NCBI GenBank assembly: GCA_963758525.1
Contig: CAVWVQ010000003.1
Location: 3,904,001-3,968,000, forward strand
Direction of reading: 5' to 3'
DNA from: an uncultured Phycisphaerales bacterium
GTDB lineage: Bacteria; Planctomycetota; Phycisphaerae; Tepidisphaerales; Tepidisphaeraceae
DNA: 64,000 nt
Shown: in pieces, positions 1 to 64,000 of the stretch
How the letters are laid out: each line of letters begins with the position of its first letter
Position numbering within the stretch: position 1 is the first letter of the stretch
The notes under the pieces: generated by a model
Databases searched by the model: none
Told to the model about the DNA's origin: nothing
Seen by the model: only the letters and a program-made list of their open reading frames with translations
Translations under genes and position numbers: made by a program

Positions 1-2
1 CG

Positions 3-821
3 GACGTCTGGCTGAGTCCCAGGCTCTTTGAACTTGACGCGCATCTGGAGCCTCGCGCCGTGGCGGGGGTGCCGCCCGACATGTTTTCCAAGACGGGACA
101 GCGCTGGGGCAATCCGCTCTACAACTGGAAAGAGATGGCCAGGGACGGATACGCCTGGTGGAAAGCCCGCCTGCGGGCCGCGCTGCTCCAGGCGGACATG
201 GTGCGCATCGATCATTTTCTGGGGCTCTCATCCTATTGGCGCGTCCCCGCCAGTTGTCCCACCGCCGAGTCCGGGAAGTGGGTGAAAGGCCCCGGCACGC
301 AGTTGCTGCAAGCGCTGCGAGCGGAGTATCCCGCACTTCCGCTGCTGGCCGAGGATTTGGGTCTGGTGACGCCGGCGGTCGAGCAACTTCGCGATGATTT
401 CAATTTGCCGGGAATGCGCGTCCTTCAATTTGGACTCCCCGCCGAGCCGGGCAATTCGCACGTGCCGCATAACTATATTCACCACTGCTTCGCCTACACC
501 GGCACCCACGATAACGACACCAGCGCCGGCTGGTACCAGTCGCTCTCCAGCAAGCACAAGTTGAAAGTGCAGCAATACGCCCCCGATCCGCTTTGGAAAA
601 CCGCGCCCGCCTCGGCAATGATCCGCATCCTCAGTGCTTCGGTTGCCGGCCACATCATCGTTCCTCTCCAGGACCTCCTGAACCTCGGCAGCGCAGCCCG
701 AATGAACACTCCCGGCACCAGCCAGCACAACTGGCAATGGCGCTGCGAAGACTTCGCCCGCTGCAAAGAGCCAATGGCACGTCTGGCTGCAATCACGAGC
801 CTCTATGAGAGGCACGTTTAG
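3..821 (+). CDS. malQ: 4-alpha-glucanotransferase (amylomaltase, GH77), 5'-truncated by the window edge
   Basis: Motifs AGVPPD, GQRWGNP, RIDHF, AEDLG, YTGTHDNDT, RMNTPG...NWQWR. The frame stays open to the window start. Confidence 0.93.
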   Translation, partial: DVWLSPRLFELDAHLEPRAVAGVPPDMFSKTGQRWGNPLYNWKEMARDGYAWWKARLRAALLQADMVRIDHFLGLSSYWRVPASCPTAESGKWVKGPGTQLLQALRAEYPALPLLAEDLGLVTPAVEQLRDDFNLPGMRVLQFGLPAEPGNSHVPHNYIHHCFAYTGTHDNDTSAGWYQSLSSKHKLKVQQYAPDPLWKTAPASAMIRILSASVAGHIIVPLQDLLNLGSAARMNTPGTSQHNWQWRCEDFARCKEPMARLAAITSLYERHV

Positions 822-850
822 TCCGCGTATGTGAGCCCCTGGCCTTTAAA

Positions 851-938
851 CTTTTTCATTTTTCATTTTTCATTTTTCATTCTCTGCTCGGGGCGGGGAG
901 AATGGAAAATGAAAAGTGGAAAATGAAAAACGAAAAAG
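851..938. repeat. Inverted pair of heptamer tandem repeats, (TTTTTCA)n ... (TGAAAAA/TGGAAAA)n
   Basis: Read directly. A related inverted pair lies at 40835-40921 and shares the flank TTAAACTTTTTCA. Confidence 0.85.
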
Positions 939-965
939 TAAGGGATTCACTGTCGACACTCCCCA

Positions 966-1009
966 CCTGAAACCTGAAACCTGAACCCTGAACCCTGAAC
1001 CCCGAACCC
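966..1009. repeat. Heptamer tandem repeat (CCTGAAA/CCTGAAC) x6
   Basis: cctgaaa cctgaaa cctgaac cctgaac cctgaac cccgaac, next to the stop codon of the CsgG-like gene. Confidence 0.85.
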
Positions 1010-2076
1010 TAATCCATCGTCTCCGCCAGATGCTGCAGCATTCGAATTCCCACGATCCGCCCGGCTTTTTGCAGCGCCGTTTTGCCCGCAATGTTTTCCG
1101 CGAGATCGACCGCCCGCGTCGTTTCGCGATCCGTGTAGACAATTTTGCCGCTGTTGCGATTGGAGATTTTCACTTCGATTCGAGCCTCGCAACTGACAAG
1201 GTCGCCGATGCGGGCGGCAAACTCGCTGAATGCCTCGCCGCTCACAATCAGCTTGACTCCGCCGTTGGCCTGGTCTCGCGCATCATCATCGATGATCGTG
1301 AAACCGCACTCGCCGAAGACGCTGCGGATCTCCGTCTCGGCGGCGGGATCGAGCTTCGCGAGCGGCGCTGGCGAGATGTGTCGTTCCTGGATCTGGATCG
1401 AAACCTTCGGCAGCTTCTTCCCGGCAAACAGCTTCTTCAGCTCCGGCAGCGGGTCCTTCCCCGCGTCCGGCTGCGCCACCAGCTTCGGACCCGCTTCGCG
1501 AAGCCGCGCTGCCACTTTCTCGGAGAGCTTCATCAGCAGATCGCCAACGTCCGCGTCCTTGTCCCCTTTTACAAGTACCCCATCCACCAGGCTCGTCTCA
1601 GTCCCGATCAGCTTGGCGGTAAAGAACAGTTGCTTGTCGAGCGGAAACACCTTTCCCGTGATCAAAATGCGGGCGCCGACGAGCTTGCCAATCTGGATCG
1701 CCTGGCCCGACGTGACCAGCCCGGTGCGATTCAGCTCGGTTTCCGCCAGGGTGTGCGCAATCGAGGCGCGGTCCACCAGGACAAACCCGGGTTCACCGCT
1801 CAATGTGGCCGTCAGCGCTTCGCCGATCTGCTTGCCAAGCTCCGGATTTGCGGAACTGGAATCGAAGTCCAGCACTGCGATCGTCAACGAATCCCTGGTG
1901 ACGCCATCGGAACTGTTTGATGCCGGCGATGTCGTTGCCGGCGATGTTGTCGCTGTCGTCGTCGGTGACGTCGTCGCACCCTCCGCCGCTGGCGGCGCAG
2001 AAGCGGCGATGGGGTTGCTCAGGGGCCACGCCAGCAGGCAAACCAGAGTCCCTATCGGCAATTGTCTGCAACTCAT
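1009..2076 (-). CDS. Secreted CsgG/HfaB-like (TolB-N-like) domain protein
   Basis: Signal peptide, Thr/Ser linker, then IAVLDF...LVDRASI...E...GLV...IGKLVGARILITG. ATG 2076 overlaps the upstream stop (ATGA). Confidence 0.7.
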   Translation of the reverse strand: MSCRQLPIGTLVCLLAWPLSNPIAASAPPAAEGATTSPTTTATTSPATTSPASNSSDGVTRDSLTIAVLDFDSSSANPELGKQIGEALTATLSGEPGFVLVDRASIAHTLAETELNRTGLVTSGQAIQIGKLVGARILITGKVFPLDKQLFFTAKLIGTETSLVDGVLVKGDKDADVGDLLMKLSEKVAARLREAGPKLVAQPDAGKDPLPELKKLFAGKKLPKVSIQIQERHISPAPLAKLDPAAETEIRSVFGECGFTIIDDDARDQANGGVKLIVSGEAFSEFAARIGDLVSCEARIEVKISNRNSGKIVYTDRETTRAVDLAENIAGKTALQKAGRIVGIRMLQHLAETMD

Positions 2077-3104
2077 AATTGACCTCCAGGCAAGAGCAGA
2101 ACGCTTGCCGGCGGCGGGGGCCCGGCGGGCCGGGTCGATGCCCGCTGGCTGGGCCTGGGCGTGGGCTCGGGAGGTGAGAGCAGATAATCCATGGCGTTGA
2201 CCAGCAGCAGTTGTGCCCGAGGATCCTTCGTCCATTCCGTCAGCGGGAGCTGGCAAATAACAATCCGCCCTTTTCCAACCGCCTTGCTGACCAGCAGCGC
2301 GTCGATGGAAACCGGCGCCGTACCCGGAACCTCGCGCGGCCACGCCGCGATCGCCAGTGCCGGTTCATCGGCAGGCAGACGCACGGGCAAAAAACTCTCC
2401 GCCGCGCCTGCGATCGACTTCAGCATTGTCGCATCCATTCCGCGAAGCAGCGCATGATCCGCAAGCCATTCCAGGCGCACCGGAGCATTTCGCCGCACGA
2501 GGTCATAGCCGTCCACAGTGTCGCTGCGCCCCTGATAAAAAAACATGACCGATGCGCCCGCGTGCGCCAGCTCAATGAGCGGCCCGGCCGTGAATGGCGA
2601 ATCGTCGAGCATATCAGATCCAACCAACACCGCTTGCGGCCGCAGAAACGCGAGCTTGGAAAGATTCGTCACCCGTGTATACGCTGCCTTTGCCTGATCC
2701 AGCGCGCCGCTTAAACCCTCCCCGTTGTCCCATACCGCGATTCGGCTCCGCCCGATGCGCCGGTTCAAACCATCTAACAAGGAGCTGGGGAAAATCTCGA
2801 TCGGCGTCTCGCCGTGGTCGAGCTCCTTCCCCCCCGCGTGCGCTGTCAGCGTGTATTTCCATCGCATGGTCACCGGCACGCGAACCTCGGGCGGCGTAAG
2901 GCGAATTTCCGTCGTTCCGGGGTCCGGCAGCATCGCGGTGTTCCCCCAAGCCACCCTGGTCCCGCCCAGCTCCAGTTCCCACCTCAGATCTGCAGCGGGC
3001 TGCCCCCCCCTCGCAGCCCACTGCAGACCGATGTCGTTTTGATCGCCACCAATCCAAAAGCCCTGATGGGAAAGTAGAATGATGACGACGACTGCCCCGC
3101 TCAC
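2073..3104 (-). CDS. Hypothetical exported protein in the ECF sigma operon
   Basis: GTG 3104 overlaps the anti-sigma stop (GTGA). Hydrophobic N-terminus; C-terminal GKGRIVICQL motif. Confidence 0.65.
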   Translation of the reverse strand: MSGAVVVIILLSHQGFWIGGDQNDIGLQWAARGGQPAADLRWELELGGTRVAWGNTAMLPDPGTTEIRLTPPEVRVPVTMRWKYTLTAHAGGKELDHGETPIEIFPSSLLDGLNRRIGRSRIAVWDNGEGLSGALDQAKAAYTRVTNLSKLAFLRPQAVLVGSDMLDDSPFTAGPLIELAHAGASVMFFYQGRSDTVDGYDLVRRNAPVRLEWLADHALLRGMDATMLKSIAGAAESFLPVRLPADEPALAIAAWPREVPGTAPVSIDALLVSKAVGKGRIVICQLPLTEWTKDPRAQLLLVNAMDYLLSPPEPTPRPSQRASTRPAGPPPPASVLLLPGGQL

Positions 3105-3970
3105 GGCGTCCCTCCCGACGAAAGCCGCGCTCGCGCGAAACCGACATTCAACACGTATTTCCCCGAGACCGTCGAAAGCTCCCCGGCCGTGCGCTTCTCC
3201 CCCGATTGCAGCCGCAAATCGGTCGACAACGCCGCCAGCGGCTCGGAGCCGGTCGGTTTGCGGATTTCCGCCCACAGCGAAAGATGCGTCGGTTCATCAA
3301 TCGACGTCCCCACCCGGTAGTGAAGCGATGTGCCGTTCTCCAGCGGCACCGTGAGGTTGGCGGTCTGCCCGGGAATTGCCACCAGGTCCGCCTCCGACAC
3401 CTTTTCGCCCCCGGCAAGCAATGAAAATCGGAGCAACAACACTTTGTCCGCGTCGACCGCGCGATCAGCCACGCCAACATCCGATGCCCGGTCCGAAACC
3501 AGGATCCACCCCGCCCGGCCCTCCAGCACCTGCGACACCTCGTGAAACGCGCTCACTTCGTGCGTGATATCCCCGGGCGTAAACGACGCATCGCTCTCCC
3601 GCGGACGCGACGTCGCTCCCGTCATGGCCAGGCCCGAGGCGGGTGCTGATCGGCCGCCCTGCAGCCTTCCAAATTCAAATGCCCCGGCAACGATCAACAC
3701 CGAAGCGGCGATCGCCATCGGCCAGCGCCACGAATGACCGGTCGCAAGTGCTCTTGCCTCCAGCCGATCTTCAAACGCATCCCACCCGCCTTGCGGCGTC
3801 GCCTGATCGCCCGGCGAATCGAACGCGTCGCGAAAGACGTCGAAATCGCCGATTGCCTCCCGGCATTGGGCGCACGTTTCGAGATGCTTCAACGCCCTGG
3901 CGGCCCGCTCGCGATCAGCCGCTCCCCAGCCCAGTTCCAGCAGAGTTTCACGAATCGATTCACAGGTCAT
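3101..3970 (-). CDS. Zinc-finger (zf-HC2-like) transmembrane anti-sigma factor
   Basis: MTC...HLETCAQC motif, one TM segment (WPMAIAASVLIVAG), directly downstream of the ECF sigma. Confidence 0.8.
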   Translation of the reverse strand: MTCESIRETLLELGWGAADRERAARALKHLETCAQCREAIGDFDVFRDAFDSPGDQATPQGGWDAFEDRLEARALATGHSWRWPMAIAASVLIVAGAFEFGRLQGGRSAPASGLAMTGATSRPRESDASFTPGDITHEVSAFHEVSQVLEGRAGWILVSDRASDVGVADRAVDADKVLLLRFSLLAGGEKVSEADLVAIPGQTANLTVPLENGTSLHYRVGTSIDEPTHLSLWAEIRKPTGSEPLAALSTDLRLQSGEKRTAGELSTVSGKYVLNVGFARARLSSGGTP

Positions 3971-4526
3971 TGGATTCTCTTTCCGTCTCGCCCGTCACAC
4001 CTCGCCAGTCTGCCAGCAGCCCCCGCAACAGCTTCATTCCCAGGTGCATCTTTTTGGAAACCTCCGCCGCGCTGCATCCGAGCAGTTGTGCCGTTTCATT
4101 TCCCGACACCTTTTCGATGAGTCGCAGCACCACCACCAGCCGGATGTTTTCCGGAAGCCGTTCGATCGCCTTGAGCACGGCCTCCCGCACCTCAGCCAAC
4201 CCCGCTTCCGGCCCGACCGCGATCTCACTCACGGCCGCCGCATGTTCCTCCAGCACCCGCTGTTCCACCCGCTGGCGCTCGCGCACCCGCAGACTGTCGT
4301 TCAGCACGGTCCGCGCAAGCCAGCTCCGCAGTTTCGCCGCGTCCCTCAGTTGCGCGCGACCTTCCCACGCCGCGGCCAGCGCCCGTTGAACGCTATCCTC
4401 CGCGTCCGCGGCATTGCGCAGAACGCCATACGCAACGCGAAAAAACAGCCGCCCGTTGTGCCGAGCCTGATCGGCCAACAGGATCCGCCAATTCGCGTCC
4501 GACTCATGCCGCCCAAACAAACTCAC
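3960..4526 (-). CDS. ECF RNA polymerase sigma-70 factor (start uncertain: GTG 4526 or ATG 4583)
   Basis: Region 2 (AEDSVQRAL...SWLART) and region 4 (AIERLP...VVVLR...ETAQLLGCS...V). Confidence 0.85.
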   Translation of the reverse strand: MSLFGRHESDANWRILLADQARHNGRLFFRVAYGVLRNAADAEDSVQRALAAAWEGRAQLRDAAKLRSWLARTVLNDSLRVRERQRVEQRVLEEHAAAVSEIAVGPEAGLAEVREAVLKAIERLPENIRLVVVLRLIEKVSGNETAQLLGCSAAEVSKKMHLGMKLLRGLLADWRGVTGETERESNDL

Positions 4527-4707
4527 GCGGGCTGCCCTTCCCGTCTTGCCCCGCTCACGACATAAGAGCAGCGAGGCACGCATCTTTTTCCAAAAATCTT
4601 CGCCATCCGCAATTTCCCTCAAAGCCGGGGCCGGTGGGACCCGTCGTGCATTTGACGTTGCGTGCGGGGGAGCGATCAAGGCCATCTTCCACATACAGCC
4701 TTGATGA

Positions 4708-5839
4708 GTTTCAATCCACGCCCGTGAGGGGCGACTGACTGCTGGGCATCCAGCATCGCCGCTGAAACGCGTTTCGATCCACGCTCCCGTGAGGGAGCGA
4801 CGGGGGCGGTGCTGTTGCCGCTCTCCTTTAGAGCGTTTCAATCCACGCTCCCGTGAGGGAGCGACCAAGGGACACCCCGCCGAAAGACACCACAACAAGT
4901 TTCAATCCACGCTCCCGTGAGGGAGCGACGATGGAGAAGGCAAGCGCCGCGGTCGGGACGTTTCAATCCACGCTCCCGTGAGGGAGCGACTCTCGCCAGT
5001 CGTGTCCGATTTTGCAAACACGATGGTTTCAATCCACGCTCCCGTGAGGGAGCGACATGGTCATAGCCGGTGCGCACATACGTCCAAGATGTTTCAATCC
5101 ACGCTCCCGTGAGGGAGCGACGGGACGCCTATGTAATCGTCGCGTTCGCGAGATGTTTCAATCCACGCTCCCGTGAGGGAGCGACCTACGCTGCAGTGTC
5201 CGGCCTGCGGAGACATCGTGTTTCAATCCACGCTCCCGTGAGGGAGCGACTGGTGCCGGCGGTGCGTATCTCTGCTTCTCCGATGTTTCAATCCACGCTC
5301 CCGTGAGGGAGCGACATGTCCGCAGCCTGTTCAGCATTTGGCTGCTGCGTGTTTCAATCCACGCTCCCGTGAGGGAGCGACATGCGATCTCGCGGCTGAC
5401 GCCCATCTTGACGAGTTTCAATCCACGCTCCCGTGAGGGAGCGACCTCAACGTACTGTATCCGCTTGCTGGACATCGATCGCTGTTTCAATCCACGCTCC
5501 CGTGAGGGAGCGACAATCTGCTTCCTCGGCGACATGCCGTAGCTGGTGTTTCAATCCACGCTCCCGTGAGGGAGCGACCGTTTCAATTCCATGATGGAGC
5601 GGCCGTTTGCACGGTTTCAATCCACGCTCCCGTGAGGGAGCGACCCGCCGCGTTCGCCTCGATTCGCTCGCGTCGCATGTTTCAATCCACGCTCCCGTGA
5701 GGGAGCGACGCTGTCCACCGAAATGCTGATTTGCCAGTCTCCGGTTTCAATCCACGCTCCCGTGAGGGAGCGACCGCTCCGAAGCAGCCACCACGTCTGA
5801 CGTCAAAGGTTTCAATCCACGCTCCCGTGAGGGAGCGAC
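4708..5839 (-). CRISPR. Type I-C CRISPR array: 18 repeats (31 nt), 17 spacers (30-38 nt)
   Basis: Plus-strand repeat GTTTCAATCCACGCTCCCGTGAGGGAGCGAC starts at 4708 (degenerate, 28 nt), 4771 (1 mismatch), 4835, 4899, 4960, 5026, 5091, 5155, 5220, 5285, 5351, 5415, 5484, 5548, 5614, 5679, 5744 and 5809. It has the hairpin CGCTCCC-TCAC-GGGAGCG and an ATTGAAAC 3' end on the minus strand. The degenerate end is distal to cas2. Confidence 0.99.
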
Positions 5840-6026
5840 GCCTCTCTTGTATCCTCTGGGCGCTTCAGCGGCAAAACGCGTCTGCCCGCGTATGCGGGCA
5901 GACGCGTTGTCACACGACGTGGTGTGCATCACCGAATTTCTCTATTCACTTGTCAAAGAACGTGTTATCGCAATCGCGAAGGATGCGGGTCTGATGAAAG
6001 CGCTGGCGGTTCGCGAAATCGTAACT
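5840..6026 (-). promoter_or_regulatory. CRISPR leader
   Basis: Non-coding segment between the cas2 stop and the first intact repeat. It is more AT-rich and starts with TTCGCGAACC on the minus strand after cas2. Confidence 0.75.
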
Positions 6027-6317
6027 TTAGACGATCAATGGCCCCTGGAGGTCGGTCGATGGTTTGGCCCCGTGATGCTCAACGCGCCGGCGCCAGTTCG
6101 ATCCGAGATAGTAGAAGCGCAGGCTGTCCTCCTTGCCGTTGAAAATATCCAGCAATTGCAATTTCAGCGTCGCCCACTGCGCGGGGTCCACCTGGCACTC
6201 GAAAACAGAGTTCTGCACGCGCTGGCCGAAGTCGAGGCATGTTTTGGCGACGCGAGACAGCCGGCGACGGCCGATGGGAGTCGTGGTGGCGACGTCATAG
6301 GTTACCAATACCATCAT
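6027..6317 (-). CDS. cas2: CRISPR-associated endonuclease Cas2 (type I-C)
   Basis: MMVLVTYDV...[11 protein letters not shown]...DSLRFYYLG. Confidence 0.98.
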
Positions 6318-6336
6318 ACGCGACGCTCCTGGCGGC

Positions 6337-7371
6337 TCATTTCCAGATGAAGGGCGGATACGCGTCCAGGTCGTTCCGCAGGTAGCGGGCCAGCAGCCGG
6401 GCCTGCAGGTGCGGGAGCAGGCCGACGCTCACCTTCTCGCCGAGAAACGGGTGCATCAGCTCCTCCTGCTTCCGTTTTTGATAGGCGACGAGAACCGCCT
6501 TGCGGGTGGCGTCGTTCATCATCACCGCGCCGTTCTCGGCGGTCTGGAATCCGCTGCCGGAAATCTGCCGGCGATTGATGAGCGATAGCGCCAGCCGGTC
6601 GGCGAGAAACGGGCGGAATTCTTCCATCAGGTCCAGCGCGAGCCCGGCCCGGCCGGGGCGATCGCGATGCAGGAATCCCACCTGCGGATCTAGGCCGACG
6701 GTCTGGCAGGCCGACCGCAGATCGTGGCCGAGCATCGCATAGAGGAACGAGAGCAGGGCGTTGACCGCATCAAGCGGGGGCCGGCGGTTTCGCGAACGGA
6801 AGACGAAATCCTCCTTCTGGGCGACGACCAGGTGGTCGAAGACTCCGAAGTAGCAGCTGGCCGAGTCCCCCTCGATTCCGCGGGCCGTGTCGAGCGAAAC
6901 CTCGGAAATGCGGAGTTGCTCGATGCTCTGGGCGAGGTACGCGGCGGCCTTTTCGATCTCGGCTTTGCCAAGGGTCTGCGGATAATCGCGCAGATGCCGC
7001 AGGAGCACCGACCGCGAGTTGGCCACTTTCGCGGCGATCATCGCGCGGGCGATGGCGGCGGATTGGGAATCAGATTCGGAGCGATGGTATTGCTCGCGGC
7101 GGAGCAGCACGTTACCGCTGACAAAGCCGCAGACCTGGGCGAGGAATTTGCCGTGGGAGCTGAGCAGGGAGATGCAGACGTCCCGCTCGCCGCAGAGTCC
7201 CATGAGCGATGGGCTGAGGCCGACCCGGCCGAAGCACACGATCCCGCCGAGCGTATGAATGGGGATGCGGAGTTTGGTTTGCTTCTCGACCCGCACGAGC
7301 AGCGCCTCCCCCTGGCGGGCGAGGTACGCGCCTTCGGTGGTGATGAAGAGGGTGTTGAGGTGCTGCTTCAT
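6337..7371 (-). CDS. cas1: CRISPR-associated endonuclease Cas1 (type I-C)
   Basis: [55 protein letters not shown]. Confidence 0.98.
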
Positions 7372-7452
7372 GTTCGGTGAATGGCCGCGATTACGCGCCC
7401 ATTCGTGTTTGCACGAGCACCACGGTTGGAAAACACGTGGTACTTCAATCAG

Positions 7453-8153
7453 TCAGGGCTCCCATTGCGACCGCGCCGGCCAGCGCCGGTCCAGGTATCG
7501 CGAAGCTCCGCTCATTCCCGGCATGCACAAGCCGATCAGCGAGCAACGCTCGCACTTGCCGCGCTCATAGATCGCCGGCGGCGTGATGCGCGAGGCAATC
7601 AGCGCATGCAGACGCGTGATGGTGTTTTCCGTGAGCTGCCGAAGCGACGCGTCGAATGGCACGTCGAGCCGCCGACGGGTCTTGCCGTAAAAGAGCGCTC
7701 CGGCGGGGATGGAGCAATCCAGCATTTCCTCGAGGCACAGCGCCTTGCGCAAAGCTGGACGCGATCCGCGTCGTGCGGCTTGGGCTTGCCGCGTTTGTAT
7801 TCAATCGGGAACGGGTTTCCCGGCGCGCCGGGACTCGGGGGTTGAGGACTTCCGTCATCCAGCACCGCGCTGTTGGGCACGGGTTGGAAACCCGTGGTAC
7901 GGCGGAATTCGACGACATCGGCTTTGCCGATCAGTCCCCATCGCAGAGAGCGGAGCGGGAGGGAGCGAACGATCCGCACGCCGCCGATGGTGGTGTGCTT
8001 CCCCGAGTCGGCTCGTTCGTGCAGATGCTTGCCATGCACGGTCAGGCTGTTCTCCGCCCACGCCTGCTCGATATGAATGAGCGCGCATTGCCGATCGCAG
8101 TAGATCAGGTGCTGCAATGCGGAGATGGGGAGGAGGTCGGATTCGGGGAACAT
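7453..8153 (-). CDS. cas4: Cas4 (frameshift near 7747, probably an assembly error)
   Basis: ISALQH..YCDRQ and EYKRGK...VQLCA in one frame; ALCLEEML...CERCSL..LCMP in the next. Adding one base restores QLCAQALCLEEM. Confidence 0.92.
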
Positions 8154-8167
8154 TTTTGCACTCGGTG

Positions 8168-10435
8168 CTAAATGACTGCTCCACCCGCGGCGACAAACGC
8201 ATCGGTGCGCAACACGCCAGCCATGATTCCGAGGAACTCAGCATCGTAGTCATCGTCCCATCCATACAATTCCCCGCGCCCAGGGAGAAGGTGTAATCCC
8301 AGCTTTTCGATCTTGGTCGCCCACAGTTGGACGCTTCCGCGCAAGAGCGCACGATAGCCAACCGGTTGAAATTGCATGAGTCGCTTCTTGAGTCGCTTAT
8401 CGACGACCACGAGCCTGGTGTCTGCAACGATGACTCGGCCGTGCTCCTTTACCGACGGATAGTCACGTTCCTTTTCAGCCTTCAACAGTTGGTCTGCCCC
8501 GAGGCCGCCCAGACGTGACAACTCGGTCCGCATCGCCTTCGTGACGATTTCCGCGGGCGTGCCGCCATCAAGCTCTCCGGTGATCAACATTTCGCGAAGC
8601 ACTTCTGCGGAAACCTTAGCCGCGGGATGTTGCGTCACGCCTGCGCCACCGAGAGCGAAGTCGTAGACGATCCCGCCACCGTCGGCGTCGTACTCGCCGT
8701 GGCGGTTTACGCGCCCCCCGACTTGGATGATCGAGGCCGCTGAGAATCGCTCGCGCAGCGCATTTCGGAACGACAGATCGACGCCAGCTTCTACACAGCT
8801 GGTTGCAACCAAGGTCCAATCTTGTTTAGGACTACCCAAACGACTCATCACTCGTCTCAGAATTCGCTCGCGGTCTCGCGGCGTGAGAGCCGTTGACAGG
8901 TGGAGAACATCCAAGTTGGCGTCGCGCATGCTCTTAGCGAGAACAGCGGCGTTCTGTACCGTGTTAACGATAATGAGACGTGGGCCGGGAATATCGCGGA
9001 TATGCCCGACCAGTTGATCGATGTCTACTGTGCGCCCCTCAGCCAGTCGGCTGTATTGGATGCGGTGACGCTCCGCTTTGAGGACATCAGTTGCTTGGTC
9101 GCGTGGCAGCAGTTCCGGCAGCCGCATCGGCTCGGACACAATTTCCGCATTTTCCCAAAATCGCGACAGGGAACCGCTTGCGAATGCGAAGCGGCAACCC
9201 CAGCGCTCGCCCAATTCCCGCATCCATCGCCAGTTCTGCGGCCAGAGCTTTGTGGGCAGCGCTGCGTGTGACTCGTCGATGAATATGGCGCTGCCGGGTA
9301 ACGCGTGCAACTTACGAAGTGATGCCGGATCGCACGCGGATAACGTCTCAAAGAAGCTCACGGCCGTGGTGAGGATGATTGGGGCCTGCCAAAGCACGGC
9401 AAGTTGGCGGTCCTCGTCGGATTCGAAGTCGGCCCGGTGGTGGTGCTCGACAATTACGCGATTCGGGCGTTCACCCCGAAGGACGAGAGCCTGTCTGAGA
9501 CGCTTTGCGGTTTGCGTCAGAATGTTTGTATAGGGGGCGACGATGATCAATCGGCGAAGGGTGGGACGCTCATCGCGCGCTAGACGAATGAGATAGGCGG
9601 CAACCGCAGTGGTCTTACCGAGGCCAACTGGACCCTCGCAGGCGACCATTGGTCCGGCTAATGTCGAATGTAGGCACGCATCGAAGAACGCGGCCCGGCG
9701 GCAATTGCGCGCACGTTCAGCATCGCCATCTCCTGTGGGCAAGCTGCGCGCGTAACTGCAAAGCGCTTCGAGCCGCTCAGCCCATCGGCACTGTGCGGGC
9801 GCGATTGGCGGTCGCCTGTTGTCGAAGAAAGCCGTATCCGTGTGGTCGGCATCAACGAGGCACGACAGCGCGAGCCGCAGCGACAGTCCGTGTATTGGTC
9901 GCCGTTTGGATACGACCTGCCGCCCGAGAACGGCTTCGTGATCGTGAAGGTATTGACTCAGGCGCGCGTTCGTTCTCGCGATCTGTTCGTTGTGCCGAAT
10001 AGGATCAATGTCGTCATGCCGCCTTCCCCGCAATCGGCGCCCGAGCTTGTCAGCATCAAAATGCTCTTGGTTCTGTGGTAATCCGGGAGCGTGGTGACCC
10101 CGGACGAGCCATGCAGCGGCCCAATCTTGCCCGGCGGACAGATGCGCTACCCCGGCGTCGATATGGTCCCATTTTAGCTTGCCGCCCGTCCGACCTTTTC
10201 GAAGCACCTTCTGAATGTCCGGGTCGAGCTTGCCAAGGTCGTGAAAGGTCGTGGCGGCTTCGATCGTCTGCACTAAATCAGAGGGCGGGTCGACCGCATG
10301 CCGGAGAAGCTCTTGAAGTCGATCGCTTGCGCCTCGGCGCACTGCGATAACATGCCGTGAATACGGATCGCCGGGCTCGCCACAGGTAGGTGGTGAGTGA
10401 GCAAGAGGGACGTGAGCGGTCGGCGCAGGCGTCAC
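8168..10435 (-). CDS. cas3: Divergent Cas3 (HD nuclease plus SF2 helicase)
   Basis: AHS, FHDLGK, GHHAPGLP and LVDADHTD HD motifs; GLGKT, DESH, VNTVQNA, VEAGVDLS and GRVNRHG helicase motifs. GTG start overlaps the cas7 stop. Confidence 0.93.
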   Translation of the reverse strand: MTPAPTAHVPLAHSPPTCGEPGDPYSRHVIAVRRGASDRLQELLRHAVDPPSDLVQTIEAATTFHDLGKLDPDIQKVLRKGRTGGKLKWDHIDAGVAHLSAGQDWAAAWLVRGHHAPGLPQNQEHFDADKLGRRLRGRRHDDIDPIRHNEQIARTNARLSQYLHDHEAVLGRQVVSKRRPIHGLSLRLALSCLVDADHTDTAFFDNRRPPIAPAQCRWAERLEALCSYARSLPTGDGDAERARNCRRAAFFDACLHSTLAGPMVACEGPVGLGKTTAVAAYLIRLARDERPTLRRLIIVAPYTNILTQTAKRLRQALVLRGERPNRVIVEHHHRADFESDEDRQLAVLWQAPIILTTAVSFFETLSACDPASLRKLHALPGSAIFIDESHAALPTKLWPQNWRWMRELGERWGCRFAFASGSLSRFWENAEIVSEPMRLPELLPRDQATDVLKAERHRIQYSRLAEGRTVDIDQLVGHIRDIPGPRLIIVNTVQNAAVLAKSMRDANLDVLHLSTALTPRDRERILRRVMSRLGSPKQDWTLVATSCVEAGVDLSFRNALRERFSAASIIQVGGRVNRHGEYDADGGGIVYDFALGGAGVTQHPAAKVSAEVLREMLITGELDGGTPAEIVTKAMRTELSRLGGLGADQLLKAEKERDYPSVKEHGRVIVADTRLVVVDKRLKKRLMQFQPVGYRALLRGSVQLWATKIEKLGLHLLPGRGELYGWDDDYDAEFLGIMAGVLRTDAFVAAGGAVI

Positions 10436-11352
10436 CGATTACTCCATACCTTCGTGGAGAGGTCCTCGAAGTCTGCGAGGCGGTCCCGAAGCTCCTTGGG
10501 TAAGGCGGTTGGGATTTCATAATCCGAAATAGACCTTGACGGGTCGTTGATTGCTCCGTCTGTCCTCGTGGGCGTGAGGGCATCCAAGATTAACGAGTCC
10601 GGACAGGATCCCAGAGCAGATTTGTGCTCCGCGTACCATGCGTGCCGCACCTCGACGAACGGCCGAACCGCGGATGCACTATTGCGGTAGGCGTGGGGTA
10701 TTAGAAATTTCAACAGATCAATGTCATCGGTGGTGCATCCGCTCTTCCTGGCCGTCATTGGGTTGACGAAGAATGGCATTGCATAGACTCCATGGCGCAC
10801 CACGCGCCAACCAAGCGGCGCCATCCCACGATCCTTTCCTTCCTGGACCCCTGATTTGTTGGTGGTCGTCAGTCGCTCGACCTCGATTGGGGAGATACTG
10901 ATGCCCGGTCCGAACTGTACCGCACCCGTGCTGATGAAATGGTCCTTCTCGCCGGGCTTAAAATCTTTGCCCTTAATGTCTTCGAGGAACGTATTACCGA
11001 AAACGCGACCATCCCAGTACGCGCTCATGAATTCGGCAGCGCTCATCTTGAAGATCAAGTCGCGGTTCCTCCCACGGCTTTCCAAAATGCCGTATTTACG
11101 TTTGTCGCCGTTCGACATAAGGGCGAGCTTTTCTTTGGCTTCTACCCAAACCGGCCCTTGGTCGTCCGCGACCATATCGCGAAGTTTCCGCTTATACGAA
11201 ACCGGCGAGATAAGCCCTCTGCCGTCAGCGTCAAGCGTTCGCGGTTCGCTTTCAGCGTCCGGGTCTCCGTTAGGGTTGCTGTGGCGGACCTCGATTACAA
11301 GCAGGCCAGTCCCTCGATTGAGCGCGGCTTTACCATCGTTGATCGATGCCAT
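10432..11352 (-). CDS. cas7: Cas7 (Csd2/Csh2-like), divergent
   Basis: SNPNGDPD..SEPR...ISPVSYKRKLRD, D.RVFG, TGAVQFG, VVRHGVY. Confidence 0.93.
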   Translation of the reverse strand: MASINDGKAALNRGTGLLVIEVRHSNPNGDPDAESEPRTLDADGRGLISPVSYKRKLRDMVADDQGPVWVEAKEKLALMSNGDKRKYGILESRGRNRDLIFKMSAAEFMSAYWDGRVFGNTFLEDIKGKDFKPGEKDHFISTGAVQFGPGISISPIEVERLTTTNKSGVQEGKDRGMAPLGWRVVRHGVYAMPFFVNPMTARKSGCTTDDIDLLKFLIPHAYRNSASAVRPFVEVRHAWYAEHKSALGSCPDSLILDALTPTRTDGAINDPSRSISDYEIPTALPKELRDRLADFEDLSTKVWSNR

Positions 11353-11363
11353 GTTTTTGTCTC

Positions 11364-11831
11364 CTATTCCTTGGGTGGGTTCGATTGTGAGTCTTGGGCC
11401 GAGAGATCCGATTGGGACTTTTGAAGCCCCGCAATATAGCCAAGCAATAATTCTGCCCGAAACAAGTCGTCTACTTTGCAGGTGTTTAATTCGGTACTGA
11501 CTTCATCAGCCAGCGGCTTCATTTCCCGTGCGTGGCGTAAAGCCTTCTTAATTTCCCAGAACCGTTGCTGTTGGTCCTTTTGCTTGCTTCCGTGCAGAGC
11601 TTCGATACGGTCCGGGTCGCGCACCGTCCTCTTCGCCCATCCGTCGTACGGCTTCCACCGTCGGCAAAGCGTAGCCAGCGCTTTCGCCGGTGAGGCCTGA
11701 GCCATGGTGAACACCTGATTACCCAGCAGGGATGGCGGCACGTCGCCGCCCCGTACGTCCGCACAATAACCTGCATGTACGATGTCCGCCGCCGCGAGCA
11801 ACTGGCCGAGTTTAAATGCAATTTGGCTCAT
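11364..11831 (-). CDS. cas11: Putative Cas11 small subunit translated from an internal start in cas8 (155 aa)
   Basis: In-frame ATG 11831 preceded by TAAGGA (11844-11839) with a 7-nt AT-rich spacer (TAAGGAAATATATATG), just before AFKLGQLL. Confidence 0.7.
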   Translation of the reverse strand: MSQIAFKLGQLLAAADIVHAGYCADVRGGDVPPSLLGNQVFTMAQASPAKALATLCRRWKPYDGWAKRTVRDPDRIEALHGSKQKDQQQRFWEIKKALRHAREMKPLADEVSTELNTCKVDDLFRAELLLGYIAGLQKSQSDLSAQDSQSNPPKE

Positions 11832-13547
11832 ATATATTTCCTTATTACGACCCGATTTGGACAATAGCACGCCCAGCATTGTCACAGTTCGAAGAACCTC
11901 GCGGCGGTCGAATTCTTTGGCCGCGTCGAAACTGCGGCGCAAAGCATGAGCCGCTCGTGAACAAAGAATCGTCCTGCGCGCCAAGACCAGACGAAGGACG
12001 CGCGATGTACGACGGCGTGCCGGAAGCGTCTTAGGCTCTGTGCGGTCAAGGAATAGCGATAGGGCCTCCGCCGCAGGCAAACCGATGACGTCCTCCGCCC
12101 GCGTCCCCCCTTCGATGAAAAGCTGTTTGGTAAACGAGATGACGCCGAGCGGCGGCACGTGAGGAGGCGACATTGGCCGCGGTTTGCGCTCGCCTTGGCG
12201 AAGTACCGGGAGCGTGACCCCCGCCGGCACGTTTCTCTCTCCATCTGACCACCTGACGGCCGAGTCGTACAGGTCGCCTACCGGGGATTCGCCGGAATAA
12301 ATAACCTTGCGATTAGCCGGATCAACTCTACGCAACACTGCAAGCCGTACCGGAGTCTTTCGAAAGTCGGCCCCGGCCCTCCCTTGGATCGACTCAAGAA
12401 GTCGCTCGGTGCGTTTTTCAAACGTCGCAATTGAATCGGGTGGGTTGGCCGCAACCAGAGGCTGTGGCTCTTCCGAAGAAAAGTCCTCCTCGTCGTCTGT
12501 AAGCGTCCCTACTATCGGGGCGTCAGGGAGTGATTCGACGAAGGCTAATAATAGGTCGGTTTGCTTCGGGGCTTCGCCGGGGATTGAACGCCACGTTATC
12601 CCCCGACGTTCCGGGCTTGTAAGCGACTCGGCTGCCGCCGCCAGACAACGCGCCAAGTCTTCTCCGACTTGAATCGTGTCGCTTCCAAATCTGCCGTACC
12701 GATCATTAGCGGGAAGTTGGTCGAAGCGGGAGAATAATGACGTTGGGCCGATGATCGGAAGATTGCATCGCGGAAAAATGTCATCAACGAGGTAGACATT
12801 GTCGCCGGTCAGCGCACACCGTGATTTGGTCCTGTCCGGTGGGCCTGCTGAACCGCCCAAGGCCGTGCCGATTAGTGCGAGGATTCCGCGATCGGTGAGA
12901 CTCAGAGGCCATTCGCCGACCGCGTCTATGTAAATCGCCCCCTTTGCTACAAGCAGGGCGGCAGCAAGGTCAATCCAGTCATCCGAGGCCGTTTCGGTCA
13001 GTCCCTTGATAAGGTGAACTCGAACGGCATCCAAAAAACGGGCAGGGTCGCCCCCGTCTCTGGGGTCGCAGGCCCGAAGAAAGCGCTTCAAAGCGGCGGG
13101 GACAACACGAGCTTGCCCCTCTCGCAGGCTGTCAAGCTGCGCCAATCGCTCGCGCAGCCGCCTCATCGTCCCACCGGTCGCCCACTCGCCGAGTTCCTGG
13201 CGGCGTAGACTGGTTTCTGCAGCGAGATTTAACAAAGTAGCGCGCTGTTCATGCCGCTTCGGCCGCTTTGCCGCTTCTGTCCATTCGTCCCACTTCCGAA
13301 TTGCCACATCATCCAAGAGCGGCTTTATCCGAACGAAAGGGAAACTATTCTTGTTGAAGTCCCTGAGTGTCCAAAGCGGCGCTGTTTTAGGCACCGGCGA
13401 ACCCTTGGCTATGTGGCCATCAGGATTCAGGTACACCCGTAAGGTATCAACGCCTCGGGCGGTTGGCGAGATATCTGGATGGCGCTGCTCGATTTCGATG
13501 CCGGCGTCCCGCGCCCCCCGCTCGGCTATGAGGAATTCGTTTAGCAT
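11364..13547 (-). CDS. cas8: Large subunit Cas8-like protein, highly divergent (~727 aa)
   Basis: Lies between cas5 and cas7. It has a CALTG motif, a C-terminal AFKLGQLL...LLLGY segment resembling the Cas8c/Cas11 region, and an internal RBS plus ATG. Confidence 0.75.
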   Translation of the reverse strand: MLNEFLIAERGARDAGIEIEQRHPDISPTARGVDTLRVYLNPDGHIAKGSPVPKTAPLWTLRDFNKNSFPFVRIKPLLDDVAIRKWDEWTEAAKRPKRHEQRATLLNLAAETSLRRQELGEWATGGTMRRLRERLAQLDSLREGQARVVPAALKRFLRACDPRDGGDPARFLDAVRVHLIKGLTETASDDWIDLAAALLVAKGAIYIDAVGEWPLSLTDRGILALIGTALGGSAGPPDRTKSRCALTGDNVYLVDDIFPRCNLPIIGPTSLFSRFDQLPANDRYGRFGSDTIQVGEDLARCLAAAAESLTSPERRGITWRSIPGEAPKQTDLLLAFVESLPDAPIVGTLTDDEEDFSSEEPQPLVAANPPDSIATFEKRTERLLESIQGRAGADFRKTPVRLAVLRRVDPANRKVIYSGESPVGDLYDSAVRWSDGERNVPAGVTLPVLRQGERKPRPMSPPHVPPLGVISFTKQLFIEGGTRAEDVIGLPAAEALSLFLDRTEPKTLPARRRTSRVLRLVLARRTILCSRAAHALRRSFDAAKEFDRREVLRTVTMLGVLLSKSGRNKEIYMSQIAFKLGQLLAAADIVHAGYCADVRGGDVPPSLLGNQVFTMAQASPAKALATLCRRWKPYDGWAKRTVRDPDRIEALHGSKQKDQQQRFWEIKKALRHAREMKPLADEVSTELNTCKVDDLFRAELLLGYIAGLQKSQSDLSAQDSQSNPPKE

Positions 13548-13560
13548 CGGTTTTTCCCTC

Positions 13561-14274
13561 TCAAGCAACGTCGCTTGTCCACTCGGGCGGCAGTTCGTAG
13601 CGGAGAATGCCGGCGTTTACCCTCACTTCTTGACGGTAGTCGGGGTCGTAGCCACCGTTTACTGGACGGTCCCAAATCCCTAGCAACATCGAGGGAATCT
13701 CCAATGATAATGCCGTATCGACTTCCATTAAATCATTGCGGAAGGGACCCCAATACGAGCAAGTAAATTCGCTCCAGCCCATACATGGAGTTCGGAAACA
13801 TTTGCCGCCCTTTACCCGACGATCGAACAGGTCCTTGAGATAGTGGCGGGTGTTGATTCGGCCTGCTTGACGCCGCCCGATGATAGCTCCGTGGACTCGG
13901 TAACACACATTGCTGAGAACGGTAGCAAAAAGTTGCATGCTGCTGCCGCCGGAAGCAAGACCCTTAGTGAGGACGCTCGTTTTCCGCAAAGGGCCACCGT
14001 AATTCGTCGTGAATCGTTGAAATGAAACTCGGCCACCGGGCTCGCCCACCCGGCGGCATACTTCAACCGTTGTTGGGCAAATCCAAGCCGCGCCGTCAGC
14101 AAGAAATGCAATCGCCTCGAACAACCCTTTAGCCGCCGACCAAGTGGGTACGGCGTAACTCGTTGGCGTGCCGCCGGTGTCTGGCCGTGAAAACATGGCC
14201 AACGGGGCAGCAACTTCCAGTTCAACGGGATATCGCGAAACCATGCGTGGCGCGTCGTCACTGGTCGGTTTCAT
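13561..14274 (-). CDS. cas5: Cas5 (Cas5d/I-C-like), divergent (start ATG 14274 or 14244)
   Basis: LEVAAPLAMFSRP...SYAVPTWSAAKGLFEAI, LSNVCYRV, FDRRVKGGKCFRTPCMGWSEF. Confidence 0.88.
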   Translation of the reverse strand: MKPTSDDAPRMVSRYPVELEVAAPLAMFSRPDTGGTPTSYAVPTWSAAKGLFEAIAFLADGAAWICPTTVEVCRRVGEPGGRVSFQRFTTNYGGPLRKTSVLTKGLASGGSSMQLFATVLSNVCYRVHGAIIGRRQAGRINTRHYLKDLFDRRVKGGKCFRTPCMGWSEFTCSYWGPFRNDLMEVDTALSLEIPSMLLGIWDRPVNGGYDPDYRQEVRVNAGILRYELPPEWTSDVA

Positions 14275-14309
14275 GTTATTAGTTCCCAAGTAATGTGCCG
14301 GGACCCGAT

Positions 14310-14545
14310 CGTGCGGCGAATCCCGAAAATTTTGCGAGCGGTTCCGCAAATCGTGCCAGCGACAGTAGCTCGCCCCAGTCGGCGGCGCCGAATGCCGCTG
14401 CGAACGTTCGGGCGAGCCGAGCGACATGGTCGGCGTGCGCCTCAAGCGTTTCCCACTGCGATTGCGGCTCGCCCGGCAGGCTATGCGCGTAAATCGCGCG
14501 CGGCTCGTTCAAACTGTCTGAATCCTGAGTAGCGGCCCGCGACAT
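14310..14545 (-). pseudogene. cas3: Truncated N-terminal remnant of a canonical type I-C cas3 HD domain
   Basis: ATG 14545: ...IYAHSLPGEPQSQWETLEAHADHVARLARTFAAAFGAADWGELL, a frameshift, then WHDLRN..QNF (degenerate HDLGK). No helicase follows; cas5 starts about 40 nt later. The left boundary is approximate. Confidence 0.8.
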
Positions 14546-14690
14546 ATCCCACCTTTTGTTGCAGCGGCGTGTCACCCACGCCGGGGGGATATGGTACGGC
14601 GGATGTTTGGAGTCCAAAAACTATTCGGGAGTTTTCAACAGGGGGCTGGGCCGGAGCGGAGGGGTGGACGGTAGAGAGTCGACTCGACGG

Positions 14691-14796
14691 TGTACTTGTC
14701 CTCGCTTCCCTTTCCGCTTTTAGCCGGCTGGCTCGCGAACCGTGTCCCCACCTGCTGGAAGAGAACGGCTCGCGAGCGAGGCGGCTAAAAGGGGGA
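14691..14796. repeat. ~105-bp palindromic element, copy 1
   Basis: TGTACTTGTCCTCGCTTCCCTTTCCGCTTTTAGCCGGCT...GAAGAGAACGGCTCGCGAGCGAG..GGC.AAAAGGGG, with a near-identical direct copy at 16629-16733. Confidence 0.88.
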
Positions 14797-14853
14797 ATTG
14801 GCGCGAGGATGGGTTATAGTTGTTCTGAGGCTTCATGCTAGAGTCGCGGGACC

Positions 14854-15123
14854 ATGGACAGGGCATTTCGCCGGAACGAGTGGAATCGTGAGCACATCGC
14901 GATTCACGGCGTATTGCCGGAGGAAGCGGAGTTCATCGTCAACCATACCTCACGGCCGTACCCCGAGTTTATTGGCGATGGCAAATGGCGGGTGCGCGGG
15001 CAGACGTTCAGCGGTCGGTATCTGCAGGTGATATTCGTGATCGAGCACGAATGCTATTATGTGATTCATGCGCGGGGCCTGACGGAAAGAGAGCGACGAA
15101 ACTTGCGACGGAGACGCCGATGA
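14854..15123 (+). CDS. BrnT-like (RelE-fold) toxin
   Basis: 89 aa, NEWNREHIAIHGV..EEAE...GQT.SGRYLQVIF...VIHAR.LT.RER. Overlaps the next gene (ATGA). Confidence 0.75.
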   Translation: MDRAFRRNEWNREHIAIHGVLPEEAEFIVNHTSRPYPEFIGDGKWRVRGQTFSGRYLQVIFVIEHECYYVIHARGLTERERRNLRRRRR

Positions 15124-15413
15124 CGAAGAAAAAGAAACGGTGGTCCGAACTGACCGCCGGGGAACTCGCTGCCGCGACGAAGGAATTCGACGATCCGAAT
15201 TATCAACCTGCGGCGGTACGCCCTTCAAAGAAAGACGTTGCCTCGCTTCGGCGTGTACAGCGAAAATCCGTCAGCGATGGCTTTCGCGTCGGAGTCGCGC
15301 TGGAGCAGGCGCTGATCGATCAGGCCGACCAATATGCGCTGGATCATGGAATGACCTTTTCCGATCTGGTTGGTACGGCCCTTCGCCGCCTGATGCGAAA
15401 GCGGTCGGCATAG
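15120..15413 (+). CDS. Cognate antitoxin with a C-terminal ribbon-helix-helix-like domain
   Basis: Coupled to the toxin. C-terminus RVGVALEQALIDQADQYA..HGMTFSDLV..AL is RHH-like. Confidence 0.65.
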   Translation: MTKKKKRWSELTAGELAAATKEFDDPNYQPAAVRPSKKDVASLRRVQRKSVSDGFRVGVALEQALIDQADQYALDHGMTFSDLVGTALRRLMRKRSA

Positions 15414-15440
15414 TTGCCGACAAACAGGGGAGGCGGCTCC

Positions 15441-16454
15441 ATGGCCGACATCCGCGTTGCTCGATTGTTGCGGCTCATCACCCTCCTGCGCGCGCGGACC
15501 GCGCCAACTTTGATAGAGTTCGCACGCGAGTTAGAGGTGTCCACGCGGACGATCTACCGCGATCGCAGGGCGCTGGAGCACGCGAACATTCCCTGCCGTT
15601 TCGACAAGGAAATCGGCGGATACCGTCTCGGCGAGGATTTCTTTCTCCCGCCGGTGCAGCTCACGCTCGGCGAGTCGATGGCGCTGTCGGTGCTGGCGTC
15701 GCAGCTTGCCGGGCGAAAGCAGATTCCGTTCCTGGAGGATGCCTGGCGGGCGGTCACGAAGGTGCGGAGCCAGCTTCCGGCGGCGATTCGCGAGGAGCTG
15801 GCGGGGTCCGATGGAAATGTGCGGGTGGAGGGGACGCGGGTTTCGCCACAGAGCGGATGCGAGCCGCATTTTGAGATGTTGCGGCGGGCCATCGCGTCGA
15901 AGCGAAAGGTGCGATGCGCGTACGAGGGAGTGAAGCACGGCAAGGCGGCGTTTTTGTTTTGGCCATACGCGCTATTCTTCTGTCAGCGGGCGTGGTACGT
16001 GATCGGCCATAGCGAGAGTGCCGACGCGGAGCGGTCACTGAAACTCAATCGGCTGAGCAAAGTGGAGCCGACCGAGCGGCCCTTCGCGATCCCGGACGGC
16101 TGGACCCTTGAAAAGAGCTTTGGGAAAGCCTGGCGGATGATGCGCGGCGGCCGGCTGTTCCAGGTTAAAATCCAATTCGACGGCGAGTTCGGTCGCAACG
16201 TCGCGGATACGCTCTGGCATGCCACGCAACGAATCACTTGGGCGGGCGGCGTCTGCCTGTTCGAGTGTGAGGTCGACGGCTTGGATGAGATTATCTGGTG
16301 GGTGCTGGGCTATGGGCATCACGCCCGCGTGCTCGCGCCTCCGGAGCTGGTGGAGCGCGTCGCCAAATCGGCGGAACTGGTGGGGAAGCAATACCGCGGG
16401 CGGGCAGAGGGCCCGCCCAAGAGAAGTCGGGAGAAGGTGCTGGTGCCAAGCTAA
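15441..16454 (+). CDS. YafY/PafB-family HTH-WYL-WCX transcriptional regulator
   Basis: ELEVSTRTIYRD HTH, PYAL...AWYVIG...RSLKLNRL WYL domain, WVLGYG...VLAPPEL WCX domain. GGAGG RBS. Confidence 0.93.
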   Translation: MADIRVARLLRLITLLRARTAPTLIEFARELEVSTRTIYRDRRALEHANIPCRFDKEIGGYRLGEDFFLPPVQLTLGESMALSVLASQLAGRKQIPFLEDAWRAVTKVRSQLPAAIREELAGSDGNVRVEGTRVSPQSGCEPHFEMLRRAIASKRKVRCAYEGVKHGKAAFLFWPYALFFCQRAWYVIGHSESADAERSLKLNRLSKVEPTERPFAIPDGWTLEKSFGKAWRMMRGGRLFQVKIQFDGEFGRNVADTLWHATQRITWAGGVCLFECEVDGLDEIIWWVLGYGHHARVLAPPELVERVAKSAELVGKQYRGRAEGPPKRSREKVLVPS

Positions 16455-16628
16455 GCGGGGGCAATCAAAACTTTACGGAGATGACACGGGAAAGCCATGG
16501 GGGGCATCCAATTGCAGAATGGCATTTCTGCCGTCCAACTCTACGTCCGAAATGGACCGGCGCGCGCCACGACCTTCGAGCCGCCGGGTGCCACCATACT
16601 CAGATGAAACGACCTCCAACCTCTACGA

Positions 16629-16733
16629 TGTACTTGTCCTCGCTTCCCTTTCCGCTTTTAGCCGGCTTGCTTGCGAGCCGTCTTTCCATATTCAGAAGAG
16701 AACGGCTCGCGAGCGAGCCGGCAAAAAGGGGAA
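16629..16733. repeat. ~105-bp palindromic element, copy 2
   Basis: Direct repeat of 14691-14796. Confidence 0.88.
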
Positions 16734-16892
16734 GGACCTTTCGCGAAGACGCGGGCTGCAATCTCCCAGCTCCCGCGCGAATCTGGGAAGAGGGAACACG
16801 AATCTGCACGAATCTTCACGAATGAGACGAAGGAATTTGCTTCGTGAAGATGACCACGGCGCTGCCTCGCTTCGCTGGGCCGCAACCAAAAC

Positions 16893-17048
16893 GAAGAGCC
16901 GCGAAGACGCGAAGACGCGAAGAGAGACGCGAAGGTAAGAAAATCAAAAATGCGGGATCGAAGCCCAAGGAATTGCGCCTTCGGGTTTCAGGTGCAATTG
17001 AATTGTCTTCCTTCGCGTTTGTCTTCGCGTCTTCGCGTCTTCGCGGCC
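16893..17048. repeat. Inverted pair of octamer tandem repeats (CGCGAAGA)n ... (TCTTCGCG)n
   Basis: Read directly. A second element of this family lies at 51376-51506. Confidence 0.85.
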
Positions 17049-17280
17049 CTTGATCTTTTGGCTGATCGCCTGCCCGGGAAAATTTGCGCAGCGCGCGAAG
17101 ATCTCAATGGGTTGTGACACGGATGGCAATCCGTTGGCTTTGGGAGATTCACAATCGGACTCAGCTTTGTAAGGGGGTGAAGAAGAGATCCGCCATGGCG
17201 GGGGAGCTGCGGTGCCCGCGGTGGCGGGGGAACTGCGTCACGGAGCGGAGGAATGAGGAGTGTTTGTCGGCGGGTTACGC

Positions 17281-17910
17281 TCAGGGGATCGCTTGCGCGA
17301 TCGCTGCGACGGCTTGGGCGAGAGTGGAGAGGGCGTGTTTGGAATTTCTTGCGAGGCGGCGAGCGATGGGCCAGGAGCGGGGGCGAAGGAGCATGTCGCG
17401 GGCGATGACGGCGGGGCGGGGAGTTCCCATCTGGTCGATCCAGTGCAAAATCATCGGGTCCAGCTCATCTTCGGCAGTGTCACTGACGCTCCGAATGCCG
17501 ATAAACGGGATTGCCAGCGAGCGTGCGGCGGCGCGGACGAGCGACTGCTCCATGTCGACGGCAGCGGCGCCGGTTTGAGCGAAGAGGAGTTTCTTCGCGT
17601 CAGGGGTGGTCACCAGTGCGACGCTGCTGTGAATGTTGCCGCGGCGAAGGGAGCGGGTGTTCCAGGGGAAAGACTCGTCGCAGTCGACGATGATGTCGCC
17701 GATCTGGAGGGAAGGGTCCAACGCGCCGGCCAGGCCGGCCAGGATGATGCATCGGATCGGCTGCAACGGGGCCAGGTCGGGCAGGCGGGCGGCGCGGATG
17801 CCGATGGTTCGGAATTGGACGTTTTGCGATGTTGAGGTGGGAATCGCGGCTTTGATGGCTTTGGACTCGTTGTGCAAAGCCGTGAGGACTAAGAGTTTAG
17901 GATTTGTCAC
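17281..17910 (-). CDS. hpnG: Hopanoid-associated nucleoside phosphorylase (HpnG-like)
   Basis: ILAGLAGALDP.L.IGDI, AVDME, IRSVSD; divergent from hpnH. GTG start inferred. Confidence 0.7.
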   Translation of the reverse strand: MTNPKLLVLTALHNESKAIKAAIPTSTSQNVQFRTIGIRAARLPDLAPLQPIRCIILAGLAGALDPSLQIGDIIVDCDESFPWNTRSLRRGNIHSSVALVTTPDAKKLLFAQTGAAAVDMEQSLVRAAARSLAIPFIGIRSVSDTAEDELDPMILHWIDQMGTPRPAVIARDMLLRPRSWPIARRLARNSKHALSTLAQAVAAIAQAIP

Positions 17911-18014
17911 GCGGGCGAATTGTAACCGGAGTGGGGGGAAGTTAAGCTTTTGACCCTTTCGGGGTGTTTGAATGAACTCCTGCGGGTGCGCGCGGGAAAA
18001 GCGAAGGATTGTCA

Positions 18015-19157
18015 ATGGGTGTGCCGGTATCGCAAATGTGGACGGTTGCCAGTTACGTGGTGAGCCAAAAGCTGGCGGGGCGCAAGCAGTACCCTCTGGT
18101 GCTGATGCTCGAGCCGCTGTTCCGCTGCAACCTGGCATGCGCGGGGTGCGGGAAGATTCAGTACCCGGCCCACGTGCTCAAGAAGAACCTTTCGCCCGAG
18201 CAATGTTTCAAGGCGGTGGACGAATGCGGCGCGCCGATGGTGAGCATTCCCGGGGGCGAGCCGTTGCTGCATCCGCAGATCGATGAGATCGTGCGCGGCC
18301 TGGTGGCGCGCAAGAAGTATGTCTATCTGTGCACGAACGCGTTGCTGCTCAAGGAGAAGCTGCACCTGTTTGAGCCGAGCAAGTATCTGACATTCAGCGT
18401 TCACATGGACGGGCAGAAGGAGCATCACGATTTCAGCGTCTGCCGGGAAGGGGGGTACGAGATTGCCGTTGAGGGAGTGAAGGCGGCGATCGCCCGCGGG
18501 TTCCGGGTGACGACGAATACGACGCTGTTCGATGGAACCGATCCGAACAGCGTCAGAGCGTTTTTCGATGAGATGATGGAGCTGGGCGTCGAGGGGATGA
18601 TGCTCTCGCCGGGGTACAGCTATGACAAGGCTCCGGATCAGGAGCATTTTCTGGGCCGGGCGAAAACGCGGCGGCTGTTCACGAAGATTCTGAGCAACCG
18701 GAAGAAGTCGTGGCGGTTTAATCAGAGCCCGCTGTTCCTGGAATTTCTCATGGGCAAGCGGCAATATCGCTGCACGCCCTGGGGGATGCCGACGTACAAC
18801 GTTTTTGGGTGGCAGAAGCCGTGCTATCTGCTGCAGGACGGATATGCCGACACGTTTGCCGAGCTGATGGAATCCACGCAGTGGGACCAATACGGCACGG
18901 AGAGCGGCAATCCCAAGTGCGCGAACTGCATGGTGCACAGCGGCTACGAAGCCAGCGCGGTCGACGACACTTTCACGTCGATCGGCGGGTTGCTGGGCGC
19001 GGCGAAAGCGACGCTGTTTGGTGGGAGATACAGCAATCCCGAGGCGATGGAATCGCTGGCGGAAGAGCCGATGCCGCATGCGCCGGCGGCGAAGTTGGTT
19101 TCGCTGACGATGCGAGGGGTGAAGTCGGCGGAGAAGAGGGAAGGCGTGAGTGTGTGA
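18015..19157 (+). CDS. hpnH: Adenosyl-hopene transferase, radical SAM
   Basis: [47 protein letters not shown]. Confidence 0.96.
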
Positions 19158-19354
19158 GGGGGAGGAAGTTTGGGAGGAGCGTGGCGCGGGGAGCCTGGGG
19201 GGTTACGGGGCGCGGTGTTGCGGGGGGGGCCGGCGCGGTGTTGCGGGGGGCGGCGCGGGTTGCGGGGCATCGCGCGCGGCCCTTCGGGCGGCCGCTAAAC
19301 GGGGGAGGGAAGCATTCTGACGCAGCTTTCGGGATCGATTGGGAAGGAGTGATT

Positions 19355-19783
19355 GTGCCGCAGGAAACGAAGGGTCGGCCGTTTGACGTGGAGGGGGCGG
19401 AACATGCGCCGGGGTTTGTTCACGAACAGCTTGAAGGAACGATTCCGGCGCTGGCCAGCGAGGACGAAATCCGCCTGGCGCTGGAGAAGGCTTTTGACTA
19501 TCGCGGGGATGTGACGATCGGGCTCAAGGATGGGAGCGAGATCGAGGGTTATATCTTCGATCGTCGCAGCAATGGGCCGGCGTTGGCCGAGTGCATCGTG
19601 CGGCTGTTCCCCAAGGATCGTGACGAAAAGATCAGCGTTCGCTACAGCGACATCGCACGGCTCGCGTTCAGCGGCCGCGATACGGCGGCGGGGAAAAGCT
19701 TCGAGACGTGGGTGAAGAAATATCAGGAAAAGAAAGCCGCCGGCGAGAAGAACATCGGGCTGGAGCCAGAGAAGCTCGATTGA
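19355..19783 (+). CDS. Conserved hypothetical protein (Sm/LSM-like fold suspected)
   Basis: AAGGAG RBS before the GTG. Motifs ALEKAFDYRGDVT..EGYIFDR and FSGRDTAAGKSFETW. Confidence 0.7.
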   Translation: MPQETKGRPFDVEGAEHAPGFVHEQLEGTIPALASEDEIRLALEKAFDYRGDVTIGLKDGSEIEGYIFDRRSNGPALAECIVRLFPKDRDEKISVRYSDIARLAFSGRDTAAGKSFETWVKKYQEKKAAGEKNIGLEPEKLD

Positions 19784-20041
19784 TTCCGATTGAATGCGGT
19801 GGATTCCGTGCGATGGGGTAAGTTTGATTGGGATGCCGAGCGCCGTTGGTGCTCGAAATCACCCTCACCCTGGCCCTCTCCCGGCGTACCGGGAGAGGGG
19901 ATCAGAGGGCGCCTTCTGCGGAGTACAGGGAGCGAGGGATCGGAGGAAGTTCGGCGCTCATCAGGTTGCGCCCGACGTCGAGATCGACGGCAGCACGCGG
20001 GGATCGGAGGGAGTCGGCCGCTCATTGAAGGTTACACGTAC

Positions 20042-20905
20042 GTGGAGGCGTTGCTGCATCTCGATCTTGACGGAGCCTGGCCGGCTGATGCGCTGCCGAT
20101 CCGGACGATCGATTTTCGGGAATGGGGGCCTCGATTGCGGTACATCACGCGAGAAGATGATGTGCGCGATTTTTCGCGGGAGCTGCTGGCGCAAGACGCG
20201 CGTTTTTTTCTCTACGGCTCGGGGGACTTTCACCATCTGTCGGCGATGTTAGTGCGCCGTGCCCAGGAGGCGGCGCGACGCCCGATTCGAGTCGTTTGTT
20301 TCGACAATCATCCCGACTGGGACGTTCGTCCGCCGCGCTGGGCATGCGGCGGGTGGGTGAACCGCGCGCTGGAGTGCGCGGGTGTGGAGCGGGTGAGCGT
20401 CTGGGGGTGCGGCAACTTTGAAATGGATCGTCCCAACCGCTGGTTCCGCAATCGCGAGGCGCTGCGCTCCCGACGACTTGAGATCTTTCCGTGGTCCGAG
20501 CGGCAGTCGTCGGCGGCAGCCAAACGTTTTCGCGGAGTCTCCCGAGATCACTGGCGCGGGGATTTCGAGCGCTTCGCCGATGAGCAGAAGGGCACGCCGT
20601 TGTATGTGACGGTCGACATGGATTGTCTTCGCGCAGAAGATGCTGTGACGGATTGGGAGGCCGGTTTGTTCAGCGCCGAGGATGTCGCGTGGGCCATCGG
20701 CCGGTTGGGAGAATCGACGACGGTGAACGGCGGAGATGTTTGCGGCGCCTCGTCGCCTCAGGTTTACGCGGGGGCGTTCCAGCGTCTTGCGGGGTGGTGG
20801 GATCATCCCAAGTCCGGGCTCATCAATCTTGAGCGGGCGCGGGCGGTGAACGTCGGGTCTCTGAGGATCATCTGGCCGGCGCTCACGCGGGACTGGGATT
20901 CGTGA
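20042..20905 (+). CDS. Arginase/ureohydrolase-fold protein
   Basis: GSGDFHHLS, FDNHPD, YVTVDMD, GGDVCG. Start inferred. Confidence 0.7.
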   Translation: MEALLHLDLDGAWPADALPIRTIDFREWGPRLRYITREDDVRDFSRELLAQDARFFLYGSGDFHHLSAMLVRRAQEAARRPIRVVCFDNHPDWDVRPPRWACGGWVNRALECAGVERVSVWGCGNFEMDRPNRWFRNREALRSRRLEIFPWSERQSSAAAKRFRGVSRDHWRGDFERFADEQKGTPLYVTVDMDCLRAEDAVTDWEAGLFSAEDVAWAIGRLGESTTVNGGDVCGASSPQVYAGAFQRLAGWWDHPKSGLINLERARAVNVGSLRIIWPALTRDWDS

Positions 20906-21117
20906 GCGGCCGGGGGTCGGTGCGGGAGGGTCAGGGCGTGACAGGTCATGAGCGTGCTGACAACGCAGCCCGCTCCCACGCCGGCCCTCGCCCGGAGTAC
21001 CAGGGGAGGGGGAAGAGGCGGCCCGGAGAGGATGCGCACCATCATGGCGTGCTGGGAAAGCCGCGCGCGCGACGGCGGGTGTCACTTTGCATTGTGGCGA
21101 TTGCGGATCTTGCGATG

Positions 21118-21186
21118 GTAGGGCGGGATTTTATCCCGCCGTTTTCTCGGCCGGCCAATAGATCGGCGGGATGAATCCCGCCCTAC
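21118..21186. repeat. GTAG-type REP inverted doublet
   Basis: GTAGGGCGGGATTTTATCCCGCC ... GGCGGGATGAATCCCGCCCTAC. A single copy also lies at about 59987-60008. Confidence 0.8.
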
Positions 21187-21312
21187 TCGGAGCCGATCGT
21201 AGTTTCGAGCGCCACACCCCGCGCCGCTCCCGACGGCCGTGAAAGCGGGAGAACCTGCGATTTTTGCAGGCGTATTTGCTAGAATCCCTGGCTGACTGAA
21301 TCGGAGTTGAGC

Positions 21313-22412
21313 ATGAAGCGATTTCTTTGTTTCGGAGCAGTGTTGATGGCGCTGGCCGCCGGCGCCTGCAGCGAAGATCAGGCGCCTCCTGCGAGTGAGC
21401 GCGTTCCGCCGCCGGCGGCTTCCGCGGCGCCGCCTCCTGCGCAGCGCGCTAATGAAGTTGCGATGAATGGAGCTGCGGCCGGCGCCCATACGGCAGCGGC
21501 CGCAGCCGGCTCACCCGCGCCGCCGGCGGGGCGCAGTGGACGATCTTCTGCTCGGCCTTTCGCGGACCGGATCACGTGCTGGTCTCAAATCGGGTGAAGG
21601 AGGATCTGCTTCAGCAATCACATTTGAGCGGCTGGCATTTGGTGCATCACGACGACGAAAGTATTCTGTACTACGGCTATTACACCGAGTTGGGCACGCC
21701 GCGGGCGCGGGCGGATAAACGCGCCGTGGAAAGTCTGACCAACGACGCGGGGGATCGGGAATTCGCGGCGAGCCAGTTTGTGCCTCTTTCATCGCCCAAT
21801 CCGTCGGCGCCGCCGGAGTGGGACCTGGCAAACACGCCGGCGGATATGTACTGGTCGCTGCAGATTGCGGCGTTCTGTCAGACGCCGGATCATTGGGAGC
21901 GTGCGGTTCAAGCGGTTCGCGACGCGCAGGCGCAGGGGATCGAGGCATATTACTATCACACGGACGCGATGAGCACGGTATGTGTTGGGGCATGGCCACG
22001 GGCGGCAGTGCGTCAGCAGGCCGCCGGCGTCGCGCACAACAACAATGCCGACACACCGATTGTCGTATTGAGTCAGCCGGCTCCCGAAGGCGCCATTCCT
22101 CAGTTGCACGACAGCAACGGGAATCCGGTGCCGGTCATCGCTCCCAAGTTGGAGGTTGATGATCCGACGCTGCAGAAAGCGATCAACGAGTTTCCCGAGA
22201 ACGCGGTCAATGGTTACGTCATGACTCAGAAAGACCAGCAGGGCAAGGAGTATCCGGCTTCGTCGTTTCTGGTCGAGATCCCGCACCACGATGGGTCGGC
22301 AAAGGACAACGATCGGGATGCGGTGCAGGAATCCCCGGCTCGGTCGGTGGTGCCGCCGGTGGACAGCAACGATACGACGCTCGGGAAGCTGCGCACGATC
22401 GGGGAGCATTGA
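21313..22412 (+). CDS. Hypothetical lipoprotein (frameshift near 21530)
   Basis: Lipobox-like LAAGAC. One extra G in the GGGG run joins it to the 21576-22412 ORF. Confidence 0.65.
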
Positions 22413-22413
22413 A

Positions 22414-23058
22414 TTGCGGATCGTGGTGGCTACACGGAATTCTGGAAAGTCGCGCGAGTTTCGCGAAATGCTCGCATCCGACCAATGGGTGTGGAGCGAT
22501 CTGTCAGACCATCCGGAAACGCGCGAGGTTGAAGAAACTGGCCGGACCTTTCGTGCGAACGCATGTCTCAAGGCATCGGGCTATGCCCGGCAAACGGGGA
22601 GTTGGGCGCTGGCGGACGACAGCGGACTGGAAATCGATGCGCTGGGCGGGTCGCCGGGCGTTGCCAGCGCGCGTTGGGCGATGCTGCACGGGACGGGCGC
22701 GGGTGATGCGGATAACAACGCGACCGTCTTGGCTCAGCTTGAGCCGATTCCTGACGATCGGCGGAGCGCCCGGTTCGTCTGCGTGCTGGCGCTGGCCGAT
22801 CCGCAAGGGCGAATTATTTTCACCACGCGCGACACGGTCGAGGGACGCATGCTGCGCAAGGCGCGGGGCAGCAATGGGTTTGGGTACGATCCGCTTTTTT
22901 ATATCGAGTCATTGAAGCAGACCACCGCCGAGTTGTCGGCCGGGCAAAAGCATCAGATCAGCCATCGCGGCAAAGCCCTGCGGCGTATGAGGGACCTGAT
23001 CCGACAGACAGGATTCGGGCAAACGTTGTGCGAATCGGGCCCAATGACGTTAGAGTGA
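22414..23058 (+). CDS. rdgB: Non-canonical purine NTP pyrophosphatase (RdgB/HAM1)
   Basis: ATRN.GK, EETG.TF..NA..KA, ADDSGL, GFGYDP, SHRGKAL. Confidence 0.95.
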   Translation: MRIVVATRNSGKSREFREMLASDQWVWSDLSDHPETREVEETGRTFRANACLKASGYARQTGSWALADDSGLEIDALGGSPGVASARWAMLHGTGAGDADNNATVLAQLEPIPDDRRSARFVCVLALADPQGRIIFTTRDTVEGRMLRKARGSNGFGYDPLFYIESLKQTTAELSAGQKHQISHRGKALRRMRDLIRQTGFGQTLCESGPMTLE

Positions 23059-23065
23059 GGTTCCT

Positions 23066-23482
23066 ATGAGCCGGATTCTTCTTGCCGTCAGCAGCAACTA
23101 CGCCGCCCAGAAGGTGGTGGACTGCATCGTCGATCTGTCCAAACGGCTGGCGGCGGAAATCCTCGTGGTGCATGTTTCCCGTCCCAGCGGCGGGCAGATG
23201 CGCGAGCAGGAACAGGCCGAAGGGGAATCGGCGATCCGCTATCTGCGGGAAAAACTGGTCACGCGCGGGGTGGCCGTGCAGGACCTGCTTCTTTTCAGCG
23301 ACGATATTGCACGAGCCATTCTGAACACTGCCGTCGAGCGGGAGGCATCCATGATCGTGCTCGGTCTGACCGGGAAAAACGTCTTCGCGCGTCTGCTGGC
23401 GGGGAACGTTCCGGTGGAATTGATTAAGAATACAAAAATTCCGGTGCTGATCCTTCCGCCGGATTGGAATAGGACGATTTGA
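23066..23482 (+). CDS. Universal stress protein
   Basis: ILLAV...VVHV...IVLG..G...LLAGNV...PVLI. Confidence 0.85.
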   Translation: MSRILLAVSSNYAAQKVVDCIVDLSKRLAAEILVVHVSRPSGGQMREQEQAEGESAIRYLREKLVTRGVAVQDLLLFSDDIARAILNTAVEREASMIVLGLTGKNVFARLLAGNVPVELIKNTKIPVLILPPDWNRTI

Positions 23483-23493
23483 GGGGGGAAGGG

Positions 23494-23681
23494 GGCAAGG
23501 CACGAAGGGGGCAAGGCACGAAGGCACGGAGGCACGGAGGGGCCAAGGCACGAAGGCACGAAGGCACGGAGGCACGAAGGGGAGGACGCTGCGCGGCGGA
23601 ATGTTTTGTCAGATTCGCTTCCTCAAACCTGTCGCCTCTCTTCTGCTCCCCTTCCTCACCCTTCGTGCCTTTGTGCCTTTC
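23494..23681. repeat. Octamer tandem repeats (GGCACGAA/GGCACGGA)n with a downstream inverted arm
   Basis: The same family occurs at 44998-45060, 48066-48280 and 52548-52602. Confidence 0.85.
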
Positions 23682-23807
23682 TTGCTTCCTGCCTTTCTTA
23701 AACTCTTCCCTCTCAGAAATTTCTTCCAGACGTCTTTGCGTCTTCCGGGCGGACGCTATAATCCCGCGCTTCGGACCCGGATGGACGGGACAGGAGACGA
23801 ATTGTCG

Positions 23808-24518
23808 ATGCAAATTAATAACGCGCAGGACATGGTGCCCAAGGAAGTCTTCTTCACGAAGGGCGTGGGCCGGCACATTCACAAGCTGCAGAGCTTTGAG
23901 CTGGCGCTGCGCGACGCGGGGATCGAACGACAGAACCTCGTGCGCGTGTCGTCAATTTATCCGACGGTCTGCAAGATCATTCCGGTCCGGGAAGGGCAGC
24001 CGAAGCTCAAGCCGGGGCAGATTACCTTCGTGGTTCTGGCCGAAGCGGCGACGGATGAGCCGAACCGTCTCATCTGCGCCGGGATCGGGCTGGCGATTCC
24101 CCGCAGTCATGCCTACGGGTACATCGCCGAGCATCACGGGTACGGGATGAGCGAGAAGAAGACCGAGGATCTGGTGGAGGATCTCGCCGCCACGATGCTT
24201 GCCACCACGCTGAATGTTCCGTTCGACGCGGACAAGGCTTGGGACGAGCGCGAGCAGGAGTTCAAACTCTCGGGCGAAATCGTGAAGACCCGCGCCATCG
24301 TGCAGACCGCCGAGGGAGATAAGGCGGGGCTCTGGACGAGCGTCATCGCCGCGGCGGTGTTCATTCTCGACGAAAATGGGCACAAGAGCGCGCCTGTGCA
24401 GACCGCCAGTGACAAGAGCACGAGCGACGGCAAAGCCGCAGTCGACACGAAGACGCCAGGCGACGCGAAGACTGCATCAGACCGCGCGGGAGCTCTCGAA
24501 GCGAAGACTGTTTCCTAA
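23808..24518 (+). CDS. pdaD: Pyruvoyl-dependent arginine decarboxylase
   Basis: VPKEVFFTKGVG, SFELALRDAGI..NLVRVSSI (Ser-Ser self-cleavage site), YGYIAEHH. Confidence 0.92.
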   Translation: MQINNAQDMVPKEVFFTKGVGRHIHKLQSFELALRDAGIERQNLVRVSSIYPTVCKIIPVREGQPKLKPGQITFVVLAEAATDEPNRLICAGIGLAIPRSHAYGYIAEHHGYGMSEKKTEDLVEDLAATMLATTLNVPFDADKAWDEREQEFKLSGEIVKTRAIVQTAEGDKAGLWTSVIAAAVFILDENGHKSAPVQTASDKSTSDGKAAVDTKTPGDAKTASDRAGALEAKTVS

Positions 24519-24616
24519 ATGAACGTGCGCGATTAAGCGCACGTGCCAGCAGTATGCTGCCCTTAGGGCAGCCGCTAAACGGTTTTTGGAAGCGCGTAAT
24601 CGCGCAAGGTCATATA
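24516..24616. mobile_element. MITE (99 bp added, TA duplication at CTAG), copy 1
   Basis: cTAAATGAACGTGCGC...GCGCAAGGTCATATAg, near-identical to 43787-43887. It supplies the TAA stop of pdaD. Confidence 0.85.
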
Positions 24617-24618
24617 GT

Positions 24619-25689
24619 TCAGAAGCTGGGTTGCTGCTGCGTGAGACAGTGAATCGCGCCGAGCCCCCAGATCAGCTCGACGCAATCAATTCCGATGACC
24701 TGATGTTTCGGCAAATGCCGCTGTAGCGTCTCGATTGCGATCTGATCGTTTGTCCGGTGCCGATACGTTGGCACCAGCAGCGCGCCATTGACGAAGTAAA
24801 AATTGACGTACGTCGCGGGCAGGCGCTGCCCGTCTTCCTCAAGCACGCCCGGCATCGGTAACTCGACAATTTCAAACGCTCTGCCGCGCGGATCGCGCAG
24901 CCGCTGCAGCCGGCGGAGGTTGTCGCGGAGCAATTGGTAGTTCTCGTCCTTCGGATCTTTTTCAACCGCTGCGACGATCGTTCGCGGACTGATGAATCTT
25001 GCCAGATCGTCGACGTGGCCGTCAGTGTCGTCTCCGACAATTCCCTCGCCGAGCCAGAGCACCTGTTCCTGGCCGTAGTAATCCTTGAGGTATTGCTCGA
25101 TCTCGGGTTTGCCCAAATGCGGATTGCGGTTCTTGTTCAGCAGGCACGACGTTGTCGTGAGAATCGTCCCTTCGCCGTTGAAATCGACAGCGCCGCCTTC
25201 CATCACGATCCGCGGATAAAAAACCGGCAGCTTCAGCTCCTCGGCTATTCGCGTCGGCACCGCGTCGTCATCATCGAAGGGGGGATATTTTCCACCCCAG
25301 GCATTGAATCCCCAGTCGACGATCGCGGCACCGGCTTTTTTCCCCTGCTGCTTCAAGACAAATGCGGGTCCGTGGTCCCTGCACCAGCTCTCGTTGGTCT
25401 TGATGAGGTGGAAATGAACGTTATCGATCGGGCATTCGTAGGACAGAAGCTGCTCGCGAACCAGGGTTGCGTAGTTGCCATTGGGAACGTTGATCTCAAC
25501 GCGCTCGCGTGGCGCGATTTCGCGAATGATCCGCGCCAGGTTTTCAGGAACCGTGTGATATTTGTCGGGAAACGAGATTCCCTCCGGCCGCGGCCAACTG
25601 AACCATGTCGCGGTATGCGGATGCCATTCCGGTGGAAATCGATAACCCAGTGCGGCAGGAGTTCGGTCGAGAACGCGAGGTGAGCTCAT
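24619..25689 (-). CDS. aguA: Agmatine deiminase
   Basis: PPEW.PH, W.RDHGP, FNAWGGK, EGG..D.NG.GT, DTDGHVD, ATYVNF, GAIHCLTQQQP. Confidence 0.95.
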   Translation of the reverse strand: MSSPRVLDRTPAALGYRFPPEWHPHTATWFSWPRPEGISFPDKYHTVPENLARIIREIAPRERVEINVPNGNYATLVREQLLSYECPIDNVHFHLIKTNESWCRDHGPAFVLKQQGKKAGAAIVDWGFNAWGGKYPPFDDDDAVPTRIAEELKLPVFYPRIVMEGGAVDFNGEGTILTTTSCLLNKNRNPHLGKPEIEQYLKDYYGQEQVLWLGEGIVGDDTDGHVDDLARFISPRTIVAAVEKDPKDENYQLLRDNLRRLQRLRDPRGRAFEIVELPMPGVLEEDGQRLPATYVNFYFVNGALLVPTYRHRTNDQIAIETLQRHLPKHQVIGIDCVELIWGLGAIHCLTQQQPSF

Positions 25690-25716
25690 GCAGTGCTTCC
25701 GAAAAGGGCCAGCGGA

Positions 25717-26658
25717 TCATTCGGCATCAACAAACCGGCGGGTGAGATTGCCGTAGGCGTCGATCCGCCGATCGCGGAGAAACGGCCAGTGCGTTCTGCT
25801 GAATTCAACGCGTGCCAAATCGCACGTCACCGTCAGCACTTCTTCGCGGTCAGACGAGGCCTTGCGAACGATCTGCCCGTCAGGCCCGGCAACAAACGAC
25901 TGACCCCAGAATTCGATGCCGTCTTCGCTGACCGGCTTTCCGTCTGCGCCGATGATCTTCTCGAGGCCGATTCGATTGGGGGCGCACACGAAACACCCAT
26001 TGGCAACCGCGTGCGAGCACTGCATCAGCTCCCAGCTATCGTGCTGAGGCAGTCCGAACTCGGCCTTCTCCGAAGGATGCCAGCCGATGGCGGTTGGGTA
26101 GAACAGAATCTCCGCGCCCTGCAGCGCGGTGAGACGTGCGCCTTCGGGGAACCATTGGTCCCAGCAAATGAGGACGCCAATGTTGGCGTAGCGTGTCTGC
26201 CAGGAGCGAAACCCGGTGTCGCCGGGCGTGAAGTAGAACTTCTCATAGTAGAGTGGATCGTCGGGAATGTGCATCTTGCGATAGATGCCGAGAATGGACC
26301 CATCCGCGTCGATCACGACGGCCGTGTTGTGGTACAGCCCGGCGGCACGTTTCTCGAAGAGCGATGCGACGATCACCGTCTGGGTGCGGCGGGCGATCTC
26401 GCAGAGCGCTTCGGTGCTGGGGCCGGGAATCGTCTCGGCAAGCTCGAAGAAGCGATGATCCTCGACCTGGCAGAAGTACTGGCTGCGAAACAGCTCCTGC
26501 GTGCAGATGATCTGCGCGCCCTCCGCGGCCGCCTGTTCGATCAGACGCACTTGCCGGTGGAGGTTGTCGCGCGGATCTTCCGAGCAGCTCATTTGGGTAA
26601 GCGAAACCTTCAGAGCCGATCGAGTTGGCGATGGGCGAGCAATTCTGCCATTCTTCAT
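25717..26658 (-). CDS. aguB: N-carbamoylputrescine amidohydrolase (carbon-nitrogen hydrolase)
   Basis: QELF, YRKMHIPDDP.YYEKFYF, ICWDQWFPE, YPTAIG; adjacent to aguA. Confidence 0.9.
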   Translation of the reverse strand: MKNGRIARPSPTRSALKVSLTQMSCSEDPRDNLHRQVRLIEQAAAEGAQIICTQELFRSQYFCQVEDHRFFELAETIPGPSTEALCEIARRTQTVIVASLFEKRAAGLYHNTAVVIDADGSILGIYRKMHIPDDPLYYEKFYFTPGDTGFRSWQTRYANIGVLICWDQWFPEGARLTALQGAEILFYPTAIGWHPSEKAEFGLPQHDSWELMQCSHAVANGCFVCAPNRIGLEKIIGADGKPVSEDGIEFWGQSFVAGPDGQIVRKASSDREEVLTVTCDLARVEFSRTHWPFLRDRRIDAYGNLTRRFVDAE

Positions 26659-26870
26659 GATCAATCTCTCCGCCGGACGCAGTCACCGATCCGGCAGAGA
26701 AGGGTAGCCGCGCCGGATGCGCCGGGCAACGCATCAGTGTTGAGCATGAGTGTTGAGCGGGCGGTATTCGTTGTATTTCCGATGAAGGAATTGTTAACTT
26801 AAAGGAGTCAATGGGGCGCATCCAACGTACGCATGGCGAGGCGTGCGTGTCGAACGAGGGACAGAAAGCC

Positions 26871-29230
26871 ATGACACTGGGCTCAAATGGTCTTTCATTC
26901 AGCATTGCCACCGTATTATTGATGATCGCATCGAGCCCCGCGACCGGATGGGGCGCTACGCCGGACGAGATCGATGCCGCGATTGACAAGGGGCAGAAAT
27001 TTGTACTCAGCCAGCAGAAGCCCACCGGGCAGTGGGAAAACGATTTGACGCGCGTCGGCACGAGTCACGCGCATGACAAGATGCAGGGAGATACTTTCGG
27101 CGGCTTCACGGCGCTTTCCACGTACGCGCTGCTTGCCTGCGGAGCCAAGCCAACCGAACCGGCGATGGCCAAGGCGATCGACTTTCTCCGCAAGGCGGAT
27201 GTGATCGGCATTTACGCCCTGGGGCTTCGCGCCAATGTCTGGCAATTGATTCCGGTGACGGCGGAGAACAGCAGTTGGCTGAATGCTTCGATCCGCAAGG
27301 ATCGCGACCTGCTGCTCAACGGCATCAACAACAAGGCCGCCATCAATCAGGGATTCTGGGATTATGGGAATGGCCGGGGAAAGCGGCTGGATCACAGCGT
27401 CAGCCAGTATGGGGTGCTGGGCCTGTGGGCTTGCGAGCAGGCGGGCACGGAGGTCTCCGTGGATGTTTGGCGCCTGCTGGACAAGCACTGGCGCGACCAG
27501 CAGTTTCCAGACGGCGCGTGGTCTTATGATTCCACGCCGACCACAAAGGGCTCCGTCAGCAAAGGGCAGACATCGGCATCGATGACCGCCGCGGGCGTCG
27601 CAACCCTTTTCATCACGCAGGACTATATTTACGCCGAACGAGGAAGCGCCTGCAACGGCAATATCACCAACGACAACATCGAAAAAGGGCTCGCCTGGAT
27701 GGCCGACCATTTTACGAAAGCAGACAACCTCTACTCCATCTACGGAGTTGAGCGTATCGGCGTCGCCAGCGGAAGAAAGTATTTCGGCTCGCACGACTGG
27801 TTTGCGGAAGACGCCGATCGGGTCGTCAAGAGCCAGAAGCGAGACGGCTCATGGCAACCCAATTTTGTCGGCGCCACGCCGGCGGTGGCTACGTCATACG
27901 CACTGCTATTCCTGCGCGCGGCCGCGCGCCCGTGCTGGTCAACAAGCTGGATTACAATCTCGCCAACGCCGCGCCCACGGCCGCCGCTAACGCAAGCGGA
28001 CAGACTGCGACGGAGGGGCACTGGAATCAGCGCCCGCGCGACGTGGCGAACGTGCTGCGCTGGTTCATCCGCCAGAGCGAGACGGACGTCAACTGGCAAA
28101 TTGTCAATCTGCCGCGCACCGCCACCGAGCTGATCGAAGCGCCGGTGCTCTACATCAGCGGCGATACGGAGCTGAGCTTCACCAAGGACGAGATGGAGAA
28201 GCTGCGTGAGTATGTCTACCTCGGGGGCGTGATCTTCGGGAACGCCGACTGCGGAAGCGACGCGTTTGCGAAGAGCTTTGAGAAGCTTGGGACGACGCTC
28301 TTCGGGAGGGAGTTCCGCGATCTTCCGCGCGGGCATCCGATCTATATGCTCGAGCAGTACCCTGCAGCGACGTGGAGAACCAAGCCGGTCGTGCGCGGTC
28401 TGAGCAACGAAGTGCGCGAGCTCATGCTGCTGGTTCCGCAGGCGGATCCCGGCCGCGCCTGGCAGGTGCGTGCCGATCAAACCCGCTCCGAGCTATTTCA
28501 GGTTGGGGCCGACGCGTTCATGTACGCCGTCGACAAGAATCCCTCGGTCAAAGGACGAACGCATGTGGTTTTGTCTGACCCGAAAATTGTTCCGGACCGA
28601 AAGCTGAACGTCGCCCGGCTCGAGCTGGGTGACAATTGGGACCCGGAGCCCGGCGCATGGAAGCGCATGGCGGCGGTCATCCACAACGACGCCAAAGTGG
28701 ACGTCACGGTCACGCCGGTAAAACTGGACGCCGGGGCGCTTGCCCCCTATAAGGTCGCCCATCTGACCGGCACCACCAAGATCAAACTCACCGACGATCA
28801 GCGGTCCGCGCTGCTGGAATGGACCAACCGTGGAGGGACGTTGATTATCGATGCCGCAGGCGGCAGCGCGGATTTTGCGGACTCGATCGAGGCGGAATTG
28901 AAGACCATCTTCGGCGCCGACGCGGAAAAGGGATTGGCCGACACGCTGCAGCCGGATCACCCCATGTTCGGTCTTCCGAAGATGGCGATTCAGTCCGTCG
29001 CCTATCGCGCGTATGCCCGCACCATTCTCGTGGGCGACCTGCATTCCCCCCGCATTCGGGTGATCGAACACGGCGGACGCACCGAAGTTTTTTACAGCCG
29101 CGAGGATCTGACTGAAGGAATGGTGGGACAAAACGTCGATGGCATCGACGGTTATTCGCCCAAGAGCGCGACAGAACTGATGCGAAACATGGTGGTCTAC
29201 GCCGGTTTCTTCCATCGGCGCGGGGGGTGA
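26871..29230 (+). CDS. Prenyltransferase/squalene-cyclase-like repeat protein with DUF4159-like domains (frameshift near 27914)
   Basis: QKPTGQW, DHSVSQY.VLGL, SMTAAG and ERIG motifs, then two domains of the P.LYISG...LREY...GG type. One base restores LARGRAPV. Confidence 0.7.
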
Positions 29231-29293
29231 AACGTCAACTTCCGAGGACGCGGATTTGCAGGTGCCGTAGTGTGCGGAAAACCTGAAACGAGT

Positions 29294-30252
29294 TTACCGT
29301 GACTCCGCATTGAGCTGTGCCATCTCCAGAATAAATCCTTCGACGTTCGTCACCGCATCTCCCACTCCGGATTTCGACTGGTAGTCCACTTTGGCCAGCA
29401 AATCGAGCGCCGCGCCGCACCGGAAGCGCCCAGCGCCTCGGCGGTACGCACGAATGGCTCCTGATTTTCCCGCGGCCAGATGCGCAGCGCAGATCCGATG
29501 GAGAATGCATTCATTCCCCTGCGGCGCATGGCGATCGCCTTGCGCACGTTCTCGAGCCACATTCCCAGCCATGTGACGGCGCGGAACTCGGCGGAAGGAT
29601 CCAACTGCACCAGATGCCGCCAGCGCCGCAGCGCCTCGGCTGACCTCCCGGCGGCAAGTTCGCCGGTCATGTCCCACATTTCCTGCTCGCGCTGAAACGA
29701 GACGCCGGTGGTGACCTCCGCGGCGGTGATGCGCCCCGCCGGGGCGCTGATCGCGAGTTTGGCCATCTCGTTATCGAGTCGGCCGAGGTCGTCGCCGATG
29801 TAGTCGCATAACAGCCGCGCGGCATCGGGATCGATCCGCACTTTGTGTGCCGCGGCGCGTGAGATGATCCACTGCGGAATGTCCTTGAGCTTCGGCGGAT
29901 TGCAGTCCTCGATCTTTCCGACTTTTGCAATTGCCTTATAAATTCTCTGATTGGACGGCAGCGACGCCAACCGGAGCACGAGCGTGGCGGCCTCGGATGG
30001 CGCGGCGACGTACGACTCAAGCGCTTCGCGGAATCGGGTGAGAAATGCGTCTGCGTTGCGCACGCTGACCAGCTTCGATCCGCCGAACATCGCGAAGCTG
30101 CGCAGTTCGTCGAGCACTTCCGCCAGCTCGCAGCGCTCGCCGTCGAGGTCGGTGCGCTGGGCGTTGCCGGGCAACTCGCGCAAAATATCTTCCAGCCGCT
30201 GCAACTGCAGAAAGGTGTCGGAGCCAACCAGAGCGTAGACGGGCTTGGGCAT
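29294..30252 (-). CDS. holA: DNA polymerase III subunit delta (frameshift near 29412)
   Basis: PVYALVG.D.F, ELRSFAMFG, G.DLGRL.NE..KL; the C-terminus D..SKSG is in the adjacent frame. Confidence 0.85.
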
Positions 30253-30397
30253 CGTCGTGGTTCTATGCGGATGTTCGGCGCGGGTCAACGGAATCGGATG
30301 CACGACCGTCTCTGCGCACTACCCCTCTCCCGCTATTTTCCGGGAGAGGGAGCAGTGCGCAGAGAACGTCGTGCATTCAACGAAATCCGCGGAGAGC

Positions 30398-30618
30398 GGA
30401 ACCGAGGGTGCAAGCACCCTCGGCGTTCACGGCGAGCACCTCAAGCGAGTCCATCGTCTTCCTCCAGATTTTCCACGGGTGCAAGCACCCTCGGCGTTCA
30501 CGGCGAGCACCTCAAGCGAGTCCATCGTCCTCCTCCAGATTTTCCACGGGTGCAAGCACCCTCGGCGTTCACGGCGAGCACCTCTTCAACGCCGAGGGCT
30601 GCTTGCAGCCTCGGTTCC
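30398..30618. repeat. REP-like palindrome with a 71-bp tandem duplication (2.5 units) and a closing inverted arm
   Basis: GGGTGCAAGCACCCTCGGCGTTCACGGCGAGCACCTC at 30406, 30477 and 30548 with near-identical 34-bp linkers, then AACGCCGAGGGCTGCTTGCAGCCTCGGTTCC inverted. Confidence 0.85.
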
Positions 30619-30810
30619 CCGTGTCCGTTCGCAGTCAAACGAACCTGTCGGGGGGCTTGCTCGTTGTAAAAGAGTTCGGCTACACTTTGCCGGGCACGGT
30701 GGCCGATGTTAGCCTGTGTCTCAGAACATCGGACGGCGCACGGGCTGTTTTGAGACAGTGGCTGGCAATTGGAAAACCAACTGCAAGGCCAGTGGGACTG
30801 GGAGATTGGT

Positions 30811-31558
30811 ATGTCTCATCCGTACAACACATTTTGCGAAGACTTCTACGTGAACATGCGGCTGGGGTCGCAGATGGCGCTGCCGCACAATCGTGAGACG
30901 CTGCTGCACCTGTTCGAGCGCGTGCAGAAAAGTTATCCGGGGATGACCCGGTTCCGGAAAAACGACAGCGGCGAATTCAATCTCGAGGAAGAGCGCAGCA
31001 GTCATGCGTACCGCTGGGTGAGCCTCGAGCCCAAGCGCCTTTCCAGCGGCCATGTGAATCCTCCCAGTGTCGAGCAGTCGATGGGAGTTCACACCATGCT
31101 GCTCGAGGCCGCGCCCCATCACCTGGGAATCAGCCCGATCGAGATCGATTACCTCGACGTCCTCTTTGGCTTTGATCTTCCCTTCGGCGGCAATCACGAC
31201 GAGATCATCGCGGAGAGCCTGCTGGCGGAGTGCCCGCTCAATTGCCTCACCGAAGAGCCCGGCGCGAGCGGTGGATTTTCAGCCATCGGTGACGGTGAGC
31301 CTCAGCGACGACTGCCGGCTGCAGGCGCGCATCGACGTGGTGACGCGCACCAACAGCTATCAGGTGCGCACCGGAGACTATTCCGACGACGTGATCAGCG
31401 TATATCTGATTGTCAGGCGCTATTGGGGTGATCGCCCGAAGGAGCCGCTCGAAGTGCTCTTTGCGCAAATGGCCCAGCGTGCCGATGCGCTCTGCACAAC
31501 GTACATCGTCCCGCGGATTCTCCGGCCGATCTCGACGGCCATCGCATCCCGCTCGTAA
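30811..31558 (+). CDS. Conserved hypothetical protein (frameshift near 31268)
   Basis: GGAG RBS. Two overlapping coding-like ORFs (DFYVNM.L...RETLLH.FE; RTNSYQVRTG) join at a (GC)n run. Confidence 0.7.
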
Positions 31559-31746
31559 TGGCCATGAGCACCGACCAGCAACTCGCCACCGATATCTCCC
31601 GGCAGGGGGAACGTCTTGCCGCCCAGCTCGCGGAGTTTCGGCGCGACCTGCAGGCCCGGAAACACAGCGACGGCCAAGCTCTGGTTCAATCTGCAACCGA
31701 GGCGATCGAGCAATTGCTGCGCGATCTCCACTTGGCGAGCCGATGA
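31558..31746 (+). CDS. Small helical hypothetical protein
   Basis: Overlaps both neighbours (TAATG and ATGA), consistent with translational coupling. Confidence 0.55.
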   Translation: MAMSTDQQLATDISRQGERLAAQLAEFRRDLQARKHSDGQALVQSATEAIEQLLRDLHLASR

Positions 31747-32330
31747 TGAGCGGTCCCCAGGCTGATGTCATCGCACTTCCCGATCGATCGTTTCGGACGA
31801 AGCGATATCTGATCGTGCTGATGCTGGTGGGGATGGGCCTGTGGTTTTGCTACGACGGCTTCTACAACTGGCCGAAGCAGGCGCGCGAGGCCTCGGACCT
31901 GCAGAAGCAGCAGCAGATGCCCCGCGAGAAGCCGCATTCCGACCGTGACATTTTTCTGAACCAGTTGCTCGGCGTCTCGCTGCCGCCGGTCGGTTTTTTG
32001 GCGCTGGCGTACTTCCTGTACACGTCGCGCGGCCAATACCGTCTCTCCGGCCAGACCCTCCACGTGCCCGGCCACGATCCCATTCCCGTCGATGCGATCA
32101 CGCTGATCGACAAATCCAAATGGGAGCGGAAGGGCGTTGCGAGGATCGAGTACGAACCGGTGCCAAGCGTGCCGAGCGGCTCGGGCGAGCCCGCGCGGAC
32201 AGAGGGAAAGCCGCGGCAGTTCCAGCTTGACAATTTCGTCTATCAGGAAGAGCCGACGCGGCTGATCCTCAAGCGGCTGGAGGACGCGCTGTTTCCGGAG
32301 GAGCAGGGGCCGCAGGAAGGGTCGACGTAG
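31743..32330 (+). CDS. Hypothetical membrane protein (2 TM)
   Basis: Two hydrophobic segments, YDG.YNWP motif, ATGA overlap. Confidence 0.65.
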   Translation: MMSGPQADVIALPDRSFRTKRYLIVLMLVGMGLWFCYDGFYNWPKQAREASDLQKQQQMPREKPHSDRDIFLNQLLGVSLPPVGFLALAYFLYTSRGQYRLSGQTLHVPGHDPIPVDAITLIDKSKWERKGVARIEYEPVPSVPSGSGEPARTEGKPRQFQLDNFVYQEEPTRLILKRLEDALFPEEQGPQEGST

Positions 32331-32416
32331 AGCGAGTCTGGAGGGGCGGTTCAGAACCCGTATAGTGCTCGCGCACAATTAACTTGATCAATCGAAGCCA
32401 CCGGTGACGGAATTAC

Positions 32417-32468
32417 GTAGCACAGCCGTCTCGGCTGTGGCCGAATCACAGCCGACACCGCTGTGCTA
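32417..32468. repeat. GTAG-type REP inverted doublet
   Basis: GTAGCACAGCCGTCTCGGCTGTG ... CACAGCCGACACCGCTGTGCTAC. Confidence 0.8.
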
Positions 32469-32568
32469 CAGGGGAATCGCCCTCCGCTGCCATCGAAGGC
32501 AGTGAGAATCCACTCTCGGGACTTGCTGCGTTTACCTTTACGGACGCGAGCGCGGGAATTTGAAGTGC

Positions 32569-32602
32569 AAAAAAAGCCCGGCCATTTTGGCCGGGCTTCT
32601 TC
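32569..32602 (-). terminator. Rho-independent terminator (possibly bidirectional)
   Basis: AAAAAAA-GCCCGGCCA-TTT-TGGCCGGGC-TTCTTC, downstream of the minus-strand gene ending at 32625. Confidence 0.8.
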
Positions 32603-32624
32603 TGTGAGAGATTTTCGACGCTGC

Positions 32625-33209
32625 TCAGACGCCTTTGAGGACTTCGATAATCGCCTGGGTCTTCATGACCAGCAGGCTCTCGTCGAAGAGGTGGAAGCTC
32701 TGAACGAGCAGCTCATGGCTGCGGCGTTCGATATCAAGAACGCTGAGGTATCCGCCGCCATCAGCGGTCGGAGCGCTTTCGGCTGACATCAGCTCGCGAC
32801 GATCAGCATAAGTGCTGATCTCCTGGCGGGTTGCGTCATAAAGCGTCTGAGTGAGCTGTTCTTCCTGGGTGCTGATCATGTAGCGAATGTTGTCGCCGAC
32901 GTTCATCTCGTGATACTTCTCGCCGCGACAGGGGATCGACTGGAGGAAGTTGCGCTCGATGAGCGGATCATGATTGGTGGCAATGACTTCCGTCAATGCG
33001 GTCTTGCCAGCTACGAAGCTGATCACATGGCCGCCCTCGACGAGCCAGATATCCGCGTTATACGCGCGGCGGCTCACCTGATCGGTAGCGAGGATCTTGA
33101 ACAGCTCCGGATGGAGCGTTCGCTGGTACAACAGGAGGGTCAAGCCCCCGGCACGACGTTGTTTGGTTCGATTCGGCATGGCATCCATGCTCTTTCTAGG
33201 AGAACTCAT
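32625..33209 (-). CDS. DUF2617-like hypothetical protein
   Basis: LYQR.LHPELF...IW...GH...E...FH.F.E...KTQ. The family name is from recall. Confidence 0.6.
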   Translation of the reverse strand: MSSPRKSMDAMPNRTKQRRAGGLTLLLYQRTLHPELFKILATDQVSRRAYNADIWLVEGGHVISFVAGKTALTEVIATNHDPLIERNFLQSIPCRGEKYHEMNVGDNIRYMISTQEEQLTQTLYDATRQEISTYADRRELMSAESAPTADGGGYLSVLDIERRSHELLVQSFHLFDESLLVMKTQAIIEVLKGV

Positions 33210-33441
33210 GTGTTCCCTGGTTAAAAGGAATTATAGGGCGTCGCCGCCCCCGGAAGATGATGCGCCACTGCGGGTATTTCGAGTCAACAAAAAAGGGAAG
33301 CAAGCCGAGTCATCCATAACTGGGCCTACTACCCGCCGGATCATCTTGATCTCCGCCCAATGCGGATTTCGATCGAAGAAGTATAGAAATATCAGTCACG
33401 AAAGACTAGATAAATTTTCCTGCACATCTTTGCCACGTCAA

Positions 33442-34191
33442 TCAGAGCAACGTGATAAACAGGTCGTAAAAGCAGTGAGAACCTGCGGTTATGCCGAATC
33501 CACGCATCAAAAATACCACCCCAAAATAGGCGCCTGCAATTGTTCGGAAGATGAACGTCTGGAGCTGAAAGTGTTCGTTTGGGCTCAAGTAATGGTAGGC
33601 AGAGAAGGATATGGCCGAGGTTGCCACCACTAATAGATGGGTCGCGGTACGCCCTGCTTTGAGCAGATCGCGCAGCAAGAGGCTCAGAAGTGCGAAAAGG
33701 GCGAGCCGGAAAAAGAACTCCTCGTAGACGCCTGCCCCTAGCGCCAGGATCAGCCTGTCGGCGCGGGGCCCTGCCACCGCCGCCAAGGGAAAGTACCGCG
33801 GCAGGGCGATGCCCAGCAAAATCAGTGGGATGGTCAACAGCCCGCTCTCCACTGCCATTCCCAGAAGCACCCGAATGTCGATCTCCCAGGAATCCTTGCG
33901 TGCGATATGCCAGGCCAGCAGGACACCGGCAACCGACATCGCTGGCAGGTGGCGTCCGTCGGCCCCCACGAACGCAAAGAACCGCTGCATCAGGTTGAAC
34001 GCAATGATCTGCTCATCCCGCCCATGTCGCGCGGCCGTGGTAAAATAGCGAGTTCCAACTTCGTAGAGAACAATCAATGGCAACAAGAAAACGAGGCTGA
34101 TCAGCGGCATTTCGGAACGGCCGAGATAATTGAACGCAGCCTCCTGCACGGGAGCCGCCGTCGTTGCCGGCGCGCTGATGGCCCGGGTCAT
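33442..34191 (-). CDS. CPBP (CAAX/Abi) family intramembrane metalloprotease
   Basis: EEFFFR, FSAYH, H.FYD; multiple TM segments; overlaps the fliM stop. Confidence 0.85.
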   Translation of the reverse strand: MTRAISAPATTAAPVQEAAFNYLGRSEMPLISLVFLLPLIVLYEVGTRYFTTAARHGRDEQIIAFNLMQRFFAFVGADGRHLPAMSVAGVLLAWHIARKDSWEIDIRVLLGMAVESGLLTIPLILLGIALPRYFPLAAVAGPRADRLILALGAGVYEEFFFRLALFALLSLLLRDLLKAGRTATHLLVVATSAISFSAYHYLSPNEHFQLQTFIFRTIAGAYFGVVFLMRGFGITAGSHCFYDLFITLL

Positions 34192-35222
34192 GTGGCCTCC
34201 CCGTTTTTCTCGGCTTTGGTCGCCTCGGGAGTCTGGCAGGCCCGCGTGATCTTCACCGAGCGGTTGCCGCGAAACTGCCCAATCTGCCCCAAAAACTTGT
34301 TTCGTCCCTCGACTTGGATCAATACGTCCCGCCGGCAGTCTTTTTCGGTGGTGATCAGATCACCGACCTGCAGCGACAGCAGGTCTTCCAGCCGCATCGT
34401 CGTCTGAGCGAGGAAGGCACGCGCTTCGACCGGGGCGTTTTGCACCGAGCGGGTGAGCTTTCGCGACTGATCGTCCTGCCCGGTCTTCCGCTGATACGTG
34501 AACCAGTTCTGCGCGTTGAGCACGCCCATGATCGGCTCGATGACGTTGTAGGGAATGCACAGGCTCATTGTTCCGGCGCGGTTGCCCATCTTCAATTCAA
34601 AGCCAACCACCACCACCGTTTCGTTTGGCGGAACGATCTGCACGAGCTGCGGGTTGCTCTCAAAATCCTGTACGGAAAACGTGACCGGCGTGAGGTTGCT
34701 CCATGCTTCAGAGAGATGGTGCGTGGCCCGATCCGTGATGCGTTGCACGAGCCGTTGCTCGATCTGGGTGAGCGGACGCTGCGGGATGAACAGGTCGGCG
34801 TTGCTGCCGCCGAGCAGACGATCGATGATCGGATAAATGATCAGCGGGCTGATTTCCAGGCAAAGCTGCCCGTCGAGTTGCTCGGCCTTGAGCAGATTGA
34901 AGCAGGTGGGGTTGGGCAGCGAATGGATAAATTCGCTGTAGGTCAGTTGCTCGATGTGAGCGACGGATACTTCGATAATGGTGCGCAGATACCCGGAGAT
35001 GGCTGCGCCGAAGTTTCGTCCGAAGCCTTCATGGAGCCCTTCGAGGGCTCGCATCTGATCTTTGCTGACGCGCTCGGGGCGCTTGAAGTCGTAGATCTGT
35101 ACGCTGACCTGGCTGGTTCCATTGCTGCCGAAAATATTGGGCGCGGGTTCCTGCGCCACCTGCCCGCTATCGACCGCGGCAAGCAGTGCGTCCACCTCGG
35201 ACTGATCTAAGACATCCGCCAA
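34188..35222 (-). CDS. fliM: Flagellar motor switch protein FliM
   Basis: MADVLDQSEVDALL, YDFKRPERVSKDQ, DRLLGG, ESNPQL, C-terminal SpoA domain. Confidence 0.96.
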   Translation of the reverse strand: MADVLDQSEVDALLAAVDSGQVAQEPAPNIFGSNGTSQVSVQIYDFKRPERVSKDQMRALEGLHEGFGRNFGAAISGYLRTIIEVSVAHIEQLTYSEFIHSLPNPTCFNLLKAEQLDGQLCLEISPLIIYPIIDRLLGGSNADLFIPQRPLTQIEQRLVQRITDRATHHLSEAWSNLTPVTFSVQDFESNPQLVQIVPPNETVVVVGFELKMGNRAGTMSLCIPYNVIEPIMGVLNAQNWFTYQRKTGQDDQSRKLTRSVQNAPVEARAFLAQTTMRLEDLLSLQVGDLITTEKDCRRDVLIQVEGRNKFLGQIGQFRGNRSVKITRACQTPEATKAEKNGEAT

Positions 35223-35739
35223 CGGTTAGGCCTCCGTGCCTCTATTCGTTCATTATCGGACGTTTGGGTCAATTTAATAAAGAATCGTGCGCGAATACGA
35301 TCGTGCAAAAGGTGATGCTGCCCCGCGGTAAGGCGGCTAAGAGATTCTCAACAGCGCACTGTCGCGCGTCGTGGCAAAGATAGCAGCAAAACGATCTGAA
35401 CGAAATGCACTGGGGCGCAGGCGCTGGCATTTGGCGTTACGCCAGGCCATCCCAGCGTTCCGGCGCCTCGCGGATCGCATCGAGCCGGGCGCGCGCGTCT
35501 CGCTCCCCCTGGGGCGATTTCGCGGGCAAAGCGGCCTGCAAGGCCGTCCGTTGCATTGAAGCCGGGGAAATCGGCGCAGCCGGGCCGACGGGTCGAGGCG
35601 AAGGATTGAAACGGTCTGAGTTGCCCATAGTCGATTTCTCGTTGCGACAACATGCAATCGGATCGACTTGGGAGCAAATTAAGCTCGATTTGGAAACAGG
35701 GAGGGGGGCGGGGCTGGGAAGGACGGAGATGGCTCGATA

Positions 35740-35950
35740 AACCCGAATGACGAAACCCGAAACCAGAATCAAGCCCGAATGACGAAACCCGAAACCAGAA
35801 TCGAAATCGCCATGGAGCGGACTGGTTGCAAGCTCAATTTCCGGCAGTTGAAACGCGGCAAAGAAGCGAACCGCGTCGGGCTTTAGCGATCGTATCATTC
35901 GGACTTCGTCACTCGGGCTTGATTCTGGTTTCGGGTTTCGTCATTCGGAT
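35740..35950. repeat. Inverted repeat element built from (CCCGAATGACGAAACCCGAAACCAGAATC) units
   Basis: Two direct units at 35740-35802 and the reverse complement at about 35895-35950. Confidence 0.85.
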
Positions 35951-35951
35951 T

Positions 35952-37220
35952 TTATCGCACGTGCCCCTCGCCGGTAACGATCCACTTGGAGCTGGTCAGA
36001 TCCGCCGCGCCCATCGGACCGCGGGAATGCAGCTTATCGGTGCTGATGCCGATTTCCGCGCCCAGCCCGTACTCCCCGCCGTCGGCGAACCGCGTGCTGG
36101 CGTTCACGATGACGCTGGCGCTGTCCACCCGCCGGGTAAACTCAGCGGCGCTGGTGATCGATGGGGTCAGAATCGCGTCGGTGTGCCGGCTTCCGTATTC
36201 ATTGATGTGCTCCACGGCTTCGTTGAGCGAATCGACGACCTTGATCGCGACAATTAATGCCAGATACTCCAGCGGCCAGTCACCGTCGGTCGCGGGCTCT
36301 GCCGCGGGATACAGTTTGCGCGTTGGCTCGTCGCCGCGGATTTCCACCCCCTTGGCAGCCAGGTCGGCGCAGACTTTCGGAAGCAATCGCTCCGCGACGT
36401 CTTTGTGAAATAGTATTTTCTCGACCGCGTTGCATACCGCGCCGCCGGGATAACTGGTCTTCGCATTCACGCAGATCTCGCGCACCTGCTTTTCCATCGT
36501 CTGGGCGCCGGCATCGACGTAGATATGACAATTGCCGGTGAAGTGTTTGAGCACCGGGATCGTCGATTCCTTTACGACCGCGCGAATCAGGCTCTCGCCG
36601 CCGCGGGGAATCACCAGATCGATGTAGCGATCGAGCTTGAGCAGCACCGGCACCAGCGCGCGATCGGTCGATTCGACCAGTTGCACCGCCGCCGGATCGA
36701 TGTGCGCGTTGGCCAGCGCCTCGGCAATGATCAGCGCAATGGCGCGGTTGGAATGAAACGCTTCTTTCCCGCCGCGCAGGATGATCGCATTGCCGCTCTT
36801 GATGCAGAGCGCCGCCGCGTCGCTGGTGACGTTGGGCCGGCTCTCGTAGAAGAACAATACGACCCCGAGCGGGACGCGCACCTTCTGGATGCGCAGTCCG
36901 TTGGGCCGAACGTAGCCCTCGATGATTTGTCCCACCGGATCGGTCTGGGCCGCGATTTGCTCGACGCCGCTGGCCATCGCGGCAACTCGCTTCTCATCAA
37001 GCTTGAGCCGCGCGACCAGCGCCGGCGCGAGCCCCGCCTCCTGGGCCGCTCGAATGTCGTGCGCGTTGGCCGCGATCAACTTCGCGCTCTGCTCACGGAT
37101 GGATCTGGCAATCTCCCGCAGCGCATCGCTGCGTGTTTCGCCGCTGAGAGAAACGAGTTGTGCCGCGGCCCGACGCGCCGCGATTCCAAGGGTTTGAGCG
37201 TAAGCGACGTGATCTTCCAT
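35952..37220 (-). CDS. proA: Gamma-glutamyl phosphate reductase
   Basis: VPLGV..FYESRPNVT, IPRGGE, CNAVE, NASTRFADG..GLGAEIGIST.KLH.RGPMG. Confidence 0.96.
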   Translation of the reverse strand: MEDHVAYAQTLGIAARRAAAQLVSLSGETRSDALREIARSIREQSAKLIAANAHDIRAAQEAGLAPALVARLKLDEKRVAAMASGVEQIAAQTDPVGQIIEGYVRPNGLRIQKVRVPLGVVLFFYESRPNVTSDAAALCIKSGNAIILRGGKEAFHSNRAIALIIAEALANAHIDPAAVQLVESTDRALVPVLLKLDRYIDLVIPRGGESLIRAVVKESTIPVLKHFTGNCHIYVDAGAQTMEKQVREICVNAKTSYPGGAVCNAVEKILFHKDVAERLLPKVCADLAAKGVEIRGDEPTRKLYPAAEPATDGDWPLEYLALIVAIKVVDSLNEAVEHINEYGSRHTDAILTPSITSAAEFTRRVDSASVIVNASTRFADGGEYGLGAEIGISTDKLHSRGPMGAADLTSSKWIVTGEGHVR

Positions 37221-37258
37221 GTCAGGGTGATTGTAGCAGCGGAGCCGCACGCGGAAAG

Positions 37259-38398
37259 CTATTCAGCCGCGCGGCGTTCGACGAGCTTGTAGGTGATGGT
37301 GCGTTGGGCAAAATCGGGGCTGACATGCACATCCGGCGGCAGATCAAAATGCAGGCGCGCCGTCTGATCCACTCCAACCATCGACAGGTTGGGATTCACC
37401 TCGAATGTTGCCTTGGGCGTCAGTGGATAGGTCTTTGTCTGCAGCGCGTTGATCTGATCTTCCGGCCCGCTGACGACGACGTTGGTCAGTGACGGCGGGT
37501 CATAGACGGCCTTATATTTGTCGTCAACCACGGGGGGCACGATCGCCCAGATTGGAATCGCCTCCAACACCAGAGTGGCGTCCGATTTCTTGATTTCGAC
37601 ATGCGCGGAAACCGTGGTGGGTGAAATAGTCAGAAGGCTGTCTGTGAACGGAACGGTCAGAGGCACGCGCGGCAAATCGTGAGCCCCGGGAGTGAGCGGT
37701 TCGCTTGCCTCGTTGATTTGAGCGTATGCCACCAGTTTGTTCGATGCTTTCGCATTGGCGATCACCGAGCGAGGGGCGCGGATATGGACTTTGCGGGGCG
37801 TGAAGCTGGGAGCGGCGGAAAAGTTCTTCCCGTCGGGCGCCGCCTGCACCTCGACCTCAACGTCATCCAGCGCATCGACATTGACAGTCAGGTCCGGCGG
37901 AATCACGTTGCTCACGGTGATTCCGTTGTTCCGAAAAACATCCAGGTCGTTGATCAAGGCCCCTGACATCTGATGGTTGCCGGTGCTGGAGAGGCTCGAT
38001 TGCGGAACGTCGATCTGGAGGGTGGGAGCCAGCGCAAGCTGCTCGCGAATGTGCTGCATGTTGGCATTTGCGCCGGCGAGGTCGACCGTGATCTTCCCGT
38101 TGGCCGGGTCGACAAGCCGCACGACGCGCGTCGGATCGGAGCTGCGCAGCGAGATGCTGATCGTGAACGGCTGCGGCAGCGCGATATCTTCCTGCTCGGC
38201 ATACACCCAGATGACGACCGAAAGGGGCGCCACCCAAAGCAGCGATTTGAGCCCGCTCAGCACCGACGCCAGCGAGAACGTCTGCCGCGCCCATGCACGC
38301 AGGCCCAGCAGCACGTCGCGCGTAAACGAACTGTGCGGATTGCGCGAAGCAGCGCGGTCCTTCGAAGTCTTCGCTTTGTCCGATGGCGTGGGGCTCAT
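37259..38398 (-). CDS. cdaR: CdaR/YbbR-like regulator of diadenylate cyclase
   Basis: N-terminal TM (LSVVIWVYA), beta-rich repeats (P..V.V.GP), directly downstream of cdaA. Confidence 0.7.
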   Translation of the reverse strand: MSPTPSDKAKTSKDRAASRNPHSSFTRDVLLGLRAWARQTFSLASVLSGLKSLLWVAPLSVVIWVYAEQEDIALPQPFTISISLRSSDPTRVVRLVDPANGKITVDLAGANANMQHIREQLALAPTLQIDVPQSSLSSTGNHQMSGALINDLDVFRNNGITVSNVIPPDLTVNVDALDDVEVEVQAAPDGKNFSAAPSFTPRKVHIRAPRSVIANAKASNKLVAYAQINEASEPLTPGAHDLPRVPLTVPFTDSLLTISPTTVSAHVEIKKSDATLVLEAIPIWAIVPPVVDDKYKAVYDPPSLTNVVVSGPEDQINALQTKTYPLTPKATFEVNPNLSMVGVDQTARLHFDLPPDVHVSPDFAQRTITYKLVERRAAE

Positions 38399-38424
38399 AG
38401 GTTTGCCGACCTTGCTTTGCTCAC

Positions 38425-39249
38425 TCAGGCGGCCTCCCGAAACGAATCTCCGTGGCCGCGGTTGAGCAGTTCGCTCAACAGGCCACGAAGTCCTTCCGGC
38501 GTCAGTTTGCGAATCAATTGCCCTCGCTCCGCGATGCTGATGTCTCCGGTCTCTTCCGAGACAATCATAATCACCGCGTCCGTCTCCTGGCTCATCCCGA
38601 CCGCGGCCCGATGCCGGGATCCCAGCTCCTTCTCAAGTTCGCCGCTCTCGGCAAGGGGAAATTGCACTCCCGCGTACGCGACCCGTCCGTTGCTGATGAC
38701 TACTCCCAAATCGTGGAGCGGGGAGTTCGGCCAGAAGATTGTATTCAGCAGATCGGCGGAAAGATCGGCGTTGAGCCGCGTGCCGCTCTCGGCGATACCG
38801 CCGAGCCCAACTTCCCGCTCGATCGCCACCAGCGCGCCAATTTTTCGTCGGGAGCAAAATGTGGCCGATTCGACCAGCGCTTCGATCTCCTCGTCGATTT
38901 CCTGATAGCGTCTGAAGATGCTCGCCTCACCAAGCCGCATCAGCGCACGGCGCAGCTCAGGCTGGAAAACCACGACCACCATCAATGACACCGCGAAGAG
39001 AAGCTTGTTATAGAGAAATTCAACGCGCCTCAGGTCGAATCCAGCCCCCAGCAGATGAACGATCAGAAACAGCGCGACGAGAATAAATCCGATGCCGCGC
39101 AACATTCGCGCGCCGCGCGTTCCCCGCAGGAAGCGGACGACCCAGAAAACGACCAGCCCGATGAGGATCAGCTCGATCGCAATGCGCCACCACGGGATGT
39201 CATGGATCTGGCGGAGAAACTGCGAAATGTCGAGAAAATTTGATGGCAT
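38425..39249 (-). CDS. cdaA: Membrane-bound diadenylate cyclase
   Basis: Three TM segments, VFQPELRRAL, GAL.AIER, SPLHDLG, GSRHRAAVG, VSEETG. Confidence 0.93.
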   Translation of the reverse strand: MPSNFLDISQFLRQIHDIPWWRIAIELILIGLVVFWVVRFLRGTRGARMLRGIGFILVALFLIVHLLGAGFDLRRVEFLYNKLLFAVSLMVVVVFQPELRRALMRLGEASIFRRYQEIDEEIEALVESATFCSRRKIGALVAIEREVGLGGIAESGTRLNADLSADLLNTIFWPNSPLHDLGVVISNGRVAYAGVQFPLAESGELEKELGSRHRAAVGMSQETDAVIMIVSEETGDISIAERGQLIRKLTPEGLRGLLSELLNRGHGDSFREAA

Positions 39250-39371
39250 TGGCGCTTAGGGTCGACAAGACGCCGACGATCGGTCGGGCCGCGGCAGCAT
39301 GCACACCATGCCGAGGCAATCATGGAGCAACGTATTCTCGGACTATATTACGGCCGGTTTGCAGTAGCTAG

Positions 39372-40235
39372 CTACCGGTGCCCCGGCAAAAATTGCGCGC
39401 TTCCCGTTTGTATCGCCCGGATCATATATGCCACTTGAGACATCGGGCCAACGTCATGGACACGCACGATCGCCGCGCCGTTTGCCAACGCCCACGCCAC
39501 CGACGCGGCGGTGCCGAACAATCGTTCCGCAGTCGAATCGGACGTGACTTTCGCAATGAAACCCTTGCGGCTGGTCCCGGCGACGATCGGCAGGTCCAGC
39601 GCCGCCAGATCCTTCAGTTGCCGGAGCAGTTCCAAATTGTGCTCGACGGTCTTTCCAAACCCAAAGCCCGGGTCAACGAGAACCAAGGATTTCGCAATGC
39701 CGGCTTCGACAGCGGCGGCAACGCGTTGCGCAAGGAACTCGCGAACCTCCATGACAACATTGCGATACTCCGGCGCGACCTGCATCGTAGCCGGCTCACC
39801 CTGCATGTGCATCAAAATGACCGGGACTCGCCGGTCGGCAACGAGGGGAAACATCGCCGAATCATCGCGCCCCGCGGAAATGTCATTGACGACGTTCGCG
39901 CCGCAATCCAGCGCGGCCGCCGCGACCGGCCCCAGCGTCGTATCGATTGAGATGACAACCGGAACCTGCGCGCGAATCGCCCGCAGCACGGGAACGACGC
40001 GCGCGATTTGCTGGTCGGCAGAGACGCGCACCGAGCCCGGCCGCGCTGATTCGCCGCCGACATCGAGCCAGTCCGCGCCGGCGTCGACCATCTGCCGCGC
40101 GCGTGCGACCGCGGCGGCGGGCTCGAGAAATCGTCCGCCGTCGCTGAAACTGTCGGGGGTGATGTTCAGGATCCCCATGACCAGCGGCCGACGCCGTTGA
40201 TCGCCGAGCCACGCTGAAAGATCGCTGGGAATCAA
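39372..40235 (-). CDS. folP: Dihydropteroate synthase (start approximate)
   Basis: MGILNITPDSFSDGG, DVGGES.RPG, SIDT, DPGFGFGK, SRK, RVHDV. Confidence 0.96.
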   Translation of the reverse strand: MIPSDLSAWLGDQRRRPLVMGILNITPDSFSDGGRFLEPAAAVARARQMVDAGADWLDVGGESARPGSVRVSADQQIARVVPVLRAIRAQVPVVISIDTTLGPVAAAALDCGANVVNDISAGRDDSAMFPLVADRRVPVILMHMQGEPATMQVAPEYRNVVMEVREFLAQRVAAAVEAGIAKSLVLVDPGFGFGKTVEHNLELLRQLKDLAALDLPIVAGTSRKGFIAKVTSDSTAERLFGTAASVAWALANGAAIVRVHDVGPMSQVAYMIRAIQTGSAQFLPGHR

Positions 40236-40243
40236 GGAGTGTA

Positions 40244-40693
40244 TTACTCGATGAGATTTTTCTCGAAGACGATGAGATTGTCTGCGTGCGTCGAATCCCA
40301 TCGAATCCCGACGAGATCGAACCCGAGCGAAACCGCGAAGTGTACAAATTCCCGCTGATGATTCATGCACTCGCAGCGGACGTATTCGTAACCGTGATCC
40401 TTCGCCCAGGCCTGCTGCGCTTCCTGCAGCTGCCGGCCGACTCCGTGGCGGCGCAAATCAGAGACGACCGCCCCGAGCCAGTGATAAAACATTCCGGGCT
40501 TGAGCTCAAAGCCAATCCAGAATCCCACCGGCTTGTCGTCCATCCGGGCAAGAAGAGTCAGCGCGTTATAGCGGCCCATGAATCGGCGTTTGAAAAAATC
40601 CACCTCGCGACGCGGACGAAAGACCGAGTTGTACAACTCGACCGCCTGAGGCAGCAGTCGTTCGTCGGCGATAATGATCTCAGCCTGAGCCAC
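40244..40693 (-). CDS. GNAT family N-acetyltransferase
   Basis: V...RRHGVGRQL acetyl-CoA motif; N......LGF. Confidence 0.85.
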   Translation of the reverse strand: MAQAEIIIADERLLPQAVELYNSVFRPRREVDFFKRRFMGRYNALTLLARMDDKPVGFWIGFELKPGMFYHWLGAVVSDLRRHGVGRQLQEAQQAWAKDHGYEYVRCECMNHQREFVHFAVSLGFDLVGIRWDSTHADNLIVFEKNLIE

Positions 40694-40834
40694 TTTTCAA
40701 AGTCTCCAAATGAGCGCAGCCGGCAGTATAGCGGGAATCGGGGGGGATTCCATTTTGTGAGGAGCAAGGGGATTGGGAACGGATCGGCGAGCAAGAAATG
40801 AAGGGGACAATTCGGATGAAACTCCCACTTTTAG

Positions 40835-40921
40835 CTTTTTCATTTTTCACTTTCCATTTTTCATTGAGCGGGGAGGCTGGAGGCGCGCAAATAAAAAAAT
40901 GAAAAATGAAAAGTGAAAAAG
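40835..40921. repeat. Inverted pair of (TTTTTCA)n heptamer repeats
   Basis: Same family as 851-938; lies just downstream of ftsH. Confidence 0.8.
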
Positions 40922-40949
40922 TTTAACTGGCGGTCCCGCTGACCCCTCC

Positions 40950-42998
40950 CTATCCCGGCGCCGGCAGCGGCCCGCCGCCGAGGCCGGGGCGGACGTCGGG
41001 GTCGCGATCGGTTGCCCCAGGCGCGATAACGGTGCCGCGGCGGGGCTGCTCCTTTTCCAGCAGATCCGCGACGGTCGGCTTCGTCAGGATTTCGCCGCGC
41101 ATGACGCGATCGACGTCATTGGCGTCAATAATCTCGTAGTTCATCAGCGCCTTGGCGAGCGCGTCGACGCGGTCTCGATTGGTAATCAGCAGTTGACGAG
41201 TCTCTTCGTACAGGGAGTCGATCAGCTTTTTCACTTCCTCGTCGATGATCCTGGCGGTCTCTTCGGAGTATTCCCGGCCGCCGGGGCCCATCTCAAACAT
41301 GCCGGGGCGGTTGTCCTCGTCGCCGTAATAGATGAAGCCCATGCGCTCGTTCATGCCCCAGTCGCGCACCATCTTCCGGGCCAGCCCGCTGGCCTGACGG
41401 ATGTCGGCAGACGCCCCGGTGTTCACGTCGTTGCAGAACATCTCCTCGGCGATGCGTCCGCCGAAGTACGTTTTCATGGTGGCGATGCACCAGTTGCGCG
41501 AGAGGTTGTTGCGGTCCTTCTCGGGAAGGGCCATCGTCGCTCCGCCGTAATTTCCGCGGGGAATGATCGTCACCTTGTGAATCGGGTCGGCATATTTCGT
41601 GAGGTATTGCACGACGGCATGGCCCGCCTCGTGATAGGCGGTCGCAAGCTTGTCCTTCTCATCGATCACCCGGCTCCTGCGCGCCCGGCCCCAGCGGACC
41701 TTGTCGCGCGCCTCTTCCAGGTCGTCCATCTCGATGTATTCCTTGTTCGCGAGCGTCGCGCCCAAGGCTGATTCGTTGATGATCGCGGCCAGATCCGCGC
41801 CGCTAAAGCCGGGAGTGGCGCGGGCAAGGCGCATCAGATCGACATTGGGCCCGAGCTTTACCTTGCGGCTGTGGACGCGCAGGATTTCCATGCGGCCCTT
41901 GATGTCTGGGAGTGGAACATAGATCTGGCGGTCGAAGCGGCCGGGCCGGGTGAGGGCGGGGTCGAGCACGTCGACGCGGTTGGTGGCGGCGCAGACGATA
42001 ACCTGGTCGTTGGTGTCAAAGCCATCCATCTCCACGAGAATGGCATTCAGTGTCTGCTCGCGCTCATCGTGTCCGCCGGAGGAGAACCCGCTGCCGCGGC
42101 GGCGTCCGACGGCGTCAATTTCGTCGAGGAAGATGATGCAGGGGCTGTTGTCCTTGGCCTGCTTGAACAGGTCGCGGACGCGCAACGCGCCGACGCCGAC
42201 GAACATTTCGACAAAGTCCGAACCCGAAATGCTGAAGAACGGCACGTCCGCCTCGCCGGCGATGGCCTTGGCCAGAAGGGTTTTGCCGGTGCCCGGCTCT
42301 CCGACCAGCAGCACGCCGCGCGGAATACGGCCGCCGAGGCGCTGGAACTTCTTGGGGTTTTTCAGGAACTCAACGATCTCCATCACCTCTTCCTTGGCCT
42401 CTTCAATGCCGGCCACATCGTCGAAGGTGACGTTGGTGTGCTCCTTGCTGGTGATCTTGGCTTTGCTCTTGCCAAACGTACCGAGCATTCCGCCCGCGCC
42501 GGCGCTATTGCGCAGTTGCCGGAAGACAAAGAACCAGACGAATCCAAAAATCAGCAGCCATGGAATCAGCGGGGCAATCACCTGGAGCAGGAAGTTGTTC
42601 TGGTTGTCGACGTTGACCGAAGCGGTGCCGCGATGGAGGTAGACGTACTCGGTGAAGTTTTGCCAGCCGGCGGACCCGGAGGGGATCGGCGTCCGGAAGA
42701 ATGTTACGTCCTGTCCCTTGTTGGGGATTTTTTCCGGGCCGCGAAATTTGCCGGAGAGGTCGTCGGTGTCGATCGTAAGCGTTTCGACTTTGTCGTGTTC
42801 CAGGCGGGTCAGGAATTCATCGAGCGAAACCTGCACGTAGTTGCTGCGATTCCTGTTCAGCAGGATGATGAGCATGATCGCCAGCGCGACGAACAGAACC
42901 CATCCCATCAGGCCGCGCCCAAAAGGAAGTCCGCCTTTGGTAATGCCCGGGCGGCGCGGTTTCGACGGGATGGGGCGATCTGGTTTTTGCTCACTCAT
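40950..42998 (-). CDS. ftsH: ATP-dependent zinc metalloprotease FtsH
   Basis: Two TM segments, [28 protein letters not shown]. Confidence 0.98.
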
Positions 42999-43231
42999 CG
43001 TTAATAATCCTTAGCCCCGATGCCTGCAACGGCCTGTAGGGGCGGCCACTGTTCATCAGCCGAATGATACCTGAGCTTCTGGGGCGGCGCTTGCGAACGC
43101 CCGAGAATAGCACAGTCAGCCACATCATAAGCGCGCGAGCCACCCAATTTCTAGCCGAATGACCCCTACGATCCTCACGATCGCAACAATTTTTTGGCCG
43201 CGAACGCCCCGTTGCCTGTCCGAATCCCAGC

Positions 43232-43912
43232 TCAGTGATACGTCAGCGGCGGCGGCGCGTGATCGTGGGTGTTGCCCCAATCGGCCTGCATCTCTTCGAC
43301 GATCGCCGTCGCCAGACGCTCGACGTTCAATTGCTCCGCCACGAAACGCCCTTCGCCAAGCGTCGGATAGAATGGGGCCGTTTGCGCGAAGCGCTGGCGG
43401 GTCACCAGAATTTTCCCGGTGCGCTGATCGGTCCAGGTGAAGTTGACGCTCACGTCATACACCTGCTCCTGCGGCTCGCTCGTCTGCGGGTTGTTGCTGA
43501 GAGTCTGCACGTGAACCTGCTCGATCTCCCCCTCGAGAATGGTGTCGGCCGACGCCCGCTCGACCACTTTGTATGGCGTCTGGCTCTCCACCGCGTTGAC
43601 TACCGCTTTGGAGAGCGCGAACTCGACGCCGCGCCAATACGTGCGATTGCCAAACACAGGGATCGCGATGGTCTTGACGTCGTCGCGGTAGAGCGTCTGC
43701 CAGGTGTAGCCATTGGAATTGTCCATGCTTCCGTTGTGCTGATACCCGCAACCGGACGCCGCGATGATCAGCGCTGCGAAGCATGCTAAATGAACGTGCG
43801 CAATTGCGCGCACGTGCGAGCAGTATGCTGCCCTTAGGGCAGCCGCTAAACGGTTTTTGGAAGCGCGTAATCGCGCACCTTCATTTAGGAGAGAACGCGG
43901 GAAAACACTCAC
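43232..43912 (-). CDS. lptE: LPS assembly lipoprotein LptE-like, with an in-frame 33-aa MITE insertion in the signal peptide
   Basis: Lipobox ASGC-GY, IAIPVF.N.T, ADTILEG.I. GTG start overlaps the bamD stop. Confidence 0.8.
   Translation of the reverse strand: MSVFPRSLLNEGARLRASKNRLAAALRAAYCSHVRAIAHVHLACFAALIIAASGCGYQHNGSMDNSNGYTWQTLYRDDVKTIAIPVFGNRTYWRGVEFALSKAVVNAVESQTPYKVVERASADTILEGEIEQVHVQTLSNNPQTSEPQEQVYDVSVNFTWTDQRTGKILVTRQRFAQTAPFYPTLGEGRFVAEQLNVERLATAIVEEMQADWGNTHDHAPPPLTYH
43787..43887. mobile_element. MITE (99 bp added, TA duplication at CTAG), copy 2
   Basis: Terminal inverted repeats cTAAATGAAcGTGCGC / GCGCACcTTCATTTAg; same length as, and near-identical to, 24516-24616. Confidence 0.88.
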
Positions 43913-44952
43913 GGCGTGTTCTCCGGCAAGGGATTCGTCGCGGGGAAGTAATTATCAGAATTCACCGGTGGCGGGGGGGTCGCCAGGGCGTCGGCGGGCA
44001 GCCGCGCCAGAGCCGTGCGAACGCTGCCGGCAACGGGGGCGCCGGGATACTTCTGCAGCATGTAGCGATAGACGTACGCCGCCGCTATTGGCTTGTGCGT
44101 GCGCGTATAGAAGTCGCCCGTGATGTAAAGCTTGTCTGCCAGCGTATTGTCGATCCGCTCGACGCGCTCTTTCACGTTCTCCTGAGCCGCCAGATCGGGG
44201 AACTTTTCGATCACTTCCAGAAACTGGGATCGCGCGTCGAGAAGGGGGGTTGAGTCGTAGCGCACGCCGCGGAACTGGGCGAGGGAGGAAAATGCCTCCC
44301 GCAGCTTGACGTACGAGACATCGGGGCTGCGAGGGTAGGCGCGGGCAAACGCGCCGTATGCATCCTCGGCCAGATCGAATTGTGAACTGCGGAAATAATA
44401 GTCGGCCGTGCGAAGCAGGGCGCGTTCCGCCAGCGCCGAGCCGGGCGAGCGCTCCTGAACGCGATAGAGCATCTCGATTCCCTCGTCCTCGGCCGGGAGA
44501 ATATGAAAGCCCAGAAACTTGCGGTTGTACCCGCTGAGGAAGGCATCGCCGATGTCGTATTGTTTTTGCAGCGCGGCTGCGAAGAACTGGCTTGCCGGGT
44601 ATTTGTCCATCAACTCATCGAAGTGATAGAACGCGGTGATGCGATCGTCCTGCTCGTAATAAATCTCGCCGAGCAGAAACAGCCCCCGATCGCGGTCCGC
44701 CGCCTGCGGATTTTGCTTGAGCCAAGGAGACAGCAGGTCGTGCGCCTCGGAAACCCGATGCGCGTCGAGCAATCGCTCGACCTGATCGAGCGTGGGATTT
44801 GCAATAAATTGCGGCGTCGGAGCAGTCGATATTTCGTGCCACCGCCCGTGCCCGCCGTATTCCGAAACCTGCGATGCCGGCGGCTCCGCGCCGGCGATCG
44901 CTGTCGCGCCCAGAATGAGAATGCTTGCGCGAGAGAGGCTGCTCCATGCCAT
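43909..44952 (-). CDS. bamD: Outer membrane assembly factor BamD-like TPR protein
   Basis: Signal peptide and TPR repeats (YP.S; F.RAYP.S; YDSTP; GDFY...AA..YRY..KYP). Confidence 0.8.
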   Translation of the reverse strand: MAWSSLSRASILILGATAIAGAEPPASQVSEYGGHGRWHEISTAPTPQFIANPTLDQVERLLDAHRVSEAHDLLSPWLKQNPQAADRDRGLFLLGEIYYEQDDRITAFYHFDELMDKYPASQFFAAALQKQYDIGDAFLSGYNRKFLGFHILPAEDEGIEMLYRVQERSPGSALAERALLRTADYYFRSSQFDLAEDAYGAFARAYPRSPDVSYVKLREAFSSLAQFRGVRYDSTPLLDARSQFLEVIEKFPDLAAQENVKERVERIDNTLADKLYITGDFYTRTHKPIAAAYVYRYMLQKYPGAPVAGSVRTALARLPADALATPPPPVNSDNYFPATNPLPENTP

Positions 44953-45230
44953 GCCGCCGATTCTAATGGCGCCCCACAAGCGGGGCAAATCCGCGGAAGG
45001 CACGAAGGGGAGAGGAAGGCACGAAGGCACGAAGGCACGAAGGCGCGGAGGCACGAAGGGAAGAGGGGTGGAAAGGGAAGGTTTGAGAAGGGTTGGCACC
45101 TGGAGAGGGGGTAGTAGCGTGCAGAGACGCTCGTGCATCCGGTCCGGTTCGAACTCGCCGACGGTATCGCCGTGGCTTGCCCTTCGCGGAGCGCAAGACA
45201 TCCGCCCACGCAATCCTCCCCGATTTCAGT

Positions 45231-45975
45231 TCACTCCCCCAAAATATACCCCCGCATCCGCAGCGGACGCCCCAGGGTCTGCTCAATGTGATCGGCAAGC
45301 AGACGATTCAGCGGGTCGGTCTGATGGCGTGTCACCTGCGGGAGCCTTGCGACGCGGAGCAGCGTCTGGAGGAGTCGGAGCAATCGGATGTCGAGCTTGA
45401 GACGATCGGGAAGACGCGCTTCGCAGTTTCTGCAGACAATCCCGCCGCGCGAGGCGGAGAACCAGACGGCTGTCCAGTCGTCGGCCGGCGCACCGCACGA
45501 GACGCACGCCAGAAGTTCGGGCAGATACCCGGATTCCCGGAGCAGATCGAGCGCGAACGCCAGAAAAACCTCCTCGCGCCGCGGCGTTCCCACCTGCGGC
45601 AACAGCGTCGCCAGCTTATCGAACAGTTGTGGATGCGAATCGTGCTCTTCGATGAGCCGGCCGACGAGTTCGGCGGCGTACAGCCCCAGGCGGATTCCGC
45701 GCAACGTCTTGCGCAATTCGAGATGCCCTTCGTCGAGATGCCATTCCGTGAGGGTCGAAAGCTCGCGCGGGGTCATGTGTAAAGACGGCGCTGCCCAGAT
45801 CCAGGAAGTCAACGCCGCCGTCAAATCGGCTTGCCCCCGCCTTGGTACGGCGGTGGGCGCCCTTGGCGATCGCGCGGATGATCCCGTGCTCACGGGAAAA
45901 AAGCGTGAGGATCTGCGAGGTTTCGCTGTATTCGGTCTTGAACAGGCAGATACAGCGGTCTTGGACTAGCGGCAT
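45231..45975 (-). CDS. recO: DNA repair protein RecO (frameshift near 45772)
   Basis: YSETSQI..FSRE.G...IAKG in one frame; GY.P.L..CVSCG...GG.VC..C in the next. Confidence 0.9.
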
Positions 45976-45996
45976 GACCCGTCATTTTAGCACGGG

Positions 45997-46025
45997 TTGC
46001 AGTCGCGGCGGCAGTTCTTTACTCT
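45997..46025 (+). promoter_or_regulatory. Putative sigma70 promoter of tRNA-Lys
   Basis: TTGCAG-17 nt-TACTCT, 19 nt upstream of the tRNA. Confidence 0.55.
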
Positions 46026-46044
46026 GCTGGGAACAGAGCAGTCC

Positions 46045-46117
<73 letters not shown>

Positions 46118-46140
46118 ATCAGAATTTTGATTCAGAACTG

Positions 46141-46398
46141 TTACCGGGAAATCAACCGCGCCCCGTGCGAGGCGTTGATCGGCTGACTGCCCAAGCCCGA
46201 CATGTCGCGGTGAATAGACACCTCCGCGATGCACATCGCCACCAGAAGCGCAACCATCCCGAGGCCGAAAATAGATCCGATGCACCACAGCAATAACGAC
46301 TCCCGAGAGCTCGGCGAGGTCGTCCGTGGCACATTCGCGAGCCGCTCAACCCCGCCCGCTTCGAGGTCGCATTCATCCAACGAAACAATGCTCTCCAT
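46141..46398 (-). CDS. Small hypothetical membrane protein
   Basis: GGAGAG upstream of the ATG and one hydrophobic segment; no recognisable family. Confidence 0.35.
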   Translation of the reverse strand: MESIVSLDECDLEAGGVERLANVPRTTSPSSRESLLLWCIGSIFGLGMVALLVAMCIAEVSIHRDMSGLGSQPINASHGARLISR

Positions 46399-46656
46399 CT
46401 TCGCTCTCTCCACTCCACCCGCTGCACATCGACCCTTTTCAACCTACAATCCACGTTACGATCAGGCAAACGCAAAGGTTCTTTCGATTCCAGAATTTTT
46501 GCGGCGGCGTATTAAGGTTATAACTGGCGCTGGATTAAGGAACAACGTGTCCCACGGCATCAAGAGCCCTCTGGGTAATCAAACGCCTCGAACGTCCGTT
46601 TTAGACGTGGTTTAAGGACCATCCCCCTCTCCCGGTATTCCTTCAGGAGTTCAAAA

Positions 46657-47549
46657 ATGCCGCTGACCATCAATGGACAGGCCGTCGAAGATGGGGTTGT
46701 CGAGGCGGAGTTTGCCCAAATCAAGACCTATTTCGAGCGTTTGGGCAATGTCTCCTGCTGCGAACGGGACGATGAATTTCGCGGCTACGCCCGGGAAAAC
46801 ATTATCGCGCGGGTGCTGCTCCTGCAGGAATCGGGCCGCCGGATCGGCGCGCTGCCGGCCGACGAAATCGACGCCGCAATGCACGCGCTCGAGCAGTCGC
46901 ACGGAGGGCGGGAGCAACTGCTGGCTGCGCTGGGCGCCTCGCCCGAGCAGCTCGATCTGGTGCGCAACGACGTCGCGGCGGATGTGCGGGTGAGAAAAAT
47001 GGTCGACGCGCTGTGCGATCTGGAAGGGCAGCCGGATGAGCAGTCCCTTCGCCAATATTACGCGGATCACCAGGACGCATTCATGAGTGCCGAGGAGGTG
47101 CGGGCGTCGCACATCCTCAAAACGGCTCGTCGTGCGGAGGACCGCCAGAAAGCGTTCGACGAATTGCGGAGCGTGCGTCAGCAGCTTGTCGGCGGCGCGG
47201 ACTTCGACACGCTCGCCCGCGAGCATTCAGACAAAGCCGCCGAGCACATCGATTTTGGCTACTTCAAGCGTGGAGAGCTCCCCGAAGAAGTGGAAGTAGT
47301 CGCCTTCTCAATCGCGGCGGGGGAGATCAGTCCCATTTTTCTCTCGGCCTACGGGTATCACCTGATCAAGGTCACCGGCCGCAAGCCGCCGGCGCCCGGC
47401 CGTTTGAAGAGATTCAAACCGAAGTTCTCGACCGTCTGATGACAGACCGACGCGCGGAAGTGACCCGCAAGCTCGTTGAAGAACTGAAGACATCCGCCAC
47501 GATTGAAGATCAAACTCCGCTTGCCGAAGCGCCAGTCCACGTCCATTAA
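46657..47549 (+). CDS. PpiC/parvulin-type peptidyl-prolyl isomerase (frameshift near 47397)
   Basis: AGGAG RBS; VRASHILK, F..LAREHS, G.F.RG, G.ISP..S.YGYHLIKV. The corrected frame continues RPFEEIQ... to TAA 47549. Confidence 0.85.
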
Positions 47550-47696
47550 TCGGCATGCAGCCGCTTTACAATCCAGGACAACGCGAGCGGCCGCCGGACG
47601 GTCGATGCTCACTTTTCGCTCGCAATCGGCCGTTCGCTTTACCAAAGTTTACAGAATTTTACGCTTTCGACTGTTGTGTAAATATCAAAAAACTGC

Positions 47697-48128
47697 TTGC
47701 AATTAAATAATAATGAGACATTTGCCCCCGCTGATTCGGTGCTGGAAATCAGTCTCGAACTGCTTCGCCGCATGGGCGTTCTCGCGCCCATCGGTTCGGG
47801 AGAAACTGACCCGGACGTTCACGAGGGGGACGTCAATCTCGCCCGCGGCAGACAGGAAGCAGAGCAGCGGCTGGCAAAGTCCGTCAACGACGCCCAACGG
47901 TGGCTCGATGAAATACCGCCGGACTTCCTCGCTGAAGAGATCACCCGCCGGGCGGCGAAGCGCGTCAACAGCGCAAAGCTCGAACCAACACCGCGCCGTC
48001 CCCTCGAGCGGCTGCAAACGCGAAGTAGCGTCCGAGCTGTCACTCGTCGCGTTTGGTGCACAACTGAAGGCACGAAGGCACCAAGGCACGGAGGGGAAGG
48101 CACGGAGGCACGGAGGCACGGAGGGTAG
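47697..48128 (+). CDS. Hypothetical protein; its C-terminus runs into octamer repeats
   Basis: Coding-like ORF after an AT-rich upstream region; no family recognised. Confidence 0.35.
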   Translation: MQLNNNETFAPADSVLEISLELLRRMGVLAPIGSGETDPDVHEGDVNLARGRQEAEQRLAKSVNDAQRWLDEIPPDFLAEEITRRAAKRVNSAKLEPTPRRPLERLQTRSSVRAVTRRVWCTTEGTKAPRHGGEGTEARRHGG

Positions 48129-48444
48129 GACGCTGGCGCAACGGAGGTTTGTGGGGCGATCTACTGTCGCGGGCCGCGGTTTCACTATCCTGCAAAACAC
48201 AGAAGCTCGCGGCCTCAGCCGCGTCATTCCCTTCGTGCCTACGTGCCTACGTGCCTTCCCCTTCCTTCCCCTTCGTGCCCTCCTTAAACTCCTGCCCACC
48301 TTTTTCCTTTGGGTTCGGGCCTTTGTTGGCCATTGGGCCTTGGGGCATTCAGCTTTCCTCTGACGCCAGCCGCATTTTTCGTCAGCGACGAAATTCTCTT
48401 CGGAATTCCGGAAAAAGTTCCGGGTCTCGTGCATCTATATTTGC

Positions 48445-48857
48445 ATGACGAAGCTTAAAAGGGGGTTTTCCCCCCAATCAATCTGTCGGGTCGGTCTAAA
48501 GAGGTGCTCACGCTTCTCCGTTCTGGATTAGCGGAAAAAGAGATAGCTCGAACGTTGGGGCTTTCTCTGAATACTGTCCACGCCTACGTTAAAAGAATCT
48601 ATCTGGAATACGACGTCCCGAGCCGCGCTGATCTTTTGGCGCTCTGGGCGTCAGAAGAGGTATGGGAAATGCGAGACGATCTGCCACGGGACGGCTCGCA
48701 ATCAGTCGCCGATGAGCTTGAACGCGCTACCCACCACCTCACCAGGGCGCAGATGGCAGCCCAGAACGACGACATAGCGGCGAGCTTCCAAGACGAGATA
48801 AACGCTCTCAAAACTCTGCTGCAAACGCTGGTCGAGCGCACAAGGGAGCAATCCTAA
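48445..48857 (+). CDS. LuxR-type HTH protein (the likely start ATG 48445 needs +1 nt in a homopolymer tract)
   Basis: LS.R.KEVL.LL.SG...KEIA..LGLS.NTV..Y.KRIY....V.SR. Confidence 0.75.
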
Positions 48858-49037
48858 AGATGCCTGGCCAGCAGCGATCCAATACAACACTTGTGCCGCG
48901 GACTGGGAGCGATCTGTCAACCCCAGAGCTGCGGCTGCCATATCACCTGAATAGGTGGACCTGTATAGGGGAGCGTCTCGGCACTTTGAAAAAGGCAACA
49001 AGACACGCAGAGTCTCTGCTCATAAGGAGCAACTGCG

Positions 49038-49799
49038 ATGTCCGAAACCGCACAGAAACCGACAGCGACGCTGATAGTTCATCGTTATCCGATGCTACGG
49101 CTGGGAGTCCGTTATACCCTGGAACAGGGTCAACTCTTCCGAGTCGTCGGGGAAACCGCCGACCCGGACGAAGGATTCGCCCTGATCGAATCCTCGGCGC
49201 CGGAGCTGGTGATCCTCGGGATGCAGTTTCCCAGCCGCACCGGTTTTGACGTCCTACGGGATATTAAAAAGCACTGGCCGAGCCTGCACGCGGTGGTCTA
49301 TTGCGACGTTCCGATGCCCGATTACCCGGAGCGATGCCTGCGAGCCGGGGCAAACGGGTACGTGGCGATGACCGAGCCAATTGGAAATTTTGTCCAGGCA
49401 ATCTCCAAGGTTCAGCGCGGGCAACTCTACCTGAGCGACGAGAATCCGACGGCCGTACTGTCTCGCCTGGCACGAACTGAAGGGCGTATGCCGCGATCAG
49501 CGATCGAAAGGCTCAGCGAAAGTGAATTGGGGGTACTGACGTTCATCTCCAAGGGAATGTCCAATCGAGAGATCGCGCAAGCGTTGCATCGGAGCGTGAA
49601 GACGGTCGAAACCTACCGATCCCGCATCAAACGCAAAGTCGGCGTCGGCAATGCAACGGCCCTGGCGCAATTCGCAATGATGCATTTTGATGCGAGCGGT
49701 TTGACGCGAGTGCTGGCCGGCGCGGAAGGGCGGCGGGGAAGCGACAGGGACGGCTCATCAACCAATCTTTCGCAACATTCCCTGGCTGCGAGCAGGTAA
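49038..49799 (+). CDS. NarL/LuxR-family response regulator with a degenerate receiver domain
   Basis: AAGGAG RBS; REC-like N-terminus; LS.SE..VL...KG.SNREIA..L.RS.KTVETYR HTH. Confidence 0.88.
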   Translation: MSETAQKPTATLIVHRYPMLRLGVRYTLEQGQLFRVVGETADPDEGFALIESSAPELVILGMQFPSRTGFDVLRDIKKHWPSLHAVVYCDVPMPDYPERCLRAGANGYVAMTEPIGNFVQAISKVQRGQLYLSDENPTAVLSRLARTEGRMPRSAIERLSESELGVLTFISKGMSNREIAQALHRSVKTVETYRSRIKRKVGVGNATALAQFAMMHFDASGLTRVLAGAEGRRGSDRDGSSTNLSQHSLAASR

Positions 49800-49914
49800 A
49801 AGTCCGGAGCTGCCAGCGTCAATATCCAGAAGAACGGGAACGACTAAGCAGTTTAGGCCCGCGGGCCATTTTCCGGCCGCCACAGAGATGAGCAAAAGGG
49901 GTCATCAGAATCGC

Positions 49915-50203
49915 TCATGCCGCGTCTGGTTTATTGGCGCCACGACGCATGCCGGCGAGCAACTTGTCTATGAACGCTTCACCATCAGCCAGCTCGCCGC
50001 GCCGCCTGCGCCGCGGCGTTCTTCAGCTTTTTCTTCAGCGCGGCATGGGCGGCTTCCCGGTTGCGCTCCTGCAACTCCAACAGCCGCAATCCTTCGCGCA
50101 CCACCTCGCTGGCCGTCTGGTATCGCCCGGTGGCAACCCGGCTCTCGACAAATTCCTCCAACTCTACGGTGAGCGAAACATTCAATGTATGGCGCGTCGA
50201 CAT
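49915..50203 (-). CDS. ParD-like (CopG/RHH) antitoxin (frameshift near 50000)
   Basis: NVSLT.ELE.FV...V.TGRY..ASEVVREGLRLL. The corrected frame gives RGELADGEAF..., ending at TGA 49915. Confidence 0.8.
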
Positions 50204-50364
50204 ATCCGAATTATAGAACCAAAATTGGGTGTGGCAACATGTGACAACGCCTTGCCCGGCGCCCGGCGGCGGACTCGCGACGCGATATTCGCGGGTGCGA
50301 AGCGGAAGAAGGCACGCAGGCACCAAGGCGCCCGCCGCGGCGGGTGCCTTCTCTGACCGAAGAA

Positions 50365-51315
50365 TCACTTCGACAGTGGCACAAAGCACTCTTCCGCCGG
50401 CACCGGTTTGTCGATCGCTTTCAGATCGACCAATTGCTGCACGAGCGTCTTCCACCGATCGAGGGTCATCTCTCCGACGGCGGTGCCTGCGGTTTGAATC
50501 AGAGGCTGCTGCGCGGCGGCGGCGTCGTGAAAAGTGGCGTCGTCCATGGCGGGATTTAAGGTGTGCATGAAAACGTTGGTGGCCGTGGGATCCTGCAGAT
50601 AGGCGAGCCAGCCATCGCGGCAGGCTTCGGTCATCGCGCGCACCAGATCGGGATGTGCTTTGGCATAGGCGTCGCTCGTTGCCAGCACGGTTGTGTACGG
50701 GTTGTAGCCGGCATCGGAGATGAGGAACGTCTGCGGATCACCTTTCGATTTTGCCGCGACCAGGGGCTCGGAAGTGATGAAGCATTGCTGGGAGAAGGTT
50801 GGATCCTTGAGGAAGACGGTGACGTCGCCGCCGGGGGAAGGGACGATGCGAACTTTGTCGAAGCCTAACTTGCTCTTGAGAAAATCGGAGTAGGGGAGTC
50901 CGCTCTCGATGGCCAGCGTTCCCGGGTTGGTGAAGACATCCGCCAGCGTTTTGAAGCCGCGGGCGGCATGCACCATGATTCCCTGCGGGCAGGTTTGATA
51001 GACCGCGAAGAGGGCGACGATCGGATTGCCGCGTGCTCGCGAGATGATCAACTCGTCGGCACTGACGATTCCAAAATCCGCCGTGCCCGCGCCAATCATC
51101 TGCACCGTCGGGGTGCCGACGTTCCCGGCGGTGACATTGACATCGAGGCCGTGCTTCTTGAAATCACCCTCCTGCTGCGCCGCGTAGAACCCTCCGAACT
51201 CCGGCTCGGGCTGCCAATCGAGCTGCAGGATGGTCTGTTTTTGCTTGCAACCGATCGTGGCCAGCAGCAGAGCTACGAAGATCCACGGCGCTCGCCCGCT
51301 ACGCCTGGCCGCAAT
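50365..51315 (-). CDS. ABC transporter substrate-binding lipoprotein, NMT1/THI5-like (start uncertain)
   Basis: LLLATIGC lipobox; LDWQPEPEFGGFYAA...G.F...GLDV; G.NPY. Confidence 0.85.
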   Translation of the reverse strand: MAARRSGRAPWIFVALLLATIGCKQKQTILQLDWQPEPEFGGFYAAQQEGDFKKHGLDVNVTAGNVGTPTVQMIGAGTADFGIVSADELIISRARGNPIVALFAVYQTCPQGIMVHAARGFKTLADVFTNPGTLAIESGLPYSDFLKSKLGFDKVRIVPSPGGDVTVFLKDPTFSQQCFITSEPLVAAKSKGDPQTFLISDAGYNPYTTVLATSDAYAKAHPDLVRAMTEACRDGWLAYLQDPTATNVFMHTLNPAMDDATFHDAAAAQQPLIQTAGTAVGEMTLDRWKTLVQQLVDLKAIDKPVPAEECFVPLSK

Positions 51316-51375
51316 CCAGAAAAAGCCGCCCGATGACCACCAGTGCAGCCTCGCGCTCCCCGGATGCAAAAAAGA

Positions 51376-51506
51376 GAAGAGCCGCGAAGGCGCGAAGGCG
51401 CGAAGACAGCCGCGAAGAAGAACGACGATTTGGAAGCTTCTTCCTCCGCCGCTTTCTCCCTCTTCCTTCGCTTCTGTCTTCGCGTCTTCGCGTCTTCGCG
51501 GCTCTT
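51376..51506. repeat. Inverted pair of (CGCGAAGR)n octamer repeats
   Basis: Same family as 16893-17048. Confidence 0.85.
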
Positions 51507-51614
51507 GATTTGAATGCGGTTGCGCTCGGGGTCCTCGCGTCCTTCCGGCTCCTTTGTCTTGATCTGGGGATTGATCAACAAATGCCCGCGTGGTTGGGAC
51601 GTTTGCGCGTTGAT

Positions 51615-52540
51615 TCACGATTTGGTTGCTCCCAGCAGCACGGCCAGCAGTCCCTTTTGGAAATGCAGACGGTTGGCCGCCTGCGGGAAGACGAGCGAAC
51701 GCGGGCCTTCCATGACCTCGGCGCTGATCTCCAGCCCGCGATACGCTGGCAGGCAATGCAGAACGACGGCGTGAGACGGCGCGGCGGCGAGCAGCGTCTC
51801 ATCGAGCTGGAACCCGGCGAAGTCATGCAGCCGCCGGGCCTTTTCCGCTTCCTGGCCCATGCTCACCCACGTGTCGGTGTAGATCGCGTCGGCGCCGCGC
51901 ACCGCATCGGCAGGATCGCTGGAAAACTCGAAATCCAACTCCGGGACGTTTTGCATGATCTGCGTGATCTCCTCGGACGGCAGCTTGTATGCGCCGGGGG
52001 ATGCGATGACGAATCTGATCCCGAATTTTCCGCACGCCACCGCCAGCGATCGGGCGACATTGTTGCCGTCGCCGATGAACGCGAGGGTGCGTCCGTGGAG
52101 CGAGCCGAAATGCTCGCGCAGCGTCATGAGGTCGGCCATCGCCTGGCAGGGATGATTGAAATCGGTCAGTCCGTTGATCACCGGCACGCTCGACCACCGC
52201 GCCAGGCCCGTGACGCTTTCGTGTTGAAACGTGCGGGCCATGATTCCGTCGCACATGCCCGAGAGAACGCGTGCGACGTCCTCGATCGGCTCGCGCGTTC
52301 CCAGTCCCACTTCCTCCTGCCGCAGCACCAGCCCCGCGCCGCCAAGCTGCGTCATCGCGACCGCAAAGCTCACGCGCGTCCGCAGGCTCGGCTTCTCGAA
52401 AATCATTGCCAGCGTCTTGCCCCACAGGATCGGCTCGTTGCGCCCTTGCGCTGCAGCTCGTCTTTCAGGCGCGCGGCCTCGTCCAGCAGATGCGTCAGCT
52501 CCGCCGGTGAGTGGTCGGCAATGGCGATGAAGTGGGTCAT
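51615..52540 (-). CDS. argF: Ornithine carbamoyltransferase (frameshift near 52445)
   Basis: FEKPSLRTR, HPCQ, GDGNNV, TDTWVSMG, HCLP, NRLH.QK. The N-terminus MTHFIAIAD is in the adjacent frame. Confidence 0.93.
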
Positions 52541-52547
52541 GGGAAGG

Positions 52548-52890
52548 GGAAGGCACGAAGGCACCCACCGCGGCGGGTAAACTGCGGCACCAAGGCACGA
52601 ACGGGAAGAGGGACGGAGGGAGGGAGGGGCCGGGGAATTGCAAATTGCAAATTGGGGATTGCAAATTGCAAATTTTGGGAAGACGTACGGACGTGTGGTA
52701 GTGCTGCCACGACTTCGAAAGGTCCTCCCTCCCTTTGTCCCTTTGTCCCTTTATCCCTTTGTCCCTTTCCCCCCAATTTGCAATCCTCAATAGTTCTGAT
52801 GGTTAACGTTCGGAACGTCACAAAACGGCGCCGGACAGCAGCCATCTTCGGATCCAACTTCTGGCTCCTGACTTCTGGCTCCTGGCTCCT
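52548..52890. repeat. Cluster of short tandem repeats (GGCACGAA, TTGCAAA, CTTTGTCC, CTGGCTC/CTGACTT)
   Basis: Four different 7-8-mer arrays fill the argB-argF intergenic region. Confidence 0.8.
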
Positions 52891-52895
52891 GTGTC

Positions 52896-53777
52896 TCACA
52901 ACACTATCTCCGTTCCAATGCCCGCTTCCGTGTAAATTTCCAGCAGCAGTGCATGCGGAATTCGGCCGTCGATGATGTGCGTCTTGTTGACTCCGCCTTT
53001 GAGGGCCAGGATGCAGGCTTCGACTTTGGGAAGCATGCCGCTGGAGATGGCGCCGGACTTGGTCAGCTCCTCGATCTGACCGATGGTCAGATGGCTCACC
53101 AGGCTGCTCGGGTCGTCGGGGCGGGTGCGAATGCCGTGCGTGTCGGAAACGAGCACCAGCTTGTCGGCCTTCATCTTGGCGGCGACCGCGCCGGCGGCCG
53201 TGTCGGCGTTGACGTTGAGCCGCCCGCCCGCCTCGTCGCGGGCGATGGGCGCGATGCAGGGAATCGAGTCGGCCTGCACCAGCAGTTGCAGCAGCCGGGC
53301 GTTCACGTCCTTGATCTCCCCCACCAGGCCCAGATCCACCCGCCGCCCATCGGCGCCGGCGAGATATGCCTTCTCGGCAAACAGCACATTGCTGGAGAGC
53401 GAATGCAATCCCATCGCCTCGCATCCCTGCGTCTGAATGAAGTTCACGATGAACTTATTAATCTGTGAGCAGAGCACGTGCTCGGCAATCGCCAGCGTGC
53501 GATCGTCCGTGTAGCGCCGGCCCATGACCATCTGCGGCTTCAGGCCCGCCGTTTCCATCGCCTGGTTGATCGCTTTCCCGCCGCCATGCACGAGCACCGG
53601 CTGCATGCCCACGTAATTCATGAAGACGATGTCGATCAGAAGGGTGGTGAGCGTTGCCTCGTCGTCCATGATCGAGCCGCCGACTTTGACGACGACGACT
53701 TTGTTGTGAAATCGCTGGATGTAGGAGAGGGCCTCGACCAGTCCCGCAGCCTTGCTGATTGCCTTGTCCATGACCAT
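52896..53777 (-). CDS. argB: Acetylglutamate kinase
   Basis: VVVKVGG, VHGGG, RYTD, NVNAD, GMLPKV, HIIDGR.PH.LLLEI.T..G.GT. Confidence 0.96.
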   Translation of the reverse strand: MVMDKAISKAAGLVEALSYIQRFHNKVVVVKVGGSIMDDEATLTTLLIDIVFMNYVGMQPVLVHGGGKAINQAMETAGLKPQMVMGRRYTDDRTLAIAEHVLCSQINKFIVNFIQTQGCEAMGLHSLSSNVLFAEKAYLAGADGRRVDLGLVGEIKDVNARLLQLLVQADSIPCIAPIARDEAGGRLNVNADTAAGAVAAKMKADKLVLVSDTHGIRTRPDDPSSLVSHLTIGQIEELTKSGAISSGMLPKVEACILALKGGVNKTHIIDGRIPHALLLEIYTEAGIGTEIVL

Positions 53778-53866
53778 GTGCGGGCCCGCTCCGAAAAAGA
53801 AAGTCGAAGTGTAGAAAGGGAAGTGGGAGCCGTCAAAAGGTGGGAGGGTGGGAGGCGCGGGGACAG

Positions 53867-54035
53867 CCGCGAAGGGCAAGCCACGGCGGTGTCGCTGGCG
53901 AGTTCGGAACGTTCCCGAATTCGGTGGGGTTTACCAAATGTGCAATTGAAATTTTGGAAATCGCAGAGGGTGCCACGGTCGAACGCTGCCACGTCGAACT
54001 CGCGAACCGTGCCGCCGCGGCTTGCCCCTTCGCGG
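53867..54035. mobile_element. MITE/REP-like element with ~40-bp imperfect inverted arms
   Basis: CCGCGAAGGGCAAGCCACGGCG...GCGAGTTCG against CGAACTCGC...CCGCGGCTTGCCCCTTCGCGG. A single arm also lies at 45150-45189. Confidence 0.6.
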
Positions 54036-54099
54036 AGGCGCTTTCACGTTTGGGTGATCGCGCTTTTGATAATGCTCATCGATCATCCGTACACTTCCC

Positions 54100-55076
54100 A
54101 TGCGCTATCGGCACTCCTGGCTCGCGTCGTCGCTTCTCTCGATCACAGGTTGCGGCGGCGGCGGACATCTTGCGTTGCACGACGCGCCAGCGACGCCGCC
54201 GGTGAGGGAAGTGACGCCGGCCGATGGCGGTTCCCAAATCATTCGCAGCGGCGCGAGCGTCATCCGCGTGAGCGTCGCTGCTGATCAATTCTCGGCGACA
54301 CGCGCCGAGCTGCTCGATTGGGTCGCGACTGGCGCAAGGGCCGTCAGCAATGTGTACGGAAAGTTCCCGGTGGATCAGGTTCGGATTGAAATCACCGCCG
54401 AGGACGACGGCGATGAAATCCATGGCACCGAGTATGAAGGAAGCCTGATTCGCATGCGGATTGGGAGGCGCACTCCTCCCTCGGCCCTGACCGATGACTG
54501 GACGATGACGCACGAGATGCTGCATCTGGCGTTTCCCAACATGGGCGAAGAGCATCTGTGGATGAACGAAGGATTGTCGGTCTATCTCGAACCGGTCGCG
54601 CGGCGCGCGTCGGGATTGTGTCGGAGAAGCGCTATTGGCGCGAGCTGGTGGAAGGGCTCCAAAACGGCCAGCCGGGACCGGGCGATGGCGGATTGGATCA
54701 GACCCATACGTGGGGCCGCACGTATTGGGGCGGCACCATTTTCTGGTTCCTTGTCGATGCCGAGATTCGCGAGCAGACGCAGGGCCGTAAGTCGATTGAC
54801 GACGTGGTGAAGACCATCCTCGCCGCCGGCGGTGATGGATCGCGCGAATGGCCGATGCAGCGCGTGCTGGAGATGGGAGATCAAGCGACCGGCACCCACG
54901 TCATGCAAGATGTGCACGACCTGCTGGCTCCGAAATCGACCCGCGTCGATTTCGATCCCTGGTGGCAACGGCTCGGCGTGCGATACGCGCAAGGGGATGT
55001 GACATTCGACAACGCCGCTCCGCTCGCGTGGATGCGCAAGGCGATCACCGCGCCCGACGGGCGGGGCGGACCGTAA
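54100..55076 (+). CDS. Gluzincin-like metallopeptidase lipoprotein (frameshift near 54603)
   Basis: ITGC lipobox; THEMLH...W.NEGL..Y zinc motif; RTYWGG in the next frame. Confidence 0.7.
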
Positions 55077-55226
55077 GCCGGACGCTTTGATCGCCGGGGG
55101 CGCAGTCGGTCACAACGTGCCTCTGGCAGCATGCGGTTGCGAAGCAACTTCAAGAACCCGAACGCGCCTACCACGCCGAGTCGGGGTACTCCGCAGGCTC
55201 AGATCGAGTGCCGAATATCTGCCGCG

Positions 55227-57353
55227 TCACGCTTTGGCGGGCGGCGTTCTCCAGAGCTTCGACGTGCTGGCGATAAACGCTTCGGCGCAGAGGAGCATCA
55301 ACAACGCCGCGGCCAGGGGCGACCATCGCGGCTGAGGCTCGTTGTGCGCGCCGGCGTGCGTTTGCAGTTCCTTCACCGAGCGGACGGAGACGACGTTGCT
55401 GGCGGGCTCCATCACCGCTTCGGGGGGCGCGAAGGTGAGATCGGATTCGGTGGCGGGAAGTTGCACGTTGGCGAGGCTGACCGGCGCGTCGCTGGCGGGC
55501 TTGTGCCAGCGATAGACGCCGGGGAGATCGGTGCTGGGAAAAGCGAACCCGGCGCGTCCGTCCGCGAGCTTTGAAATGGGAACGGCATTCTCCGCGCCTT
55601 GCGGATCTGTGATGCGTAACTCGGTGATGCCGTCGAGCGCCTTGGCGGAAAGCGTGATCGGCTGGCCGAGTTCGACGTTGGCGGCGTCGGATCTGCCCGG
55701 CGCCGCAAGTGCCATGCGGACAAGCAACGGCAGGAACAGCGGATGGGTCGGCAGATTGGTGTATTGCGGGTCGGGGAGAGTCGCGAACGTGTAGACGGTT
55801 CCTGCGCCGCTGGTGCGACGGAAGAGCAGGCCGTGGGAGTGCGTGCCGGGCGTGGGATTGGTGGGATAGGCGGTCAGGAGACGAGCAGCCGGACCCTGCG
55901 TTGCCCCGAAAGGGACGATCCGCAGGACGGAAATCGATTCGAGGCCAAAGCTTTTATCGGTAAGCCCGCTGAGCAGCGGCTCCTGCAGATTGGCGATGCC
56001 CAGCGTATGGGGCTCGGCATCGGAAGTTTCCGCGGCGAGGGGCTCTGAAGGAAGCAACTCGCCGAGTTGCGCGCGAAGGGCGACGGGGAGGCCGGGCCAG
56101 GATTGCTCGATGCCGGGGCGGAGAAACCAGACGAGCGTTCCGCCGTTGCGAACGAAGCGCCGCAGCGTATCGACGCGCGCGGCATCGGGCCAGGCGTCGA
56201 GAATCATCACGGCAACGTTGGCGTCCGGCGCGATGTCGGCGCCTTCGCGGCTGATCAGCGGCCATGCCTGTGACTTGCCGGACAAAGGGTCCAGCGCGAG
56301 GCTGACAAATCGGGTGGCGGTTGGCTCCTGCGGATTGGTAATGACGCTGACAATCTGCCTTGGAGGCATCTCGACGAGGCGCTGGCGGGCGTTGTCCCAG
56401 GTCATATCGTCGTCGTCGGAAAATGCGGCGCGCACGAGAAACCAGCGCTGCGTGGGAAGCCGCACGGAAAACCGCAATCGCGCGTGCCCGGCGGCGTCGA
56501 GCGCGGCCATCTGCGTCGGTGTTTCGAGCAGCTTGTTTCCGTCGAATCCGTTCACGGAAACGGAGACGGGCCGGGGCCGATGCGGAGTGCCGTTCACATC
56601 CACAACGACGTCAGCGCCGATGCCCGCGGTGGGCTGTGGCGGATCGAGGGCAACGCGCGTGATGCCGGCCGAGTCGGGAGACGGGGCGTGAAGATCCAGC
56701 AGAATGACGTGCGCTTCGGGGAAAGCGGCGATTTGCCGGGGAAATTCCTTCTTCTGGAAGTCGGAGATGATCACCAGCCACTTGTCGTCGGCGGGCTGCT
56801 TCCTGAGCAGTTCGATCGCGGAACTGACGCGATCGGCCAGCGGCTGAGGATTTGGCTGCGGGCGCAGCGGAGCCCACTGACTCAGCAGATCGGCCGCCGG
56901 CAGCAGTCGCTCCGTCGCGCCGGCGGAAGGCTGGCTGGTCAAAATCGCAACCTTCGCGGACTTTAACTGGCCGCGCAGCAGCTCCTGGGCCATGCCGTCG
57001 GCGCGGGCGAGAAGGGTGATCTGCTGCTCTTTGAGCAGCATCGAATAGCTGGTGTCGATCACGATCGCGGCGTCCAGCGACCTGCCGCCGTCAGTCCACC
57101 CCGAGGCGAGCATTTTTGCCGGCTGCGCCGCAATGAGAATCAACAGCAGCAACGCCAGCGCCCTGCAGGCGAGAAGAGCCCATCGCTGCACGCGCTTCCG
57201 CGCCGCGGTGCGCTGCATGCTTGCCTTGATGAACCGGACGGTGCTGAACAGGATGACCGGCGATTTGCGTCGAAACAACAGGTGCAGAAGCACAGGCAAG
57301 CCGACCAGCGGCAGAAACCAGAGTGCGGAGGCGAAAAGGAAATTGATGGACAT
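55227..57353 (-). CDS. BatA-domain / vWA-domain membrane protein
   Basis: PVLLHL...FSTVRF N-terminus, VIDTSYSM MIDAS, ISDFQ, C-terminal TM ending in E. Confidence 0.85.
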   Translation of the reverse strand: MSINFLFASALWFLPLVGLPVLLHLLFRRKSPVILFSTVRFIKASMQRTAARKRVQRWALLACRALALLLLILIAAQPAKMLASGWTDGGRSLDAAIVIDTSYSMLLKEQQITLLARADGMAQELLRGQLKSAKVAILTSQPSAGATERLLPAADLLSQWAPLRPQPNPQPLADRVSSAIELLRKQPADDKWLVIISDFQKKEFPRQIAAFPEAHVILLDLHAPSPDSAGITRVALDPPQPTAGIGADVVVDVNGTPHRPRPVSVSVNGFDGNKLLETPTQMAALDAAGHARLRFSVRLPTQRWFLVRAAFSDDDDMTWDNARQRLVEMPPRQIVSVITNPQEPTATRFVSLALDPLSGKSQAWPLISREGADIAPDANVAVMILDAWPDAARVDTLRRFVRNGGTLVWFLRPGIEQSWPGLPVALRAQLGELLPSEPLAAETSDAEPHTLGIANLQEPLLSGLTDKSFGLESISVLRIVPFGATQGPAARLLTAYPTNPTPGTHSHGLLFRRTSGAGTVYTFATLPDPQYTNLPTHPLFLPLLVRMALAAPGRSDAANVELGQPITLSAKALDGITELRITDPQGAENAVPISKLADGRAGFAFPSTDLPGVYRWHKPASDAPVSLANVQLPATESDLTFAPPEAVMEPASNVVSVRSVKELQTHAGAHNEPQPRWSPLAAALLMLLCAEAFIASTSKLWRTPPAKA

Positions 57354-57362
57354 GGCGTGAGA

Positions 57363-57575
57363 AGTCGGGAGTCAGGAGTCAGGAGTCGGGCGTCACGGAG
57401 TCGGGCGTCGGGAGTCGGGAGCAAGGAGTCAGAAAAGGCGAGCCGATGCGGAGGGTCGCACCCTCTTGCTCCTGGTCGCCGCGAGTAAACCGTCATTCTT
57501 AAATCTCTGATCTCAAATTTGAAAACATCTCGCTTCCATATCCTTTGCTTCTGACTTCTTGCTCCTGACTCCTCT
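57363..57575. repeat. Inverted pair of heptamer repeats (GGAGTCR)n ... (CTTCTGA/CTCCTGA)n
   Basis: Read directly between the DUF58 and BatA genes. Confidence 0.75.
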
Positions 57576-58449
57576 AGCTCCGCCGGCTCAGCAGCCGGAC
57601 CAGCGCCTTGTCGTACGGCTCATCGACATACATATCGTAATACTCCACATCGCTGTCGTTGCACGCCTTGCGAACGGCCGCGAGAGAGGCTTGCACCTGC
57701 TCGCGGTAGGCGTCGCGCATCTCAGAGGGATCGGCCTGGAGCTTTTCGCCGGTTTCCAGATCCTCAAAGGTCAGCTTCCGATCGTACGGCAGATCGATCT
57801 CATTGCGATCGAGCAGGTGCAGGACAATTCCCTGATGCTTGCGGTAACGCAGGTGCTGCAACGCGCGCGCGAGTTCCTCGGGCTCGAGCCAGAGGTCGCT
57901 CAGCAGGATCACCAGACTTCTGCGCGGCAGACGTTCGCTGAGCGAATGCAGTTGACGCGGAAGATCGGTCCGCAGGCCGGCCTGCAGCGATTCGAGATGG
58001 CGGAAGAAAACGTCGAGATGTGCCGGCGACGATCCGGGCGGCAGTTCGACGCGGACCTGGTCGTCAATGGCCACGAGCCCGGCGAGATCCTGCTGGTGCG
58101 CGAGCACATACGCGAGGCACGCGGCAAGATGGCGGGCGTAGTCGAACTTGTTTCCGAAGGTCATGGACGCGCTGGTGTCCAGCACCAGCGTTGCGCGGAG
58201 ATTGGTCTCCTGCTCGTAGAGTTTGATGTAGTAGCGATCGCTGCGGGCGCAGGCTTTCCAATCGAGATGGCGCAGCTCGTCGCCGGGCACATAGTCGCGA
58301 TGCTCGGAAAACTCGACGCTGAAGCCGCGATGCGGGCTTTTGTGCAAGCCGGTCAGCACGCCTTCCACCACCTGACGGGCGGTGACCTGCAATTTGGCGA
58401 CTTTGGCGCCGTCGGCGGGAGAGAAGAATCGATATCGCGGAATCGGCAT
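57574..58449 (-). CDS. DUF58 / vWA protein (MoxR-associated type)
   Basis: G.H.SP.RG.SVEFSEHRDY.PGDE.R.LDWK, E.ETN, DTSASM, SD. Confidence 0.92.
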   Translation of the reverse strand: MPIPRYRFFSPADGAKVAKLQVTARQVVEGVLTGLHKSPHRGFSVEFSEHRDYVPGDELRHLDWKACARSDRYYIKLYEQETNLRATLVLDTSASMTFGNKFDYARHLAACLAYVLAHQQDLAGLVAIDDQVRVELPPGSSPAHLDVFFRHLESLQAGLRTDLPRQLHSLSERLPRRSLVILLSDLWLEPEELARALQHLRYRKHQGIVLHLLDRNEIDLPYDRKLTFEDLETGEKLQADPSEMRDAYREQVQASLAAVRKACNDSDVEYYDMYVDEPYDKALVRLLSRRS

Positions 58450-58617
58450 CGGCGCAGAACATATCCAAGCGCGGGTGAAGCTGAAAGGAGGACGTGCGCA
58501 GAGACGTCATGCACCCGCACGCCCTCCGCCGGTAGCCACCGAGCGCGAAGCGACGTACATTTGCGCCCGGAGACGAGTGGTTTTGCTTACACGGCCGAAG
58601 GGCTGGAGGATCATCTC

Positions 58618-59907
58618 TTGAAGATCACCAAAACGTTCGCGGGAATTGTTCTGTCCTTGCTGACGACCAACATGTCCGTCGCTGCTGATTCGCAGACAGC
58701 GCCGGCGAGCCAGAAGCTTACCGACGGCGCCTACGTCGCGATCGTCGGAGACTCCATCACCGAGCAAAAGCAGTATTCGGTGTTCATGGAGGATTATCTG
58801 CTGATGTGCCAGCCGGCCCGAAATCTGCATGCGACGCAATTTGGATGGAGCGGCGAGGTGAGCTGGGGATTCGAGCACCGCATGGAGAACGACATGCTGC
58901 GATTTCATTGCACCGCCGCCACCACCTGCTTCGGAATGAATGACGGCGGCTATGCCCCGGAGACGCCCGAGAAAGAAAAGCAATATCACGATGCACAGAC
59001 ATCCGTCGTCGAGCAGATGAAAAAGGGGGGCGTGCAATTCATCGTCGTCGGCTCCCCCGGCTGCGTCGACACCGACTCGTTCCGCCATGATCCCGCGCTG
59101 GCGGTGATGTACAACAAAACGCTGTCGGTCGAACGCGACATCGCCAAAAAGGTCGCCGAGGAACAAGGCGTGGCGTTCGCCGACGTCTTCGATCCGATGG
59201 TGGATGTGATGGAGAAGGCCAAGGCAAAATACGGCCACGGCTACGATCTGGCGGGTCCGGACGGCGTGCATCCGCAAGCCAACGGCCATCTCGTGATGGC
59301 GTATGCGTTCCTCAAGGGGCTGGGGTGCACCGGCGACATCGGGACGATCACCGTCGATCTGTCTGCCAGCAAAGCCACAGCGACCGACGGCCACACGATC
59401 AAGTCATTCAAAGACGGCGCCGTCGAAGTCGAAAGCAGCCGGTATCCATTCTGCTTTTACGGCGATGCTCCCACGAGCCCGACCTCCACGCGCGGCGTGC
59501 TGGAGTTCTTCCCCTTCAACGCTGATTTAAATCGCTTCATGCTGGTGGTCACCAATGTCCCCGCCGGCAAGCAGTTGAAGGTGACGTGGGGCAAAGACAG
59601 CAAGACCTACTCGGCTGACGAGCTTTCCAAGGGAATCAACCTCGCGGCGGAATTCCTCGACAATCCGTTCAGCGAGCCCTTTCGCGCCGTCGATCAGGCG
59701 GTGCGCCGCCAGCAAGTATTCGAGACGCCGCTGGTGAAGCAATTAATTCACGACCTGCCGGCATACAAGGAATTTGTCCCGGAGGAGAACGCCGCGCTCG
59801 ATCGGATCGCCGTCGCGCTGCTCAAGAAAGACCAGTCGCTCATCGAGGCGTCCAGCGCCGCGGTCAAGCCGGTAATCCATTCGATCAAGATCGAAGCGGT
59901 GCCGTGA
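58618..59907 (+). CDS. SGNH/GDSL hydrolase, secreted
   Basis: GGAGGA RBS plus TTG; GDSIT, G.SG, FGMND, DGVHP. Confidence 0.88.
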   Translation: MKITKTFAGIVLSLLTTNMSVAADSQTAPASQKLTDGAYVAIVGDSITEQKQYSVFMEDYLLMCQPARNLHATQFGWSGEVSWGFEHRMENDMLRFHCTAATTCFGMNDGGYAPETPEKEKQYHDAQTSVVEQMKKGGVQFIVVGSPGCVDTDSFRHDPALAVMYNKTLSVERDIAKKVAEEQGVAFADVFDPMVDVMEKAKAKYGHGYDLAGPDGVHPQANGHLVMAYAFLKGLGCTGDIGTITVDLSASKATATDGHTIKSFKDGAVEVESSRYPFCFYGDAPTSPTSTRGVLEFFPFNADLNRFMLVVTNVPAGKQLKVTWGKDSKTYSADELSKGINLAAEFLDNPFSEPFRAVDQAVRRQQVFETPLVKQLIHDLPAYKEFVPEENAALDRIAVALLKKDQSLIEASSAAVKPVIHSIKIEAVP

Positions 59908-60025
59908 TTGACTTCTGAGTTGGGGGAATTCATCCGGACGCTTTTTTTTGGCCGCTCCGAAACTCGCGCACGCCGACTCAAATCGCGGCGGGATGAATCC
60001 CGCCCTACGACAGTTCGGGTCGCCG

Positions 60026-62610
60026 TTACGGCTTGAAGTCAGCATGCGCCGCGTTGCCCGCGGACTCGAGATAGGCGATCAGGTCCAGAATCTCATCCTG
60101 CTTAAAGTTATTCATCAGGCCCTCCGGCATCGGCGAGGTTTTGCTCAGCTTGCGCACGCTGACATCGGCCTTCTTCACGGTCACCAGATCCGGCTTCAGC
60201 GGGTTGGGCCGCAGGACAATCTCCGTATCCGATTCCTGAATGACGCGACCCGAGACGACGTCGCCGTTCTTCAGGCGGACGATGGTGTCCGCATATTGCT
60301 CGGAGATCACCTTCGAAGGGAGGATGATCGATTCCAGAATGTCGCGTCGGGCGAAGCGGCTCGAAACCGCCGTCAGATCGGGACCGATCGCGCCGCCGTC
60401 GTTCCCGAAGCGGTGGCACGCGCTGCACTGGGCTTCTTCGAAGATCTTCTTGCCTCGCTCGAAATTGCGGCCATGGCCCACTTCAGCCAGAACCGGCTCC
60501 AGATCTTCCACCTTCCATTCCTGGACAAATTTTCGCGGTCTGGCCTTGTGCGCCTTGGGCGTCGCCGGCTTGAAGGCGTCGAGCAACCCCGCCACCGACG
60601 TCTTCTCCGCCGGCGACAACGTTTTCACCGCGTCTTCGTGAATGTGAGTGATGAAGTTGTCGTAGCTCGCGCCGTTGGAGTACGGACGTCCGGCGTCAGC
60701 AAACCACTTCAACACCTCGTCGGGGTGGCGGCCCATCGCGGGTTTATTGATGAACCAGCTGAAATACTGCTGTCGCAGTTGCGGCGTCCATCCCACGGTG
60801 GCCGTGCGGAGGTAGAGGGCGTAACCAACCTGCTGTTCCTGGTATGTCGCCTCGGTGAGCAGTTTTACCGTCTTGGCGACCGCGTCGGGGGCGCGCAGGG
60901 CAAGCAGCACCTGGCACAATTCGCAGTTCAGTTCATCGGAGTGCGCGGGATACAGCGGGTCGAGTTCCGCAATGAGCCGGGTTGCTTCCTCCGTCGCGGG
61001 GATTCCATGACGGCTGATGGAAACTTCCAGAACGCGCAGCTTGTCGAGTTGTTGCCCCTCGTCGAGAGACGAGAGGGAGAAGCGGTCGATCGCGGTCAAC
61101 AGTTTCGGCTGATCGTCGTCGGTCCCAAGCCGCGCCACGGAGAGCATCGCCGTCAGGGCCGCCTGGCTGTTGGTCTCCGCCAATGCGTGGGACTTCCATT
61201 GCTCAATCGGCTGACTTTCAATCGCGATCCGCGCCGCGTAGCGGATGAACCGGTCATCGCTTCCCAGTTGCGGCCAGGCAGTTTCGACCGCCTTGGGGTC
61301 CGCGTGGCCGTGAAACGTTTCCAACTGATGGCGCAGCGCCGCGCCTCAGCGCCATCGGCATCGTGCAGGTCGGCCGGCGCGGTGGAGTCGGTGCCGCTGT
61401 AGGTGACGCGAAAGAGTTGCGCCTGGGTGCTACGTCCGCCGGTGGTGAAATAGAGCGCACCGTCGTCGCCGATCACCACGTCGGTGACGTTGTTGGGCTG
61501 CTTCGGGCCGTCGCCGTGCAGGCCCTTGGGCGCGATGAAGTTCTCGAAGGTTGCCTCGTAGGTGGCGCCCTTGGGCTTCAGATGGGCCGCGATAATTCGC
61601 CCATACACCCAGTCCAGAGCAAAGAACGCCTTCTGGTACTTCGCGGGAAACTTCGCGCCGGTTCCAAAGATCACTCCCGTCGGGGACCCGATCCCGATGT
61701 TCACGACGGCCGGGAGACTGTCAGCGTAATATTGCGGCCATTTGGCGCTTCCTTCACGAAAGCCCTGATCCGCGCCGCTGGGAGCGTGGAAGATGCGGAT
61801 GGGCCGATACCAGGGAGTTCCCCAGTCATATTCCATGTCGCTGTCGAAGCCGAACAACTCGCCGTCGGGGTTGAACGCCAGGTCGTAGGTGTTGCGTTCG
61901 CCGGCCGCGTAGAGCTCGGCGTTTTTGCCGTCGGGGTCCATCCGCGTGATGAACCCGCCCGGTGGTTTTTTCCCCGCGCCAAATCCGTTCCCGTCCTCGG
62001 TGCGGGGAAGGCATCGGTCATCCTGATAATTGGCAACGGGCGAAGTAGCCGCGCGGTCCTCCGGAATCTGGGCGAAGTTGCCGCAGATCGTGTAAATTTT
62101 GTTGTCGGGCCCCGCGACGATCCCATGCGCGCCATGCTCCCCGCTGCCGCCCGGCCACGATCGGATCATTTCGACACTATCGAACTGATCGTCCCCCTTC
62201 GTATCCCGGCAGCGAAACAAGCCAAACTTCCCGTCTTTGCTGCCATCGATATACAAGCTGTCAAACGCGTAAACCATCCCCATCGCCTCGCTGACCGGCA
62301 GCTTGAGCGTCTCCTGCTGAACGACCGTTCCGTCCCGCAGCGTCAGGCGGAGGATCGACTGATTTCGCTGTCCTCCAAGCAACAGGCGTCCCTTGTTGTC
62401 CTTGGCCAGCGAGATGAACGAAATCTTCGCCGCGCGATCGGGAGCCAGCACCAGATCGACCTTGAAGCCCGGCAGAGTCGCCAGCCCGGCCGCCCCATCC
62501 GGCGCCGCGGAAGCTGAGCGTAAACCGATCGGCATAAAAACCATCGCGAGACAGATGCAAGCGATACCCGAATGTGACGCACGGCGTTTCAACGACGGTT
62601 CTCGATGCAC
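60026..62610 (-). CDS. PVC-type heme-binding protein (sugar-dehydrogenase-like beta-propeller, HEAT repeats, c-type cytochrome; frameshift near 61340)
   Basis: GEHG.H, G.RN.YD, DSDME.D.G.PWYRP; CSACH, GPDLT, S.MPEGL. Confidence 0.85.
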
Positions 62611-63143
62611 GCAGCAACTCCTGAAAGAAACCGATGGGGCAAGGCAGGAACTTTAAGACACTCCACAGCGATATACCACCGGCGCGTACTGCGGTTGACC
62701 GTGCGGGCGTGCCCGTTTTTCCGGGAGCATATCGCTTTGGGTGCTGCGATTAATTCCCTCTCCCCTGGCACTCCAGGCGAGGGCTGGGTGGGATTTTGCG
62801 GATTTCTGCTGCGTCCCCGAAGTGACGGGAGCTGCTTTCCTGCCTCTTCCTCGTACCCGGGCGAGCAGCAAAGCGCGGCAACGGGAGTCCGAGAGCGCGC
62901 GGCGGACGTTGAGCTCGCCGAACGCGTGCTTCCGATCCAGGTTATCGGTCGCGCAAACCCACCTGCGCGTCCGCCCCGCTTTGCAATGGATTGATCTAAA
63001 GCCTAACCGAGCGCTGGAATAAACCCGCCTTACCGCACCGCCCGCCTAAACCGCACAACCCTCCCGGCCGATCACACCAATAGGTGGATACCCCCAAGAC
63101 CGGCGGCGTCCGGTTCGTTGCTTCCTCGAAGGAGACGTGCAAA

Positions 63144-64000
63144 TTGAAACGAACGAGCGATCATCACATAGCCGTAATCATCGAAGCACTTGAGTGCCGC
63201 GCGCTGCTCAGCGCCGCTTTTGCATCGACCAGCCTGGATACGACCGCGAAGGCGAGCGCCCAGCATCTCGTGGCCAGCGTAAATGCCTCGGCCGCTCATT
63301 CGCATGTCAAGATCGGGCAGGTTGCCACGCCGATTTCCCAGGCGGCCCCAGGGCTGACCGGAACCTACTATCAGGGAAAAAATTTCCAAACCCAGGTCGC
63401 CCTGCGGACTGACAGCAACGTCGACTTTAATTGGCGAAAAGCATTGCCCCTGTCGCTGAACGGGCCGTTTTCCGCCCACTGGACGGGGCAAATCGTCCCG
63501 CTGTATTCCCAGAAATACAGTTTCACCATTCGTGCCTACTACGGTGTTCGTTTGTGGATCGGCGACCAACTGATCATCAACGACTGGGGCCACATCGGCC
63601 CACGCGTCCGGACGGGTAAGGTGATGCTGCAGGCCGGGCAGAGCTACGACGTCAAACTCGAGTACGACGACACCTCGCGCCGCCATGCGTTCGTGAGATG
63701 GATCTGGTCCAGCGCAAGTCAGAAGAGGCAGATCGTTCCCGCAAATGTGTTGGAGACTTCAGTGCCGGGAGTCGGTTCCAGCCCGGGCGGCGACTCGGGA
63801 GGTTCCACGGGAACCGGGCCGACTGTCGGCTCCGGCAACGGCGATGGCTCAGGAGGTTCCACGGGAACCGGCCCGACCGTTGGCTCCGGCAACGGCGGTG
63901 GCTCGGGAGGTTCCACTGGAACCGGCCAAACCGGCGGCACTGGTCCATCCGCGCCGACGGCGACTTTCGGCGTCAGCGATAGCAGCCCCACTCTCGCCTG
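63144..64000 (+). CDS. Secreted PA14-domain protein with a planctomycete LEPR-XLL-like N-terminus, 3'-truncated by the window edge
   Basis: AAGGAG plus TTG 63144; IEALECRALLS; PA14 motifs GLTGTYY...R.D.NVDFNW...FSAHWTG...GVRLWI...LEY. Frame is open to the end. Confidence 0.8.
   Translation, partial: MKRTSDHHIAVIIEALECRALLSAAFASTSLDTTAKASAQHLVASVNASAAHSHVKIGQVATPISQAAPGLTGTYYQGKNFQTQVALRTDSNVDFNWRKALPLSLNGPFSAHWTGQIVPLYSQKYSFTIRAYYGVRLWIGDQLIINDWGHIGPRVRTGKVMLQAGQSYDVKLEYDDTSRRHAFVRWIWSSASQKRQIVPANVLETSVPGVGSSPGGDSGGSTGTGPTVGSGNGDGSGGSTGTGPTVGSGNGGGSGGSTGTGQTGGTGPSAPTATFGVSDSSPTLA

Follow-up and report, generated by a model that had tools for sequence, protein, structure and literature searches.

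Canonical type I-C operons are arranged in the order cas3-cas5-cas8c-cas7, followed by cas4-cas1-cas2, and the canonical loci of our survey showed the same order of the first four genes. The locus analyzed here shares with the described I-C systems (D. vulgaris, 8DEX/8DFS; N. lactamica, 8G9T) Cas5c, the Cas8c fold, Cas7, an HD-helicase Cas3, the internal Cas11 start, the lack of cas6 in the locus, cas4-cas1c-cas2 and a hairpin repeat ending in GAAAC. It differs from them in that cas3 closes the module instead of opening it, Cas8 is longer (∼730 versus ∼580 aa) and only 10–14% identical, Cas5, Cas7 and Cas3 fall under the NCBIfam cut-offs, and the effector and adaptation modules are uncoupled. 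Replacement of effectors in situ is already a known phenomenon in general: the adaptation genes and the array persist, escape from anti-CRISPRs (Acrs) is the proposed driver, and 1–2 swaps have been estimated for every 100 adaptation modules, with Cas9 as the illustration (Makarova et al. 2025, PMC12669027). In contrast to that general picture, a single clade is involved here, with 5/21 readable I-C loci of the host family, a graded series of fossils and stand-alone copies. Our literature search found no paper that describes this clade, the arrangement of its genes or its movement, nor any printed account of repeated displacement by one clade.

The window, i.e. the whole 64,000-nucleotide stretch of an uncultured Phycisphaerales genome that was analyzed, carries the operon on its minus strand from stump to array. 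Judged from its sequence, the locus is a chimeric I-C operon in which a cassette from a distant clade lies between a resident cas3 stump and the resident cas4-cas1-cas2 genes and array, and the predicted product of the cassette is a Cascade-Cas3 that destroys DNA with the guides already present in the host. Its parts are as follows.

14279..14545, minus strand: resident canonical cas3 stump (profile, protein and DNA comparison, GC3)
13561..14274, minus strand: divergent cas5 (Cas5c), 237 aa (PADLOC Cas5c E 4.6e-18; TIGR01876 below cut-off)
11364..13568, minus strand: divergent cas8 (Cas8c large subunit), 727 aa from the ATG at 13547 or 734 aa from 13568
11364..11831, minus strand: predicted Cas11c small subunit of 155 aa, encoded within cas8 and started at an internal ATG
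10432..11352, minus strand: divergent cas7 (backbone subunit), 306 aa (PF05107 E 5e-52)
8168..10435, minus strand: divergent complete cas3, 755 aa, last in the module (PADLOC Cas3c E 1.5e-85)
7453..8153, minus strand: resident cas4, frameshifted near 7746 (ORF and comparison with relatives)
6337..7371, minus strand: resident cas1c (TIGR03640 above cut-off)
6027..6317, minus strand: resident cas2 (PF09827)
between 5840 and 6026: leader
4706..5839, minus strand: type I-C CRISPR array, 17 repeats and one degenerate terminal repeat

The stump is an ORF of 88 aa (ATG at 14545, stop at 14279) that ends 4 nt ahead of the cas5 ATG. Only residues ∼13–60 are Cas3-like (positions 8–54 of the canonical Cas3 profile), and the ORF terminates just short of the HD catalytic motif. 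The original prediction that the cas3 position holds only a dead HD fragment of ∼75 codons was correct about a dead fragment and underestimated its length. The stump is 67–70% identical to the canonical Cas3 N-termini of three genomes of the same family (L213, L210 and L208), and its DNA is 72% identical to L213; against the variant Cas3s, the best match had an E value of 0.007. On the other side of the module, cas1 scored 500 bits with the Cas1c profile TIGR03640 (cut-off 385), and Cas1, Cas2 and Cas4 are 78%, 80% and 73% identical to those of the canonical locus L202 (Cas2 80–82% to L202 and L035). Of the five segments into which Cas4 was divided, four are of host lineage, among them the first 45 aa. 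Another, independent contig (10.9 kb) encodes a near-identical Cas4 whose reading frame is likewise broken across the site near 7746, and the window cas4 is likely a pseudogene, so this copy of the locus may be decaying. The view that cas4, cas1, cas2 and the repeat are ordinary I-C elements thus holds for cas1c and the repeat and fails for the frame of cas4. Broken cas4 genes were also seen in three canonical loci of the family (L204, L206 and L212). The array, with near-identical repeats of 31 nt that fold into a 7-bp stem-loop (z −3.3), is the only I-C array in the genome; a true I-G locus is present elsewhere in it. The resident promoter was presumably retained by the chimeric operon; a sigma-70 scan of the locus found no consensus promoter site. 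The four module genes have GC3 values of 0.58–0.65, which places them in the 1st–7th percentile of the 2,979 long ORFs (the median of the genome is 0.746), compared with 0.73 in the stump and 0.76–0.84 in cas4, cas1 and cas2, in agreement with the A/T-ending codon preference first noticed by eye. However, canonical loci are also skewed in GC3 (median −0.03, two at −0.19 and −0.24), so the codon offset is not decisive.

The Cas5, Cas7 and Cas3 proteins of the window are only 26–29% identical to canonical family members, and their nearest relatives are proteins of other lineages. For Cas5, described at the outset as very divergent, this value is 28–29%, and all of the best PDB matches of its profile are I-C Cas5c. 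It is predicted to act as the pre-crRNA endonuclease and as a Cascade subunit; the alignment preserves only some of the catalytic positions, which we take to be those of B. halodurans Cas5d, and the same positions vary among solved Cas5c structures. Cas8 had been called unrecognisable. Its length was given correctly, and it indeed has no match among Pfam and NCBIfam profiles, but residues 8–721 match the PADLOC profile PDLC01562 ('Cas8c, CAS-I-C effector_LS') with an E value of 3e-124. This full-length match, to a profile that is a label only, indicates that the Cas8 family had already been clustered and labelled I-C. An AF2 model of Cas8 (pLDDT 86.5) retrieved Cas8c of D. vulgaris and of N. 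lactamica as its top nine Foldseek matches (10–14% identity); the Cas8 profile matches 8g9t Cas8 (E 0.003), and HHalign with canonical Cas8c gave 96.3%. The residues predicted to form the PAM loop and wedge differ from the canonical ones: the loop is mostly R-D-G-Q-H (47/∼100 homologs), and the wedge lacks the canonical Gln-Ser-Ser-Gly. The window Cas8 loop lacks the glycine that most relatives keep. Cas11c is predicted to be translated from within cas8, since the internal ATG is conserved in 46/46 loci and preceded by a Shine-Dalgarno-like motif in 42/46 (31/393 for other in-frame ATGs), the sequence signature defined in 10.1101/2020.04.18.045682. The best NCBIfam match of Cas7 is TIGR02589 at 109 bits (cut-off 182), its best PADLOC match is a profile common to I-B and I-C, and the 46-member variant clade (SH-aLRT 100) sits on a long branch with its placement among I-C and I-B unsettled. 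The second, complete cas3 after cas7, which was expected to end 14 nt before cas4, does so exactly (cas4 ATG at 8153); it encodes an HD nuclease and a helicase with HD, Walker A and DExH motifs, and the HD and Walker A motifs are kept in 95/99 and 94/99 variant Cas3s, respectively. In the Cas3 tree, 24 variants form one long-branch clade (SH-aLRT 100) beside canonical I-C Cas3, and both are set apart from 'other' (I-B-like) rows (SH-aLRT 97, midpoint root).

With subtype profiles, PADLOC assigns Cas8, Cas5c and Cas3c to I-C, as does TIGR03640 for Cas1c. An undescribed subtype, as was suggested, is therefore too strong a term for subunits that are remote I-C homologs with a Cas8 family already in the I-C profile library; we class the loci as an I-C variant outside the canonical arrangement, because the order cas5-cas8-cas7-cas3 is fixed in all 95 complete variant loci. 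The module genes abut, which leaves no room for cas6 in the locus. Three other assignments were rejected: type I-B (no cas6 in the locus; best I-B Cas8 fold match E 0.04, far weaker than I-C), type I-G (no Csb2 Cas5/6 fusion or Cas7g match for the module proteins) and CAST (Cas3 intact; no Tns/TniQ family in 56 neighbouring ORFs of 10 loci without adjacent adaptation genes). As the clade is missed by Pfam and NCBIfam, with Cas8 annotated as 'hypothetical', I-C diversity is undercounted.

Separate phylogenies of Cas1/Cas4 and Cas7/Cas3 were incongruent, as anticipated. The Cas1 proteins of variant loci are scattered among canonical ones (11 changes among 26 variant and 18 canonical rows), and their monophyly is rejected on the same rows (AU p 2.4e-5) and for five variants against 17 canonical loci of the same family (p 7e-79); variant/canonical sister pairs include L193/L202, L191/L215 and L190/L214. 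In pairwise identity over 36 loci, the module genes track each other (rho 0.64–0.79) and not Cas1 (rho −0.03 to 0.12), whereas canonical modules do track Cas1 (rho 0.39–0.52, 24 loci). Remnants of canonical genes are not co-inherited with the module (rho −0.19, 11 loci), and they show no significant correlation with Cas1 (rho 0.21, p 0.17, n=11). Between the variant locus L078 and canonical L102, DNA is 70–82% identical on both sides of the module. In situ replacement by a foreign module, as originally proposed, is borne out by stump identity, incongruence, codon offset and homology of the flanking DNA; we regard it as almost certain at the window locus, and repeated independent displacement by one clade is very probable.

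Canonical remnants were retained in 22/88 loci, with none in the other 66. They end at Cas3 profile positions 49–133 in 15 loci and 371–388 in three; two loci (L016 and L160) keep a whole cas3 gene upstream of the cassette, and two keep pieces of cas8c or cas7c. In roughly half of the remnants, the reading frame ends no more than ∼40 nt from where the cas5 profile begins, which may follow from short gaps. By eye, no conserved sequence was seen among the junctions listed. The next gene after the module is cas4 in 51/68 loci, and adaptation genes are absent in 13/68; such cassettes often lie near integrases, IS elements or defence genes. Three of five adaptation-less genomes checked also carry a separate canonical I-C locus; all three appear intact, one ending at a contig edge. 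As to a mobile vehicle, ARAGORN found no tRNA insertion site in 15 loci, there was no plasmid match, an IMG/VR scan for close relatives gave none, and the single match in the phage set is an unverified human-gut 'phage' scaffold.

The reading that we favour as likely is that a mobile four-gene I-C cassette repeatedly displaces resident modules, with the TTC PAM likely kept and anti-CRISPR escape plausible. Gene content shows that the cassette also exists without adaptation genes, sometimes alongside a full canonical locus. It may use host I-C arrays in trans: Cas5c would cut the repeat hairpin, Cas8c, Cas7 and internally translated Cas11 would assemble Cascade on a TTC PAM, and Cascade would recruit the cassette's own Cas3. 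To judge from the end states, the cassette probably lands at variable points inside the resident operon, followed by loss of the resident effector genes to its left and right, in most cases back to the start region of cas3 on one side and up to cas4 on the other. The swap may persist because hardly any of the surface that Acrs bind (PAM loop and wedge of Cas8; Cas7) stays the same, while the spacers and the machinery for acquiring new ones would remain usable. AcrIC4, IC8 and IC9 bind Cas8/Cas7 and are often specific to the host Cascade, according to 10.1101/2023.08.05.552134; as the main driver of the swap, Acr escape is plausible, if in some doubt. More tentative still is a broader reading, in which a distinct I-C clade serves as a serial 'effector refresh' cassette that moves without adaptation genes, borrows arrays in trans and, in at least 11 phyla, has time and again taken over canonical operons because it is invisible to AcrICs while keeping the same repeats and PAM; if so, the cas3-last order would let it drop in as a self-sufficient unit ahead of cas4.

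A different route to the same displacement, rather unlikely in our estimate, is that the donor is a complete variant locus, anchored through homologous recombination within cas4/cas1 and joined illegitimately on its 5′ side. This would account for targeting, for variable 5′ breakpoints and for a tight cas3-cas4 junction (at most 20 nt from the start of the cas4 profile in 36/66 loci), and it has a precedent in homology-facilitated illegitimate recombination of V. cholerae T6SS effector-immunity modules, a different system with similar in-place displacement leaving remnants (PMC5361080). The anchor proposed there was not detected here: the window Cas4 already resembles the host lineage in its first 45 residues, a donor-like 5′ end of cas4 was not significant across 35 loci (partial rho 0.12, p 0.09), and cas7c tails lie between cassette and cas4 in four loci. 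Canonical cas7-cas4 gaps are similarly short. One middle cas4 segment gave p 0.03, uncorrected, among 11 tests.

It is less likely that the cassette refilled loci whose effectors had decayed first, e.g. through self-targeting or cost, without any Acr advantage. Such refilling fits L074, where a canonical module with internal deletions is retained upstream of the cassette, and the cas4 genes broken in the window and in the three canonical loci named above; it fits poorly with the three genomes with both a cassette and an apparently intact canonical locus (one at a contig edge), with the whole cas3 genes of L016 and L160, and with the window spacers, which have no match beyond 18 nt in their own genome outside the array.

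Spread through a changed or widened PAM, which would recatch phages escaped by PAM mutation, is improbable, and the suggestion that the swap may change the PAM is disfavoured. The predicted PAM-loop and wedge differences would agree with it, but the resident Cas4-Cas1-Cas2 and arrays are kept, so spacers, whether old or newly acquired, carry the PAM of the resident system, and the sole protospacer found, in phage RSY1 for a spacer of variant locus L022 (32/35 nt), has TTC directly upstream. On balance, the cassette is probably compatible with a TTC PAM. This spacer is on the trailer side of its array and may predate the swap. Four further arrays gave no protospacer in phages and only repeats in a plasmid search; 683 spacers compared with cas genes or self gave chance-length matches only.

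Whole-locus inheritance of an old I-C lineage with cas3 after cas7, the upstream HD piece being incidental, would explain the fixed order (95/95), the normal-operon position of cas4 (51/68) and the existing I-C profile for Cas8, but is largely refuted, and very improbable, given the rejected Cas1 monophyly, the uncorrelated module and Cas1 identities and the canonical remnants with varied breakpoints on both sides.

Acr escape as the driver of effector swapping had lacked a clean test case. With repeated displacement by one donor clade, it becomes directly testable in the many matched pairs from the same host family or genus, which have close Cas1 and the same repeat type and differ in canonical versus variant effector. 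A compact four-gene Cascade-Cas3, if orthogonal to known AcrICs, could also serve genome editing. Among cultured strains, Oleisolibacter albus has a displaced locus, and Azospirillum himalayense carries the cassette together with a canonical locus.

The genes of the locus lie on the minus strand in the series truncated canonical cas3 (the stump), cas5, cas8, cas7, complete cas3, cas4, cas1, cas2 and array, the last comprising 17 repeats and one degenerate copy. As in the original prediction, a second and complete cas3 follows cas7 and ends 14 nt short of cas4. The canonical cas3 position had been read as holding a dead HD fragment of ~75 codons; it does hold a stump of canonical cas3, but in a longer frame:

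14545-14279, minus strand: stump of the resident cas3, 88 codons

The stump matches canonical Cas3 positions 8–54 and ends before the HD motif. It shares 67–70% identity with the canonical Cas3s encoded by genomes of the same family, and its similarity to the 103 variant Cas3s is at best marginal. The nearest relatives of Cas1, Cas2 and Cas4 are found in L202, a canonical locus of the host family, and in L035, a variant locus. When the DNA was compared with L213, another canonical locus of the family, homology extended over cas2, cas1, cas4 and the stump, with the module excluded. Cas7 and Cas3 are 66–79% identical to Acidobacteriota, Binatota and other planctomycete proteins, and 26–28% identical to canonical members of the host family. 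The GC content at third codon positions (GC3) is 0.58–0.65 in the module, 0.73 in the stump and 0.76–0.84 in the adaptation genes (genome median 0.746), so the preference of the module for A/T-ending codons, first noted by eye, was confirmed. The closest variant-locus Cas1 is that of L035 (75% identity), whose Cas7 is just 47% identical, and a constraint joining these two Cas7s was rejected (p 0.012, for a pair picked after the trees had been seen). The proposal that a foreign interference module stands in place of the original one is thus upheld. The locus is real and chimeric, and it is one case of a recurrent process.

Cas1 is a regular Cas1c, as predicted. The models matched by Cas5, Cas7 and Cas3 were I-C or generic type I ones, all with scores under the curated cut-offs. 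Cas8 had been considered unrecognisable, and Pfam and NCBIfam searches gave no match for it, but the PADLOC model PDLC01562 (CAS-I-C large subunit) matches its whole length. For an AlphaFold2 model of Cas8 built from 37 homologs (pLDDT 86.5), the nine best PDB matches were Cas8c of D. vulgaris and N. lactamica (10–14% identity), and profile-profile comparison agreed with Cas8c (96.3%). The named homologs (among the 120 of 168 matches listed) are annotated as 'hypothetical protein'. An in-frame ATG inside cas8, at position 11831, is invariant in 46/46 loci and carries a Shine-Dalgarno-like motif in 42 of them, compared with 31/393 other in-frame ATGs. Production of a hidden Cas11 from an internal start is known for I-C (10.1101/2020.04.18.045682), and the ATG and motif in variant cas8 are its sequence signature. 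Given the Cas8c-like profile and structure matches together with this signature, the module is therefore a remote type I-C effector and not a new subtype, contrary to the suggestion that it was the best candidate for an undescribed subtype variant. For I-C, the one item given by Altae-Tran et al. 2023 (PMC10910872) is a Cas8-Cas5 fusion, and a Vibrio survey gives the canonical order (PMC6360697). In situ effector shuffling is described as a general trend, at 1–2 per 100 adaptation modules (Makarova et al. 2025, PMC12669027); neither Cas8c nor a variant of this order turned up in a term search of that work (main text, supplementary files 1 and 3). A full-text search of mostly non-subscription literature for the cas5-cas8-cas7-cas3 order, truncated I-C cas3 and its displacement found nothing relevant among the listed titles and the openings of abstracts.

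A Cas7 scan of GTDB yielded 43 loci and a metagenome scan 589 matches, the best 80 of which were retained; with loci added through genome searches and 8 recognised duplicates dropped, 130 variant loci were left. All four genes are present in 95 of these, always as cas5-cas8-cas7-cas3, and the remaining 35 contain gene subsets in the same order. The hosts belong to eleven phyla (as labelled in the Cas7 tree). Of 401 genomes of the host class, 10 carry the variant and one more gave a weak match, and among host-family I-C Cas1 loci with a readable effector 5/21 are variant and 16/21 canonical, two further loci being too short. Lone I-C-like repeats, possibly regulatory mini-arrays, sit immediately ahead of variant cas5 or in the cas3-cas4 interval, frequently on the other strand (L007:5575, L012:6833, L017:6016 and L018:5360). 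In L030, L038 and L129, the module lies beside divergent, low-scoring cas4/cas1/cas2 (34% to the window Cas1), and it may thus also join non-I-C adaptation modules. In L029 and L037, the adaptation genes are upstream of the module and directed away from it.

Displacement is supported by gene content, homology, phylogenetic incongruence and a series of remnants. In quick trees (LG+G4, long branches flagged), variant Cas7 (46 sequences) and Cas3 (24 sequences) each form one clade. The Cas1s of variant loci require 11 changes among 44 sequences, and their monophyly was rejected, also at the host-family level, which is the incongruence originally anticipated. Module gene identities correlate with each other and not with those of Cas1 or Cas4, unlike in canonical modules (related loci are not independent). 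Of the 88 loci offering 300 nt or more of sequence upstream of cas5, 22 have canonical remnants there (same-strand matches of at least 20 bits), with many and varied end points, and cas7c tails lie downstream of the module in L014, L027, L130 and L157. These results contradict inheritance of the locus as one piece. No two remnants share more than 62% identity, and their relationships do not follow those of the module. For several, the nearest lineage is that of their own Cas1 (window to L210/L213, L084 to L102, L197 to L215); the remnant-Cas1 correlation across 11 remnants was not significant. Variant loci show a larger codon offset (median -0.10, 44/51 negative) than canonical loci (median -0.03, 25/34 negative), but the ranges overlap. 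A related small gene precedes cas4 in variant and canonical loci alike (L041:12200-12840, L078:3750-4300 and L102; 82% DNA identity between L078 and L102).

With 1.5 kb of downstream sequence available, 51/68 loci continue into cas4, 4/68 have adaptation genes in another arrangement and 13/68 have none; three of these 13 are near-identical and two have an array nearby. Their neighbours include tyrosine integrases (L019), resolvase-type HTH and CBASS genes (L023), IS transposases (L028, L181), ParAB (L162) and Schlafen/GmrSD genes (L152), and other such cassettes are surrounded by ordinary genes. Of five genomes checked, three contain a separate canonical I-C locus, one an array only, and in the fifth the locus was probably divided by assembly. 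These cassettes look like the pre-displacement state, but the same picture could come from loss of adaptation genes. L147, L149, L152, L162, L177, L181 and L109 form a subclade of adaptation-less cassettes near Schlafen, GmrSD or ParAB genes; several are from human gut metagenomes, and three share 99% Cas7 identity.

Displacement would proceed by insertion of the cassette and then deletion, with the cas3 start region perhaps retained for expression, and the cassette would work with resident crRNAs as a Cascade-Cas3. Since acquisition genes and arrays remain those of the resident system, the cassette can be of use only if it accepts the resident PAM. One protospacer was found, for an old spacer of L022 (Oleisolibacter albus variant locus) against Ralstonia phage RSY1 (32/35 nt), with TTC upstream. 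The benefit may be escape from anti-CRISPR proteins, as suggested for effector shuffling (Makarova et al. 2025, PMC12669027). Known AcrICs bind PAM-proximal Cas8 and Cas7 surfaces and vary in which I-C Cascade they block (10.1101/2023.08.05.552134); the bound regions are strongly diverged in the variant clade.

The window cas4 (7453-8153, minus strand) is not an ordinary I-C cas4 as had been stated, since it is frameshifted near 7746. The shortened product is recorded for this assembly only, but the lesion is likely genuine, because a 99%-identical protein encoded on an independent contig of 10.9 kb also loses its frame over this site, besides carrying another shift. In canonical loci L204, L206 and L212 of the same family, cas4 is likewise broken by frameshifts or insertions. 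Immediately ahead of the cas operon, the plus strand carries a BrnT-like gene (sub-threshold Pfam match, E 0.002) with a small RHH-like partner (14854-15413), likely a toxin-antitoxin pair, followed by an HTH-WYL-WCX regulator (15441-16454, also plus strand). Canonical locus L211 is preceded by a homolog of the regulator with 42% identity, and in PADLOC model PDLC01766 a WYL protein of this type is fused to Cas3c. A 68-nt direct repeat (14683-14750 and 16621-16688, 88% identical) brackets these genes. Elsewhere in the window are intergenic clusters of 8-nt tandem repeats (23472-23607, 44991-45094 and 48051-48144) and a 71-nt triple repeat (30406-30618). The host genome also encodes a type I-G system with 42 repeats (L228, G000:C3:1788900-1799400), whose Cas4/Cas1 fusion seems to be missing internal sequence (308 aa, where the model has 546 positions).
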